Virus record (IMG/VR): IMGVR_UViG_3300031853_000002
Coordinates: 99,308-163,307 of that record
Length of the DNA stretch: 64,000 bases
From: a virus
Lineage: Duplodnaviria; Caudoviricetes
Direction: 5' to 3' (one strand)
Under the pieces are notes generated by a model that was given only the letters and a program-made list of their open reading frames with translations, was not told the origin of the DNA and did no database searches. This document shows, piece by piece, positions 1-64,000 of this stretch. Position 1 is the stretch's first letter, and each line of letters starts with the position of its first letter. Both the position numbers and the translations under genes were made by a program.

Positions 1-1
1 A

Positions 2-3000
2 AAGAATGAAGATATATATACAGTAGATTCAATTCTTCCTGGCGAGGATGAAGAGTCAGAATCCTATGTATATAGAAACAAGCTAATGGAAGGTGAAACT
101 CAAGCAGAATTTGCTCAAAGACTTAGAGCTAGACAAATGACTGCTGCTGAGCATAATGCCCGTCTTAAAATACAAAAGCTACAAGCTGTTCTTGATGAAG
201 CTAAGGTTGATTCATATGACCCAGTTACTGGAATGAGTAAACCTTCTACATTTATTGATCCAAGTACTCGTCGTTATCTAATGGCATATCTTGGAGAAAC
301 ACAGCAACATATAAAGAACAGACTTATAGCAAGAACCATAGGTACAGCTGTTAATAAGGAACTCCTTAATAATGCTGAGAACTATGACGAACTTATTAAT
401 AAGGTTAGAGATTCTTTAAAGATTAAGTTTGAAAGAAGTATTGGAGAAGACTTCCTAAATTATCTTGGAACACAAGATTATAGTGGTCTTTCTGCTTTTT
501 ATGGACAGTTATCTTCTAAACCTAAGTTTACTCTTGAAGAAGTTCTTAAGAATCTTAACAGAGATGGTTGGGAAGATTATACTATTCCAGAACAGTTAGC
601 TGCTATGTTTGAAGATGCAACTGGAATGGAAGGAGACTTTGACTTTATATAGGATGCAGCTAAATATGATGAACTATATAGTCAGTATATGGGAGAGGCT
701 GATCCAGATAAATAGGCTGAGTTAAAGGAACAACTTGATAAACTTGGACAAAAAGAATATCAAGCCTGGGATGAAGATTACTTCAATGAACAAGTAAAAC
801 AACTTGTAGAAAATGAAATAACTCGTCTAGAGCCTCAACTTCAGAAACTTAATAAAGAATTCCTAACAGATAGTGATTTAAAAGCTGCTAAAGATCTAGA
901 AGAAAGACTTTCAGTAGAAGAAAACCCTGCAGTTGAACTTGTAAAAGAGCTTGCTCCTAAGATTGGAGGAAGTGCTGTAGAAGTAGAGAAAGCTCTTGAA
1001 TCTATAATGCAGCAATTCAGAGAGAAAGAAAAGTCTACAGACTTTATCTTATCTGGAGACCAAGTAAACTATTTAGAAGAAGCTAAGAAACTTATAGCTA
1101 TTACTACTGCTATGGTAGCTGCTTCATCTCGTGAATCTAATTTACAAGATGGAATGACTTATAACAAAGCAGTTAATAAGTTCCATGCAGATCATCAAGG
1201 AAGACAACAAGGTTCAGAGTTCTTCAAGAATTTTGAGCCCCTCTTTGAAATGGACGAAAAGATTGGTGGACAACTTATTACAGCTCTAAATGGTTATGCC
1301 AACGAAATAGACCAGTGGATTTAGCTATCAAGAGAGAATCAAGCTAACAGTACTGCTAGTTTAAAGCGTTCAGCTGAAGCACTTAACAATGCTAGACTAC
1401 GCTTCTTGAGTGGTAGTATGTCTTCTAATGAGTTCTTAGAGGATAGTCTTGTTAATCCAAATGATGAGAACTCCCTATATAATTTTGAAAAGCAATTCCA
1501 CGATAACGTTAAAAGCGCTATAGCTGGAGGAAGAAACTTAAAAGATATATTTAAGAGTTTACTTTCACATCTTAACTAGGATGATGAAATTATAAGTGGT
1601 ATTACTTCTAATGTAGACGAAGAATTAAAAGAACTTACTGCTTATGATAAGTATATGTATCTTACTTCTTTAATTGCTTTAGATCCTACAGACCAATTAA
1701 GAAGAGAACAAGCCTTTATAAAAGCTAATCCTAATATTGCTCCACTTGCTACCCAACAACCAGGTATGCAACTTGGTCAAGCCCTCGCAGAAAACCCAGA
1801 CGTGATTAATGCAGCACTTGAAGCACTTCAGGAATTAGCAACTGCTAAAGGACTTAAAGTTCCTGTAATGTGGAATACCACTATAGTAACAGGACTTGGA
1901 GGTGGTGGTAAGACTAGTGTAGAAGCCAAGTATCTAGTTAATGAAGACGAAGAGACTTGGATAGCTGGTCCTACTGATAGACAACTTGAAGCTCTTAAAG
2001 AAATTGCTCCAAAGGCTAAAGCATTTAACCTTGATAATCTTATTAAGGCTATATATAAAGGAGAACTTAAAGGTACTGCAGGTAAGAGTATTGATGGATG
2101 GACTCCTAAAATTATTGATGATTCTAAAGCTGAATATATAATTAAGGATGCTCCAAAGCACTTAATAATTGATGAGGCTACACACGTTGATACACTTAAA
2201 TTACAAGCCATTGCTAATTGGGCTAAGAAAGCAGGAGTTAGAATAACTTTACTTGGTGATGAGAATCAAAGAGGTGCTGAATATAATTTAAATAGAGAAG
2301 CACTGCTTGCTTATAGAACTCCTAGACTTAATTTTTCACTAAGAAATGAAAGTATCTGGAAAGTATAGAATCAAAATCAACTTGTTTCTATGTTGGACAG
2401 AATGAGAAATTCTTCTAAAGAAACAAAATCTGCTGTACTTTCATAGATATTAGAAAGTTTTAAAAATAAGTTACCTCTTAGTTACTTTGAAAATGAAAAT
2501 ACTATAGAAGGAGAAAAAGTAATATCTAAAATAACTGCTGACGACCTTAATAGACTTAGTGGAAGTGTTGCTTATATAGGTGATAATAAAGATATTATAA
2601 ACTTTATACAATCTAATTTACCTGCAGGAACTACATTTACATCTTTAGATAAAAAATCTGTACAAGGCTCAGAATTTGATTATGTAATAGTAGACTCTGA
2701 TTGGGGAGGAGCCTTTACAAAAAGTGCTGATGGAAAGTTTAACTATGAGCAAGATATAGAGCATGCTGCTAACTTTTTGAGAGATTTATATACAATGATT
2801 TCAAGAAGTAGAAGAGGTAGTTTAGTTTTAGATAATCAATTAACTAACGTAGTAAATCCTATAAAAGAAGAATATACTACTAAATATGAAAGACTTTCTG
2901 AAGGAGTTATTCAAGATTTTATTGAATCTAGACTTGCTTACATAGAAAATATTCTTAATAATCTTGAGAAGCCAGAAGAAGTAACAATAGAAGAACCTAA

Positions 3001-6000
3001 AGAGGAACCAAAGGAAGAAGAAACTTCTGAGGAAACTCTAGAGCCAAAGCCTGTTAAAAATCTTTCCGATGCTGAAAAAGAAGAGTTACAAACTGTTCCA
3101 AAAACTGAAAAGGAAGCTAAAATAACAGGATATCGTGCTTATGGTAATGTTGCTTTTGTTGGAAATGTATCTGAAGATGGAAAGGAATGGATATCTACTG
3201 GTGGCAAGCCAAGGGATATAGGTATATTTGGTGCTATGAGTCCGGCAGGAACTATACTTGCCAAGACTGGAGCAGAGAAAAGAGAACTTGTAAGAAAACT
3301 TAATTTTATTAAGAGTTTATTCTTATATGATCTTGATATAGACCTTTATGATATTCCTCTTGAACTTCAAAGACAACTTTCTAAGAAGGCACTAAAAGCA
3401 GCTAAATTCTATTTAGTAGCTGAAGATAAGAGTAGTGTTCATAATCTTACAGGTCTTACAACTCTTAAGCAGAATGAACTTGATTTTATTCCTGGTAAGG
3501 TAATCAGTATTCAAGCTAGAGTAGAAACTCCTGCTGGAGAAGCTATTATAACTCTTGGAGCTGTTGCTAATCCTGCTAAATGGATAGAGGGAATAGAAAA
3601 TAACCCAAGTCTTTCTCGTGCCGAAAAAGATGCTCAAATAGCAGAAGCTAAACATTATGAAGAATAGTTAAAAAATCTTATAAATAGTAAAGATTAGGAA
3701 ATTAGAATAAATAAGCCTAAATTTAATGGTCGTACAGAACTTGTTCAATTAAGGGTTGGAGATATTACTGGTTTAGAGAATGCTCCAAATGCAAGAGATA
3801 AGCGTAAAATTAGACTCGAAAATCTATATGACGATATCTCTGAATTTGATGCTAGAACTGGTAACTCTGTTGTAAGTCCTATACATGTTATAACTGCACC
3901 TATTCCTGGAATAAGTGATAAGTTAGTTGGACATTCTGTATTGTTTGTTTCTAATAATAATACTCTACAACCTGAACAATTAGGTAAACTCTTTATTCAA
4001 CAACAAGAAGACAGAGCTAAAGGAATAGAATCTAAAGCACAAGTTAGAATGATTGTTCTTGACAATGCGGGAGTTTCATTCCATTCTCTTTATAGAGGAG
4101 GTTTCAAGGATATTTATTCAACTAGTGTTCGTGATAAAGAATTTGCTTTCCCATTTAATCTACAAGCACAAAGTATTCGTATGCTTGCTGCTATGTGGAA
4201 CTTCAGAGCAGATCTTAACCGCTTTATAAATGCTATGAATAATTCTGGTTATACCAGAGAATAGCTAATGGATATGGCTAGGACCGATACTGAACTTTAT
4301 CAAGAACTTCAAAATCAAAAGGTTGAAGAATACAGAACTATGTATGGAGAAGATCCAGAAAGAGAACCTGTTATTTCTAATACCGAATATAAGCAGTGGC
4401 TTAATAGTTATTTTGATAGAGATAAAGCTGATAAGGTTCTTAAACTTATTGAGTTCAATGAAAATTCTGATCTTCCTAGATTTAGAGTTGGATGGAGTAA
4501 TAGAGCAGGAGCTTATATAAGAAGAATATATGGTCTGAAAGAGGATAATCCTTATTATAATAGACATTATAAAGGACATTCAGAAAGATTTGATCCTAAT
4601 AATACAAATGGTATCTATATCAATCCTGATCTTGCTGACCAATATGCTGGTATGCTTGATTACTTATTTGATAATGTAGTCGGAAGAATATTCGATACTA
4701 CATCTTTAAATAAGAATGAGAATATCAATTATAAGGAAACTGAAAAATGGCTTAATGAAGCTAAGGCTAAGAAGCTAACAATTAACGACGAAGGTGGTGT
4801 TATTCCAATTCCAAGTCAAGAAATGACCAAAGCATTCCCTCTAATTCTTACTAAGATTGCTTCTTATATGCATAGTAAGATGCATTTCGGACAAGAAGAA
4901 TTTGATAATAGAAGAAATAGAGAAGGTGATAATGCCCTGTACCATATTTATCTTAATTACGAAAGTAAGACAGACGAAATTGATTACACAGGTCTTGACT
5001 CGTTCTTAAAAGCAACAGTAGGTGGAACAGAGGTTTCTGGACTATTACAAGAATCTAATACAAGAAGAGATGTAATTGGACAGAGTGACTATACATATGA
5101 AGATGGAGATACAGTTTATCAAGACTGTCGTTTAGATAACTTCTTTAATCTTATGTTCCATGGAGTTGTATTTGAAAAGAACTACAACGAATTCGATGGA
5201 AGTCAACAGCATGATTCTATGGCAATCTTTGGAGATGGATTCTTCTCAGATCCAGTTATTATCAGTGGTAATGGAAGTGCTAGAGATATGATTGCTGCTT
5301 GTGCTACTAATAGAAAGTTATTCAGATTAGATGTAGTTCCAGGTAATCCTATTCTTGAATTTACTTTTGACCAATACAAGGAAGAAACAGAAGTAAAAGG
5401 AGAAGAGGCTGCTACAGAACTACCTATACTAGCAGAAGCTAGAAGTCTAGGTATTGATACTTCAAGATTCAATTTTGATGGCTTTACTGATGATGAAATA
5501 GCTTCATTTATAGAGAGAAAGTTTGATGAACGTGATAGTAAGGTATTTGCAAAGGGAGAAGGAGACCTTTCTAAATTAGTAATTAGGGTAGATACTAATA
5601 AAGTATATACTCTAAGTGATGTTTATCCAGAAGTTGGAAATATTGTAAGCTAGGAAGCTAGTGGAGATGGTACAGCATTCACAGTTACTAATGATAAGGG
5701 TCTTAAATTTGAGATTCGCTATAATGACCATGAAATCACAGTAAATCAGAAGACTGCTCCAGGAACAAGAACTGTCGATGATAAGGTAGTTACTTCGTTC
5801 CAAGGACAAGAAGTAAATAAAGCAATACAAGACTTTATTGAAAGTAAATCACAATATGACGATAGTGATGCGCTTAAGAGTTGGATGAGTAACAATGAAG
5901 GAATTGAGTACTCAGCAGATGATCTAAAAGCAATAAGAAAAGACCTTAGAAATACTCTTGAAGATGAAGGAGTTTTAGAGGATGCTGATATTACACTTTT

Positions 6001-6052
6001 AGAAAATATAATAGATACATTTATCAATCAAATAAATACAAGTGATTGTTAA
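2..6052 (+). CDS. Giant virion cargo/ejection protein (5'-truncated, >2000 aa) with embedded SF1 helicase domain; requires TAG readthrough
   Basis: ORF fragments 86, 1007, 1655, 2777, 3941 and 4268 share one frame and are broken only by TAG (650, 713, 1322, 1577, 2366, 2444, 3665, 3695, 4262, 5651). First TAA/TGA is at 6050-6052. Motifs GLGGGGKTS, LIIDEATH, LLGDENQ, VQGSEFDYVI, LYTMISRSRRG. Confidence 0.85.
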
Positions 6053-6053
6053 T

Positions 6054-9000
6054 ATGCAGTGTAAATTACCTAATTTTGGGAAATTAGACGAAATTGGAGT
6101 TCCAGCCGAAATCCTGGAACTCCAAAATTTCGACGACATGGTGAAAGCTATAATGGAGTTTCTTGAAAAGAATACTACTAACTTTAGCTTATCCGAAGAA
6201 GGGTCTTTATCTCCTGAAAAGTATAAGGATTCAGTTGACCTACTAATAGATAAATTCGAAAATTTACTTGACGCTGCTGATAAAAATAATCCGAATCTTG
6301 ATCTTAAAAAGGGAGGAAAGCACTCTGAAATGCTTAAAGCTAACCTTAAAAATGAGCTTTATCCCAGAGGAGGTATAACAAGAGAAGAAGAAGTTGACTT
6401 ATCAGCGGTAATAGATGGACAGTTGGCAAGTAGGGAAGAAATAGCAGCGCAACGTCTTAACAAGATGTTAGATACTTTCTTTGCTAATAATCTTCCAGCT
6501 AGAGAATACTTCAAAACACACTTTGGTAGAGAACTTGGACTTACTACCGTAGTTAGAATAGGACAAACTTTAAAGGATAGTTCTATTGTTGATAGTTAGA
6601 AAGCTCTTAATGAAAACATAGAGAAGTTCATGTCTAACCAATATCTTATTTTATATAGATATTTAAACTCTTTAGGACTTGCTAAAGGGTTACCAAACTC
6701 TATGTTTAGACAAAATAAACCTATTGGAACTTATGTAAATACATTAGATAGATTCTATAATCTTGTAATGCATAAGAGTAAGATAGGTACACTTGAAGAT
6801 GAAATCGAACAAGGATGGCAATCAAGTCTTAGTAATGAAACTAACAGTAATGATGGACTATTTAAAGCAGTTAATGCTTACTTGTCTATTGTTTACTTTG
6901 ATAAATTATCTAAAGAAGCCATCGGTGATTATATTAGCTCTGACAAGAATCAAGACTTCCCAATTGAAGTTGATTCTGAAGGAGTAACACATTATAAATA
7001 TCGTTTTGGTAAGGATACAGAAAATAGAGTACATGGATGGCAAATTGATGTTCGTGATGCTCTAAAAGAAATGGGTAATTTCTCTAAGTTCCTTATTTCT
7101 AGTATTCCTATTGATGATACATATCTTACTCCAGTTAATTATCTTGGAGCATTCACCAACTTATTTGGAAAGGTACAAGCATTACTTGGAGGTAGAGAAG
7201 AAGTAAGAGCTTTATATAATGATATAGTAACCTTTAACTAGGATCCAGTTAATAAGATGCGTAGTATTCTTTCTCGTATCAATAAATATGATTCAGTTAG
7301 AGATTTCTTATTAAAAGGAGTTGTAAATCCTTATGAAATGAAGGTATTTGATGCTGTTTATGAATATGTATTTAAGGGAAGTAACTCTCTATTTAATATT
7401 GAAGCGGCATATAATAGAGTACATGGTCTTACTAATAGATATCCTCTTGTTGAGAGTCTTGCAGCTTAGATAGGTTCTAGTACAGAAATGTCTTATCTAC
7501 AAACTGTATTTGACTATAACACTAATCAATATATAACTACTATTAAGAAGAAATTCCAAACTAATAAGTAGTTCTTTGATATGATTAGATCTATCAATAG
7601 TAATAACTAGGTAACAGAAGAAGTAGATGTTCCATACAAATTCCTTTCTAAGTCAGCTAATAGATACTCTATAGACTTTGGAGACTATACTTTAGAAGTA
7701 AGTGTAACTCCAGAACTTAACCCTTATGGTATTCTAACTAAATGGTCAGAAACTAAAGGTGTTACTCTAAGCGTAAAGAATAAGCAGAATGGAGCTGAAA
7801 CTTCTGTAGAATCTTTATTTGCTAATAAGGATTTAGGAACTAAAGCTAAGAGACAAGCTTTTATAGATAGTATGAATGAAGATATATTCATGAAACTTCT
7901 TGAGTTTGTTGATTTCTTTACTGGAACAGGATTTACATCTACACAAGATGGTCTTTTAGAGTTTGACTTATTTAAGAATAACTTTAAGAAATCTCCAATT
8001 GAAGCACTGCTTACAGCTGTAAGAGGTATGGTAGTTAGAGATATACATACTCAATTTAGAAAGGCTGTAGAGAATGGACAATACTCTTCTAGTGCTCTTG
8101 ATAAATTCATTTTAGATAGTAAGATATATAAAGATTCAATTCTTGGAATTGATCCAACTAACAAAGAATGGAGAACTATTTGGGAAGCAGGTGTACTTGG
8201 ACCTGACCTTATTACTGTAAGTAATTCCCAAGATTGGGTTGATGATTATGTTACTATTAAATAGATAATGTCTGGAGAAATATCTAAAGCTAATACTAAG
8301 AACTTAGCTGGTGATAGTGTTCCTAACTATGGACTTGCTTTCATGGGTTCAGACATTCATACTATAGTATCAGATGCACAGCATAAGAGAGAAGAAGGAA
8401 GATTAACATTAACTCCTCTTGATTTCAACTTAATTATGCAAAGTCCAAATTCTGTTAGAGGTACAGTTATTGATACTGATGTACGTCTAGCAGATGGTAC
8501 CACAAAGCAAATTAAGAATATGACAGAAGGAGAGCTATTTTATCATGCTATTGTTGATAAATTCTTAATTCCTCTTACTTCTAAAGACAAATATATCATA
8601 GTACAGCCAACTACATATTCTGATAAGACTAAGTTTGTAAACTATATGATAAGTACCGTATTTAATGGTAAAGACTTATCTAGAATGTCTAACTCAGAAC
8701 TTGAAAGTCTGTATATAAATAGTATAGGTAAGGGTTATCAAACTATTTTACAGAATGTTCTTGATGATTTTGCTCAAATATTTGACTTACAAGAACAATA
8801 CAAACAAGCCTATACAATAGACGAATTTGGAAATGTTACAAGTACTAATGATTTAGCATTAAGACAGTTAGTTACTACTGTAGACAGACGTCTTAATAAT
8901 ATAACAGAACAAGAATTAGTAGCATTAGCTAGATAGAAAGGAGTAAAATCTGAGATACTAGCTGATACTCACTTTAGATATAATAAACATAGAAAACGTG

Positions 9001-12000
9001 GAGGTAAACAATATCTTTCATTTAATGAATCTCTATATCATTATGCTACTAAGGTTTATACTAAGCAAGGTATAAAACAAAGACTTAATGATGAAAAGAG
9101 AAAGTTCCTTAACCAATTATTAAAGAACAAGATTAGTATCACTGGTATTAGTATGTTTAAAGGTCAGCCTGATCCAGAAAGCTTATTTACAATGGCTCTA
9201 AAAGATCTTGATGAAACTCCTAGTAATTGGATACAACGTGATGGAACTCTTACTCTTGCCAAAGTAAATGATGAAAATATTGTAGTACATAATGCTTTCC
9301 CAGAAGGAACTAATGTAGAACTTAACCCAATTTTGGATAAATATTTCATGTTAAATAGTCTTCTTGGAAACAATCTACGTATGGTTCTTACTGGTTCAGA
9401 GATTAACCATAAGAATAAACATTTAGCTGGAATTAACCCTGCTCTTGTTATTAGTAGGCTATACAACGAAAAGGACAAGGCTGCTAATCTGAATATGCAA
9501 GATGCTAATATTAAATAGGCTGTAGAAACAACTGCTTTACAGAAAGGTCTGAATGCAGAAGATTTCTGGAAGTCTATGAGTCTTATAGAGGCTTATGACC
9601 TTATTGATAACATTACTGATACTGCTACTAAGAACAAGGTTAAGAAAGCTATAGATAAGAAGATGTATGAAGTTGAATCTGCTGGTCAGGGAGCACAATT
9701 AAAACGTAATGTTATTATCCCTGCCACTATGAGATATTATACTCAGAATAGTTTAAGAGGTATTCCAAGAACAATGCGTCTTGCTATTATGAATGATATT
9801 CAAGCAGATGTATTCAACTTTACAGGAGACAATGGTACTATAGATTCCCATGATGGTGCTGCATATATCAATCCTATTACATCTATCTTAGAAAACTGGT
9901 CACTTCAAGAAAATGAAGTTGGTACAGTTAAAAAGCCTATTTGGCATTATTATGACAAGGAACATATGACTTCTTCTCTTGTTAAGTTTGCTGCACATAC
10001 AATTACTAATAATATGATGTAGCAATCTATAGGTTCAAGAGTTAACATGTTAAACATGTTTAAGAAGATGTCTAATACTCCTTGGGCACAAACAGGCAAT
10101 ATTCTTTTATATGCTGCACATAAACCTGATGGAGAAATAACTTTCCAAGACCTTACAGGTGGAAATGCATTATATTATAAAGGACCAGAGGGTGTACACT
10201 ACAAGATAGTAGACTTTGGCTATGAAGATGGAGTTTATTGGACCGATGAAATTAGAGTAAATGATAAAGGTATTGGTAGTAAGCCAGAGCGTAAATATCA
10301 TTATTTTGATGCTGACAGTAATCATATAATTGCTACCAAGAAATTAGAAGGTTACCATACTATGTCTTCTATTTATGAAGCACATCAAGTATTTGGTGGT
10401 ATAAACAGTGAATCGCTTATTGGAGAAGGTAGAGATGCTAAACTTCAATACTCTGAAGCTTCTAACTATGTAGTAGCTAATCTTGTAAATAATGTTACTG
10501 TTCTTACAGAACTTGGTAAAGAATCAAAAACAAGAGAACTTAACCAAAATTACTATGAACAACCTCTTAAAACCTTAATGATAGATTATCTATGTAATAA
10601 TAGTGCTATCAAGAATGGTGCAGGTAATAGAAACGATGCTTCAAGATTCTATAATAATGAAGCTCTTGATACTATAACTCTTGGAACAGAATACTATGGT
10701 ATTCAGATGGACGCTGACCATGAAGCTGATGAAGCTGAAATGACTGAGTTTTCTCAGGTTATATCTGCTTTGGATGCTGGTGGTAGACTTCATAACTATG
10801 TAAAAGGTATATATCAAGCCCTTGGTCAGATTGCTCTTGAAGAAGCTTCTCTTGAAATGGAAGCTATTACAGCTTATCAGTAGAATCCTTCTGAGGAAAC
10901 TCGTGATGCTTTATATGATATTATAGGTAGAACTATTATTAATAATATAAGTACTGCACGTGGTCAAGCTGGACTCGCTGAATCTATTATAGGACAAATC
11001 AAGAGAAAGTTTAATCTTACTAATAGTCATAATTTCGATGACTTAAAGATTCCATTTAGTGATGCTAACATTTATAGTAATATTCTTTCTACTTTCGCTT
11101 CTATAATTACTAATAAGTCAATTCGTAAGAAGTATCCTGGACTTGGAGCTGTTCTTTCTCCTGGATTCAATATTATGATGGTTTACGATATAGATGGTAG
11201 ACAATACTAGTATAAGGATTTAGTAAAAGAAGCTACTATTCATTATACACAATATAAGAAAAGAGTAGCAGAAGGTAAGGAAGATCCTGAGGATGCATAC
11301 TTCAAAACTATTTATGAGCAAGATAAAACTGCTCTAGAAAATGGTTATTATCTATCATCAGAACAATGGAACAAATAGGTTGTAGAAGCTTATTTAATGA
11401 AGAAGACTGATGATTATAATGCTCTTAAATGGAAGTATAAGGTAGTAGATATTCCAGGTCAAAATCCGGATTGGGATTTACATACTGAAGAGTTCATGCC
11501 TACAGATAATGTAGGAGTACTTGTTCAGATTGGTGAAGAACAACATTGGGAAGATATTTCTTTGGATTCTATTCCTGACTATTATCTATTTAAAGCAGAT
11601 CCAAGAGCCTTCATGCAGGACAAACTTGGATAGCCTGTTAAGATTCTACAATTTAGAAAGAACTTACATAAAGCTCGTAATTTAGCTCCAACTAAAATCT
11701 GGTGGGACTACAAAGGAAAAGCTAATATTCTAAATCCAGAAACGCAGGTACTTGAAAGCAAGACTTTAGATAGAACTACTAATATATTTAATAGTATTCA
11801 CTTACTTAGAAAGTTTGCTGAATCATAGAAGGGAGATAAACAAATAAGAATTAACAACTATATAGAAAGACTAAAAGCTCAAGGAGTTAAGGAATATTCT
11901 AGTACACAAGAATTACTTGATGAACTTGACCAAGGCTTCTATAATGGAGTACCTATTCATTTATATAATACTCCTGCTGAACTTATAATGTCTAATATCT

Positions 12001-15000
12001 ATCAATCCAGATTTGGAGTGGATATAGATGAATCCATGATAGATGTTATAAAGGACGGTCCTAAGAAAGCTAAGAATGTAAGGCAGGTACATCAAAGTGT
12101 TGATCCTAACTTCTATGATTTAATAATGACTAAAGCTAATGGTCATCATACCTATATATCTTTAGATAGGGCTTTTGAAACAACTAAGGCTGATGAAGAT
12201 GGAGAACTTCCTGATACTTCATATAGATGGACTTATTGGAAGGATAGACATAGAAAAGCTGTTAATGATCCATTAATAGTTAATGAAGTTTATGCAACTA
12301 ATAAGGAACAGAAAGTTTTATTTAAGATTGGTAGAGATATAAGAAGACCAGATCTTGCTTATAGTTAGGAAGGTAAATACTACTATGATAAGAATACACA
12401 TGAAAGAGTTACAAGGAATGAAAACAGGCTCCAGTATAAAAATGGAGAAGTTATTGAATATGTTGAATTTGTAACTAAACATGAAGTAAAAGATCACGGA
12501 CGTAGACATACAGTCTTAAATATAAATGTTGAAGAATTAAAGAGAACAATTAGTCCTAGAGATATTACTCTTGATAATGGACATACTCTTACTCCTCAAC
12601 AAGCTATTGATTAGGATGCTAATACTTATATACAAGAACTATGTAAAGAAATCTATGAAGCAGATTCATATGAAGCCTTTACAGTTAATAATCAACAAGT
12701 TAAACGTTCTAATTTAACAAGATTACAAAGGATATTAGAAGGATTTGCACATAAAGATAAGAATGGTAAGTATAAGTACTTTGGTTACGATGCTACTCTT
12801 ACTAATTACTTAGAGGCTATATCTGAGCAGTTCAGTAAGATTCCAGAGACTAAAGAATTTAAGAGACCTGACCTTACTTATGATGCAGATACTGATACTA
12901 TCAAATTTATAAAGGCTAAAGATAACGGTTCTATCGCTAAAATTATAGAAGATAGAACAAAAGCGTTAAAAGCAAGGCTCAATTAGAAGAAATATTATTC
13001 TTTCTTAAGATCTCAATATTATACAGCTTCTCGTATTCCTGCACAAACTTTACAATCATTCATGAACATGAGACAGATAGGTTATACAGCTGAGGGTTCT
13101 AACCTAGCTTATGTATCTCACTGGCAGACTTGGTAAATTTAACAAATTTTAAGTTGGACATTTTGACTCTTAGTCCAAATTATACTAAATTTAATAAAAA
13201 TAAAATTTTATAATTATGAGAAAAAGTCCAACTAAAATTACGCCAGAGCTTATAGAAAAGCTAAGAGAGCTTGTAGAAGCAGGAAAACAGAATAAAGAGA
13301 TTTCAGAGATTTTAGGCATAGGTACTACTACTATTACTACTTATAAGAAAAAATATAATATAACTTATAAAAAACTTACAGCCGAAGATAGAAAAGATGA
13401 GATTATACAATTATATACTTCAGGTATGTCTACTAAAGATATAGCTTTTAAACTGGGATATTCTTCTCAAACCACTATTAAAAATATACTTAATAAATAC
13501 GGTATAGAGGGGAATAAAGAAAAAGAAATTAAAAGAATTCAAGAAGAAGTATCTAAGGTATGTAATAATTGTAATTCTGTATATGAGGTAAGTAAAAAAG
13601 TAGGATGCAGTGTTAGTACCGTACGTAAGTATATGTCTGAATTTGGACTAAGTTTAAAATTAAAAGAATCTCTTACAGATGAGGATATAAATAATATAGA
13701 TATTCCAGAACTTAAGTACGATTTTAATACAGAAATAAAGAACATTCCAGAAAATGATAGGGCTGAATTTATTATTAATAAAATCAAACTATTAATTATA
13801 AAAAATCGCAAATATACAGGACTTTTATTAGTAAAAAATAATGGAATAAGTGAAAATTATTTGCGAACTTACAACATTAATATTGAAGAAATTAATAATA
13901 GTTTAGGAATAAAAAGAGTTAATGGTTCTTGTCTTGAATTATATTTCTCTGAATTCTGTGAATTAAATAATATAGACTATGAAGCCCAAAAAACTTATGA
14001 AGATTGTACTTATAAAGATTATTTAAGATTTGATTATTATCTTCCTAAATATAATGTATTAATCGAAATACAGGGAAAGCAACATTACATTCCAATAGAA
14101 AAATTTGGAGGAAAAACTGCTTTTGAAGAAGGAAAACTAAGAGATAATATTAAAAAAGAATGGTGTCATAATCACAACATAAAACTTATATATATTTCTT
14201 ATAAAGATTTATATCTAAAGGACTATCTAGAAAATCTATTTGAAAAAGAAATATATCCTTGTTGCCAAGTATAAACTGGGTGAATTGCTGGAAAGTCTAG
14301 AGGTAGATAATCAGCAGCCAAGCTAAGTTTAGGATAAAGGAACTTAGAAGGTTCAACGACTAGAGGAATGAGCCTAACAATAATTTCCTCCACGAGTGCC
14401 CAGCACAGAAATGTGAAGATATAGTCTGAACTTACGGTATAACCTAACCATAAACCGTAGAATTAGAGGATAAAGAGCCTCTAAGATAACAAAATGTACA
14501 AGGAAGCGATTATGATATTGATAAGGCTTATATAATGGGACTTGCTTTTGATGATAATGGACAATACATAGGATGGTCTAGCTTATTTAATTATAATAGC
14601 CTTGAAACAATTCAAGCTTCTGAATACTTACCACTTCCTAAAAATGGAGTAATAATCCAAGAATCAGAAAACGGAGTAGATGTATCAGATGATGTTGCTA
14701 TTATTAAATAGGCAAGAGATATCTTAAAGAATAGTCCAGAGGCTAAGCTAATAAATGAATGGGAAGCTAAGAAAGTACTTGCTTATGCTAGAATCCTTAA
14801 TAAGTTAGGAGATAATAACCTTGTTAAAGGTGCTGATCCAGAAACTATTGAGGAACTTAATAACCATAACGCTACTAAACTTCCTGCTGATTTAAAGGCT
14901 GCTGCACTTAGAAACTTTATTTCTGTACATATTCAGAATACTATACAGAATGTTAGAAATGCTGCTGACTCTTATGTTCCTGTAGATATGGAAGACTTAA

Positions 15001-17264
15001 GAAAAGCTGCTGATAACTCTCCTAAAGGTGCTGAATCTTTAGAGATATCTCTAGTAAATCCACTCTCTATATATACTATGCAATATCAGAACATGACTGG
15101 TAAAAACGTTATTGCTATATCTGCTACTGGTCAGAAAGGTGCTTTCATGTGGATGTATTATTTAAATGATACTATCAAGAATGCTCGAGAAGGTATTGAT
15201 TATATAGTAAATGAAGTTGGAGAAGTAGTTCCTGTAGAGAACACTGACTTTGCTTATAGTAGATTTGAATTTACCACAGACAGAATAGCAGGTAGAAGTA
15301 AGACAGTTAATAATATACCTCAAACTCATAAAGTTACTTCTACTACACTTCCAGATGTTAATGTAGAAGACCTACAAGACCTTAATCTTATAAAGTACAT
15401 TGAATCAGGAAAGTTACACTCTGGTATTCCTATTGACATTATGATTAGCCAGATGATTAGTGCTGCTACAGATAACGCTAAAGAGCTTATTCTTGCTAAG
15501 ATTAATGCTGGTAGTAAATTAGCTAAGTGTTACTTATTCTTAATGACTCTTGGTTATGATATTAATGATATAGTTAAATTCATGACTAGTGATGCTGTTT
15601 CTTGGATAGACTCTCTATCTGATCCTAACATATTCTTAGGACAAGAACTTAGACCTGATGAAGCTATTACTGAAATAGAGAAGTACTTAAAGAACTACGA
15701 CACTAATAAGGATATTGACCATTATGAAGATGAATTTGGTGGAGAAGTAGATAACTCTCGTGATAGATTATCTCTGTTAAAGAGTATAATTCCTTCAGAT
15801 TTGACTGCTTCACAAAGACAAGAAGCTTTAGCAGATTTAGCTGAATTCAAGAGAGTTATGGAAGGTTCCGATGAATTTAGTACTTTCGGACGATTCTTAA
15901 GCATTAACCAAGGTCTTCCTGGTAAGGCTGAAGATTTGGAAGGAGTACTTTCTAATATCAAGAAGATTATTACTAAGAGAGAAAAGGATATGGGTATTGT
16001 AAATTCAGATGGAGTACTTACTGAAGCTCCTGATGATAGATACATAGATATTGCAGGAGGAATGTTCGATCCAGTTAGATGGTTACAAGACGAAGAATAT
16101 CAAACTCGTGTAGCTGAATACTATAACAAACTAAAAGTTACCTTAAATATATTTGCAATTGCTCCTAAACTACCTCACTTTAAGAGTATGTTTAAACTGC
16201 TTGGAGGTGAATGTACTGTTAATCAGTTCTCAGTAAAGAGTAAGATTCTCAGTGCTTGTCTTAATAAGATAGCAAGAGAATGTCCTAAACTTTACTTAGA
16301 CGATAAGTATTATTCAAGAATTTTAGGATTTGCTTCATCTATAATGATGCAGCAATTTATTGTTGATAGTGGCTTTAAATTCCCAATAAAAGGCTCTATA
16401 TTAGACAGTAATAGAACAATCGCAAATAATCGTTCTGGAATATTATCATTAGATACTGAAGAGGGTATTGCTTCATTTAAATACTACTTCGAAAATGTGG
16501 TTATTCCTGGATTAAAGGCTGGAACTTATGGAGATTGGGATGATGAAACTAAAGAAACTATTCGTAGAAATCCATTCATTCAAGCCTTAATGAGAGGTAA
16601 TGATAGAGATGTTCCTGTTTGGAAAACAAACGTTAATATTTCTTCTGATTCTTCTTATACAAGAGTTCAATTATCAAGATTTAGTAAAGGACTTAATCAA
16701 CTATCTAACTATAAGATTGGTAATTTATCTGTATCTGATTGGTTTGCAGTTTATAACTTGATTGTAAATAAGAACCAATATGGATCTGACCGTCTTACTA
16801 AGATATTTGAAGGATTTATTAAAGAATTTGATAATAAGGGCGATAATATAATTAACAGATATTTAAAATATGTAGGAGAGCATGATTACTCTGAACAAGA
16901 GATAGATAAGATGATGGACTTTACTGCTATGGACTTATTTATTGCTCAAGCAAGAGTAGTATCTAGTCTGAAAGGACAAAAAGATCCTGTAGTTATTATG
17001 TATGAGGATAAAGTTCCTGTATATTATAAGAATATAGGCTTTAACAGATATGAGAAGATGGATGATATACTTCCAGCTCTTCCGGGTGAAAGTATAGAAC
17101 AAAGACTTCATCGATTCTATTTAGATAGAGCATACTTTATATTAGGAAAGCCTTATTCTAATATAATAACTAAAGTAAAGGACCAACTTAATCAAGCTCC
17201 TACATTTGCTATAGCTGAATTAATGAGATAGACTAAGTTGTTATTAGACATTAATTGTGCATGA
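6054..17264 (+). CDS. Virion-packaged single-chain DNA-dependent RNA polymerase of crAss-like phages; join(6054..13134,14497..17264), ~3282 aa, TAG-recoded and intron-split
   Basis: One frame with 19 in-frame TAGs and no other stop except at the intron. Motifs IRKKYPG and SRIPAQ. Splicing restores WLQGSDYDIDK (DxDxD catalytic motif); ISAATDNAKE lies downstream. Ends at TGA 17262-17264. Confidence 0.9.
13162..13193 (+). promoter_or_regulatory. Putative Bacteroidota-type promoter for the intron endonuclease
   Basis: TTTG-N20-TAAATTTA (1 mismatch to TTTG-N19-21-TAnnTTTG), ending 22 nt before ATG 13216. Confidence 0.4.
13216..14274 (+). CDS. Intron-encoded homing endonuclease: N-terminal HTH repeats plus C-terminal PD-(D/E)xK (Vsr/DUF559-like) nuclease
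   Basis: Three HTH-like segments (KEISEILGIGTTTI, KDIAFKLGYSSQTTI, YEVSKKVGCSVSTV) and LRFDYYLPKYNVLIEIQGKQHY...RDNIK. Lies inside the intron; no TAG codons. Confidence 0.8.
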   Translation: MRKSPTKITPELIEKLRELVEAGKQNKEISEILGIGTTTITTYKKKYNITYKKLTAEDRKDEIIQLYTSGMSTKDIAFKLGYSSQTTIKNILNKYGIEGNKEKEIKRIQEEVSKVCNNCNSVYEVSKKVGCSVSTVRKYMSEFGLSLKLKESLTDEDINNIDIPELKYDFNTEIKNIPENDRAEFIINKIKLLIIKNRKYTGLLLVKNNGISENYLRTYNINIEEINNSLGIKRVNGSCLELYFSEFCELNNIDYEAQKTYEDCTYKDYLRFDYYLPKYNVLIEIQGKQHYIPIEKFGGKTAFEEGKLRDNIKKEWCHNHNIKLIYISYKDLYLKDYLENLFEKEIYPCCQV

Positions 17265-19831
17265 AAAACTGTACTATAACTTTTAAAATTGGAGAAACTA
17301 CTCGAAATATAGTAGTTCCTGAAGAAGAATTCTATGGGGCAGAGGGCGAACGCTCTCTGTCTACATGGGATTTTTAGGCTAGGCTTGGACAAGTACTAGC
17401 AAAAAGAAAAGATGAATGGAACAGCATAAAAAGAGATATTATCCAATCTTTAAAGGATAATAGTGCAATTTCTGAAGCTGTAACTTTTAGCAAAATAAGT
17501 AAGCAGGAAGGACTTGTACCTAATGTTAATTATAAATATATACAAGATACTTATCCTGAGATAGATTTTCCTAATATTGATGTTCCAATCTTATTACTGG
17601 ATAACTTAGATATGCAATCTAAATTTCCTGTAAGCGGAAGAGTCATAGATAAGAAAGGAAAAGAAATATTTGTAGTAAGAGGTGATAAAGATTCTCTTGT
17701 ACAACTTGCTGGATATTTAAAGATTAGAGAAAAAGTTCTTAGTGGAGAATATAAAAATACTCTAGATGAAGAACTTACCAATATACTTGGAAGAGTAGCT
17801 ACTAAATGGAATGTATCTCCAGAAGAAGCTATACTCAAATTCTTAAATGATAAGAAAAGTGTAAAATCAAGTGAAAAGGGTATATTAGAAGGAGCTTCTA
17901 TATATACTTGGATGACTTATATAACTGCTGCTATAAAGGAGACTCCTATTAAAAAGAAATATAACAATGTAATACTAAACGAAGTTAATAGAAGACTTGT
18001 TACTAATAAGTTAGGAGAACAGGTTCTTTCCACAAGTGAACTTATTACTCCTTTAATGTAGACATTTCCACAAATATTTTCAACTGAAAAAGATCTAATA
18101 GAACTATTTAATAAAAAGTCTGGAGAAGTTCTTGATGTAATAGCACAACGTCTAAATGCTAAGAAAACTAATCTGGATAAGTCTAAAGGTCCAAAAGCTG
18201 AAATTGGAAAGGCTAGAATAGATAATGCTATGGACTTCTATGCATTACTTAATGAAGTAAGAGAAGAAGAACTTGCAAAGCGTAATGGAGAAGATATTTG
18301 GGGATTTACTATGTTATTTAAGGCTATTAATTCTTTAACTGATACTAATGAAAATCCACTTGATGTATTACCAGTATCTCTAAAGAATAAGAAACTTATC
18401 TTTAAGAAAGTCTTCCCATCTTTTGAATCAGCATATGGTTATGGATATGATACAGTGATTTCTTTTACTAAGGAAGAAGAAAGAAATGGTTACTATATTT
18501 ATAGCCAAACTAAAGAAGTTGGAAATAAAACTGTTACTTATTACTATGTAACTCCTTATTTTATCAATGAAAAACTAAATGCTAATAGATTCTCTAGTAT
18601 AGCTGATGCACAAGAATGGATTGATAGCCATTATATTACATAGAATTTAAGAGCCAATTCCTTGATTGACCTTAAATAGAGATATATAGATGGAGGAGTT
18701 CAAGAAAGAACTGGTAGAACTTTCCTGAGTGATAAATTTATACAGGAAGGAACTATATTTACAGCAATTGATATGCCTTTAGATATACGTTCTACTAATA
18801 TGAAGGAAGAAGAATATAATCTTCTTAGTAAGTCATTATAGGATTTCTACAATTACATAGAAACTCTTGATTTTGATACAGCAACTAAAGCAAATATTAT
18901 CAGTAAAATAAATACTGCAGAAAAGGCAGTAATCTTCCTAAGTGAAATGAACAGACTCATGAACACTAAGGATGATTCTGGACAAATGCAGTATCTAAGA
19001 GTAAATAATGATAAAGCTCTATCTATAGTAAATGAAATAAATAATAAGAAACCTACATATTATTATGTTAGTTCTTCCTATAAAGTGGATGAAGGTAAGT
19101 ATCGTATACGTTTTATAGAAACTGACGAATCTGCGGTAGGAGAAAAGAAATATAATAAACGAACTCCTATATTACAGTTGCTGGCAAAGATAGCAGACGT
19201 AATGAATAAGAAATTTGGAGTTGAAGTTAATATAGTAAATGAGGAACAACTTACTCAAATGGGAATTGAAGATATGAATCTAGTCAAGGCTTTTATTAAA
19301 GATGGTAAGATTTATATTAATTCTGCTACAGCTAAAGCAGAAGATGCTTTCCACGAATATGCTCACTTATTCCTTGGTGCTCTAAAGGCAGTTCCAGAGT
19401 TTAGAGATAGTTACCAAGAGTTCATTGAAAAGGTACTTTCTACAGAAAGGGGACAAATCTTATATAAAAGGAATCAAAAGAGATTCCCTAAACTCAGTGC
19501 TTTTGATCTTGCAGAAGAAACTGTTGCTGATTTATATGGAGAATATATGGAAGGTAACTTACCTTATGAACTTAGTTCTTTATTTGCTATGAATGACAAA
19601 CTTAAAGAAGTAGAAAATACTATATTTGATAGAAAAGATAAAGGACAAGCAATTATTGATTTTAAGGGTTCTCTAAATGGTATTTGGAAACACTTTAATT
19701 CAGATGTTGCTGTAGCCTTAAATGATAATATAAACTTTATAAAAGATGGGGCTCTCCAAATCCAACGTCAGAAAGATAACTGGATTAAAGAGCAAATTAA
19801 TAAAGGAAATATTATAGAAGACTGTGAATGA
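17261..19831 (+). CDS. Virion cargo protein (856 aa) with C-terminal zincin-like HExxH domain; TAG-recoded
   Basis: ATGA overlap with the RNAP stop; starts MKNCTITF. In-frame TAGs at 17375, 18059, 18641, 18677, 18839. Motif AFHEYAHLF...EETVAD. Confidence 0.82.
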
Positions 19832-22800
19832 AAAATTGTACATATGATATAGTAAATGGAGAGCAAGGGCTCTCTTTAATAGCACTACTTAGATATGTAG
19901 ATAAGTAGTTTGCAGAAGTTCTAGATACTAAGGAAAAAGCTTCTATAAGTGATATAGTATATTCTAAGGATCCACTTAAAGACTCTATTATTACTAAAAT
20001 AGGTTAGGTAAAGCATGATTATATTATAATTGCTTCTCGTACAGTTTCTACATACGATGATGAACTTGGTGGAGATGGAAATACTCTTTCTTATCAAGAG
20101 TTTATAGAGGATCCATCTTGTCTTATAGATGGACAGCCCCTCGTAAGACCTTTTAACAGGGACGAGTTTAGAAATAGTGAAATAGAAAATCTTGTACAAA
20201 ACCATAATTATTCCAAAGAAAAAGCTACTGCTGAAGTTGATAAAGACTTAGCTAATATGGATGCCTTTAAAAAGGATTCTGTAACTCTTCACAAAATAAT
20301 TGATGGTTATGGAGCTGTTTCAACACAAGTAAAGAACTCTGACTATGTAAGTGCTGTGGCTGATGTTGTAAAAGATACTCCATTTGAAGGAAGAACAGCA
20401 ATGCTTGAAGACCTTAAAGGTCAAATGGAAAACTTTGTAAATCAGTATATATACAGAACACAAGTTAGTCCAGTTGTAGTAGGTAACGTAGGTCTTAAAG
20501 CCAAGATAGAAGCCCTAGGTAAAGAGTTAGTTGGACATATTGACTATTTATCTGTTGATGCTTCTGGAACATTACATATTTATAATTTTAAAGCTTCTCA
20601 GAAACCAATGAATACTTGGTCTAAGGATAAGTGGAAAAAATATAACTATGGTATGGCTTTCCTTAAATAGATGCTTGCTTATAATGATATTCCTATCAAT
20701 AATATAGAATTAAATATAGTTCCAGTTAGAATGGATTATGAGGGAGATAACCTTAAAAAGATAGTTGTAGGTGCTCCCCAAAATATCTCAGTAAACAGAA
20801 GTGGTAGTTATATGCTTGAACAATATGATAAGCATGCTCGTCACTTTATTCGTAGTAATGTTAATATTCCTAAAGTTACTATTGAAACATTTGATAAAGC
20901 TGATGAAATCTTCCAACATATATTTCCTATTTTAAATATGAGAAGTGAAGGAACACATCGTTCAGCTGTAGAAATGATTAAAAGAGCACCTGAAGCTGGA
21001 GAAGCAGAACCACTTGTTATTAGAGAGGTTAATGATGAAAAAGGACGTTGGGAAGTAATTATTGGAGGTAAATCTTATAGACCTAAATCAAATAAGAACA
21101 AGAATAACAATCAAGAAATTCTTGATATAGTTGTAGAGCATCTTAATGAAATACAAGACGAAACTCTTCAGACGGTACATACTCTTAAGGAAGCTATTCG
21201 TAAAATGAATCAAATCGGAGAGAAGGGTGTATTTGTTCCCGAAGCAGATGTAATAGACAAATTAAAAGGTCTTTCATCTTCTAGAGGTTTCATTAAGACT
21301 ATGCTTGATACATACTTTAATGATGTTGATTGGGACGTAGATTCTAAAGGTAATAAAACTCCTATATATAAATGGAAGCTACGTGATGATCTTCTTGACT
21401 ACAATATTATTCTAATGTAGAATAATGATACAGGGCAACTTGATATTATTTCATTATCTGCATTTGACTGTAATGCTGAAATACCGTTTGGTAAAGGACG
21501 TCATAATTTACTTGGTGCTTTTAAAACTGATGTTGAAACAAATACTTTAAGAGGAGACTATGGTAATGCAGAAGTAATTAGAGCTATAGTTCTTCTTAAT
21601 TAGATACTTCCAACTATGAAGGATATTGATAATATTCAACTTGGTAAAGTAAAGGTGCTTAGCCATACAGGTAAGTCTCGTAGTTATGCTATTGGTACTA
21701 TTACAAAGGATTATCTACCTGAAATTATAAGCACCGTAAATCTAGAAGGATTTGTAAACAACTTTAGAGGTTTAAAAGCTGATAAGTTTGTTGATCCTAT
21801 CAGTGCAGTTCTTAACGAATATGGACTTCTAGCTACTGGTAGAAATGAAGCGGAAATGGCTAAGTATCTTCCAGAGAAGTTCATAGAACTACAAAGCCTT
21901 ATTGAAAGTGATGAATCTTATAAAAAGACTAAAGTTCTAAAAGAATTACTTGAATCTTTCCAATCTGAGGCTACTGGTATACTACCATCTCATGAATTCA
22001 AGGATATAGCTAGATATGCTGCAGGACAACTTGGTTCTAAAAGAGATCAACAAATCTGTAGAGTGTATAGAGCACTTTCTGATGCTTATCATCATTATAC
22101 AAGAGAAACATTTAATTATGAAATGGAACTTACTGATGTATATAGACATATGTCTACTACTAATCATATTCCAAATCAAAATATACGTATTGTAACTGAT
22201 AATCTAGCACAGACTTATAATAGTATAGCAACTGAAATTGAACAATATCATGCTAAGAATATGAGAAAGTTCATTAAGGAATATTTAGATGCTAAAGGTT
22301 ATGGACTTGCTAAAAATGCTACTATCGGTGATGAAGTAAATCTATTTAAAAATCTATTTGAGTAGGACGAACAAGGAAAGAGAACTATGAAGTTTAAGAA
22401 TCCTTGGACTGATGGTAGTCTTGATAATGCTGAGGCCGAATTCCTTAAAAAGGCTTTGTGGTAGTTCTATATAATAAGGAATGGTGGAGATGTTCTTAAC
22501 TTAGGTGGTTATAACGATCCTAAAGTTCTTGATTTTATATAGAATAGAGCAGGAGGACATAAATATTTATGGTGTCCGCTTATGAGAGCTACTAATTCTA
22601 CTAGAGTTATGCAAAATCTAGAGACTTCTACTTGGAAGGGAAGAGCTCAACGTATGTGGAAGATAATGTCCAATCCTAAATAGTACTATGATGATCAAAT
22701 AGAAAATATTACAGAACAAGAAAGAGAACTTATCAATAAAGGGTTAAATGCTGATAAGGAAAAACTTGGCCATGTAATTAATATGTTTAATATTGGAGAT

Positions 22801-24477
22801 GAACGTTTTGAACCAGGTTCTCGTAATAAATACATTGAAGAACAAGGTGTAGATTTCTTTGAAACCAATGTTGAAACTATCCTTATAGAATATCTATCTA
22901 AATAGGTGGAATGTTCTAAATTGAAAGATTTTATGATTGGTACGCGTTCTCTTCTATTCCAACTTACATTGATGGGAGAGGAATCTGGTAATTCAGATAT
23001 AATGAAACGTGAAATCCAATATATCAGAGACTTCTTAAAAGTTAATGTATTTAATACTACTATTAAGAGTGAAACTGGTGCTGTTCTTACAGGAGCACTT
23101 GCAGGTATCAGAAGTAAAGTAACTCTTATGAACCTTGGAGGTAATATGATTTCATTCTTCCGTGATATATTCCAGGGCTTTGAAGAAAACTTCATGAGGA
23201 CTGTAACTAAACTTAATACTGATATAGATGCTAAGACTCTTAGTTAGGCATATGCATATGTAATTACACACGGTATGACTAATACAATGAATATTAGTAT
23301 GCTTAGTGCTTTACAAGCCAAGTATCGTCTATCTAATATAGACCTTGCTAGTATGGAATCTCTACGTATTGGTAGAGGTGGTGTTGCTAACTACAAGAAC
23401 TGGGCATATGCAACTCTTCGTAGACCTGACTTCTTAAATAGAATGACATTATTTGTTGCTCGTTGTATGAAGGATGGATGTTGGGAAGGTTGGGAACTTA
23501 AGGATGATATTCTTATATATGATTGGAAGAAAGATAAGAGATTTAAAGCATTGGTAGACGGAACTTCTAAAGATGCTCCAGAATATAAGCACGCTAAAGC
23601 CTTGTATATGTCTAAAGCTCGTGAATGGAATTCAGAACATCCTGAAAGTCAGATTGACTTGAATCCGGAAACTGCTGAAACATTCCTACCTGCACCTTAT
23701 GCTGACAGAGAAATTCTTGCTATTAAAGAAGTAGCTGATAATATCTATGGCGCATATGATAAATCTCTAAAGTCTATGGGAGAACATACAACACTTATGT
23801 GGTTCTTCGGTATGTATACTACTTGGATGAATGGTATTTGGAACAATTACTTTATGAAGCCAGGTAAGTATATTGCTAATAGATCTAACATGGAACAACA
23901 AACTGATGAGGCTGGTAATCCTCTGTTCCTTGATGAAAATGGAGGTGTTACTACAGTAGATACTGGAATGCCCCTTTATCATAATGTTCCAACTATAGTA
24001 CAAGGAATTGCTTATACTATAAGAGATTTATACTACATTACTAAGGATGGTGGTCTACAAGCAATGAAAGACTATATAAATGCTAATCCTACAGTAAGAG
24101 CTAATCTGGCTAAATTACTTAGTGATATGCTTGTTACTTTATTAATGTTCATGGCATTCAAGTTTGCTTTAGATCCAGCTTATAAAGACTATAAGAAAGA
24201 AATGAAGAATAATCCAGTATTTGCAAATCTTGCTACTGAAATATTCTATAAGGCTGGTTCTCGTTCTTACGACTCATTTAGAGGTCCTCTTAACTTTAAA
24301 GATTGGCTTGGAGATAATACAGCTTCTCCAATGTATGAAGTTAATCTTAAAGTTGCTCAAGATGCTCTTAAAGTTATTACAGGAAGAAAGAGCTTACCAG
24401 ATGCTTTTATGGGTAATTTCGCAGTTGCTCGTGCTGGTAAAGATACTTATAATGCTTGGAAGAAAGCCCAAGATTAA
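19828..24477 (+). CDS. Large virion cargo protein (1549 aa) with degenerate PD-(D/E)xK-like domain; TAG-recoded
   Basis: ATGA overlap; starts MKNCTYDI. 11 in-frame TAGs (19906 to 23245). Motif GHIDYLSVDASGTLHIYNFKAS. Ends at TAA 24475-24477. Confidence 0.82.
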
Positions 24478-24521
24478 AAAAAAAAGAGGGGAGCCCGATT
24501 ACCGGACTCCCCATTCTTTTT
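24476..24521. terminator. Bidirectional intrinsic terminator between the convergent late (+) and early/middle (-) arms
   Basis: A-tract, then GGGGAG-C-CCG-attac-CGG-A-CTCCCC hairpin, then TTCTTTTT. Confidence 0.85.
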
Positions 24522-25092
24522 ATAAACTATTATGTACATGAAACTTTATGACTTTAAATAAGTCTTCAAGCGTTCCAACGTTATCAATTACGATATCCCA
24601 TCCTTTATAGTCGTCAAGTGCAGTTTCACTAATGTGATTTCCAGCACCTGCACCGGGACGTTCTATCCTAATCAATTTTCCACCTCTGGCCTTTACAGCC
24701 TCAGCTTCATTTGGGAAACGCACATCAGCTATTATAATATTACCATTTTGATAAGTATTAAATAGTGCTTTTACCCAAAATTCTGGATCTATCTCCTTTC
24801 TAACTGCAGTACCTAACTTCTGTAAGAATTCTCTGACAGTCATTCCAAGCCAATCAAGATACATTTGTTTAACCTCTTGGCTATTAAAGTCATCAAAAGG
24901 CATATCAAGCATTTCTTGAGATACTTCCTTTAATAAATCAGCATAATGTCTTATGAAGTGATCTTGAGAAAAAGTGAAATCAGAATTCCAATACATATCC
25001 CAAGTAATATCTGGATTGGATAGTAAACAAGCTAACATTTTAGCAGTAGTATCTTTACCTGCTTGTGCTTTACCTGCTATTCCTATTATCAT
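24520..25092 (-). CDS. Deoxynucleoside monophosphate kinase
   Basis: IIGIAGKAQAGKDT P-loop, REFLQKLGT, DVRFPNE, HISE motifs of phage dNMP kinases. Confidence 0.85.
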   Translation of the reverse strand: MIIGIAGKAQAGKDTTAKMLACLLSNPDITWDMYWNSDFTFSQDHFIRHYADLLKEVSQEMLDMPFDDFNSQEVKQMYLDWLGMTVREFLQKLGTAVRKEIDPEFWVKALFNTYQNGNIIIADVRFPNEAEAVKARGGKLIRIERPGAGAGNHISETALDDYKGWDIVIDNVGTLEDLFKVIKFHVHNSL

Positions 25093-25526
25093 ACAAATAT
25101 ACGACTTTTAACAATATTAGCTAGAGCAGCTCCATCTACATTAGAATAATTCTCTTTGAACATCTTAATAATCTTACCCATGTCTTTCTTAGTAGGCATA
25201 CCATCGAAATTCTTAGCAATGATATAATCAACATGGGTTTCAATTTCTTGTACAGACATCATTTCAGGAAGAAGTTTCTTTAGCTCATTAGCATATGCTT
25301 TATACTCATTAGCTATTTCTTCTCTTCCATTTATATGGTACATCTGTGCTTGATCTTCATAATGTGCAGATAACTTTTTAAGTACTGCTACTTCTGTATT
25401 AGTATTAACGTCTTCTCCCTTAGTCTTTCTAAGAAGGAATTCCTGTTTAACTTGTTTATAAGCTTCTAACTTAATTGGATTTTGCTCCTTACGAGCTTCA
25501 GCGATAAGATTGTCAATATTAATCAT
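25089..25526 (-). CDS. GatB/YqeY-domain protein
   Basis: Helical ~145 aa protein with LPEMMS...KKDMGKIIK...VDGAALANIVK, typical of YqeY. Confidence 0.75.
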   Translation of the reverse strand: MINIDNLIAEARKEQNPIKLEAYKQVKQEFLLRKTKGEDVNTNTEVAVLKKLSAHYEDQAQMYHINGREEIANEYKAYANELKKLLPEMMSVQEIETHVDYIIAKNFDGMPTKKDMGKIIKMFKENYSNVDGAALANIVKSRIFV

Positions 25527-26163
25527 AAATTTCAAATGTTCCTAAAATTTTCTCCTTAAGAATCTTTTTAACTTGTAAATTGCAATCCAGCCAATTTGGT
25601 TGTGAAAGCATGAAGAAATCTCCTTTGGTGAGTTGTGAATAAGAGCTAAGAGGTTCTACATAATTATAAAATAAATCTATTATAGTCTTTTCATGATTAA
25701 ATGCCCATTTATAATTATGAATTTGATCTATAGGAATCCATTTAATATCATCTACCTCATTCTCTTCTCCACCTTCAGCTTGTTTTCTGTTACCAAGTTC
25801 ATGTTCAAAGACTATAACAATGTGTCTTAAAGTAACATTACCATTATTTGAAGTCGCTGGATCTGTCTGTGTATAAACTTGTAAGAATTTTTCTGGTTTT
25901 ATTTCATATCCAGTTTCTTCAAAAACTTCTCGTGAACAGCCCTGTTGTGCATTCTCATTGGCCTCTAGGAAGCCGCACACTGCATTCCAACAACCTTGGT
26001 AGTCTGGTGTACCAGGACCACGAAGATTAGCTAGAATTGACCATATACCATCTATACGTCTAAATACAAATGCTGCTACAGCACAGTATCTTCCACTCCA
26101 TAGTACCTTTCCTGCGTGAGGTCCATCAGGAATTTTATAACTCCAGTTCTTTTCTATGTTCAT
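25519..26163 (-). CDS. Nudix hydrolase (probable ADP-ribose pyrophosphatase)
   Basis: Nudix box GFLEANENAQQGCSREVFEETG; C-terminal WAFNH motif; likely start ATG 26163. Confidence 0.85.
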   Translation of the reverse strand: MNIEKNWSYKIPDGPHAGKVLWSGRYCAVAAFVFRRIDGIWSILANLRGPGTPDYQGCWNAVCGFLEANENAQQGCSREVFEETGYEIKPEKFLQVYTQTDPATSNNGNVTLRHIVIVFEHELGNRKQAEGGEENEVDDIKWIPIDQIHNYKWAFNHEKTIIDLFYNYVEPLSSYSQLTKGDFFMLSQPNWLDCNLQVKKILKEKILGTFEIYD

Positions 26164-26659
26164 TGTAATAATAATATACTTCGTCTTTAATAATTTCTGG
26201 AATAAACATACCAAATAAAGTTGGGCATTGTCTATATAAACTAGAGGATAAAGCACCGTTAGGCCTATCAACTACTAACAAATCCCAATCTTTAAGTATT
26301 TGGCCACCATTCATCCAATCAGGAATCTGATTCACTAAATCTTCTCCAACAAGAAGATAGGTCTCATGATTACAATATTTATTCTTTAGAGCATGAAGTG
26401 TAGCATAAGAATAATAAGGAGGAATCATTGATTCTTCAATAGTATCTACTTCTACATCGTCTTCAAACTCTGAACACACTCTCTCCATCCATGAACATCT
26501 AACATCAAACGGAGCTGGTTTATCCTTCTTAGTTGGATTATGCATAGCAGGAACAACTACTACTCTATCCATACCAAAATTTCTAAAAGCTTCATTTATG
26601 ACAGTTAGATGTCCATAGTGAGGAGGATTAAATGAACCTAAATAAAAAGCTACTTTCAT
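26135..26659 (-). CDS. nadD: Nicotinate-nucleotide adenylyltransferase
   Basis: GSFNPPHYGH (HxGH), NPTK, YSYATL, LLVGED...W, LSSS motifs. Confidence 0.9.
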   Translation of the reverse strand: MKVAFYLGSFNPPHYGHLTVINEAFRNFGMDRVVVVPAMHNPTKKDKPAPFDVRCSWMERVCSEFEDDVEVDTIEESMIPPYYSYATLHALKNKYCNHETYLLVGEDLVNQIPDWMNGGQILKDWDLLVVDRPNGALSSSLYRQCPTLFGMFIPEIIKDEVYYYYNEHRKELEL

Positions 26660-27483
26660 TTATTAAACCAAGTTTCCATTTTATAAGGAGTAATTGGTAA
26701 TTTATCCTTATAATCATTAGCTATGACTCTATCCTCTACACGAGTAACTAGTTCTAAACCACACTTATCAATTGCATCTCTATATTTAAATCTATCATCC
26801 AGTGAGTCAAGTATAAAGTCAACATCCCCATATGTAGAGCCTGGTGCTATTTGATCTAAGTCAGTACCTGATGTATTATCATCAGTGGGCTGCTGATTTA
26901 TAGACTCCTGAATGGCATCTGAAGCTTGAGGAACATAGTTCTTAAGTATCTTAGCTAAGTCCCAAATCTCATGCTTCCATAGATAACGTATTCCTATATT
27001 ATAGTCCCCTACATCACCATGTATAGTATAGAAACCAAGTTCATGTTCAGTCATATTATCAGTGTCTATAACTATGCCTTTATAATTAGAAGCTAGTTGA
27101 TATAAGTACATCATACGAAGACGTGCCATAATATTGCCATCACTGATGATATTAGCCTTAGACTCTTCCTCATTATCATAGAATAACTCTCTAAAGCCTC
27201 TATACATATCACATAGATTAACCTTTGCAAAATCATCACACAGAACTTCCCCAAGCTCATCTGCTATTACTACACGTGGGGCAGCTTGGTATTTAATTGG
27301 AAGGCTTCTACCAATAAATGTAACATCGGACATATCTTTAGTAGCCAAATGACATATAACTGCAGCTACAGTACTATCTATACCTCCACTTAGCCCTAAT
27401 ACCACACTCTTTAAATGATTCTGTTTTATATAATTCTGTAGACATCCTATAGAATCACTTATCCAGTTGTCCCAATTTTTCAT
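26656..27483 (-). CDS. nadE: NH3-dependent NAD+ synthetase
   Basis: VLGLSGGIDS PP-loop, GNIMARLRM, TDNMTE...GFYTIHGD; single domain, no glutaminase. Confidence 0.93.
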   Translation of the reverse strand: MKNWDNWISDSIGCLQNYIKQNHLKSVVLGLSGGIDSTVAAVICHLATKDMSDVTFIGRSLPIKYQAAPRVVIADELGEVLCDDFAKVNLCDMYRGFRELFYDNEEESKANIISDGNIMARLRMMYLYQLASNYKGIVIDTDNMTEHELGFYTIHGDVGDYNIGIRYLWKHEIWDLAKILKNYVPQASDAIQESINQQPTDDNTSGTDLDQIAPGSTYGDVDFILDSLDDRFKYRDAIDKCGLELVTRVEDRVIANDYKDKLPITPYKMETWFNK

Positions 27484-27727
27484 ATTCTTCTTTTGTTAAA
27501 ATTGTATTATGTAAATGTTCTATATTTACTAGCCACTTCTGTCCAGACTCATCTTGTGTTACAACCCAATCTGGATCTTTTCCATCCTTTATATAAATAC
27601 GTTTATAATAAGTATTATTAGGAGGGTACCAACAATAGAGTTCCTGTCCAGGAGTTAATTTCTCACGAGGTTTAGGTGGAATTCCTTTAGGGACTTCCAC
27701 CTTCTTAGTTACTTTCTTACGCGGCAT
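27455..27727 (-). CDS. Hypothetical protein (basic N-terminus, possible SH3-like beta domain) inside the NAD operon
   Basis: 90-aa ORF overlapping both pncB and nadE. Confidence 0.6.
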   Translation of the reverse strand: MPRKKVTKKVEVPKGIPPKPREKLTPGQELYCWYPPNNTYYKRIYIKDGKDPDWVVTQDESGQKWLVNIEHLHNTILTKEEYEKLGQLDK

Positions 27728-28892
27728 TTAGTAAAACTTGGTCTAAAATATCTTGCTGTACAGCACTACCTAATCTCTTACCTTTATCATCTGAACGTTT
27801 GATACAAGGAAGCTTAGGAGCATCTTTATGAAGTTGAACTTCTATAAGTTTCATTACCTCATTAAGAGGAGCTACTCCACAGTCATTAGTGAGATTAGTA
27901 CCAATACCAGCAACTACATTAATTTTATCTTTAAAATAATCCCTAATAACTTTAAATTTAGGGAATGTAAGAGCATTACTCATAACAAGAGTCTTAGTCA
28001 TAGGATTAATATTCATAGACTTATAATGCTCTATAAATAAATCTCCTAATTCCTTTTCATCACCTGAGTCTATACGTGGGCCATCAAACAATTTACTGTA
28101 TTTACGTGAGAATTGCTTAATAAAAAACTTAGTTGTATAAGTATCACATAATACAGTACCTAGATCTCCATCGTAACAACGTACCCAATCTCGCATTGCA
28201 AGTTCATTGGCTTGTTGATATCCCCAGATTGCTCCATGAAACATTACCCACTCATGTGGGAATGTACCACAAGGCATCATATTATACTTAAGTGCAAAGT
28301 AAACATTAGAAGTTCCTACGCAAGTCTTTGAGTGTTCTTTTAAATATTGAACTACTAACTCATGCACATTAGAAGAATATCTTCTTCTGGTTCCAAACTC
28401 AGAAAAGATAAGATTTTCCTTATTAGCAAATTCTACCTTTTCTATGAGATTTTTATACATTAAGTTTATATCTGCTTGTATATTAAAGAATTTATAATAA
28501 CATTCAGATACAGTATAAAGAATAGGAACTTCATAAAGTGTTACTTTATAAAGGTAATCTGTCACCCTTATATGTAAGTGTCCATCTTCGTCCAACCATA
28601 TTTTTATTTTATCTGGATCAAATCGAAAACTTCTAAGCCATTCCCAATAAGAAATGGGAATAAATCTAGACAACCAAGGATTACAAACTATCTTAGAAAA
28701 TTCCTCAGTAGTAAGGAAAACATCACCTAACTTAGAGATCTCATATTTAAGATATTCTAAGAAAGATTCATCATAGACAGTATTATTTCTGTCTACATAC
28801 TCAAAAGTTCCAAGTGCATTTGGATACAACTTCTGATAAGCATATGAAGTTGTAAACTTGTACAAATCGGTGTCTAAAATACTTAAAATCAT
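27717..28892 (-). CDS. pncB: Nicotinate phosphoribosyltransferase
   Basis: LDTDLYKFT, EFGTRRR, GTSNV, GTFPHEW, DTY, RIDSGD, GIGTNL, KRSDDKGK. Confidence 0.93.
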   Translation of the reverse strand: MILSILDTDLYKFTTSYAYQKLYPNALGTFEYVDRNNTVYDESFLEYLKYEISKLGDVFLTTEEFSKIVCNPWLSRFIPISYWEWLRSFRFDPDKIKIWLDEDGHLHIRVTDYLYKVTLYEVPILYTVSECYYKFFNIQADINLMYKNLIEKVEFANKENLIFSEFGTRRRYSSNVHELVVQYLKEHSKTCVGTSNVYFALKYNMMPCGTFPHEWVMFHGAIWGYQQANELAMRDWVRCYDGDLGTVLCDTYTTKFFIKQFSRKYSKLFDGPRIDSGDEKELGDLFIEHYKSMNINPMTKTLVMSNALTFPKFKVIRDYFKDKINVVAGIGTNLTNDCGVAPLNEVMKLIEVQLHKDAPKLPCIKRSDDKGKRLGSAVQQDILDQVLLNAA

Positions 28893-29461
28893 GCTTCAAT
28901 TACATTAATGTTATACCTGTCTGCTAATATTCTAAATGTTTCATTATCAAGGGAAGCAGTACAATTCTCAATTATAGAAGGCTTTAAGTCCTTAAGCTTT
29001 ACAGCGGTTGTCATAACACATATATCTCCAGCAAGTCCACAAATATGAACTACCTCATCTTCATGGAACTGAATAAAAGGAATATCATTATCTGTAGTAC
29101 AGTACTCTTTCCAATGTCTATAACCTTGAGTAAAATCTTTAAATGCTGAAAATTCTTCTGAATGTTGTCCCTTTTTAAGATTAAAAGTAAGATATTTGAA
29201 CTTAATAGCTTTAACTATAGGTTCATAAATATCTGCACCATGCGTGCCTTGTACACAATGTTCTGGAAATTCTCCGCCTTGTTCTTTAAATGAGCAGTGT
29301 TTGCCGTTGTGCCAATCCTGTGTAGTAATAATTGTAGAATATTCTCCACTTTCTATAAGAGATACAATATTATTCAAAGCTTTAGTTGCTCCTTTTACAG
29401 GTAATTTACCTCCCTCCATGAAATCATATTGGGCATCAACAATAATTAATGTTTTATTCAT
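28889..29461 (-). CDS. pncA: Nicotinamidase
   Basis: IIVDAQYDF, TQDWH..H, PEHCVQGT.GA, KG, GLAGDICV (isochorismatase fold, PncA metal site). Confidence 0.9.
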   Translation of the reverse strand: MNKTLIIVDAQYDFMEGGKLPVKGATKALNNIVSLIESGEYSTIITTQDWHNGKHCSFKEQGGEFPEHCVQGTHGADIYEPIVKAIKFKYLTFNLKKGQHSEEFSAFKDFTQGYRHWKEYCTTDNDIPFIQFHEDEVVHICGLAGDICVMTTAVKLKDLKPSIIENCTASLDNETFRILADRYNINVIEA

Positions 29462-30063
29462 ATTTCAAACATATTTACATTATTTTTAACTTGAAATTCT
29501 AACTTTTCTATAAGCTCTTCATAACTTATAGGTTTAAAATTATTCCAATCCACTCCTACATCATATTGTGTAGGTTTAAGCACCTTTTTTGCTCTATCTG
29601 CATCAATACCATCAAACTTAAATGGGCTACTATGTATATGTCCAAATAACTGATATGTATGAGAATGATGTCCAGGATAGCATAAATATGGATAATGATT
29701 TAAATAGAAATTATCAGGACCAATAACTATATGTTGTTGATAACTAACACTTTCAAATAAATTCATATAACCTTGACGTAAATTCTTTTCGTCGTGATTC
29801 CCGATAATAAGATGTATACGTCCATTTAATTGTGAATAGAGAGAGTGCCATGCAGCAGAACCTGCAAAACAGAAGTCTCCAAGATGATACACAATGTCAG
29901 TTGGACCAACTACTTCATTCCAATTATTTATTAAGACTTCATTCATTTCATGGACGTCCTTAAACGGACGTCCACAAAATTTAATAATGTTGGAATGGCA
30001 AAAATGACTGTCTGATGTGAAAAAGATTGGAGTATCTACACTATATTTAGTTATTATCTCCAT
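29458..30063 (-). CDS. Calcineurin-like metallophosphoesterase
   Basis: SDSHFCH, HLGD, GNHD, NHYP, GHIH, DVGVD. Confidence 0.85.
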
Positions 30064-30293
30064 CCTTTAGTGTGCTTTTCATCTAGAGTATACTTATTTA
30101 CATCCTTATTTTTATAGCATTCACAATTCTTATATTTCTTTCCAGAACCACACGGACAAAGTTCGTTACGTCCTATCTTACGACTTCTATATACCCAAGG
30201 AGTATGCATCTTCATCCACATTCTACCAAAATCTTCATTTTCTAGAATTCCCTTAATTCCTTCAAGTTGTTGTTCTTTATTAAGTTTTTCCAT
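30054..30293 (-). CDS. Small SEC-C (Zn-binding) motif protein
   Basis: [18 protein letters not shown]. Confidence 0.8.
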
Positions 30294-30298
30294 ATTAT

Positions 30299-30565
30299 TT
30301 ACCAAGCTCCATAATCAGTAATATCTTGTTCTTTTCCTCCTCCTTTTATTCTTTTACAAATACCTATTGGTCCAGGTGTAAAACAGTATTGATAGGAATT
30401 AGAAGGATTATCTATCTTAAATTTTCTGGCTTCTTCCATTTCATAATCATTAAGCCAGAATGTAGTATTTTTATGTGGGATAATGTAATTATTTCTTACA
30501 TCAACCCATTTATGGTTTTTCCACCATCTCTTAATCGAAGTCAATATCTGGAATATCATCGACAA
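30299..30565 (-). CDS. Hypothetical protein
   Basis: ORF in the co-oriented, tightly packed array. Confidence 0.6.
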
Positions 30566-30595
30566 CCTCTCCTACTGCTTCTATAGAAGCTTCAA

Positions 30596-30627
30596 TAAAA
30601 GCCCCAACTTTTGTTAGGGCCTTTTTA
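30596..30627. terminator. Possible intrinsic terminator hairpin
   Basis: AAAA-GCCCCAAC-tttt-GTTAGGGC-CTTTTT in an intergenic gap. Confidence 0.5.
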
Positions 30628-30630
30628 GTC

Positions 30631-30867
30631 TTACTCTGTAATCTTTTGAACATTTTCTATAAAGCGTTCATTTCTTGAGATACTCTTCTGAATATCATCA
30701 ATTTGTAAATTAAGATTGTTAATCTTTTCATTCTTTTTCTGAATATCGGAGTGCATTTCCTCATTGAGTTTCTGACACTTCTCGATAATCTTAGTAAATG
30801 CCGACATAGATCTAGCAATACGGTGATTATAATCACCAAAGATGAGTTTAAGAATAAATTTAAACAT
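30631..30867 (-). CDS. Hypothetical coiled-coil protein
   Basis: 78-aa heptad-rich ORF with AT-rich leader. Confidence 0.65.
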   Translation of the reverse strand: MFKFILKLIFGDYNHRIARSMSAFTKIIEKCQKLNEEMHSDIQKKNEKINNLNLQIDDIQKSISRNERFIENVQKITE

Positions 30868-30877
30868 AAAATTTTTA

Positions 30878-31837
30878 TTAATTTAAATAACCCGCATTAC
30901 GGAATTTTTCTTCTAATTGAGTAGCAAGATGTTTAGCATCAGGATGTGCAGATGGAGCACACCTTAATTCAAAGAAGGCCTTCCATTGCTCAATTGTACC
31001 TGTCATTATGAGTTCAGTTTTTAAACAATTAGGAAGTATTTGTCTTGCTTGTTGAGGAAGTAATTTAGTTCCATCATCCAGAGTAGTTATATCTAAATAA
31101 CACCTTTCTATCTTAGATAAAGTATCCACGTACTGTGCTACAGTTCTATCATAAACACATAGCATATCCATTAATGCCTTTCCTTGATAATTTCTAATAC
31201 CTTCTCTACTTTCATATGTAAGAGGGTCTACAGTTGAGGCTATATCTTCCTGAATATCATGTATCCATCTAGGAATAATAAACGTTATTTCTCCTCCAAA
31301 TTTGTCCTTACTATAATTACAATATCTTGTACTCTCTTGCATGAAACTAAAAACGCGATGCCTTACGAATTCATTCGCTATTGCCCTGTCACATATAAAT
31401 TTTACGGTAATACGACGGTGAAAATGCTGATAAGCTCCATTGTTCCATTGGAACTCATCTTCTGTAGGAGTTACCATATAATCAAGGAGTTGTTCATATC
31501 CATGCTCTACTAAAACTCTATAATTAGTAGTAAGATACCGATAGTTTTCAGTTGTATAATCAAATCCAAACCACTGATATGGACATTCCCAAAATGCAAA
31601 ATCATGATCATCTACAATATTTTCATAATCTTCTTTAGGTATCTGTAAATAACAAGTACCATGCTCTAAAGCAGCTCCATGCTTTTTATCTTTTAACATT
31701 TTTACAAATCTTTTAGCTGAATCTTCTGTTGCTTTTGATTTATATGCTGTACGTCCAGCCATTTCAATTATCTTCATCATTCCATCAATTCCAGGCTTTT
31801 GCTGGATTATTTCTACAGAAGGTTCAATAAATTTCAT
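30878..31837 (-). CDS. thyX: Flavin-dependent thymidylate synthase
   Basis: HGAALEH, EFVRHRVFSFMQESTRY, ARQILP, FFELR..AHP. Confidence 0.93.
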   Translation of the reverse strand: MKFIEPSVEIIQQKPGIDGMMKIIEMAGRTAYKSKATEDSAKRFVKMLKDKKHGAALEHGTCYLQIPKEDYENIVDDHDFAFWECPYQWFGFDYTTENYRYLTTNYRVLVEHGYEQLLDYMVTPTEDEFQWNNGAYQHFHRRITVKFICDRAIANEFVRHRVFSFMQESTRYCNYSKDKFGGEITFIIPRWIHDIQEDIASTVDPLTYESREGIRNYQGKALMDMLCVYDRTVAQYVDTLSKIERCYLDITTLDDGTKLLPQQARQILPNCLKTELIMTGTIEQWKAFFELRCAPSAHPDAKHLATQLEEKFRNAGYLN

Positions 31838-32181
31838 TCGTAAACAGTTATAGTTTTTTCTACTGGATGTACTTCTTGAAGTTCTTGTCCTATTACATCT
31901 TCATCATCCCAGTAATAAGAATAATCATATTTAAATGCATAATAATGATTATCTAATTTAAATACTATTCTTCTAGTTACATATGATTTTTCCAAATCAT
32001 AATTTACAACTTCATCTTCTATTTCTTCAAAACCATGTTCTCTCTCCCAGGCTTCTGCTTTATCTTCAAGTTCCTGCCAAGTATCTCCTTCTTTTATTTC
32101 AAATGGGTATTCTGTATCTTCCATATCCCAGTCAGTTTCCCATTTAATTAAACGATCATATAAAAATTGAGTAAGCTTCAC
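31834..32181 (-). CDS. Hypothetical acidic protein
   Basis: GTG start; overlaps neighbours. Confidence 0.65.
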   Translation of the reverse strand: MKLTQFLYDRLIKWETDWDMEDTEYPFEIKEGDTWQELEDKAEAWEREHGFEEIEDEVVNYDLEKSYVTRRIVFKLDNHYYAFKYDYSYYWDDEDVIGQELQEVHPVEKTITVYE

Positions 32182-32300
32182 TAGAAAAATTCTATATTAT
32201 CAATAGTCCATCCTTCACTTGTAAGAATATCTATAAGTTCAGGAGTTAATCCTTTATCCTGTCCATTTTCATTACTTATTTGTAAACTAATACCTCTCAC
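32178..32300 (-). CDS. Small hypothetical protein ending TAG-TGA (not in ORF track)
   Basis: GTG start overlapping the upstream TGA; MRGISLQISNENGQDKGLTPELIDILTSEGWTIDNIEFF, then TAG TGA, overlapping the next GTG. Confidence 0.55.
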
Positions 32301-32506
32301 TTCTTTTTAATTTCAAATTTAATTTGGATTGGTGCATCTTTCCATTCTAATTCTTTTATAAAATTAGGAAGATCTTCAAATGGAAAACCCTCCATTAAAA
32401 TGGGCTTGGAAGGTTGATCCTTCCACAGCCACATTTTTCTAGTGCCTCTAATAGGCTTGTCTTTACCCATAAAAAGACTTCCATCATAATCACGTGCTAT
32501 CCACAT
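32297..32506 (-). CDS. Hypothetical protein (MWIARD-type small phage protein)
   Basis: Packed ORF. Confidence 0.6.
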   Translation of the reverse strand: MWIARDYDGSLFMGKDKPIRGTRKMWLWKDQPSKPILMEGFPFEDLPNFIKELEWKDAPIQIKFEIKKK

Positions 32507-32508
32507 AT

Positions 32509-33096
32509 TTACCAAGGAATATTAATACGTCTAAAGTCTTCACCTTCTGGAACTGGACAATTCTTTTTCCATTCCATTTGTCTTATTTTAAAATATCTGG
32601 CTATATCATCCCATTTGTATTTAGATAATGCTAATTCGCTATTTATAAATTCCTTAGCTTCTGGGAATAAGTTTAACCATAAAGATTTATTAGAACCGCA
32701 TAAAGCTTGTAATACAGAATCATATCCAGTTTCAGAATTATTTAGAACATGAATAAGTTGTACTAGTTCCTTGGCATTTTCCTTTGTATGTACAGTATAT
32801 GTAATTCCATCTATGTAAGGAAACAAATCATTCCATATAAAAGGTTTACATATAGAAGTATATAAATAAATCTTTGAAGAAATTCCCATATAGTTAGTTA
32901 TAGCCTTCACGTTACGTATAAGGTTAATTACTTCTAATGGAAATTGTAAAGGTTCTCCACCCGTAAGAATGAATTCATTATAGTTCCATCTATCTATAAT
33001 AGGAACATCTTTAAGCAAATCAAATTGCTTATTACAACATAGTGGACAATTATTTGGACACTTAGTTGTTATTAATAATCTACATCTTTTATTCAT
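32509..33096 (-). CDS. Radical SAM domain protein
   Basis: CPNNCPLC (CxxxCxxC) and LTGGEP. Confidence 0.8.
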   Translation of the reverse strand: MNKRCRLLITTKCPNNCPLCCNKQFDLLKDVPIIDRWNYNEFILTGGEPLQFPLEVINLIRNVKAITNYMGISSKIYLYTSICKPFIWNDLFPYIDGITYTVHTKENAKELVQLIHVLNNSETGYDSVLQALCGSNKSLWLNLFPEAKEFINSELALSKYKWDDIARYFKIRQMEWKKNCPVPEGEDFRRINIPW

Positions 33097-33123
33097 ATTT
33101 ATATAATTTAAGTTAATAATACC

Positions 33124-36100
33124 TTAATGAATCCAACATAATCCAACTTCAGGGACGGCTGGAATAGGAAGTTTCTTACAGAACTTAGCAGAAGATTTTT
33201 CCATAAAGTTTTTAAGAACGTTAGCTATTTCTGGCATAGTTTCTGGATACTCAATTACAGCTTCATCATGAACTAAATCACAAATCTTTACAATATTAAA
33301 ATATCCATTTTCTATAATCCATTTAAAGAAATTAGCCATAGCATCCTTTAAAATTATGATGCCACTCATTATTTGTTATCCAAGAGGCTCTTTATCCTCT
33401 TGTTCACTACATTCGATTTCCGTAGTGTTCAGACTATATCTTAATATATTTTTGCAAAATTTAATTAATTCTTCTGGAGAAGCAGAATTTTTCATAGAAT
33501 TAGCTTTTTTACTTATTACCTGTACATTACCTTTAACATATCCTTTACTATTATCTATTCTATCAAGAGAAGGAGAATATTCATAATCATCTTTATCTCC
33601 TATAACTATTGGAACTTCTAATATTGGACATATTTCAGGAATTACTATATCAGATACCTCTAAATTAAATTCATAACCATATTTTTTAGCTCTAAGTTTA
33701 GCACGTTCCCACATATAATAATTAATATTTTTTCTGAATTCAGCTCTTTTAGATTCATTTATTCTATCTCTAAATTCATTATCATATTTTCTTCTATATG
33801 ATGTATCAGATATATCAGCAGGTTTAGCTGCTATACATTCCTTACAAGCCCAAACTCTTCCAGTTTTAGACTTAGGAGCTACACTAAATTCCCAATATGG
33901 TTTAGTCTTTCCACATACAGGACAAGTAATTTCATCTGGAGTATTTTTAAATGCACCTCTACACTTTTTACAAGTATTTAGATGCCCATCTTTCATACTA
34001 GAGTTTTTAGAAAACTCATCAATTGGTAATTCTTTACCACATTTAGCACAAATTTTAGTTTGCATAATTCCTATTTTTAATTGTTAATTTTATATAACAA
34101 TTATAGGAACTTTTTCTAAAATGTCCGATAAAGAAATGTTAAATTTCGCTAAATATATTTTCCCTTTTCTTGGTGTTTTACCATCCATTTTTGGACTCCA
34201 TACACTAGTCGTTACACCTTCTTAATATTACTATTAAGCTTGGCTCGGTATTCCCATCACAGAGTTCACCGAATTTAGGGAATTTATTCAGGGCAGTGGT
34301 TAATTCCACCCTGAGTAGGAGAATTAAGAGCCAATCTAGACCATTTAGAAGAAGTTTTACGAAGCTCAGAAGCTTTATGATATTCGTATGTCTTACAAAA
34401 TTCTTTATAAGGTAAGGTATCATGTAGATAATCATATCTTGTCCAGAATTCTTCATCATCCATTGCTTCTCTCCATTCTTTCCAATCTGGCATATAAGTT
34501 CTATGTCCAGTATATTTACATATAAGTACATATCCTGTTTGACATACAGCCTTAAATCCCTTATCCTTAAATTGGGCTATTCCAGAAAAACCTTTATTAT
34601 AAGCTTCTGCTATTGCTTCTGCTTCAGCTTTAGTACAAGCAAGAGCATTTTGAATTGCTTTAGCACTTCCACCAAACTGTTGACTAAATTCAACAGGCTT
34701 GGCTCTACTTCTAAGGTCTGGTCTTTTTTCTTTAATATCTTTAACTTCTATTCCAGCTAATTCTACAGGAAAACAATGTTTAGCAGTAAGACTATGAATA
34801 TCTCCAGTGCCATATAAATACTCATCAATCATTGATTGTTCATTATAAATATCAGCACCGAGTCTACTCTCTAGAGCGGAATAATCACAACTACACATTA
34901 AATTTCCTTTTTCGGAAACAAATGCACCTCTAGTATCATGGTCAGCAGGAAGATTTTGTAGCTGAGGATATCCACATTTCCTGAGTTTAGCGGGAAGCTT
35001 AGCTAGTTCTGCGTGTTTAAGTTTAGCAAGATCTTCATTATTTTGCTTACTTCCACATGCCATTCTACCCGAAGAAGCACCTAACTGTTTAAAATTAGTA
35101 TGTATTCTTCCAGTATTTGGATTTATAGCATTTAAATATGTTTGTCCATAAGTACTACATACTTTAGATGCTTCCTTATAATCAAAATACAATTTTAGAA
35201 ATTCATCATTAATTCCTTTCTGTATTTTAAGTGCTTTTTCCACTACAGAATCTTTATCTTCTCCTGTAGCTTTATCTTCCACTTTAGTATTAAATCCTAA
35301 TAACTGACAGAAATAAATAACTTGATCAGAACTATCCCAATTAAGCACACATTGAGGTTCTGTATCAAATCCACTCCACAAGTCACCTTGTAAGTCTATG
35401 TTTATAAATGGAATTATCTTTCCACTTTTATTTGTAATATAGAATGGAGTAGAAAAGTCTTGAAATAAATCATCTATATTTCCTTTTTTCTTATATGGAC
35501 GAGACATAGGTTTAGCATATGGAGGAGGTTCTTGTATATGTTCCTTTATAAAAGAAGATATTATATATGGAACTCCTACCATATTATCTTTACCGTTTCT
35601 ATCTTGATACCATTTAATAAGGAATTGATTTAATTTTTCAAGTCTTTCTATTCTATTCTTTTCATCTTTATCCATTTTAGCTTTCCATTTATTGACATCT
35701 AGTTTAATTCCACACCATTCTAGATATGCAATAACTGGAACAAAATCCATTTCAACTTGTAAAGCACGCATACAATTACGTTTCTTACAAATCTCAATTT
35801 GTTTTTTAGCTATATCTACTAAGTCTACAACATCATTTGCAGCATACTCTATAACTTCATCATCAAGACCTCTATATATAATCTGTCCTCGTATAGACTT
35901 ATCAATATACTTTCCTAGATAACGCATAGCAATTTCATTAAGAGCATAGGAAATTCCTCCTGGCTTACCAGCTGGAGGAAATCCTAAATAAATAAGTTGC
36001 TCTGCTATCATAGTATCATATACTTTTAGAGGAATTATTTCATAATTATATAGCCATTGTAAATCAAACTTTAAATTTTGACCAACAATAAGCTTTTTCT

Positions 36101-36338
36101 CAAGTACTTCTTTATAGTTTCGTATATCAACAGTAGTCCAATCTACAACAATTTGTATATCTTTCTTAGGAGAACCAAACTGTGCAGATAATGGATATCC
36201 TACATGAGGATCTTTTCCATGAGTCTCTGAGTCATATTGAATACTTGTCCATTGCTCTATGATATTGAGAGACTCCTGTATAGAGATCCTTGTATATTTA
36301 GAAAAGAATGAAGTTTGATTACTTACTACATAAATCAT
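33124..36338 (-). CDS. polA: Family A DNA polymerase; complement(join(33124..33366,34308..36338)), ~757 aa
   Basis: Exo motifs YDSET, NLKFD, YAAND. Polymerase motifs SGRM, QNLP, DYSALESR (A), RSRAKPVEF (B). Splicing gives NSPTQG|SGIIILK, followed by VHDE (C). Confidence 0.92.
33367..34307 (-). mobile_element. Group I intron in polA with HNH-like endonuclease
   Basis: P1 TCAGGGT/GCCCTGA with U.G; P10 CCACT/AGTGG. Core AATTCGGTGAA, ATACCGAGCC, GTGTAACGACTA, AAGATATAGTCT. Terminal G at 33367. Splicing restores the frame. Confidence 0.92.
33376..34065 (-). CDS. Intron-encoded His-Me finger (HNH-like) homing endonuclease with N-terminal CxxC repeats
   Basis: CAKC/CKKC/CPVC/CKEC, CPIL, PSLDRIDNSKGYVKGNVQVISKKANSMK. 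Confidence 0.85.
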   Translation of the reverse strand: MQTKICAKCGKELPIDEFSKNSSMKDGHLNTCKKCRGAFKNTPDEITCPVCGKTKPYWEFSVAPKSKTGRVWACKECIAAKPADISDTSYRRKYDNEFRDRINESKRAEFRKNINYYMWERAKLRAKKYGYEFNLEVSDIVIPEICPILEVPIVIGDKDDYEYSPSLDRIDNSKGYVKGNVQVISKKANSMKNSASPEELIKFCKNILRYSLNTTEIECSEQEDKEPLG

Positions 36339-36541
36339 TTACCTTCATATATAAGAAGAGATTTATCCACACTATATATCTTTGTGCTTCCAGAAATGTT
36401 ACAGGTATCATCTATATATTCAGCTTCAGATTCATTATATTCTAATTCGCATATTTTTTGTAAAGTATTTTTATTTAAATCGTCTACTTCACAATAACTT
36501 CTTTTAATAACAGTATAAGGACGTTCAATTAATAATTTCAT
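36335..36541 (-). CDS. Hypothetical protein
   Basis: ATGA-coupled ORF. Confidence 0.6.
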   Translation of the reverse strand: MKLLIERPYTVIKRSYCEVDDLNKNTLQKICELEYNESEAEYIDDTCNISGSTKIYSVDKSLLIYEGK

Positions 36542-36873
36542 GGTTTTTTAACAATTAATTTTGGACTCCAAACTTCTCCTGGCTTACCTTTATTACAGCC
36601 AAGTCCTATCCACTTTATATCTGGGAAGAAACTAAAGAAATATATACAAGTTCCTATAGCAAAATTAGGAATTTCATAGTCATTTATATATAACATTAGA
36701 TAATCATCCCATATATAGCCCCTAATAGTATTAAGCCAATATATCTTTAAATTGGATAGAATCTCTGCAAAGTTTTTATCTTTTAAACTAGCATTATTTA
36801 CTATAGTTGCAAGACCAGACTCAGGATCTACAAACACAGGTTTTCGTTTTTGTAAAAATTCTTGTTCAGTCAT
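36538..36873 (-). CDS. Hypothetical protein
   Basis: Packed ORF, likely start MTEQ. Confidence 0.6.
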   Translation of the reverse strand: MTEQEFLQKRKPVFVDPESGLATIVNNASLKDKNFAEILSNLKIYWLNTIRGYIWDDYLMLYINDYEIPNFAIGTCIYFFSFFPDIKWIGLGCNKGKPGEVWSPKLIVKKP

Positions 36874-36991
36874 AATTACATTCGGGCTCATATGGGTCTA
36901 CTCTACAATCTCTATCTGAACAATAATGATATGGTATACCTTTATTGTCTTTTAATATTTTATAATATCCGCATCCAAAACAGTCTCTCAT
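36866..36991 (-). CDS. Small Cys-rich protein (41 aa, not in ORF track)
   Basis: MRDCFGCGYY...HYCSDRDC...EC; ATGA overlap with the upstream stop; fills the gap. Confidence 0.55.
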   Translation of the reverse strand: MRDCFGCGYYKILKDNKGIPYHYCSDRDCRVDPYEPECNYD

Positions 36992-37575
36992 AAAGGCATT
37001 TCTTTATCATCGATATAATATATTCTATCTGAACCGTCTCCATCTAGACCAAAGTTGGCTACATGTCCACCATATAACATTTGTTCTTTATTAATTCTAA
37101 TATACCCTCCACAACAATGACCACCATTAGCTAGTCCTGCTAATACTGTAAATATTTCTCTTACAGCTTCATCATTATCAGATTCAATTTCTATAGTAAT
37201 ACAAGGAGTATCTTTTCTCCAATATTTACAAGTATCTGGATAGAATTTAATAGACTTTACATTAATAAGAGGATATTCTATATAACCATCTAAATCCCAT
37301 TTAGTAAGTTTCTCAATTGGAAACATATTTAAGTCATGAGCATAACCCTTTACTTCTCCAGTGTTAAAGTCTCTATCTACAAATTCTTCCACACATTCAA
37401 ATCCTGTAACTTTCCACCTATCTTTTTCGTCTTCATAAAGGCTTTCTCTAAAGTCTAGAAATAAATTTTCTTTTGGACAGTTATTCCACGTACCTCTTTG
37501 TACGTGTAAGAGATTCATTGCCATATCAAGTGCTCCATTATCGAACACCATATTTTGTGACTTAATTTTTACCAT
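36988..37575 (-). CDS. Hypothetical protein
   Basis: Packed ORF. Confidence 0.65.
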   Translation of the reverse strand: MVKIKSQNMVFDNGALDMAMNLLHVQRGTWNNCPKENLFLDFRESLYEDEKDRWKVTGFECVEEFVDRDFNTGEVKGYAHDLNMFPIEKLTKWDLDGYIEYPLINVKSIKFYPDTCKYWRKDTPCITIEIESDNDEAVREIFTVLAGLANGGHCCGGYIRINKEQMLYGGHVANFGLDGDGSDRIYYIDDKEMPL

Positions 37576-38474
37576 TAAAATTTTCCTTCATTTGGTTGTA
37601 AACAAGTAAGACCTAGGTCTCTATACATCTTAACTACTTTAGAAGAATCATCTAAAACGAAATCTACAAAGTATTTATCCTTGATGGTTTCTTCAAATAA
37701 TTCTTTCTTAGAAGCATCTCCTCTTTTACGAGAACCTACAGGTCTAAGAACAAGAGCATCAAGATATATTCCTACATTTCCACATTGCTTGATAGTACAA
37801 GCTCTTATTTGAGGTTTATCTTCTCTTCCACTAAGTCCTATTACTAAATTACCTGTAGCTTGATAAGCCTTTACTAAAGTCACAACCGCAGGAATTGGTT
37901 CATCTTTTAATATATCGGTAGGTTCAAGTGCATCTCCATAGAAAGGACGACCACTAGTATTTAAAAATAGAGTAGCATCCATATCTACAATAATACAATG
38001 AGGAAGATTAGGATCTTGTTTCATCTCTTTTTCTTTCATTTTCTTAATACTCTCTTGTATTATGTAGTTTCTATAAGTATTCCAGGTGCGCTTGATGACA
38101 ACTTCACCAATAGGATTGGGCCTAGCTTTATCTCTTCTTATACACTCTTCTACAGGAGTATCAAATAGAATTGTTTCAAAAGTATATCCAAAATTCTTTG
38201 CCCATTCTCTATATTCTTCTATAGTTTTAGGATTAAGATTCATATTATCTATAATAATATCATAACCTTTAAAAGCTGCATTCTTTAAAAAGGCTTCTCT
38301 TATATCTTTTAACATTCCCTCCCTAGATGGTACCCAATAGGTTCCCAGCATGTTACGAAGATCATCATAATTAAGTCTTACTCTATGCTCTGGGTCTTCA
38401 GAAGCCCACTTTCTTGCGAAAGTAGACTTCCCAGAGCCCTGTATTCCTTGGCACAATATTAATTTACTCATCAT
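37575..38474 (-). CDS. Polynucleotide 5'-kinase/3'-phosphatase (T4 PseT-like)
   Basis: GIQGSGKS, DDLR, IIDNMN kinase domain; DMDATL, SGR, K, LDD HAD phosphatase domain. Confidence 0.88.
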   Translation of the reverse strand: MMSKLILCQGIQGSGKSTFARKWASEDPEHRVRLNYDDLRNMLGTYWVPSREGMLKDIREAFLKNAAFKGYDIIIDNMNLNPKTIEEYREWAKNFGYTFETILFDTPVEECIRRDKARPNPIGEVVIKRTWNTYRNYIIQESIKKMKEKEMKQDPNLPHCIIVDMDATLFLNTSGRPFYGDALEPTDILKDEPIPAVVTLVKAYQATGNLVIGLSGREDKPQIRACTIKQCGNVGIYLDALVLRPVGSRKRGDASKKELFEETIKDKYFVDFVLDDSSKVVKMYRDLGLTCLQPNEGKF

Positions 38475-38480
38475 ATGTAT

Positions 38481-38798
38481 TTAAATTACCTCTGCATATT
38501 CTATAAAATGATCCCAATTAAGACCATCTCCAAAACTTATAGAAAGTAATCCTAAATCACTAAGAACTTTATATTGATCTTCTGTTATTTCTTTAGCATT
38601 AGAAAGGGCTTCTAATAACTCTGAAGAATCGACCTCTATATATTCATTAGTTCCGAAATAAAATTCTTCATAATTCCAATTTGTTTTAGAAATTAAATCT
38701 CTTGCTCTTACTAATTCCTCTTCAGACATTACTTGATGAAAATATACATCAAATTCATCAGCATAATTTCCATTATAAGCAATTAAATAATATTTCAT
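38481..38798 (-). CDS. Hypothetical protein
   Basis: Packed ORF. Confidence 0.6.
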   Translation of the reverse strand: MKYYLIAYNGNYADEFDVYFHQVMSEEELVRARDLISKTNWNYEEFYFGTNEYIEVDSSELLEALSNAKEITEDQYKVLSDLGLLSISFGDGLNWDHFIEYAEVI

Positions 38799-39472
38799 AT
38801 ACTTATACCAGTATCAGCTTTATATTCTGCATTATTAGCAGTAATCTCAGCCTCTAGACACATATCCATAGTAGCTGCTTTAGCAAGTGCATCTCCACTA
38901 AAGGATCTATAACAAGATACAGCACTATTTATAGTATCATAACTCTTATACATTTTACCTCTTGTAGTAGCAAATTTACGTCCAATTCCTACTCTATCAG
39001 CATCCTGTGTATTGGAAATATCAGTACCTATGTAAAGGAATGTCCAATTATATTTATCCTCCTGATGTTTAATCATTTCCCTAATTTTAGATGGCTGGTA
39101 AGTGTGAGAAGAATTTTCCTCACCATCAGTCATAATAACTATAAGGTTCTTTTCTGGACGTTCATCTTCAGGCATTGCTGCAAGTCTTTCTCCTATTTCG
39201 TCAATAGCTACTCCAATACCGTCATACATAGCAGTACATCCAGAAGGATTATATCTAAGCATGTTTTCAACTTCTCTGACATCTTTCATTACAAAATCAG
39301 CTTCTTTAGGAGTTGTAGCAAATCTAAATACAGAAATTGCACAAGTTCCATTTTCATTAGCTTTTTGTTCATCTATAATTTTCTGAAATCCTCCTTTTAC
39401 ATCAGAAACTGATGTCCACATCGATGAACTCTCATCAATGATAAAACAAACATGAATAAAGTTACTTTTCAT
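38795..39472 (-). CDS. von Willebrand factor A domain protein
   Basis: MIDAS-like IIDESSSM, GCTAMYD, IMTDGEENSS, WTFLYIG. Confidence 0.85.
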   Translation of the reverse strand: MKSNFIHVCFIIDESSSMWTSVSDVKGGFQKIIDEQKANENGTCAISVFRFATTPKEADFVMKDVREVENMLRYNPSGCTAMYDGIGVAIDEIGERLAAMPEDERPEKNLIVIMTDGEENSSHTYQPSKIREMIKHQEDKYNWTFLYIGTDISNTQDADRVGIGRKFATTRGKMYKSYDTINSAVSCYRSFSGDALAKAATMDMCLEAEITANNAEYKADTGISI

Positions 39473-40043
39473 AATATAATAGTGTAAATGCATTACGTTT
39501 AATCTCACAATTTTCAAACTGGAAATCTCTGGGATCAAACCTACTTGTAATGATATGACAACCATTTACGGTTGGAATAACTGTATAGTGAGTACCACGA
39601 CGATTTTTAATATATTCAGTAATATCTCCTATTATTGGGTCATCAGGTTTGTATCCATCACAATCAATCATCCAAAGTTTGTCTCTGGAAGGAGCTCCTG
39701 CTACTACAGAATCCATAATAGCACGAGACTTAGTTGTTTGATGTTCAATACATTCTACTAGTCTCTTTATACATTCAAGTTGACATTGGAATATATCTTT
39801 TCTATTCATTTCTATATAACAACGAGCATTGATTTTACTGCAAATTTCCTTTATAAAAGGAGTGACTCTATCAAACTCTTCTAAACTAAAGACATAAAAG
39901 GTTCTAATTCTACGACAGTTATCGTGAGAACTAGCAACTTTTATTCCATCTTTATTACGTTGCATAATGGAAATATAGTAGAATTCTCCAAATTTATCGA
40001 ATTTTAATATATTTCTTATTAATTCAATGTTGTCTACCGTCAT
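39462..40043 (-). CDS. Hypothetical phage protein
   Basis: QRNKD, WMIDCD, IPTVNGCHII. Confidence 0.65.
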   Translation of the reverse strand: MTVDNIELIRNILKFDKFGEFYYISIMQRNKDGIKVASSHDNCRRIRTFYVFSLEEFDRVTPFIKEICSKINARCYIEMNRKDIFQCQLECIKRLVECIEHQTTKSRAIMDSVVAGAPSRDKLWMIDCDGYKPDDPIIGDITEYIKNRRGTHYTVIPTVNGCHIITSRFDPRDFQFENCEIKRNAFTLLYYEK

Positions 40044-40386
40044 ATACAATTTCTAGATGTGTTCCATCAGGAGCATAATCATCAAATTTATCTTCAGAGC
40101 ATTCTGACACAGATAAGTCACAGTCAAAACACCATTCTTCATATTTAGAATCTATAAAACAATCATAATCGTTTTCAAACTCTTCTTTATCTTCATCAGA
40201 CATTTCCTCCCATTCATCTTCATAATGGCCAAGATAACTATAGTCATCCCATAAGTCCTGACATTCTTGTCCAAACCAATTTTCATATAACCAATCAAGT
40301 AGAGAATCTTTATCCCCTGCATAAGCACCATAATATTGGTTCGTCCCACAAATAGGAGCACTAGTTTTTACTAACCAACTTTTCAT
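40024..40386 (-). CDS. Hypothetical acidic protein
   Basis: D/E/W-rich packed ORF. Confidence 0.6.
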   Translation of the reverse strand: MKSWLVKTSAPICGTNQYYGAYAGDKDSLLDWLYENWFGQECQDLWDDYSYLGHYEDEWEEMSDEDKEEFENDYDCFIDSKYEEWCFDCDLSVSECSEDKFDDYAPDGTHLEIVYDGRQH

Positions 40387-40574
40387 TCGTCTTCATAAAT
40401 GCTATCAATGTTTATTACAGTCGAATCTAATTCATCCCAAACAGTACAATCATCTACACTAACATTTCCGTGTTTTAATTTCTCTATTGCTTCTTCTTCT
40501 GATTCTGCTTCTACCCGTCCACTACATCTCTGTCTCACTGTAGCTTCCTCTTCCCATTCGCAATAAAATGTCAT
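40383..40574 (-). CDS. Hypothetical acidic protein
   Basis: ATGA-coupled ORF. Confidence 0.6.
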   Translation of the reverse strand: MTFYCEWEEEATVRQRCSGRVEAESEEEAIEKLKHGNVSVDDCTVWDELDSTVINIDSIYEDE

Positions 40575-41416
40575 TTCAAATACTTTTTTACTTTATCCTT
40601 TATAATATTAAGACTTTCTTCTTTTAATTGTCTTACTCTTTCACTATGAACTCCAAATCTATCAGCTATCTGCTCTAAAGTGAGGGAAGCACATCCAAAT
40701 CCAAAATACATTCTAATAATATCATGACTTCTAGGACTAAGTTCTTTAAGTATTTCTTGAAGTTCCTTTTCCTTAGATTCTTTTATTACTTCAGAATCAG
40801 TTTTTTGAATATTTTGATTTGGGATTATATCTACAAATGTTCCTTGTTCATCATCTTTTAGAGGAGAATCTACAGATACCATTTTAGAACTAGAATTAAC
40901 TATAGTAAGAATTTTAGATTCAGGAATACCTGTAAGTTCTTCTAATTCGAAAAGAGATGGTTCTCTTTCATTTTTGGACATAAATTCAGAGGTAGCTTTT
41001 CTTATTTTATTATATAAAGCTACTTGACTAAGAGGTAATCTAATAGTTCTAGATTTATCGGAAAGAGCCTGCATGATGGATTGTCTAATCCACCATACAG
41101 CATAAGAAATAAATTTCCAACCTCTATCTGGATCAAACTTATCAGCAGCCCTTATAAGTCCAGCATTACCTTCACTTATTAAGTCTTCTAAGTCAAGCCC
41201 TTGTCCTTGATATTGTTTAGCTACAGATACCACAAATCTAGTATTAGCTGCTATAAGTTTATCTCTTGCTTTCTTGTCTCCATTTCTAGCACGGGTTGCT
41301 ACTTCTTTTTCTTCCTCTGGAGACATTAATTTAATATGACTAATATCCTTAAGATAAAGATTTACTGAATCTCTATCTCTATTAGTTATACTTTGTTTTA
41401 TTGTTATGTTTTTCAA
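40571..41416 (-). CDS. Sigma-70 family RNA polymerase sigma factor (Bacteroidota RpoD-like)
   Basis: LYLKDI, NTRFVVSVAKQY, DLISEGNAGL, KFISYAVWWIRQSI, TLEQIA...ERVRQ. Confidence 0.92.
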   Translation of the reverse strand: MKNITIKQSITNRDRDSVNLYLKDISHIKLMSPEEEKEVATRARNGDKKARDKLIAANTRFVVSVAKQYQGQGLDLEDLISEGNAGLIRAADKFDPDRGWKFISYAVWWIRQSIMQALSDKSRTIRLPLSQVALYNKIRKATSEFMSKNEREPSLFELEELTGIPESKILTIVNSSSKMVSVDSPLKDDEQGTFVDIIPNQNIQKTDSEVIKESKEKELQEILKELSPRSHDIIRMYFGFGCASLTLEQIADRFGVHSERVRQLKEESLNIIKDKVKKYLK

Positions 41417-42795
41417 GATTGATCCTCAATATTAGCTTCTCCTGCAAGGGCGGCATCTTGTTCAATTCCTAAGAATTTGAAACACTTCAATTTGAAGGCT
41501 TCACTCTTCATATTTTCTATCTTAATAACAAGTCCTTCATGTGGAACTTTATTATTACACTCTGGAGAGTCTTGCTCCATATTAAATCTCTTATCATTAG
41601 CAAGAGCAGTCATAAAGTTAGTAGTCCAGTCATCATCCACTGCTATTCCTGGATAAAGACTAGTTGCATACCCATAATAATATTCAATAGCACATAATAT
41701 ATTTCTTTGTTTACACCAAGTTTGTACTTCATGTGCTGAGAACTCATGTACCTGTCCATCTACATTAGTAAGAGTGATACGATATACTAGCACTTTAAAG
41801 TTCTTGCCCTGTATATATTGTATCTGTCCATTTTCAAATACAGTTGGAGGAACACAACCATAATCATAGTTCTTTTGAATCCATCCACCATTTGGAAGAT
41901 AACCTACTATTTCATAATAAATAGTCATACCTTTAATAAGAAAAGGCTTTATATAATCATCAGCATATTTCCATACATCACATCCATAGAACCCATCTGT
42001 AACTTTATTGTTATAGAAACGATTCTTAATTACAGTTCTAGACGAATATACATAATCATATATATCAAAAGAATTTCCTGTTAACCATTTAGCTATCTTT
42101 TCTTTCCATGAAAGTTCTTTATGACAAAGAACATAAGCGCTAATTCCAGAAGTACCGTGCCACTTGCTGCTAATATGAATAATATCGTTTGGTTTAATAA
42201 CATGAGGACATTTCTTTATAAGCGTAGTATCATAATGAAATCTAAATTGCTCATCTATAATCTTATCAAGTCCTTTATGCTTTTTCTTTTCTTTAGAACT
42301 TCCTGGAGTTCCAGGAGTTCTTTGAACTTGAGCTACATATTTTCTGGAAATCCAGAAAGTTTTACCATTATGTTCAACTTCATCGAATTCTGTGTTTGGT
42401 TCAGGAGTAGTAAGTTCTACATTGACTTGATCTACTATGAAATTCTGTAAATCAATAATAGGCATTAAAAATCCCTCTGATTTAACTCCTCTAAGGTTTA
42501 TAGCCTTTACAATACCTTTATCTTCAAAGTATCCAGTTTTTTCTGGGTTAGCATTTAATACTTTATTTCTATATAAATTTAGATACTGTAATAATTGTGC
42601 ATTTATTTGAGATAATACTGGAAAATATACATATAGTCCAGGCTCACTATCTATTCCTACTGTAATAATAAATCCATCTACTACAGCACATTTAATTCTT
42701 TCTACTTTTGGATCAGGATGTTTAATAAACTCCTTTATTTCTACTATCTTACTTAGATAGTTAACATTTGCATTTTTACTTATTTGTAAGTTCAT
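41413..42795 (-). CDS. RNA ligase (Rnl2/DRB0094-like) with N-terminal OB-like domain
   Basis: LRGVKSEG, motif I SSKWHGTS, YYEIVG, HEGLVIK, FKLK. Confidence 0.8.
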   Translation of the reverse strand: MNLQISKNANVNYLSKIVEIKEFIKHPDPKVERIKCAVVDGFIITVGIDSEPGLYVYFPVLSQINAQLLQYLNLYRNKVLNANPEKTGYFEDKGIVKAINLRGVKSEGFLMPIIDLQNFIVDQVNVELTTPEPNTEFDEVEHNGKTFWISRKYVAQVQRTPGTPGSSKEKKKHKGLDKIIDEQFRFHYDTTLIKKCPHVIKPNDIIHISSKWHGTSGISAYVLCHKELSWKEKIAKWLTGNSFDIYDYVYSSRTVIKNRFYNNKVTDGFYGCDVWKYADDYIKPFLIKGMTIYYEIVGYLPNGGWIQKNYDYGCVPPTVFENGQIQYIQGKNFKVLVYRITLTNVDGQVHEFSAHEVQTWCKQRNILCAIEYYYGYATSLYPGIAVDDDWTTNFMTALANDKRFNMEQDSPECNNKVPHEGLVIKIENMKSEAFKLKCFKFLGIEQDAALAGEANIEDQS

Positions 42796-43088
42796 TTCTT
42801 AGATTCTAAGAACTCCATCATAAAGTTGGAGAAGCATTGAGCATGAGCCTCATCTGTAGTACAATCAAACATATAATCCATACAATGACCTAGTTCATGA
42901 TAAAACGTAGCTAACATTTGTTTATCTGAAATCTTTTCATTTCCAGAATATCTTGCTATTCGTATTTGTGGAGGAGTGTAACTATAATCTCCATAAACAT
43001 CATCATCTAAATGATCTTCAATAATTACTTCATAGTCCTGAGCTCCAATACGAAAAGCTTTAGGAATAAGTGCTAAATAATCAATCAT
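42792..43088 (-). CDS. Small HExxH metallopeptidase-like protein
   Basis: TFYHELGH...E. Confidence 0.6.
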   Translation of the reverse strand: MIDYLALIPKAFRIGAQDYEVIIEDHLDDDVYGDYSYTPPQIRIARYSGNEKISDKQMLATFYHELGHCMDYMFDCTTDEAHAQCFSNFMMEFLESKK

Positions 43089-45225
43089 TACATATCAGCT
43101 TTATCGCGGAAACAAATAAGAGAAGGTTGGAGCGGTACTCCAGTCTTTTCATCGTTTCCATTTGAATAATAAAAGAACTTAATCTTAGCCATTTTATATT
43201 GGTACTTAGTTTTAAAGTTTCGAACATATTCCTCTTTAATTGCTCTATCTCCCCAAGGTTTAGCTTTAAATTCTAATCCTGCGGGAGTAGTACAAGTAAA
43301 AGTCATATCTTCTGTACCTCTAAGCCCAAGTTCATAATCAATAACTATAAATTCAGCATCTTTATACTTTTTGATCTTTATCATATCATTAGTACGCCCA
43401 TTGGGCCTATAAACTTTAGAAGGATCTCGTATTACAACACCCTCCCATCCTTCTGCTACATATATATCATGTAGTATATTAATATTCTTATAGCCAGATA
43501 CTTTTTGCTGAGGAACCATCTGAAACTGAAGTTCTCCTTTCTTCCATTCTCTTTCTGGATTAAAACCAAGACCAAGTTCATATTTAATAGCTCCAAGAAT
43601 CTTAAGTCTTTCTTCAAAAGTTCTACTAGTATCTACTATATCATATATATAATATTCTAACCAATTACAATCAATAGCATTCTTTTCAAGCCTTGCTGCT
43701 CCAGAAATCTGTTGAAGACTCTTACCGTGCTTATATAATTCTCCATCTAAAACAACCTTTGGATGTCTGTTAAAGAATTTCTTTAAACTTTCGTTGTTTC
43801 TAAAATGCATACAAGCACAATCATAATCTTCTCCTCCTCGACTAGATGTATGTATATCTTCTCCATCATAGTAGAAAGAGCATCTCACCTTAATGTTAAC
43901 TCTGAAGCTCTTTATCTTCAGATTCTATAGATTCTTTATTTTCTATAGGTCGGACTATATCTTCATTTTTCATATAATTCCATATATTCTTGTAAAAAGT
44001 TTGTAATTGTTCTAAAGTAGCAGAACTTTTCATCATATTAGCTAAGTTAGAAATAATTCTAACATTTCCAGGAATATAACCTAGACTTGGATTTATTCTG
44101 TCTAATGAGGGCGTATCAATGTTTCTTCCACCTTCATTGGAAGTTTCTCCCCAGTTAAGTTTAATTTCTAATAATGGACAATATTCTACATAAGATAAGT
44201 CTTTCCAAGTAATAGTACAGGGTACATTTTTAAGTAAAGCTCTATTATGTGCTCTATGAGCTATTTCTTTAAGTCTATCTTCTATAGAGTAATTTTCTCT
44301 CTTAGCTTGATGCCAATCTGCTTTTCTTTGAACTACCTCTGGACGCATATTATACTCGTCTGAATAAGCTTTAATTTGTTCTTTATGAGTCTCTCGGTAT
44401 TTCTTTCCATGCTCAAGCTTCTTAGCATGATATTCAGGATCATTCTTAATTCTTTCATATCTAGCTTTATCATAAGCATGTTTACACTCTTTACACTGTG
44501 TAGCATATCCATCTTTCTGCCTTTTATCCTTATTAAATTCGGATAATGGTTTTTCCTGCTTACAGGTTCTACAAATTTTCGTTTCCATAATAAAATTTTT
44601 TAAATTAATACTATGAATCGAAAATAATGGAAATTCTTACACCTTCCAAATGGAATCGAAAAAAAGTTCGGTGTTCGTGGGGAAATTATATCCTAACTAA
44701 TTATTTTAGGAATCATCCCTAGTCTCTGCGCATTTATGAATATTACTATTCAATTTAGCTCAGGATTCCCATTTCAGGGTTCCCTGAATTAGCCGAATTT
44801 AAAGACGGCATGAGTCTACCGTCTATTTTTCTTGAAGCATACCAATAAGGAACTTTATTAATAGCCTTTTGAGATACTTTATCAGCTTGCTTAGCAAGCA
44901 TAGGCTTTAACACACCATGTTGATTAGTAATATCGTCTCCAACTATTTCATTAAGTTCTTCTTCAGTATATTCTTCAAGTTTTTTAGAGAGTTCTTTATA
45001 ACCTTTATCCTTGTATTCCTTAAGCTTAGACATAAATTTTAACTCTCCTTGAGCAATGTAATTACGCCCAGCTTTTCCTTCTTCTATATAGATATCAGGT
45101 TGTCTAGTATGTTTTCCTCCTAACTGATAAGTTTCTCTACATATAGTATAGGATTCTTCATCGTGTTCTTCCCACAAATCAACAACTCTTATTTTTCCTT
45201 TACTATCTCTTGTTACTAAAGTCAT
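43088..45225 (-). CDS. ATP-dependent DNA ligase; complement(join(43088..43888,44818..45225)), ~402 aa
   Basis: KPMLA; splicing gives SRKIDG|VRC (motif I); LDGELY, YDIV, EGVVIR, KIK. Confidence 0.9.
43889..44817 (-). mobile_element. Group I intron in the DNA ligase gene with HNH-like endonuclease
   Basis: P1 AGACGGT/GCCGTCT with U.G; P10 CTCAT/GTGAG. Core AATTCAGGGAA, AATCCTGAGC, GCAGAGACTA, AAGATATAGTCC. Terminal G at 43889. Confidence 0.92.
43896..44588 (-). CDS. Intron-encoded His-Me finger (HNH-like) homing endonuclease
   Basis: CRTC/CKEC, CPLL, PSLDRINPSLGYIPGNVRIISNLANMMK; homologous to 33376-34065. Confidence 0.85.
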   Translation of the reverse strand: METKICRTCKQEKPLSEFNKDKRQKDGYATQCKECKHAYDKARYERIKNDPEYHAKKLEHGKKYRETHKEQIKAYSDEYNMRPEVVQRKADWHQAKRENYSIEDRLKEIAHRAHNRALLKNVPCTITWKDLSYVEYCPLLEIKLNWGETSNEGGRNIDTPSLDRINPSLGYIPGNVRIISNLANMMKSSATLEQLQTFYKNIWNYMKNEDIVRPIENKESIESEDKELQS

Positions 45226-45716
45226 AGAGTATCATAATAATTTTCAATAACTTCAACTAAATGTACCCATCCTGGAATTTCTTTATTTATATCGTAATTA
45301 CGAATATAATAAGCATCCCATACAAGATGTTCATATTGACGATTTTCACATTCAAGCCCTTTGAGAGCTTTAGCTATATCATTTACCCAACAACCTGGAT
45401 ATTTATATTCCTTATCTACTAAGAGTACTTCAGCGTGACATTGACTCATAGCCATTAATTCCATAGCCTTTATAATATATGGGTCTGATTCTACTATAAC
45501 GTTAGCATCAATAAAATCAGAATTATCCAGTAAATCAGATATATTTTCCTTTAGATATCTATAGATATTAGCTATAATAGTATTATCATCCCAGTGATTC
45601 TTCTCAAACTTCCTTTTTAATTGCTCCAACTCGTAAGGAGCGAGTAAGTTACCTAGCTTGGTTCTCTTATTGAGAACCAAGTCTAAGTCAACATATAGAT
45701 TATTTATATCAATCAT
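45222..45716 (-). CDS. Hypothetical protein
   Basis: Packed ORF. Confidence 0.65.
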   Translation of the reverse strand: MIDINNLYVDLDLVLNKRTKLGNLLAPYELEQLKRKFEKNHWDDNTIIANIYRYLKENISDLLDNSDFIDANVIVESDPYIIKAMELMAMSQCHAEVLLVDKEYKYPGCWVNDIAKALKGLECENRQYEHLVWDAYYIRNYDINKEIPGWVHLVEVIENYYDTL

Positions 45717-46008
45717 TAAAGTAATTATTTTCCTTCATATAGTTATACAAATCTTCTGCAGTATTTAACGTAGCAATTACCTTATCATCTTCATATATTT
45801 CTTTTGTAACATCTTCAAATAACCACCAATAAATGAGATCTGAACCTGCTTCTCCTGTTATTGAATCTATCCAAGAATCTAATAGAGTATCTATTGCTAC
45901 TGTAATAGGACCCTCATTTAAATCAATTCCAAGACCCACTAGTCTGTCAGAAACATCTAAAAAATTCTGATACTCAAGTAAAGTTTCTACAAATTTTTCT
46001 TTAGACAT
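45709..46008 (-). CDS. Hypothetical protein
   Basis: Packed ORF (IYWWLFE, AEDLYNY). Confidence 0.65.
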   Translation of the reverse strand: MSKEKFVETLLEYQNFLDVSDRLVGLGIDLNEGPITVAIDTLLDSWIDSITGEAGSDLIYWWLFEDVTKEIYEDDKVIATLNTAEDLYNYMKENNYFND

Positions 46009-46435
46009 TTTTAAATAAGTTCATTTTATTAATAACAAGATTATCTGGCTTTTTTGGAGTAGGAGAAGCTGTAATAGTAACTGGAGATTTCTTATTTATT
46101 ACTTCCGCATTAAATAAGTCTTCCATATGTTCTTTAAACATAAAATCATCTTCTGAAATCCATACTATACCAAATTCATCATCACTTTTTAATGCTATGA
46201 TAATATAATCAGTATCTTCATCGTCTGATATTAACTCAACTTCTTCTTCAAAAATTCTATTTATGGCCTCTTTATATATTACAGAGGCCCTTACTTTATA
46301 CCCTATTCCAATTGCCCAAGGTTGATTCCAACTACGCACTTTAAAAGTAATCAACTTCGGAACTCCCTTCATATGATCTCTTATATATTCATATCGGGCA
46401 GTTATATATTCTTTATCACAATTTATAAAGTTCAT
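46001..46435 (-). CDS. Hypothetical protein
   Basis: Packed ORF. Confidence 0.6.
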   Translation of the reverse strand: MNFINCDKEYITARYEYIRDHMKGVPKLITFKVRSWNQPWAIGIGYKVRASVIYKEAINRIFEEEVELISDDEDTDYIIIALKSDDEFGIVWISEDDFMFKEHMEDLFNAEVINKKSPVTITASPTPKKPDNLVINKMNLFKNV

Positions 46436-46755
46436 TGCTCACTAAAATATTCGTCAAAAGTTTCTTGTGCTAACTTTAATTGGATTTCAATCTGGTAAAG
46501 TTCTTGTTTAGCATTTTGTAAGTTCTTTACCCAATCAACTGCATCCCAATCTTTACTTCCAGGACGAAGTGAATCTGTAGAATCTGGAGCTAAATCAGTG
46601 AGAGCTGCAATCTTTAACTCTACATTAGTCTTTTCTTGTTTAAGTGCATTAACTAGGTTTTGCTGAGCAATTTCTGCACTTGTAGATATCTGAGCTGCAC
46701 GACGCTTTAGAGAAGCACTAGTATTATCCGATATTAATTCCTGAAACTTTTTCAT
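46432..46755 (-). CDS. Hypothetical coiled-coil protein
   Basis: Helical ORF with AT-rich leader. Confidence 0.65.
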   Translation of the reverse strand: MKKFQELISDNTSASLKRRAAQISTSAEIAQQNLVNALKQEKTNVELKIAALTDLAPDSTDSLRPGSKDWDAVDWVKNLQNAKQELYQIEIQLKLAQETFDEYFSEQ

Positions 46756-46777
46756 AATTGTAAATATTTAAATAGGT

Positions 46778-47212
46778 TTATTTTACTCCGGTATGTCCGA
46801 AGCCGTCTGCTCTATCTGTTTTATCAAGTTCATCTACTTCTATCCAATTAATCTGCTCAAACTTAACAAGAACTATCTGAGCAATTCTATCTCCAGCATT
46901 TACTACAAAGTCCTCATCTGTAGTATTAAATAGGATAACTCCTATTTCATTTCTATAATCGGCATCAATGGTTCCGGGAGTATTAAGTACTGTAATTCCC
47001 TTTTTAAGGGCAAGCCCGCTTCTAGGTCTCACTTGAATTTCGTATCCTTCTGGAATAGCAACAAACATACCTGTAGGGATAAGTATTCTTCCATGTGCAG
47101 GTACAATAGTATTAATCTTACTTCTTACATCTGCTCCAGCGCTTTGTGGAGTTGCATAACTAGGCCATGCTGGTGTGGGTTCTGTAGCTCGTTTAATTTT
47201 TACATCAATCAT
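46778..47212 (-). CDS. dut: Trimeric dUTPase
   Basis: [32 protein letters not shown]. Confidence 0.95.
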
Positions 47213-47498
47213 AAGTCTCCTGTAAACTTTTTATAAATTCTAATGCGTCATCTATAACCTTATTAGATTCTTCAGAATAGAAACATCTAAGAATATTATC
47301 TCTCTCTTTAACTATACAGAAAGGTTCTTTTTTAGCTCCCCAGTCAGTCTTTAAAGTATATGCATCTTTCTTTGTATGAGAACTATTTGAATCAATGAAT
47401 GTAAAATAAAACCTATCTACTATTTCTGATTTGAGAACTTTATCCTCGTCCTCTAAGTTTGCTGATACCAAAACTAATTCTATCATAGTTTGCGTCAT
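47205..47498 (-). CDS. Hypothetical protein
   Basis: Packed ORF. Confidence 0.55.
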
Positions 47499-47628
47499 TT
47501 ATAAGTAGCACATTACTATCTTCTATTATTATTGCTGTTGGCAAACTAAAATTATCATAGTAAGCATGAACTTCAAAATCTTTAAGCTTATTTAAGACTT
47601 CTTCACTTATATTAAGAGCATAAATCAT
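47440..47628 (-). CDS. Hypothetical protein
   Basis: ATGA-coupled to the helicase stop. Confidence 0.5.
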   Translation of the reverse strand: MIYALNISEEVLNKLKDFEVHAYYDNFSLPTAIIIEDSNVLLINDANYDRISFGISKLRGRG

Positions 47629-49028
47629 TGTAGTACATAAGCATCATGTCTAGTTCTTGAAAGAGCTACATACTGCAATTGTCTTTTTACTACTTCATCA
47701 GAACAAGTATTTATATTACGTAAATCTACAAATATATTCTCATATGTACTTCCTTGTAAACGGTGTGTGGTACATCCATATCCATAATCAAAAGATTTCT
47801 TTCTTATTACTCTTCCATCATAAAGGAGTGCTTGAGGAGTTACAAAACTATGAAGTAGTTCATAGTATTGTTTCCAATAAAGTGAAGCTTTAAAAGAACT
47901 ATACTGTTTAGTATCTATAGCTTTAAATCTTATAGCTTCTAAAGTGCCTGCTAAATTTTCAAATAATTCTTGACAATTATTCTTAGAAAGAATCATTACT
48001 TCTTTAGAATATTTGTCGTAAGAATCATATAAATCAAGTAAATATCCTTTTACTTTACAACAGAAATGTGGAAGTTCAAATTCTGATTCTTCTGGATCAT
48101 TATCTATAATATAATCCATTGAATTATAGAACATAGTTCCTTCAAAATCTGCATTTTCATAGGAAGTTAGGAACTCACCTTTATGATAAGGTTCATTATC
48201 TTTCCATAAGAACTTTCTTACAGCTTGATTAAATAGTGCTACCCGAGTATTAGTATAAGCAGCTATCTTCGTTTGAAGAATATTCCTCTCGTCTATAGCC
48301 TTTAAAAATTGGACTTTAGCCGCTTCTAAAAATTCACTCATATTAGACGTCACAATGAGACTTCCAGCCTCAGCAATCTTACTGTCCAAGTGACCAAGTT
48401 TATTCTCTCTGAGGGCCTGTAAGAGGTCTGTAAGAGCACTTTCTTTGTCTTGTCTATATATATGAGTCAATTCAAACTGATTTGGTAAATCATATACTTT
48501 TGAACATCTTCTACTCTTTACTGGATTAAGTTGTTTACTATCACTTAAAAAGATAATTTTAGCTTTCTTATCCTTACATTTTTGAATAAGAAGTTCAAAT
48601 AAATCATCATTTATCATAGAAGCCTCATCACATATTATTATACTTTTAGGCATAATAGCATTTACAACTCTAGAAGTTCTAAACTGTAATTCTCTAAAAT
48701 CAAGATCTAAAATCTCTACATTTGGAGAAAGTGATAATAACTTATGTAAAGTAATAGCATCCTCTCTAGTAGTCTGCCTCATTACTAAGGCTGCTTTATG
48801 AGTTGGAGCACATAAAGAATAATCAATCCATTCATCATTTAAATAATCTATTATTTCTTTTTCTAATGTAGTCTTACCAGTACCAGCAGAACCACATAAA
48901 GAAAAAGCAGTATCTTTACTATTCTTTATAAAGTCCTTAATAAGAGAAAGAGCCTGAAGTTGTTCTTCTCCAAGCTCAAAATCTCTTTTCTTAGGTTTAT
49001 TAACTGATAAATTACTAAAATCAAACAT
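47625..49028 (-). CDS. SF1B DNA helicase (Dda/RecD-like)
   Basis: GSAGTGKT, APTHKAA, DEASMI, QLNPV, IYRQ, TTHRLQGSTY, YVALSR. Confidence 0.9.
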   Translation of the reverse strand: MFDFSNLSVNKPKKRDFELGEEQLQALSLIKDFIKNSKDTAFSLCGSAGTGKTTLEKEIIDYLNDEWIDYSLCAPTHKAALVMRQTTREDAITLHKLLSLSPNVEILDLDFRELQFRTSRVVNAIMPKSIIICDEASMINDDLFELLIQKCKDKKAKIIFLSDSKQLNPVKSRRCSKVYDLPNQFELTHIYRQDKESALTDLLQALRENKLGHLDSKIAEAGSLIVTSNMSEFLEAAKVQFLKAIDERNILQTKIAAYTNTRVALFNQAVRKFLWKDNEPYHKGEFLTSYENADFEGTMFYNSMDYIIDNDPEESEFELPHFCCKVKGYLLDLYDSYDKYSKEVMILSKNNCQELFENLAGTLEAIRFKAIDTKQYSSFKASLYWKQYYELLHSFVTPQALLYDGRVIRKKSFDYGYGCTTHRLQGSTYENIFVDLRNINTCSDEVVKRQLQYVALSRTRHDAYVLQ

Positions 49029-49188
49029 GAATAGTAATGGGTAAAGTACCGTCGCTTGCTATCCAGTCACAATTACTAGGATCCCATTTATTGTTCTTGT
49101 CTAACCATTCTTGAGGATCTTCCTCTTTTGGAATAGTGTATACATCTATACATCCTAATGTATAATCAATTACTGCAATTTGCTGCAT
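49021..49188 (-). CDS. Small hypothetical protein (55 aa, not in ORF track)
   Basis: MQQIAVIDYTLG...ITIHV fills the gap, overlapping both neighbours. Confidence 0.55.
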   Translation of the reverse strand: MQQIAVIDYTLGCIDVYTIPKEEDPQEWLDKNNKWDPSNCDWIASDGTLPITIHV

Positions 49189-49496
49189 ATAAGTATTGGA
49201 TATTTACCACGGCAATCAATACTGTCTATTCTATATTCTTGTTTATCTATAGCATCTTTTATTAAACTTCCTATAAACATAAATGGACCTCCATCTAAAT
49301 CTATAGACTCAGGAAAGTCAAAATCCTCTCCTATTGCTCTATAATAAGATTCAGGAATAAAGAATTCTTGCTGTTCTGAATTAAGTTTTTCTCCATCAAG
49401 TCCATCCCACTTATTTTTAAATGGGATAAACTTGTGGAATCCGTACCTTCCTGGTACATAAATAGGCCTTATGTCTTTCACTTCAAATTTTTCCAC
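49170..49496 (-). CDS. Hypothetical protein
   Basis: Packed ORF. Confidence 0.55.
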   Translation of the reverse strand: MEKFEVKDIRPIYVPGRYGFHKFIPFKNKWDGLDGEKLNSEQQEFFIPESYYRAIGEDFDFPESIDLDGGPFMFIGSLIKDAIDKQEYRIDSIDCRGKYPILICSKLQ

Positions 49497-49948
49497 AACC
49501 TCGGAGTTATATTTTCCATTCCTTTAAATCCTCCATGTCCTAAATCTTCTATTCTATATAGACGTTGATTTGTATTAGGATTGTTAAGAGGACCTAAATC
49601 TTGTATATATCTACCTATCTTTATATAGTTAAGAGTGTGTTCTTCTATAGGTAAAGCTGAAGAACCAGTATACCAAGCAGTTTTTAATTCTGGGAATAAA
49701 TTATGAATCCAATAAGATCTAGCTTTTACATCTCGAAATTCCCCTCCCATAAAACATACACAAGTAATACCTTTACTTCTCTTAATCATTTGATAAAGCA
49801 TAGGAGGAGTTAATTCCATTCCTATATCTTTCCACAAGTGAGGACTATGGCATCCAGGGCAGTGATAAGGACAATTACTTATATTTATAGCAAGAGTAAT
49901 TTCATCAGGAATTTCTGATAAAACTACCTCATAATCAGTGAACTTCAT
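49478..49948 (-). CDS. nrdG: Anaerobic ribonucleotide reductase activating protein
   Basis: EIPDE, CPYHCPGCHS, FMGGE, YIKIGRY, TNQR. Confidence 0.88.
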   Translation of the reverse strand: MKFTDYEVVLSEIPDEITLAINISNCPYHCPGCHSPHLWKDIGMELTPPMLYQMIKRSKGITCVCFMGGEFRDVKARSYWIHNLFPELKTAWYTGSSALPIEEHTLNYIKIGRYIQDLGPLNNPNTNQRLYRIEDLGHGGFKGMENITPRLWKNLK

Positions 49949-50306
49949 AGAAATTATAATTACCATAGTAATCTTTATCATCTACAGTCCATTGAGTTTC
50001 TTCTTGTAACCATTCTCCAAAATCCGTAGTGGCATAGTCTTCTTCCCATGAGTCCTCATTTATATATTGAAGTTGTATGGCATTAAGGTCAGCAAAGAAG
50101 TCATCAAATTTTTCTTTATTATATTTAGCTAAAATACCTTTCTCTTCTGCATCTGTAATTACGTAGAATTTTACATCATTTATACTAATTACATAATCAT
50201 CTACCTCTTCAACCTCTATGTCTTCAGACATATCTATATTAGTAGCTATAAACTCTAAAATAGCTTTCTGTAGTTTAGATTCAAAATTCTCAATTCCTTT
50301 AATCAT
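49935..50306 (-). CDS. Hypothetical acidic protein
   Basis: Packed ORF. Confidence 0.6.
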   Translation of the reverse strand: MIKGIENFESKLQKAILEFIATNIDMSEDIEVEEVDDYVISINDVKFYVITDAEEKGILAKYNKEKFDDFFADLNAIQLQYINEDSWEEDYATTDFGEWLQEETQWTVDDKDYYGNYNFYEVH

Positions 50307-51028
50307 AATTTTTCAATTTTAAGTGCATTACCATTCGGACCTTTAAGTATTCCATCTTCTATATAGTTCCACCCTCCTCCAGTATCTAACATAGCAAACC
50401 ATTTAGTTACTATATTCCTAGTTAGGTATGTATGTCCAAATATTTGATAATATTCCTTTAGAGCATCTATAGGTGTTTTTCCATAATGTTCTCTTACATC
50501 TGCCCATATAATACTACTAAAGTCATCTGGGCCTCCTCTGTAATAAGATACCATAGCAAGAAGCATTTGATTTTGTTCTTTATTAAAGAAATCATTTATT
50601 ACATCTGCATTAAGTTTATCATATTCTTCTATGAATAATTTACCCATAGAATTATTAACTCCAGCATGTGTAAATAGAAATCCGTCTTGCTCATATGCCC
50701 ATTGAAATTTATCTAGATTCTCCCTAAAGAAGGCTTGAATATCTTCATGTCTTAGATTATCATGTCTACTCCAATAATCTAACTGTCTTCTATAAGATTC
50801 ACACCAATAGAAGCAATCATGATTTCCCCATAATAATACCACTTTATCTGGATTCTGTCTCTTGAATTCTACTATATCTATAAGTTCTCCCATTACATCT
50901 GATTGTTCTGCTTCTCCCGGATAAGGATCTACATAATCTCCAAGGAAGACTATTTTGTTCCAATCCTTTTCACAAGGCTTTCTCCAAAAAGCTCTACCAT
51001 GTACATCAGGAATTATTAGTATTTTCAT
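50303..51028 (-). CDS. Calcineurin-like metallophosphoesterase
   Basis: DVHG, GDYVD, GNHD, THAG, GHT. Confidence 0.85.
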   Translation of the reverse strand: MKILIIPDVHGRAFWRKPCEKDWNKIVFLGDYVDPYPGEAEQSDVMGELIDIVEFKRQNPDKVVLLWGNHDCFYWCESYRRQLDYWSRHDNLRHEDIQAFFRENLDKFQWAYEQDGFLFTHAGVNNSMGKLFIEEYDKLNADVINDFFNKEQNQMLLAMVSYYRGGPDDFSSIIWADVREHYGKTPIDALKEYYQIFGHTYLTRNIVTKWFAMLDTGGGWNYIEDGILKGPNGNALKIEKL

Positions 51029-51426
51029 AATATTACATTGCAAGGATGAATTAATCCTGTTTCATCTGTATAAGTTACTTCATAACCTTGATATACTAGA
51101 AAATAATATTCCCCCTCAGACTTTATCACTTCCCAAGATTCAAGTTCTTCATTTTCTATTCCAAATGCTTCTACATCTTCTTCAGTAAGAACTCCATCTT
51201 CCACAGCCAACTTACAATGTTCCGAATTAAATATCCATCCCCAATGTCCTTTAGGATGATAATCTCCAAGTTTTACTAGAGAAGTTAATAATTTTTCTAT
51301 AGAAGGATTTAAATCATTAAACTTTATACTATATTGACTATCTCCATCAGCATCACCTATCATATAATATACAGTTAATGTATAATATGGGGTACAAGGT
51401 CGTGTTTGTAAAATTTCAATTTTCAC
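51025..51426 (-). CDS. Hypothetical protein
   Basis: Packed ORF (YMIGDADG). Confidence 0.6.
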   Translation of the reverse strand: MKIEILQTRPCTPYYTLTVYYMIGDADGDSQYSIKFNDLNPSIEKLLTSLVKLGDYHPKGHWGWIFNSEHCKLAVEDGVLTEEDVEAFGIENEELESWEVIKSEGEYYFLVYQGYEVTYTDETGLIHPCNVIL

Positions 51427-51677
51427 CAGCTTATTTTTGTTTGTTCTTTATAAGCAATAGGTTCTGTAACCCTACCATAATGATCTTCATCATAAATATG
51501 CGTTTTATATCTCTCTACTTTATAACCATAATCTTTTAGTACTTTAGTAATCTCATCTGAAAGAGGATATTGAAGGTGCAAGAATGTCAATCTTTTATAA
51601 GCACTTTCTTCTATTAATTTCATTATTTGTAATAATTTACTATTACTAATTTTACGAGCTTCTTCTGCACTTAACAT
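51423..51677 (-). CDS. Hypothetical protein
   Basis: Packed ORF. Confidence 0.6.
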   Translation of the reverse strand: MLSAEEARKISNSKLLQIMKLIEESAYKRLTFLHLQYPLSDEITKVLKDYGYKVERYKTHIYDEDHYGRVTEPIAYKEQTKISW

Positions 51678-51680
51678 AAC

Positions 51681-51707
51681 AAAAAAGGCCGGTTATACGC
51701 CGACCTT
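51681..51707 (-). terminator. Intrinsic terminator overlapping the nrdD stop
   Basis: Minus strand AAGGTCGG-cgtataa-CCGGCCTTTTTT. Confidence 0.65.
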
Positions 51708-53858
51708 ACTATATACTCTAGTTGTTTGTTCTACTTTTCTAGCATCTGCCCAGTTTTTTATTCTGGTTAAATATCCAATAATTCTATCATATTGATCTAT
51801 ATGATGAGAACCACACTTTGGACAAGTATCTGTAGGACGTTTACCAATCCATCCACAATCTTGACATTCAGAGTTAGGAATATTAAAGGTAAAATACTGA
51901 CATCCCTCTTCAGCAGCAAACCTCATTAGTTTCTTACATTGTTCATAGCTAGGATGGTCAGCAAGATTAATATGAGCCGCACTGCCTCCGTCTAAATAAT
52001 CTCCTATATAGTTTCTACCATGTAGTACAAATTTATCAAGAATACTTATAGACTTATCATTAGGTTTAAATATATAAGATGCATATAAATTAGTATCATC
52101 AGGCACCCAATACTTATCTTGTTTATCCCAGTTATAGTTCTTAGCTGCTAAAGACTCTGCAGGAACACATTCAGTATTAAACGTTACTTTATGTCCAAAA
52201 TATTTACCATTAGCTTTAGTATTGGACTCTTTTATAATACCAAAGATAGCTTGGCAGAAATCTTGATATTCTTGGTTAACATTACACTTAATTCCTAAGA
52301 ATTCAGCTGCTTGATTAAGTCCATTAAGTCCAATAGTAAGATACTGTTTATTTAAAGAGATAAATCCATTAGAATAAACTGGAAGCAATTTAGCTTCATA
52401 CATATCCCATAGACATTCGTTATATGCTATATGATATTTATATACTCTAGATAGAATGTTATCTATATAAGATTTTAGAGAATCTTTATAGTATTCTAAA
52501 GAGAATGGATTAGGAGAGTCAATACTTTTATACCAATCTTGAATAATTCTATTTAAGTTAAGCGTGATAACACTCTTTGAGCCTGTTTCCACACCCATGT
52601 TTCCATTAGTGAAATTGAACTCCTTAGTATCCACCTTATTCTTAAGTCTACAACATGAGGATAGACTGTCCGCAGTATCTGAGATGTAAGTAAAGAAACT
52701 ATGACCCCTCGCATACTCCTGAGCAACAAATTCAGCATTTTCTTTATCAACAAATTCTCCGTCTTTATAAATTAGGGCAAATGATTCTACGGGAAACGCC
52801 ATTATTGTACGTTCTCTTTCTTTATTAAACCATTGCATAAACTCTTTCTGTAACCAGTTGAGGCTTTCCCATTTGGGAGTACTCATATCTGGGAACATAA
52901 AGTTATTGAACATACTTTCAAAGAAAGGTTTATCAAAATAAGCAAAATTGACAAAAGCACTTTGCATACCTCTTGCTGCAGCAGGTTGATTTATAGAATA
53001 GATAACTTGCTGGAAATACTGATGAATTTGTTTACGTATAGTCATCTGCCTTGCTACTATATCAGTAGTAGTAACTGAGTCTGGATGCATATAGTAATCA
53101 TCCTTCCATTGTTTACGTGCAAAATAATCAAAATAAAGCAAGAACTCTGGAGTAGCAACAGCACCAGCAAACTGAGAAGAAACAGCAAAGATAAGATTTA
53201 TATACATTCCACAATAACTGTCAATGTTTTCAGGTTTAGCAGATAGACCACCAATACCCTTAATACCTCCAACTAGGAATGGATACATACTAATAGAACA
53301 ACAATAAGGAGCTATCGCACCCATAAAGCCAGACTCATCATGCTTATATATAATATGACTCTTTAAGTCTCTTACATATTGTTTAGCATCAAAATCTGGA
53401 AAAAGTTCTTTTAGCTTGTCTTTTATCATTACTCGACTAACAAGAATATTTTCTTGCTTATGTCCTTCAGCATTTAATACTCCAATATTCTTTGTACCTA
53501 CATTACTATTATCATCAATAGTTGCATTAGCAGTATTAGAAGAATTCTTATATCTATTTATAAAGTCTTGTTTAGAACGAGCTAACTCTCTTGCTTTTTC
53601 ATGACTCCATCTATAGAATAGAAATTCTCTTGCTACATTATCATATCCCCAGTCTGTTAAAACTTCAACAATCTGGTCTTGAATATCTTCAATATTCATT
53701 TCATCCCAGAAGGATATATCACTATAAATCTTTCCTATTATAAGTTTGTTAACTTCCTCATCTGCTTCTTTAAATGCAGCCTCTATAGCTGCTTTTACTT
53801 TTTCAGAGTTAAACTCTACTAAAATTCCGTCTCGATTAGTTACTTTCATTATTTCCAT
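51693..53858 (-). CDS. nrdD: Class III (anaerobic) ribonucleotide reductase with ATP cone
   Basis: N-terminal ATP cone, YKHD, PYCC, SCCRL, PAESLA, CQDC...CPKC, RIIGYL glycyl-radical motif. Confidence 0.95.
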   Translation of the reverse strand: MEIMKVTNRDGILVEFNSEKVKAAIEAAFKEADEEVNKLIIGKIYSDISFWDEMNIEDIQDQIVEVLTDWGYDNVAREFLFYRWSHEKARELARSKQDFINRYKNSSNTANATIDDNSNVGTKNIGVLNAEGHKQENILVSRVMIKDKLKELFPDFDAKQYVRDLKSHIIYKHDESGFMGAIAPYCCSISMYPFLVGGIKGIGGLSAKPENIDSYCGMYINLIFAVSSQFAGAVATPEFLLYFDYFARKQWKDDYYMHPDSVTTTDIVARQMTIRKQIHQYFQQVIYSINQPAAARGMQSAFVNFAYFDKPFFESMFNNFMFPDMSTPKWESLNWLQKEFMQWFNKERERTIMAFPVESFALIYKDGEFVDKENAEFVAQEYARGHSFFTYISDTADSLSSCCRLKNKVDTKEFNFTNGNMGVETGSKSVITLNLNRIIQDWYKSIDSPNPFSLEYYKDSLKSYIDNILSRVYKYHIAYNECLWDMYEAKLLPVYSNGFISLNKQYLTIGLNGLNQAAEFLGIKCNVNQEYQDFCQAIFGIIKESNTKANGKYFGHKVTFNTECVPAESLAAKNYNWDKQDKYWVPDDTNLYASYIFKPNDKSISILDKFVLHGRNYIGDYLDGGSAAHINLADHPSYEQCKKLMRFAAEEGCQYFTFNIPNSECQDCGWIGKRPTDTCPKCGSHHIDQYDRIIGYLTRIKNWADARKVEQTTRVYSKVGV

Positions 53859-53914
53859 ATTTAAGCATGAATTTTAAATATAGTTAATTTTTTAGCAATC
53901 TACAAGACGGAAAA

Positions 53915-54694
53915 TTATACATCAAGTATTCTTTTCAACAAAAGTGTTTTCTCTACTTTATTCATAATGTCCTTGTCCTTATCATTTGAGATAAGTTCAG
54001 TAAATGCATTATATATATTAAACATATCAGTACTTTGGTCACGAGGAACAAAATAAGGAGAACTTTCCTTTTCAAATAAAAGCTTAAAAGCCCCTTCTAC
54101 AACACTTGCAGCTAGAGATGCTTTAGTTACTCCATTATCATACTCCATTGCCCAGGACCTACGCATCCACATTCCTAAATGTTCATTAAGATTAGATGCC
54201 TCTCTAGAGAATTTAGTTTTATGTAAAGACTCTAAAAAGTCTTTAATAGTATTAGCTTGCTTAATTATAATATCTAAAGGACGATAATTAATAGCTTCTT
54301 CTGGATTAAGTTCTCTAACACTAAGAGAATCTGGGCTAAATACACATAAGTTAGTACAAGCTCTGTTAAGTCCACCTCTATAGAACTTTACAATTGGTTT
54401 ACGAACATCTAATCCATATACCATACCAATCACATCGTCATGATTATTTACTCTATATTCTTGTGGAAGTACTCCTTGAATCCATACTCTATTATATGTA
54501 ATATCTTGAGTATTTATTTGCCCATCTTTAGTAAGAGTAATTTGAGATGGAGTTTCCACTTTAATTTCAAATCTCTCTACAATAGCTTCAAGTCTCCTTA
54601 TAAAGGGATTAACATAAGCAGCTGTTGGCCAATATTCTTTATTTTTAATAAGGGTTCCTTTACCTTGCATAAGTTGTTCAAGTGTTACTTCCAT
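53915..54694 (-). CDS. Conserved hypothetical phage protein (DUF932-like)
   Basis: RACTNLC and IYNAFTE motifs. Confidence 0.6.
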   Translation of the reverse strand: MEVTLEQLMQGKGTLIKNKEYWPTAAYVNPFIRRLEAIVERFEIKVETPSQITLTKDGQINTQDITYNRVWIQGVLPQEYRVNNHDDVIGMVYGLDVRKPIVKFYRGGLNRACTNLCVFSPDSLSVRELNPEEAINYRPLDIIIKQANTIKDFLESLHKTKFSREASNLNEHLGMWMRRSWAMEYDNGVTKASLAASVVEGAFKLLFEKESSPYFVPRDQSTDMFNIYNAFTELISNDKDKDIMNKVEKTLLLKRILDV

Positions 54695-55368
54695 TAGTCT
54701 TCTTTATTATAAAGGGATTCGTCAATGGTTATATCTTTATTTCTGTAATTCTTCCAATTATTTATTACTGTTTCTTTATTAGAACAAGGACTTGGTCCTA
54801 AGTATACAGTAGTATTGAAAGCATTTAAATCTCTGTTCCAGCAATAGAACTCTCCTGCGTCATTTAAGAACTCAAAGAATATTTTTATAAGTTCATCTGA
54901 TACATAAGAGGAATCACAATCTGAATCTAAATAAAAAGCCTGTAATAATGATTGTACAGTTTTCTTTATATTATCTGGATGTATATATCCTCTATGTACT
55001 TCTCCATCAGATTCCTTTATATAAGATTCTTTTATGGGAGAAAGACAATAATTCTTTAGTATATCTATAATATCTAAAAGATTTTGATGAGAATCTATAC
55101 AATAAGCATCTACATAAGAATCAGCTATTTCTTTAAATACTTCTCGTGGAAGATAGTAGAATTCATAAGGACGAGGCCCACAAAAATCTAAAGCATTTCC
55201 AGCTTTTTCTGGAGACTCCTTATGTAAAGATTCCCATTGTTCATAAGCTTTAGAATACATTCTGTTTTCTTCCATGAAGTCGTCCCAGTCAACTGCAGGT
55301 TGAACTTTACTATAAAGCTCCTTCAAGCATGCTAAAGATGCCATTTCTAATACTTTACGTCTAGTCAT
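54694..55368 (-). CDS. Hypothetical protein
   Basis: Packed ORF. Confidence 0.65.
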   Translation of the reverse strand: MTRRKVLEMASLACLKELYSKVQPAVDWDDFMEENRMYSKAYEQWESLHKESPEKAGNALDFCGPRPYEFYYLPREVFKEIADSYVDAYCIDSHQNLLDIIDILKNYCLSPIKESYIKESDGEVHRGYIHPDNIKKTVQSLLQAFYLDSDCDSSYVSDELIKIFFEFLNDAGEFYCWNRDLNAFNTTVYLGPSPCSNKETVINNWKNYRNKDITIDESLYNKED

Positions 55369-55937
55369 ATTAATTTATAAATTTCTTCAAGAGTTTTATC
55401 TAATTCTAAATCTCTTAGTAATGTAGTATGAAAATTAATATTATAATTTTGAATAGTTTTTCTTAAATCAATATCTTCCCAAGTTTTACAAGCAGATTTA
55501 TCAGATTTAGAGAATAAAGGAGATAAAGTGTTTATTAAGTCTTCTATATCTTCTCTAAGTACATATACATAAAATTTCTCTGAATTAAGTACAAATACTT
55601 TTACAGATGGTTCATTTTTATATAACCATAAATATCTAAGAGCTTGTAACAATTGTTTTTTATATTGATTGACTGAATTACATACTTTTCTCTTTACTTC
55701 TTGGATTCCACAGAACTTTTCATCACCATTTAAAGAGAAAGTCATATAACCATCAGTTTTTTCTTTAGACTTATAAAATCCTCTTTTTATAGTGAGGACT
55801 TGCATATTACTTGCTTTATAAGTCATCATCTTATATACATCTTCTATAACCTCTTCCAATTCAAAGTCATTGTGCTCTTCATCATATATTTGGTCAAGTA
55901 TTTCAAGACCACTAACAGGAATAAATTTATTTTTCAT
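55365..55937 (-). CDS. Hypothetical protein (possible PD-(D/E)xK-like: DG...QEVK)
   Basis: TDGY...IQEVKR...QALRYL. Confidence 0.55.
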   Translation of the reverse strand: MKNKFIPVSGLEILDQIYDEEHNDFELEEVIEDVYKMMTYKASNMQVLTIKRGFYKSKEKTDGYMTFSLNGDEKFCGIQEVKRKVCNSVNQYKKQLLQALRYLWLYKNEPSVKVFVLNSEKFYVYVLREDIEDLINTLSPLFSKSDKSACKTWEDIDLRKTIQNYNINFHTTLLRDLELDKTLEEIYKLI

Positions 55938-55963
55938 TTATACAGTTTCCACTGTTGGATTAG

Positions 55964-56003
55964 AAAAAAAAAATGGGAGACCATACTTTCGTATAGCCTC
56001 CCA
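55964..56003 (-). terminator. Intrinsic terminator
   Basis: Minus strand TGGGAGGCTATAC-GAAA-GTATGGTCTCCCA-T10. Confidence 0.88.
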
Positions 56004-56025
56004 ACACTTATATGCTAGAAGTTAA

Positions 56026-56574
56026 TCAGGCCTCTACACCAAAGACCATATAGGTACCTACCTTAGAACTCTTTGAAGGAGTATACTCTGCGGTGAAAGC
56101 GATTGGCTCACCATCAAGTACTTGCTTAGTATACTTACAAGTAATAGGATGTTTAAATCCATTCTTGTAAAGTTCCTTAGCCATTTCCTTAGCAACTGCT
56201 TTGGTCTCCTGAGTCATACCAACTACCTCACCTGTAACTGAATCTACAAGCTCGTATGTAGTAACGTACTTTCTCTTACCCTTCTCATTCTTAACATCGT
56301 TAATCTTATAAGGACGCTCTCTTGTATCAGCAACTGCAGCATCAACTGTAATTGAGAAACCAACACCAGCTGCAGACTTAGTCTTCTTCTGGATATAGTC
56401 AAGAGCGAACTCCTTAATCTTAGCGTCTGTTACACCATCAATCTGCTTTTTCTTCCAATTTTTGAAAGCCTGTGTAGCATCACCGATAATCTGGAATGGA
56501 GCCTTTGCTAGAGCCTCTTCTTTAGTAGCACCTGTAACTTCTAATTTCTTGAAATTAATAATTTTTGTTTCCAT
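56026..56574 (-). CDS. Hypothetical, probably highly expressed Lys-rich protein (own promoters and terminator)
   Basis: Flanked by tandem promoters and a strong terminator; codon usage shifted to AAG/GAG. Confidence 0.75.
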   Translation of the reverse strand: METKIINFKKLEVTGATKEEALAKAPFQIIGDATQAFKNWKKKQIDGVTDAKIKEFALDYIQKKTKSAAGVGFSITVDAAVADTRERPYKINDVKNEKGKRKYVTTYELVDSVTGEVVGMTQETKAVAKEMAKELYKNGFKHPITCKYTKQVLDGEPIAFTAEYTPSKSSKVGTYMVFGVEA

Positions 56575-56622
56575 AATTCAAATAGTTTTTAACATTTTTC
56601 GTATTATTCATCTTCATTTAAC

Positions 56623-56654
56623 CAAATATACATTGGACTGTCCTTATGGACAAC
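56623..56654 (-). promoter_or_regulatory. Bacteroidota sigmaA-type promoter (proximal)
   Basis: GTTG-N20-TATATTTG. Confidence 0.55.
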
Positions 56655-56722
56655 TAAATGAATGTTAAATAATCTAAAATTCTGTTTTAATCTGAAATCC
56701 TCTCTCTCAAGAGGAACTGGAA

Positions 56723-56754
56723 CAAATCTAATAACTTCATAATCTAAATCCAAA
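56723..56754 (-). promoter_or_regulatory. Bacteroidota sigmaA-type promoter (distal, perfect consensus)
   Basis: TTTG-N20-TAGATTTG. Confidence 0.7.
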
Positions 56755-56790
56755 CGAATGTCTCAAAATTTACATTTTTTAACACTCAAT

Positions 56791-57117
56791 TTAGAAAGGC
56801 ATATAAGATTTTATTATATCTCGACAAGTTTTTACCATATCTTTTGGGGCAATTCCAAAGGTTGGAAAGTCCTTACAACCATATCCAAAACTCTCACACA
56901 TTACTGCAAGACCTTTTATAAAGTCGTCTGTCATACCTTCACTAGCACAAATCTTGTAAACTACCTGATAATATGTAACATCAGGTTGTTTCTTTTTCAT
57001 GGAAGTAACTATATAACAAATTAAAGATATAAGTGCAAACTTGTTATTGATATTTATGTTCAAGTTTCCTAAGCTGAAATACTGGCTAAAGATTGCCTCA
57101 AGTTCTTTATAAGTCAT
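56791..57117 (-). CDS. Hypothetical protein
   Basis: Packed ORF. Confidence 0.65.
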   Translation of the reverse strand: MTYKELEAIFSQYFSLGNLNININNKFALISLICYIVTSMKKKQPDVTYYQVVYKICASEGMTDDFIKGLAVMCESFGYGCKDFPTFGIAPKDMVKTCRDIIKSYMPF

Positions 57118-58171
57118 TTACAGCTTTAAAATAGGCTACTTGTCGTAATAGCCATCCAAATTCCTGCATTCCTTTTAATAGGTCCATTTTAGTAAGTTCG
57201 TAAGTCTTAGTAAAATACCCAGGAAATGTTTCTACTACAAGACAATTACTCTTTATAGTAGGATTATGGATGTCATAGTGTTTGGCAGCAGCATGTCTAA
57301 GTAGCCATGTATACATACCTAATTCTCTATAATAATGAAAGAAATTAAATGCTCCACTTGCAAATTCTGTTACATACTTACCAGTAGTTTTAACATCATT
57401 TACAGTAATAGTATTATTTTCATTATCAATAGTGAAATTATCTAGTTTAGATTTTAAATGAAGAACTCCTTCCTTCTTTCCTTCTGGAAGATCTACTACA
57501 TATTCCATATCCATTAGAATAGTAGTCTCGTTCATAGAAATAGGATCTTCAAGAAGTCCTTTAGGATGTAACAATTCTTCAAATTTCTTATTCTTTCTAA
57601 AAGAATTAAGAACTGCATATAATTGTTCTCTCATTTTTTCTGGAAGATAAATAGGAGTAAGCCCAGTATAGTTCTCTTCAAACATTGCTCTATCGGTCCA
57701 GTATTGTATACACTTTTCTTCAAGAGCATTAATTTTATCTTTATTCATTTTTCCTTTATAATAGTCAATCTCATCAGAAGCTTCTATATAAATAGAATCT
57801 TCAAGAGCTGCTATTACTTCTCCAACATTATCCCCACATGGTCCTATATAGTTATCGTATATATAGTCAGCCATGAACCCAGCTTTCGCAGTTGGTCTAT
57901 CTATTTCTGTAAGTACAAAGTCATTAGGCTGTAATGTAAGCTCATGTACAGCACTTCCAAATATAAGTGCATCAGAATAGATTTTATTATTGTTTAGTCC
58001 AGCAAAAAACTTAGAGGGACTTCCTCCTTCATCAGGATTGATAAGTTTGAGTCTAGAATTACTTATGTAATTACCATATTCCTTAGAAAAATAGACTTCA
58101 TCCGATATATCCTTTATATGGACAGTTTCTGTTAGGGGCTTTAATTGTACTGCTTTATAAACATCAATCAT
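57107..58171 (-). CDS. PD-(D/E)xK exonuclease (RecE/ExoVIII-like)
   Basis: ISNSRL, FGSAVH, KSKLD...NDVKTT, YYRELGMY. Confidence 0.8.
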   Translation of the reverse strand: MIDVYKAVQLKPLTETVHIKDISDEVYFSKEYGNYISNSRLKLINPDEGGSPSKFFAGLNNNKIYSDALIFGSAVHELTLQPNDFVLTEIDRPTAKAGFMADYIYDNYIGPCGDNVGEVIAALEDSIYIEASDEIDYYKGKMNKDKINALEEKCIQYWTDRAMFEENYTGLTPIYLPEKMREQLYAVLNSFRKNKKFEELLHPKGLLEDPISMNETTILMDMEYVVDLPEGKKEGVLHLKSKLDNFTIDNENNTITVNDVKTTGKYVTEFASGAFNFFHYYRELGMYTWLLRHAAAKHYDIHNPTIKSNCLVVETFPGYFTKTYELTKMDLLKGMQEFGWLLRQVAYFKAVNDL

Positions 58172-58683
58172 AACAGGTTCCTAAAGTTATCAAACATACC
58201 TGTATCTATAAATAAATTATATGCATCTGTTATTTCTTGCTTATTAAGGGTATAAATTCTTCCTATTGGTCCCCAAGACTGATTGTCTGGTTGATCAATA
58301 AGAAGACATGGAACTCCAGATAAATTCAACTTTATAAAGTTAGAAATGGAATCGTCAATAAATACATCAACCCTTCCCTTAATCATAGTAGCTTTATTTC
58401 CCTGTTGATAGTACATCTGATAAATAGGGCGGTTAGGAAATCCATGTTCTATTAACCATTTACGAGTCCACTGTTTTGGATTAACTCTTTTAGTACAATA
58501 CAACTCTGGAATAAAATCTATATGTCTAAGTACAGGCAATGAAAGCCAGAAATTTCTATCTTTACTAAGTACTTGTTGTACATTTTTAGTTATTTCAGAA
58601 TCTTTCTTTGGATTACCAAATCTTTCTAAATAAGGATTCATGAAATCGTCTACGGTTCCATCGAGGTCTAAGCCTATTCTCAT
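58168..58683 (-). CDS. HAD-family phosphatase/5'(3')-deoxynucleotidase-like
   Basis: IGLDLDGT, K, FIDD. Confidence 0.8.
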   Translation of the reverse strand: MRIGLDLDGTVDDFMNPYLERFGNPKKDSEITKNVQQVLSKDRNFWLSLPVLRHIDFIPELYCTKRVNPKQWTRKWLIEHGFPNRPIYQMYYQQGNKATMIKGRVDVFIDDSISNFIKLNLSGVPCLLIDQPDNQSWGPIGRIYTLNKQEITDAYNLFIDTGMFDNFRNLL

Positions 58684-58901
58684 TGTAATTCTTCGAGTAC
58701 TTTTATATTAGGAGTTATATAAATGTCATAGTTTTCCATGTCTCCTATAAACTCCATCCAAGTGTCATATTCTTCATCTATTTCTAAGTAATCTCTGTAT
58801 TTCTCAATAATTTTCTCTTGTGCATTGTTTAAAGACGTTGCACTCACAGTCTTTATTTGGTTATGTGCATTATCACATACGGCATATATATAAGTTGTCA
58901 T
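58680..58901 (-). CDS. Hypothetical protein
   Basis: Packed ORF. Confidence 0.6.
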   Translation of the reverse strand: MTTYIYAVCDNAHNQIKTVSATSLNNAQEKIIEKYRDYLEIDEEYDTWMEFIGDMENYDIYITPNIKVLEELQ

Positions 58902-59434
58902 TTTAAAGTTAAAGCTAGTAATTTAAGAAAATAATCTACATCTACCATTACTATAGAACCTTTACTATTTTCTCCCCCTTCTGGAGATTTTTTCCAGAAT
59001 ACGGTAAAAGGTTTAGACTTATCTGTACATGCATCTCTTATTGTAAAATAAGAAGGAGTATTTTGATATTGTTTGCACTGAATATTAATTGGTAATTTTC
59101 CTTCAGTATCTATAATATCAATTTTATTGTTATCAACTTTCTTTGATTCCCCTCTAGAAGTTACACATCCAGTAAATCCAATTTCCTTTAACTTATTAAT
59201 AACCTCTCTTTCCCAAGAAGCCCCTTTACTTCTTGATTTTTTAGCTTGGAAAGAACGTTTAGTGTGTTCATCTAACCATTCGAAACAAATTTTTTCTTTT
59301 CCTCCACATCCAGGTTTATTACATCTAATTTTGATTGCGGCAACAGTAATTCCTGTTTCTTTTGACGCTTCCTCAATGGAAGCGAATTCTTTAGTACTGC
59401 CATCTTTAAAAATAGCTTTACACGAAGTATTCAA
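58898..59434 (-). CDS. Holliday junction resolvase-like PD-(D/E)xK nuclease with N-terminal NUMOD1/HTH
   Basis: EFASIEEASKETGI; KGASWEREV...IDII...IQCK. Confidence 0.72.
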   Translation of the reverse strand: MNTSCKAIFKDGSTKEFASIEEASKETGITVAAIKIRCNKPGCGGKEKICFEWLDEHTKRSFQAKKSRSKGASWEREVINKLKEIGFTGCVTSRGESKKVDNNKIDIIDTEGKLPINIQCKQYQNTPSYFTIRDACTDKSKPFTVFWKKSPEGGENSKGSIVMVDVDYFLKLLALTLK

Positions 59435-59445
59435 TTCCTACTTTT

Positions 59446-60450
59446 TCATTTAAATTTTAGAATTAAATCTTTAATAAATTGCTTAGTTTTCTTTTCACCA
59501 TACATCTTTCTAAAGTCAGATATATCCTTAGCATTATACTTACGTGGAATCCAGATATAAAGAAGTTCAGGATGTTCTTTCTTAATCTTATTCATATTAG
59601 ATATTCCAGGTAAATCATTATCATATAAAACTGCTATATATTTAAATCTTGACTTTAATTCATCTAACATTTTATCTGTAATAAATAAATTTTCACTATT
59701 TGGAGCAATAGCTTTAATACCTAGACTATATAAGCACATAACATCTTTCATAGACTTGGTTATAACTAGTAACTTTCCTTCTTTAGGTAATTGTTTATAA
59801 CCCTGTACTTGTTTTGCTTTCCAATTGGTTAAAAATCTATATTGTTTTTTCTTTGGGAAATAAATTCTCCAAAGTTCTATATTATCCTCTTTTCCTCCAT
59901 AATAACCATATGCAGGACATCCAGGCGTAGAAGCCATAAAATAACTCCCATTTAAAAAGATGTTCTTACAAGAGTAAACACAAAATTTTTTTAATATTTT
60001 TTCTGTTATTCCATAAGAACTCCACCACTCTAATTCTTTAGGTAAGAAGTCTTGAATTTCTACTCTTATAAGGGCAGTTTCTGGAGCTTCAAATTTCTGT
60101 AAGTTAGAACGAACTATTCCTTGGTGCTTAGTATAACCAGGAGTCTTAACGAGATTAAAATCATTAGCTATTGTGCGTAATGCCTCTCCATAATTAAGGC
60201 CATACTTATACATTACTACAGAAATGAAATTTCCATAAAATGATCCATTAAAGTCTTTAAAGATAAGATCTCCTTGTTTATTTCTATAAAAGGAACAAGT
60301 AGGAGTATTATCTTTTCTAAGAGGTGAACAGAACAATCCTTTTTTAATAGGAATGCCTAAATAAAAGGACATATAGGTTTCTTCATTATTATAAGAAAGT
60401 AGAAAATCCTTAGTGATTTTCGGTTCAATATAAAAGCTGAATTTATCCAT
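59446..60450 (-). CDS. DNA primase (DnaG-like, crAss type)
   Basis: SPLRKDNTPTCSFY, FKDF, TKSMKDVM, YDND..G, KDISD. Confidence 0.85.
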   Translation of the reverse strand: MDKFSFYIEPKITKDFLLSYNNEETYMSFYLGIPIKKGLFCSPLRKDNTPTCSFYRNKQGDLIFKDFNGSFYGNFISVVMYKYGLNYGEALRTIANDFNLVKTPGYTKHQGIVRSNLQKFEAPETALIRVEIQDFLPKELEWWSSYGITEKILKKFCVYSCKNIFLNGSYFMASTPGCPAYGYYGGKEDNIELWRIYFPKKKQYRFLTNWKAKQVQGYKQLPKEGKLLVITKSMKDVMCLYSLGIKAIAPNSENLFITDKMLDELKSRFKYIAVLYDNDLPGISNMNKIKKEHPELLYIWIPRKYNAKDISDFRKMYGEKKTKQFIKDLILKFK

Positions 60451-60481
60451 AAATGAACCTAAATATAAGGATACTTTTTAT

Positions 60482-60520
60482 AAAATGAAAGGCGGAGAGG
60501 TTCTTTTGAACCTCCCGCCA
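60482..60520 (-). terminator. Intrinsic terminator after the SSB gene
   Basis: Minus strand GGCGGGAGGTTC-aaaa-GAACCTCTCCGCC-TTTCATTTT. Confidence 0.75.
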
Positions 60521-60531
60521 GATGAAAACCA

Positions 60532-61266
60532 TTAGCTATTTAAAAGTCCATCGAAATCATCGATTTCCTCCTGAGGAGCTTCAGTATTAGGAAGATCATC
60601 TACAGAAGTCTCTACTGGTGGATTATTCTTCTCCATATCAGTTGGTTTAGCATTGCGGTACTCCTTCTGCTTACCTTCCTCATAGGGAGAGAAGAACAAC
60701 TTATCACCAATAAAGTTATCGGCAGTAAATAATTCTCCCTTCTTAGAAACACCTGCGAATTTAGGAAGACAAGGCACAATTCTATTGGTCTTAGAATCAG
60801 TCTTACCAGCCAGCTTCAAATGAGTGGTCTTACCCTTAGCTCCTTCAAGTAGTTTTACAACTACATCAACGAGCTGTTTAAAGCTCTGTACTTTAGGAGC
60901 AAGTTCTACCATCTTAGGCATCTTTTCAGGAGCTAGAACAGTAAGTAACTGAGCAATGAAAATACGAAGCTTCTCCATTGGAGATGCAGACTCATACTCA
61001 TGCCCCTCGGCGTTCTTGTTTTTGAATCTTTCATTTCCCTTTTCACCAGGATTGAAGACTCTCTCCTCATAATAACCCTCGTCATTTTCAAAACGAACGG
61101 TTAGTGCCTCATAAATCTGACCTTTATTTTCCTCTTTTTTACCCTCAAATGTTTCATACTTAGCCTCCACAAACTTTACCTCATAAATATCCCAAGGACG
61201 AAGACGACGATTACCACCAGCTGTTGCTTGTACTTTATCAATTGGACCAAAAACAAATCCTGCCAT
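60532..61266 (-). CDS. Probable single-stranded DNA-binding protein
   Basis: Position between the AAA ATPase and primase; acidic C-terminal tail EEIDDFDGLLNS; high-expression codon bias. Confidence 0.6.
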   Translation of the reverse strand: MAGFVFGPIDKVQATAGGNRRLRPWDIYEVKFVEAKYETFEGKKEENKGQIYEALTVRFENDEGYYEERVFNPGEKGNERFKNKNAEGHEYESASPMEKLRIFIAQLLTVLAPEKMPKMVELAPKVQSFKQLVDVVVKLLEGAKGKTTHLKLAGKTDSKTNRIVPCLPKFAGVSKKGELFTADNFIGDKLFFSPYEEGKQKEYRNAKPTDMEKNNPPVETSVDDLPNTEAPQEEIDDFDGLLNS

Positions 61267-61279
61267 AAATTAACACATT

Positions 61280-61873
61280 TTAGAAATTAAAATCAATATC
61301 ATCTGCATTTAATTCAGTAGCATCTCCATCCACAACACCTATTAAGTCTTCTGGACGACCGATTTCTTCTACTTCTTCATCTACAATTTTGACATTTTCA
61401 TCTTCTTTCTCTTCTGGAATAGGTTTATCTCCGACTAATTCGAAAATTCCTTCCTTATCTGTCTCTTTAAATGAGAAGATTATTCCATATTCCTCAAGTG
61501 TGTCATGATTTTTACCTCTATAACTTACTGTATTGGACTTGGTTAATCTATTACCTCCCTGTGTACCAAAGGCTGTATTACAACCTATAACTGGTACTCG
61601 AACCTTATCTCTCTTCTCGAATTTGATATCAATTCTATCGTCAGCTTCGACACCTAACAATTCTACAGCCGCAGTATTAAGGCTATACTTATTTTCTTCA
61701 AGAATCAACTCTGGTTCAGGGTTTTCATCTGTTTTCTTAGTAGTCTTTTTAGGGCTACTTGTCTTCTTGGCTTTAGGAAGATCATCATTAATAACCTCTC
61801 TGTTCAGTACTTTAACCTCTCCGGTCTCATCATCTTGTTCATAAGTGAACAGTACCTTGAATTGCTGAATCAT
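61280..61873 (-). CDS. Hypothetical protein with acidic tail
   Basis: Packed ORF. Confidence 0.65.
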   Translation of the reverse strand: MIQQFKVLFTYEQDDETGEVKVLNREVINDDLPKAKKTSSPKKTTKKTDENPEPELILEENKYSLNTAAVELLGVEADDRIDIKFEKRDKVRVPVIGCNTAFGTQGGNRLTKSNTVSYRGKNHDTLEEYGIIFSFKETDKEGIFELVGDKPIPEEKEDENVKIVDEEVEEIGRPEDLIGVVDGDATELNADDIDFNF

Positions 61874-62568
61874 TCTCCTTCGTTATATTCTTTAATTTTC
61901 TTAATGACATAATCTAGATCATTATCAATAAGTAAATCTTCAAATAATCCCATTGGGGATTTAGCTGTGCAGGTTCCATCAGAGTTCGTTAAGAACTTAT
62001 ATTGAACCGAATCAGAATCATCTTTTACTACTTTGGTAAATAACACATAAGTAAATAAGCCTTCAAGTGTAATAACACTATCCAACATCTTTCCTTGTGT
62101 CTTAATCTTATAATAAGGATTGAGATTATCCCCAGTATTCTCACTATGAGTAGATACTACGATAAATAAATCGTCACGCATATCCATACCAGTCTTTAAA
62201 GCCTCATATGCATGCTTGGCCATATCAGTAAACTTTCCATAGCCTTTTTCATCTACTCTAGCCATAGCCTCAAATGCTTGAAGATACTGAAAATCGTCAA
62301 TAATCAGCACTTTAACATTAGGCATCTTCAAATTTACTATCTTCATCATCTGCTTAATAGCTTCAATATTAGAAGAAGTATAGAAGTTGCCTGACATCTC
62401 TTTTGTTTCCTTATTAACCTTGAAATCTGGATACTTCTTTTTAGCACCCTTAATTCCAGGCCTCTTACCTGTGGTAGATATAATAAATGTTTCTTCTGGA
62501 TTCAAATTTCTAATAGATGTGGTTTTTCCCGAACCACTTTCACCAACAATTGCTATCATTTCAGCCAT
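61870..62568 (-). CDS. AAA-family ATPase (Sak4/AAA_24-like)
   Basis: GESGSGKTT, IIDDFQY, EGLFT, AKSPMG. Confidence 0.82.
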   Translation of the reverse strand: MAEMIAIVGESGSGKTTSIRNLNPEETFIISTTGKRPGIKGAKKKYPDFKVNKETKEMSGNFYTSSNIEAIKQMMKIVNLKMPNVKVLIIDDFQYLQAFEAMARVDEKGYGKFTDMAKHAYEALKTGMDMRDDLFIVVSTHSENTGDNLNPYYKIKTQGKMLDSVITLEGLFTYVLFTKVVKDDSDSVQYKFLTNSDGTCTAKSPMGLFEDLLIDNDLDYVIKKIKEYNEGE

Positions 62569-63657
62569 TTACATTGTAAAATTTATATTAACTACGTTTT
62601 CATCTATCCTTTCATTTTGACTTATTTCATCTTGTAACATATAACTAACATCCATATATGGATCATAACAAGTAATTTGATCTCCTTTAGGTAGCTCCTT
62701 AAATAAACCTGCTTTGCCATAAAAGGCAGAACCAATTTGAATTTCTGATTCACCATATCTAGATTTAAGAACAGAAATACTTCTAAACTTATCCTCTAAT
62801 TGGCTTATATCATACTTTTTATATTTATTAAGTTGTTCTCTATGAGGAGATAATATTCCAAGAATAACCTCAGCATCCTGTGATGGATTACCACTATCTT
62901 TAATATCACTAAGCTTAAGATCAATCATATCTAGTTTTCTTCTATCAGTAGAAGTACTATCTCTATTAATCTGCATTAGAACTAAGGGACTGATACCACA
63001 TATATTTCTAAAGGTTAAGAGATATTTACTACATAAATCAATCTCACTCTTAAGTGTAGAACCTTGACCTGGTCGAACCAAGCCTATATGGTCCATAATT
63101 ACAAGAATAATTTTCTTTGGATTCTTGGGTTTAAATAGGATTCGCTTGTCAGTATTTATAAATTCACCTTCTTTTTCTAATTCAGAATGAAGATTAGCAT
63201 AAAGAACTTGAGCATTTAAAGCTCTATCATAAACAGTAATCTTTTGTTCTATTTTAGTAAGCCAAGGTTGGCATTCTAAAACGATACGATAAAGATCATC
63301 ATCAAGAATATAGTTCTTTTTACGAGACATTAATTCCTTAGGAGACACTTCAATATGATATTCATCCCATACATGCATACATAAGAGTTTTAAGAATAAC
63401 ATATTAGCAGACATCTCCAATGAATAATAAATGACTCTGAAATCATCATCATCTAAATGCTGAATAAGAGGTTTATAGACAAACGAATAAAGAGCAAAAG
63501 TGGTCTTACCAGAACCAGTACCTCCAAATAGAAGGTAGTAGGTTTCTCTGGTTAATCCATCTATTATACTCTCTAATTTAGGCATACCTATAGATATACC
63601 CTGATTATTACCGTCACGTCCACGTCGTATAAGCTCTAATACTGATTCGGTAATCAT
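62569..63657 (-). CDS. SF4 replicative helicase (DnaB-like)
   Basis: GGTGSGKT, YSLEM, MDHIGL, QINR, KDSG...QDA, KSRYG. Confidence 0.88.
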   Translation of the reverse strand: MITESVLELIRRGRDGNNQGISIGMPKLESIIDGLTRETYYLLFGGTGSGKTTFALYSFVYKPLIQHLDDDDFRVIYYSLEMSANMLFLKLLCMHVWDEYHIEVSPKELMSRKKNYILDDDLYRIVLECQPWLTKIEQKITVYDRALNAQVLYANLHSELEKEGEFINTDKRILFKPKNPKKIILVIMDHIGLVRPGQGSTLKSEIDLCSKYLLTFRNICGISPLVLMQINRDSTSTDRRKLDMIDLKLSDIKDSGNPSQDAEVILGILSPHREQLNKYKKYDISQLEDKFRSISVLKSRYGESEIQIGSAFYGKAGLFKELPKGDQITCYDPYMDVSYMLQDEISQNERIDENVVNINFTM

Positions 63658-64000
63658 ATAGAGCGCATAGAGTTATAGTTAATATCAGTCAATTCTCCGT
63701 TCTTTAAAGCTTCTATTTCTTCCCATTTTCTATCTATAAGAAATGTGGCAAGAGAGAAGTTTATAAATGTAGTATTGTTCTGTGCCCAATCTAGTAGTTC
63801 AAGAATATGTTTATGAGTTTCTTTATTCCAACGTATCTGTTTACCATAATAACGGAAAGCATCTTCTAAAGTGTCAAACTTTTTAGATACTCCTCTTATA
63901 GAAACAGTTGCTCCTTGAATTGTAGCAAACATTGGATAAGCCTCATAAAGTTCTTGTCCCATATCAAAAGCACTTCTATACAATGCATTTTCAAAGTTCT
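63654..64000 (-). CDS. Hypothetical protein (5'-truncated by the window edge)
   Basis: Frame remains open to the window end. Confidence 0.6.
   Translation of the reverse strand, partial: NFENALYRSAFDMGQELYEAYPMFATIQGATVSIRGVSKKFDTLEDAFRYYGKQIRWNKETHKHILELLDWAQNNTTFINFSLATFLIDRKWEEIEALKNGELTDINYNSMRSI

Follow-up and report, generated by a model that had tools for sequence, protein, structure and literature searches.

How does a phage carry a set of giant proteins in its particle and deliver them in order? Crassvirales, the most abundant phages of the human gut, pose the problem in an acute form. How they move roughly a megadalton of protein, including the RNA polymerase (RNAP) with which infection begins, along a narrow tail has yet to be explained, as the structural study of crAss001 itself states (Bayfield et al. 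2023, PMC10172136). The stretch of 64,000 nucleotides analysed here (the window) bears on this question. From its letters, an earlier note had pointed to cysteines at the junctions between consecutive cargo proteins and had proposed that they link these proteins head to tail.

Layout and genetic code of the cargo block

Read with translation table 11, the cargo region is fragmented; with TAG read as Gln, it resolves into long open reading frames (ORFs). The best explanation is that the window holds the RNAP-associated cargo block of a divergent crAss-like phage with TAG recoded to Gln, whose giant chain proteins, the RNAP among them, are probably packed into the particle and injected. The genes lie on the plus strand in the order P1 (helicase-like), an intron-split virion RNAP of the two-barrel type, P3 (zincin-like) and P4. 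The window contains the 3′ part of P1, the first chain protein (1–6052), its 5′ end lying before the window; in the full genome the gene encodes 2959 residues beginning with MKKNDFIV and including an SF1 helicase-like domain (Pfam AAA_30, E 1.5e-8). It is followed by RNAP exon 1 (6054–13134), a group I intron (13135–14496), RNAP exon 2 (14497–17264), P3 (17261–19831; 856 residues) and the last chain protein, P4 (19828–24477; 1549 residues). A GC-rich hairpin with A-run and T-run flanks (24488–24512) resembles a bidirectional terminator, which would end the cargo operon.

The block has the giant genes flanking the RNAP, the position at the end of the late module and the HExxH zincin gene of the Crassvirales RNAP-associated cargo block. 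In PHROGs and Pfam, no family was found for the RNAP, P3 or P4, nor for P1 apart from AAA_30. The search for related loci gave none with P3 as query, and with RNAP exon 2 as query the locus L001 was the sole match. By BLAST, P1 had no significant link to crAss001 gp47 or phi14:2 gp67, nor P4 to gp49 or gp65. P3 matched the zincin region of Lbo_81 (E about 1e-4); beyond this match, the only other argument that P1 is orthologous to gp47/gp67 and P4 to gp49/gp65 is their position in the block. The zincin motif of P3, HExxH..E, is invariant (residues 698–702 and 753, with H698, E699, H702 and E753). The fold search returned only weak HExxH+E zincin matches, and Foldseek of a P3 model against the PDB gave no significant match. 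This AlphaFold2 model is of low confidence (pLDDT 61, pTM 0.32) and has short strands at both termini; its terminal geometry was not used.

The RNA polymerase gene

The RNAP had previously been taken as one continuous ORF. Instead, the gene is interrupted by the group I intron, which matches Rfam RF00028 at 74.2 bits (cut-off 50), has its ribozyme core at 14215–14448 and carries a homing-endonuclease ORF (13216–14274). The product of this ORF, with helix-turn-helix and HNH-type endonuclease parts, matches HNH and homing-endonuclease PHROGs and contains 9 Cys; the ORF has zero TAG codons. Exon 1 ends one base into the Leu codon before QGSDYDID, and splicing restores the frame WLQGSDYDID, as in the intronless L001 gene to which it was aligned. 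The spliced product is an RNAP of 3282 residues, in which the catalytic DYDID motif of exon 2, an instance of the D[FY]DxD motif of the double-psi beta-barrel, sits directly after the splice junction.

This motif is present in 15 of the 18 RNAP representatives of the window clade that were checked. Alignment of the core of the window-clade RNAPs with that of phi14:2 gp66 and crAss001 gp50 in hhalign gave a probability of 97.2% (E 4.2e-11) over 69 columns around the motif; BLAST and tblastn gave no similarity of the window RNAP to these characterised members. Motif and profile homology thus place the window RNAP among the crAss-type two-barrel virion RNAPs. Virion packaging and early-gene activity of such an RNAP are established for phi14:2 and crAss001 only (bioRxiv 10.1101/2020.03.07.982082; PMC10172136).

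Facing terminal cysteines in the window

With TAG read as Gln, a Cys is found at every terminus of P1, RNAP, P3 and P4 that faces the next protein, and the junctions described in the earlier note are therefore real. P1 ends in TSDC, with Cys as the last residue (codon 6047–6049), and faces Cys3 of the RNAP, which starts with MQCK (6060–6062). The RNAP ends in DINCA with a penultimate Cys (17256–17258). P3 contains exactly two Cys, Cys4 in its start MKNCT (17270–17272) and Cys855 in its end IEDCE (19823–19825), and P4 again starts with MKNCT (Cys4, 19837–19839). The outer ends of the chain, the N terminus of P1 and the C terminus of P4 (KKAQD), are both free of Cys.

The description of these proteins as otherwise poor in Cys likewise holds, with 21 Cys in 8633 residues (0.24%); the remaining proteins of the phage have 1.31% (Fisher p about 4e-23). 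Across the whole genome, facing terminal Cys occur in 4 of 107 co-directional adjacent gene pairs, and 3 of the 4 are the chain junctions. At the internal Cys frequency, three such pairs at the junctions would arise by chance with a probability of about 3e-12.

Conservation across crAss-like phages

Tabulation of cargo termini, as the earlier note had suggested, revealed facing Cys together with Cys-free outer ends in 21 of 21 genomes, comprising 4 relatives of the window, 7 lineages reached via their RNAP and 10 known crAss-like phages. The rule is kept in L001 at 74% identity and in MT835470 and MT835492 at 25–30% identity. In MT835470, P3 has just its two terminal Cys, P4 just Cys3, and P1 one single Cys, near its C terminus. 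In phi14:2, g067 has one Cys, at its very end, g065 has one, at position 3, and the RNAP g066 has two, at positions 3 and 2179. In crAss001, gp47 has its sole Cys at residue 2339 of 2341, gp50 carries Cys5 and Cys2404, and the sole Cys of gp49 is at position 5. The same rule applies to DAC15, IAS virus, cr116_1, crAss002, the prototype crAssphage, two Suoliviridae and the cyanophage Lbo-JY46. It is also obeyed by the seven further lineages, found from diverse RNAP representatives, which read TAG as Gln or TGA as Trp or use the standard code; the rule spans three genetic codes.

Full-length RNAP representatives that share no more than 50% identity with one another number 68; residues 2–6 include a Cys in 65 of them, the last 10 residues include one in 66, and 64 have both, at an internal Cys frequency of 0.31%; the exceptions are a few database RNAPs that lack one or both. 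In 62 of the 66, the C-terminal Cys stands at the last or second-last position. A larger set of 120 gp50 homologues has little independent weight, as all are at least 80% identical in the core. The C-terminal regions of gp49-like proteins align too divergently for pattern scanning.

Selection on the amino acid

As judged from codons and gene arrangement, the Cys residue itself, not a motif in the DNA, is under selection. In the termini, which are otherwise hypervariable, no column but that of the terminal Cys is invariant. Alternatively, the Cys codons might be by-products of a nucleotide signal that serves re-initiation or translational coupling at the junctions, or might be left over from sites of polyprotein cleavage. 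In line with such an origin, the DNA of the RNAP/P3 and P3/P4 junctions of the window is nearly identical, with an overlapping ATGA at both (the RNAP stop codon overlaps the P3 start), and fused polyproteins with presumed later cleavage are encoded by some crassviruses. However, the ratio of TGT to TGC at the termini (81:13) equals that at internal positions (175:30), and the distance from stop to start at the junctions ranges from overlap to more than 130 bases. The first chain protein is encoded on the opposite strand in crAss001, DAC15, IAS virus and cr116_1 and keeps its C-terminal Cys; in crAss001, gp47 is encoded convergently to gp50, yet the Cys is there. Moreover, fusion points are devoid of Cys. 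On these grounds we rejected both a nucleotide junction motif and cleavage-site relics, an origin to which we assign next to no likelihood.

The opposite-strand genes also amend the notion that the cargo is packaged in gene order: because the first protein lies on the other strand in these four phages, the order is that of the orthologues and not of the genes. A split intein or trans-splicing was considered as well and rejected, since there is no room for an intein half of tens of residues beyond the junction Cys. The C-terminal Cys is followed by 0–3 residues in the 66 RNAP representatives and by at most 8 in every tabulated genome, and the N-terminal Cys are at positions 3–6.

Gene splits and fusions point to the partners

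In MT835492, P1 is split and a new Cys pair appears at the split, a site where unsplit P1 proteins have no Cys. Conversely, when the RNAP is fused to a gp49-like protein (crAss002, crAssphage gp44, Lbo_81), the fusion point has no Cys and the other pair is kept; Lbo_81 has zero internal Cys. When a gp47-like protein is fused to the RNAP (cr1_1, cr118_1), only the downstream pair is kept. Facing Cys, one per partner terminus, thus appear and disappear as pairs when genes split or fuse. Since a fusion removes just the two Cys that face each other and a split creates such a pair, it is the facing termini that are partnered.

These patterns bear on two other readings. Which thiol meets which is not fixed by sequence alone, so that middle proteins might close on themselves from N to C terminus and the single-Cys end proteins might homodimerise or pair mutually; the short strands at both termini of the low-confidence P3 model would suit this pairing. 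However, Suoliviridae fusions of the first protein to the RNAP lose the N-terminal Cys of the RNAP and retain its C-terminal Cys together with the N-terminal Cys of the next protein, and Intestiviridae and Lbo-JY46 show the converse. A self-closed RNAP would leave orphan thiols in these fusions. N-to-C cyclisation was rejected on these patterns, and different pairing altogether appears very unlikely.

The second reading treats the terminal Cys as independent marks, either a capsid-targeting or packaging signal or anchors that bond another virion protein such as the portal or an inner capsid protein. Cargo does need some route into the procapsid, and some upstream cargo proteins (crAssphage gp47, crAss002 gp30) have a lone Cys near the C terminus without a facing partner. 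Such marks, however, leave unexplained why the first N terminus and the last C terminus are Cys-free in every genome, and why both facing Cys are lost jointly in fusions and gained jointly at a split. The capsid-targeting signal that the earlier note had offered as its alternative fails on the same two points, and we regard independent marks as improbable.

A putative tether between cargo proteins

Together, the paired termini suggest an undescribed end-to-end tether among crAss-like cargo proteins; in the literature we found no publication describing a terminal-Cys link between them. We consider it fairly probable that disulfides, or perhaps metal bridges, hold the cargo together as a near-linear pseudo-polyprotein that is packaged jointly and ejected serially. 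Of the chain as first proposed, the pairing of successive cargo proteins by facing terminal Cys into an ordered series with Cys-free outer ends is strongly supported by comparison, the rule holding in all tabulated genomes, in three codes and through splits and fusions; the chemistry of the bond (disulfide or metal), its timing, the pulling through the tail, the release by reduction and the role in ejection are what we infer.

According to this model, the single Cys within a few residues of each terminus facing the next protein would bond to its counterpart, most likely by a disulfide, once the particle has left the reducing cytoplasm. The separate polypeptides would thereby be joined in a quasi-linear thread of about 1 MDa, equivalent in function to the polyprotein that other crassviruses make as a fusion. 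With the Cys at the extreme ends, each joint would be nearly as thin as a single chain. The proteins could therefore be packaged in a constant 1:1 ratio and pulled one after another, in partly unfolded form, along the narrow channel of portal and tail, and reduction in the host cytoplasm would free them.

Both the assembly of virions in the reducing cytoplasm and the anoxic gut count against a disulfide. The termini around the Cys are hypervariable, and therefore no docking surface is evident that would bring the thiols together. No thioredoxin-fold protein was found in this genome, and a search for Erv-type thiol oxidases was uninformative, being silent for its controls. Complex prediction with the C-terminal 132 residues of the window P1 and the N-terminal 181 residues of its RNAP scored 0.03, which gives no verdict on whether the two segments bind.

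The same pairing pattern would result if the facing Cys held a common metal ion, such as Zn, Cu or Fe, or were joined by thiol chemistry other than a disulfide. Such a link could arise before packaging, in the reducing cytoplasm, and thiol oxidation, a problem both there and in the anoxic gut, would not be required. The Asn or Asp that precedes the C-terminal Cys in 34 of 66 RNAP representatives could serve as a further ligand. However, there is a single Cys per terminus, with no conserved His or second Cys nearby, two-thiolate sites are weak, and disulfides are documented in crassvirus particles, namely crAss001 virions (PMC10172136). A metal link is unlikely.

The crAss001 study makes a link between the proteins plausible: gp47, gp49 and gp50 are present in the virion and must partly unfold to exit, and their order of exit is thought to hinge on interactions among the cargo (PMC10172136). 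More tentatively, the cargo may form a disulfide-stitched linear thread of about 0.7–1 MDa that is ejected as one molecule, with cytoplasmic reduction as the switch that releases and activates the virion RNAP and its partners. If true, redox-controlled pseudo-polyproteins would be a new viral route of protein delivery.

A conserved Cys pair at every junction would provide a concrete mechanism for fixed stoichiometry, ordered exit and release inside the cell, and would account for the occurrence of the same modules as fusions in some families and as separate proteins in others. In practice, the terminal-Cys rule helps to locate true gene starts (for example of crAss002 gp33) and to recognise intron-split or recoded RNAP genes in metagenomes.

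Comparison with known systems

The closest counterpart is gp67–gp66–gp65 of phi14:2, in which gp66 is the crystallised virion RNAP (Drobysheva et al., bioRxiv 10.1101/2020.03.07.982082); cysteines and disulfides are unmentioned in that paper. Both phages have a two-barrel RNAP with a D[FY]DxD motif between giant virion proteins, a zincin motif in a downstream neighbour, and the identical terminal-Cys rule. Unlike phi14:2, the window encodes four proteins instead of three, reads TAG as Gln, has an RNAP about 1100 residues longer and split by a group I intron, and displays no BLAST similarity outside the catalytic core. In crAss001, gp47, gp50 and gp49 were detected in the virion by mass spectrometry and assigned to a capsid cargo zone, and partly unfolded exit is expected; other parts of the particle contain disulfides, but the maps leave the cargo proteins unresolved, and no link between them is reported (PMC10172136). 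They follow the same rule for first, middle and last protein, but gp47 is on the opposite strand, the proteins number three and no codon is reassigned.

Schitoviridae (N4), which have the virion RNAP gp50 and the ejection proteins gp51 and gp52, also carry a giant RNAP in the capsid. This RNAP is believed to thread, unfolded or bead-like, along a channel of 30–45 Å, with no mention of cysteine or disulfide in the paper (PMC13434306). The N4 RNAP, in contrast, is a non-homologous single-subunit T7-like enzyme in one chain.

The fused RNAP polyproteins of Intestiviridae and Suoliviridae (crAssphage gp44, crAss002 gp33, cr1_1 gp76, cr118_1 gp14), whose later cleavage is assumed in the literature, contain the same modules in the same order. 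Here the join is the covalent backbone, with no Cys at the fusion point, and a peptide bond does the job that we propose for the Cys pair.

In AB-type toxins, an interchain disulfide holds two chains together during translocation, and reduction in the cytosol releases them. The analogy is one of principle: a disulfide would join chains on their way through a narrow channel, and reduction would free them. There is no homology, and in toxins the bond arises when a single chain has been nicked by proteolysis and lies away from the extreme termini, whereas the crassvirus bond would join separate gene products head to tail.

Organization of the cargo block

In the standard bacterial code, the plus strand between 1 and 24477 yields short fragments, whereas reading TAG as Gln gives a few very long open reading frames; reading TGA as Trp brought no gain in reading-frame continuity in the window. 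The source IMG/VR virus record comprises 163 kb, and the window corresponds to its bases 99308-163307. The cargo block consists of plus-strand genes for P1 (1..6052 in the window, with the start upstream of it; 2959 aa for the full gene), a giant RNA polymerase (RNAP; start at 6054; 3282 aa after splicing), P3 (17261..19831; 856 aa) and P4 (19828..24477; 1549 aa). A strong hairpin between an A-run and a T-run (24488-24512), located at the switch from the recoded plus-strand genes to minus-strand genes, looks like a bidirectional terminator.

The RNAP gene is interrupted by a group I intron (13135-14496, plus strand; Rfam RF00028, 74.2 bits), which harbours an HTH/HNH homing-endonuclease reading frame (13216-14274, plus strand). 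Splice sites were set by alignment to L001, a relative at 74% identity with an intronless RNAP gene, and the junction was rebuilt as ..WLQGSDYDID... Database RNAP representatives (P0122-P0262) very often have a group I intron site adjoining the catalytic DYDID motif. Most of the representatives of 1800-2700 aa (n=69) stop at ..HWQTW or ..WLQGSDY, and these entries are therefore exon-1 products annotated as whole genes. By profile comparison, the RNAP core matches the catalytic region of phi14:2 gp66 and crAss001 gp50 (97.2%, E 4e-11); BLAST alone gave no link between the window RNAP and gp66 or gp50.

In P3, the HExxH..E zincin signature (residues 698-753) is invariant and fits the zincin domain reported to adjoin crAss polymerases (bioRxiv 10.1101/2020.03.07.982082). 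A low-certainty model of P3 showed weak fold matches to metalloproteases of the lethal-factor and PPEP-1 types, and the zincin-like domain could function in processing or release of chain members. SF1 helicase domains (AAA_30, AAA_19) occur in P1-like proteins (window 1-6052; loci L020 and L022), and PDDEXK_1 in P4-like proteins of two relatives; Pfam found no nuclease domain in the window P4. Together, these domains suggest that the ejected chain may include a helicase-nuclease pair.

Cysteines at facing termini

An earlier note had pointed to cysteines at the ends of successive cargo proteins, and all the termini it quoted proved correct on re-reading. The last residue of P1 is Cys, RNAP carries Cys at position 3 and in the penultimate position, P3 contains just two cysteines, at positions 4 and 855, and P4 has Cys4. 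Cys is absent from the C-terminus of P4 and from the N-terminus of full-length P1, so that each terminus facing a neighbour bears one Cys and the outer ends of the chain none. The cargo proteins are indeed Cys-poor, as the note had stated, with 0.24% Cys in the chain versus 1.31% in the remaining proteome. Among 107 co-directional neighbouring gene pairs of the genome, four display facing terminal cysteines and three of these are the chain junctions; the chance probability of three junction pairs is ~3e-12. No publication was retrieved when full texts were searched for 'terminal cysteine' in combination with Crassvirales. Neither cysteine nor disulfide is mentioned in the phi14:2 gp66 paper or in the N4 paper (PMC13434306), and the word 'cysteine' is absent from the crAss001 paper.

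The terminal cysteines are kept in relatives of the window, in characterized crassviruses, in seven further lineages and in most of an RNAP sample. In the 74% relative all of them are retained while adjoining residues differ, and they also persist in two relatives at 25-30% identity, of which one is read in the standard code and one with TAG as Gln. In MT835470, one of the two, P1, P3 and P4 contain no Cys apart from those at the junctions. In phi14:2, the sole Cys of gp67 is its final residue, the crystallized polymerase gp66 has Cys at positions 3 and 2179 only, and the sole Cys of gp65 is residue 3. The rule is followed by the crAss001 virion cargo proteins gp47, gp50 and gp49, and likewise in DAC15, IAS virus, cr116_1, crAss002, prototype crAssphage, two Suoliviridae and a Leptolyngbya cyanophage. 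It was obeyed in 7/7 further lineages reached via diverse polymerase representatives, with three genetic codes between them. In a sample described as unbiased (the 150 best matches from a library with 50% identity clustering), both terminal cysteines are present in 64 of 68 full-length RNAPs, against chance expectations of ~1.5% for the N-terminus and ~3% for the C-terminus; at the C-terminus Cys occupies the final or next-to-last position in 62/66, and at the N-terminus it lies at position 3-5 in 119/127. The few database polymerases lacking a terminal Cys appear for the most part to have been annotated from a wrong start or cut short by an intron.

A standard-code relative (L021, 5982-17561) encodes a short chain of a 598-aa protein, RNAP and a 116-aa protein, in which the sole Cys of the first is its last residue, RNAP has only Cys5 and Cys3146, and the sole Cys of the third is at position 6. 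For crAss002 gp33 (L008 5270-5366), an in-frame MSCT agrees with the conserved family N-terminus, and the annotated start is probably 32 codons too early. In cr116_1 (L013 4043-14908), gp51 with a C-terminal Cys is followed by a Cys-rich 215-aa reading frame and by gp49 without an N-terminal Cys; gp51-gp50-gp49 looks like another intron-split RNAP with no true junction. Two upstream cargo or transmembrane proteins of Intestiviridae, crAssphage gp47 (L023 12787-15360) and crAss002 gp30 (L010 2548-4221), have a lone Cys 2-8 residues before the C-terminus, and the protein that follows each is without a facing N-terminal Cys. A crAss-type RNAP homologue (P0249, 2892 aa, standard code) resides at L024 8001-16679 among otherwise bacterial-looking genes (TamB, PRK, SLT, HD), which may point to a prophage or to another genetic setting of this RNAP type.

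Partner identity and level of constraint

Gene splits and fusions can be regarded as natural experiments on Cys pairing. In MT835492, the second relative at 25-30% identity, P1 is encoded by two genes, with an additional Cys pair precisely at the split, a point at which unsplit P1 proteins lack Cys. Conversely, where RNAP is fused to the downstream protein (crAss002, crAssphage, Lbo-JY46), the fusion point is devoid of Cys and the upstream pair is kept, and in Suoliviridae with the first protein fused to the polymerase only the downstream pair is kept. As the cysteines are gained and lost in pairs, the facing termini are partners. This joint behaviour speaks against closure of the middle proteins on themselves, as well as against independent terminal signals whose cysteines are not each other's partners; it also disfavours the capsid-targeting signal that the earlier note had offered as an alternative.

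The constraint acts on the protein and not on the DNA. The TGT:TGC ratio at the termini equals that of internal cysteines, and stop-to-next-start spacing varies, from overlapping genes to gaps of >130 bases. In crAss001, DAC15, IAS virus and cr116_1 the gene for the first chain protein lies on the opposite strand, and the C-terminal Cys of that protein is still there. When the terminal 130-180 residues were aligned, Cys was the sole invariant column, the sequences of the second alignment having been chosen beforehand for having it.

A model for chaining of the cargo

The most economical reading is that facing termini are joined by a covalent or metal-mediated link, a metal bridge between the facing cysteines being the main alternative to a disulfide. 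No thioredoxin-fold gene was found in the genome of the window, and a search for Erv-type thiol oxidases gave no match there, its controls being equally silent. Prototype crAssphage carries an annotated thioredoxin and a truncated thioredoxin (L023 38177-39444), which may bear on the handling of a disulfide tether. Work on crAss001 (PMC10172136) makes a terminal link plausible: its particles contain disulfides, discussed there for the tail and portal vertex; gp47, gp49 and gp50 are located in the particle, need partial unfolding to clear constrictions <50 Å, and are thought to exit in an order that hinges on packing and mutual interactions. With the masses given in that paper, gp47, gp50 and gp49 add up to ~694 kDa; its LC-MS/MS data cover both reduced and non-reduced samples, and certain tryptic peptides from the protein ends are very short. 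Cysteines at the extreme ends would keep such a joint thin, and reduction in the cytoplasm would separate the proteins. Linked in this way, the separate cargo proteins would form a near-linear thread, the equivalent of the polyprotein of other families.
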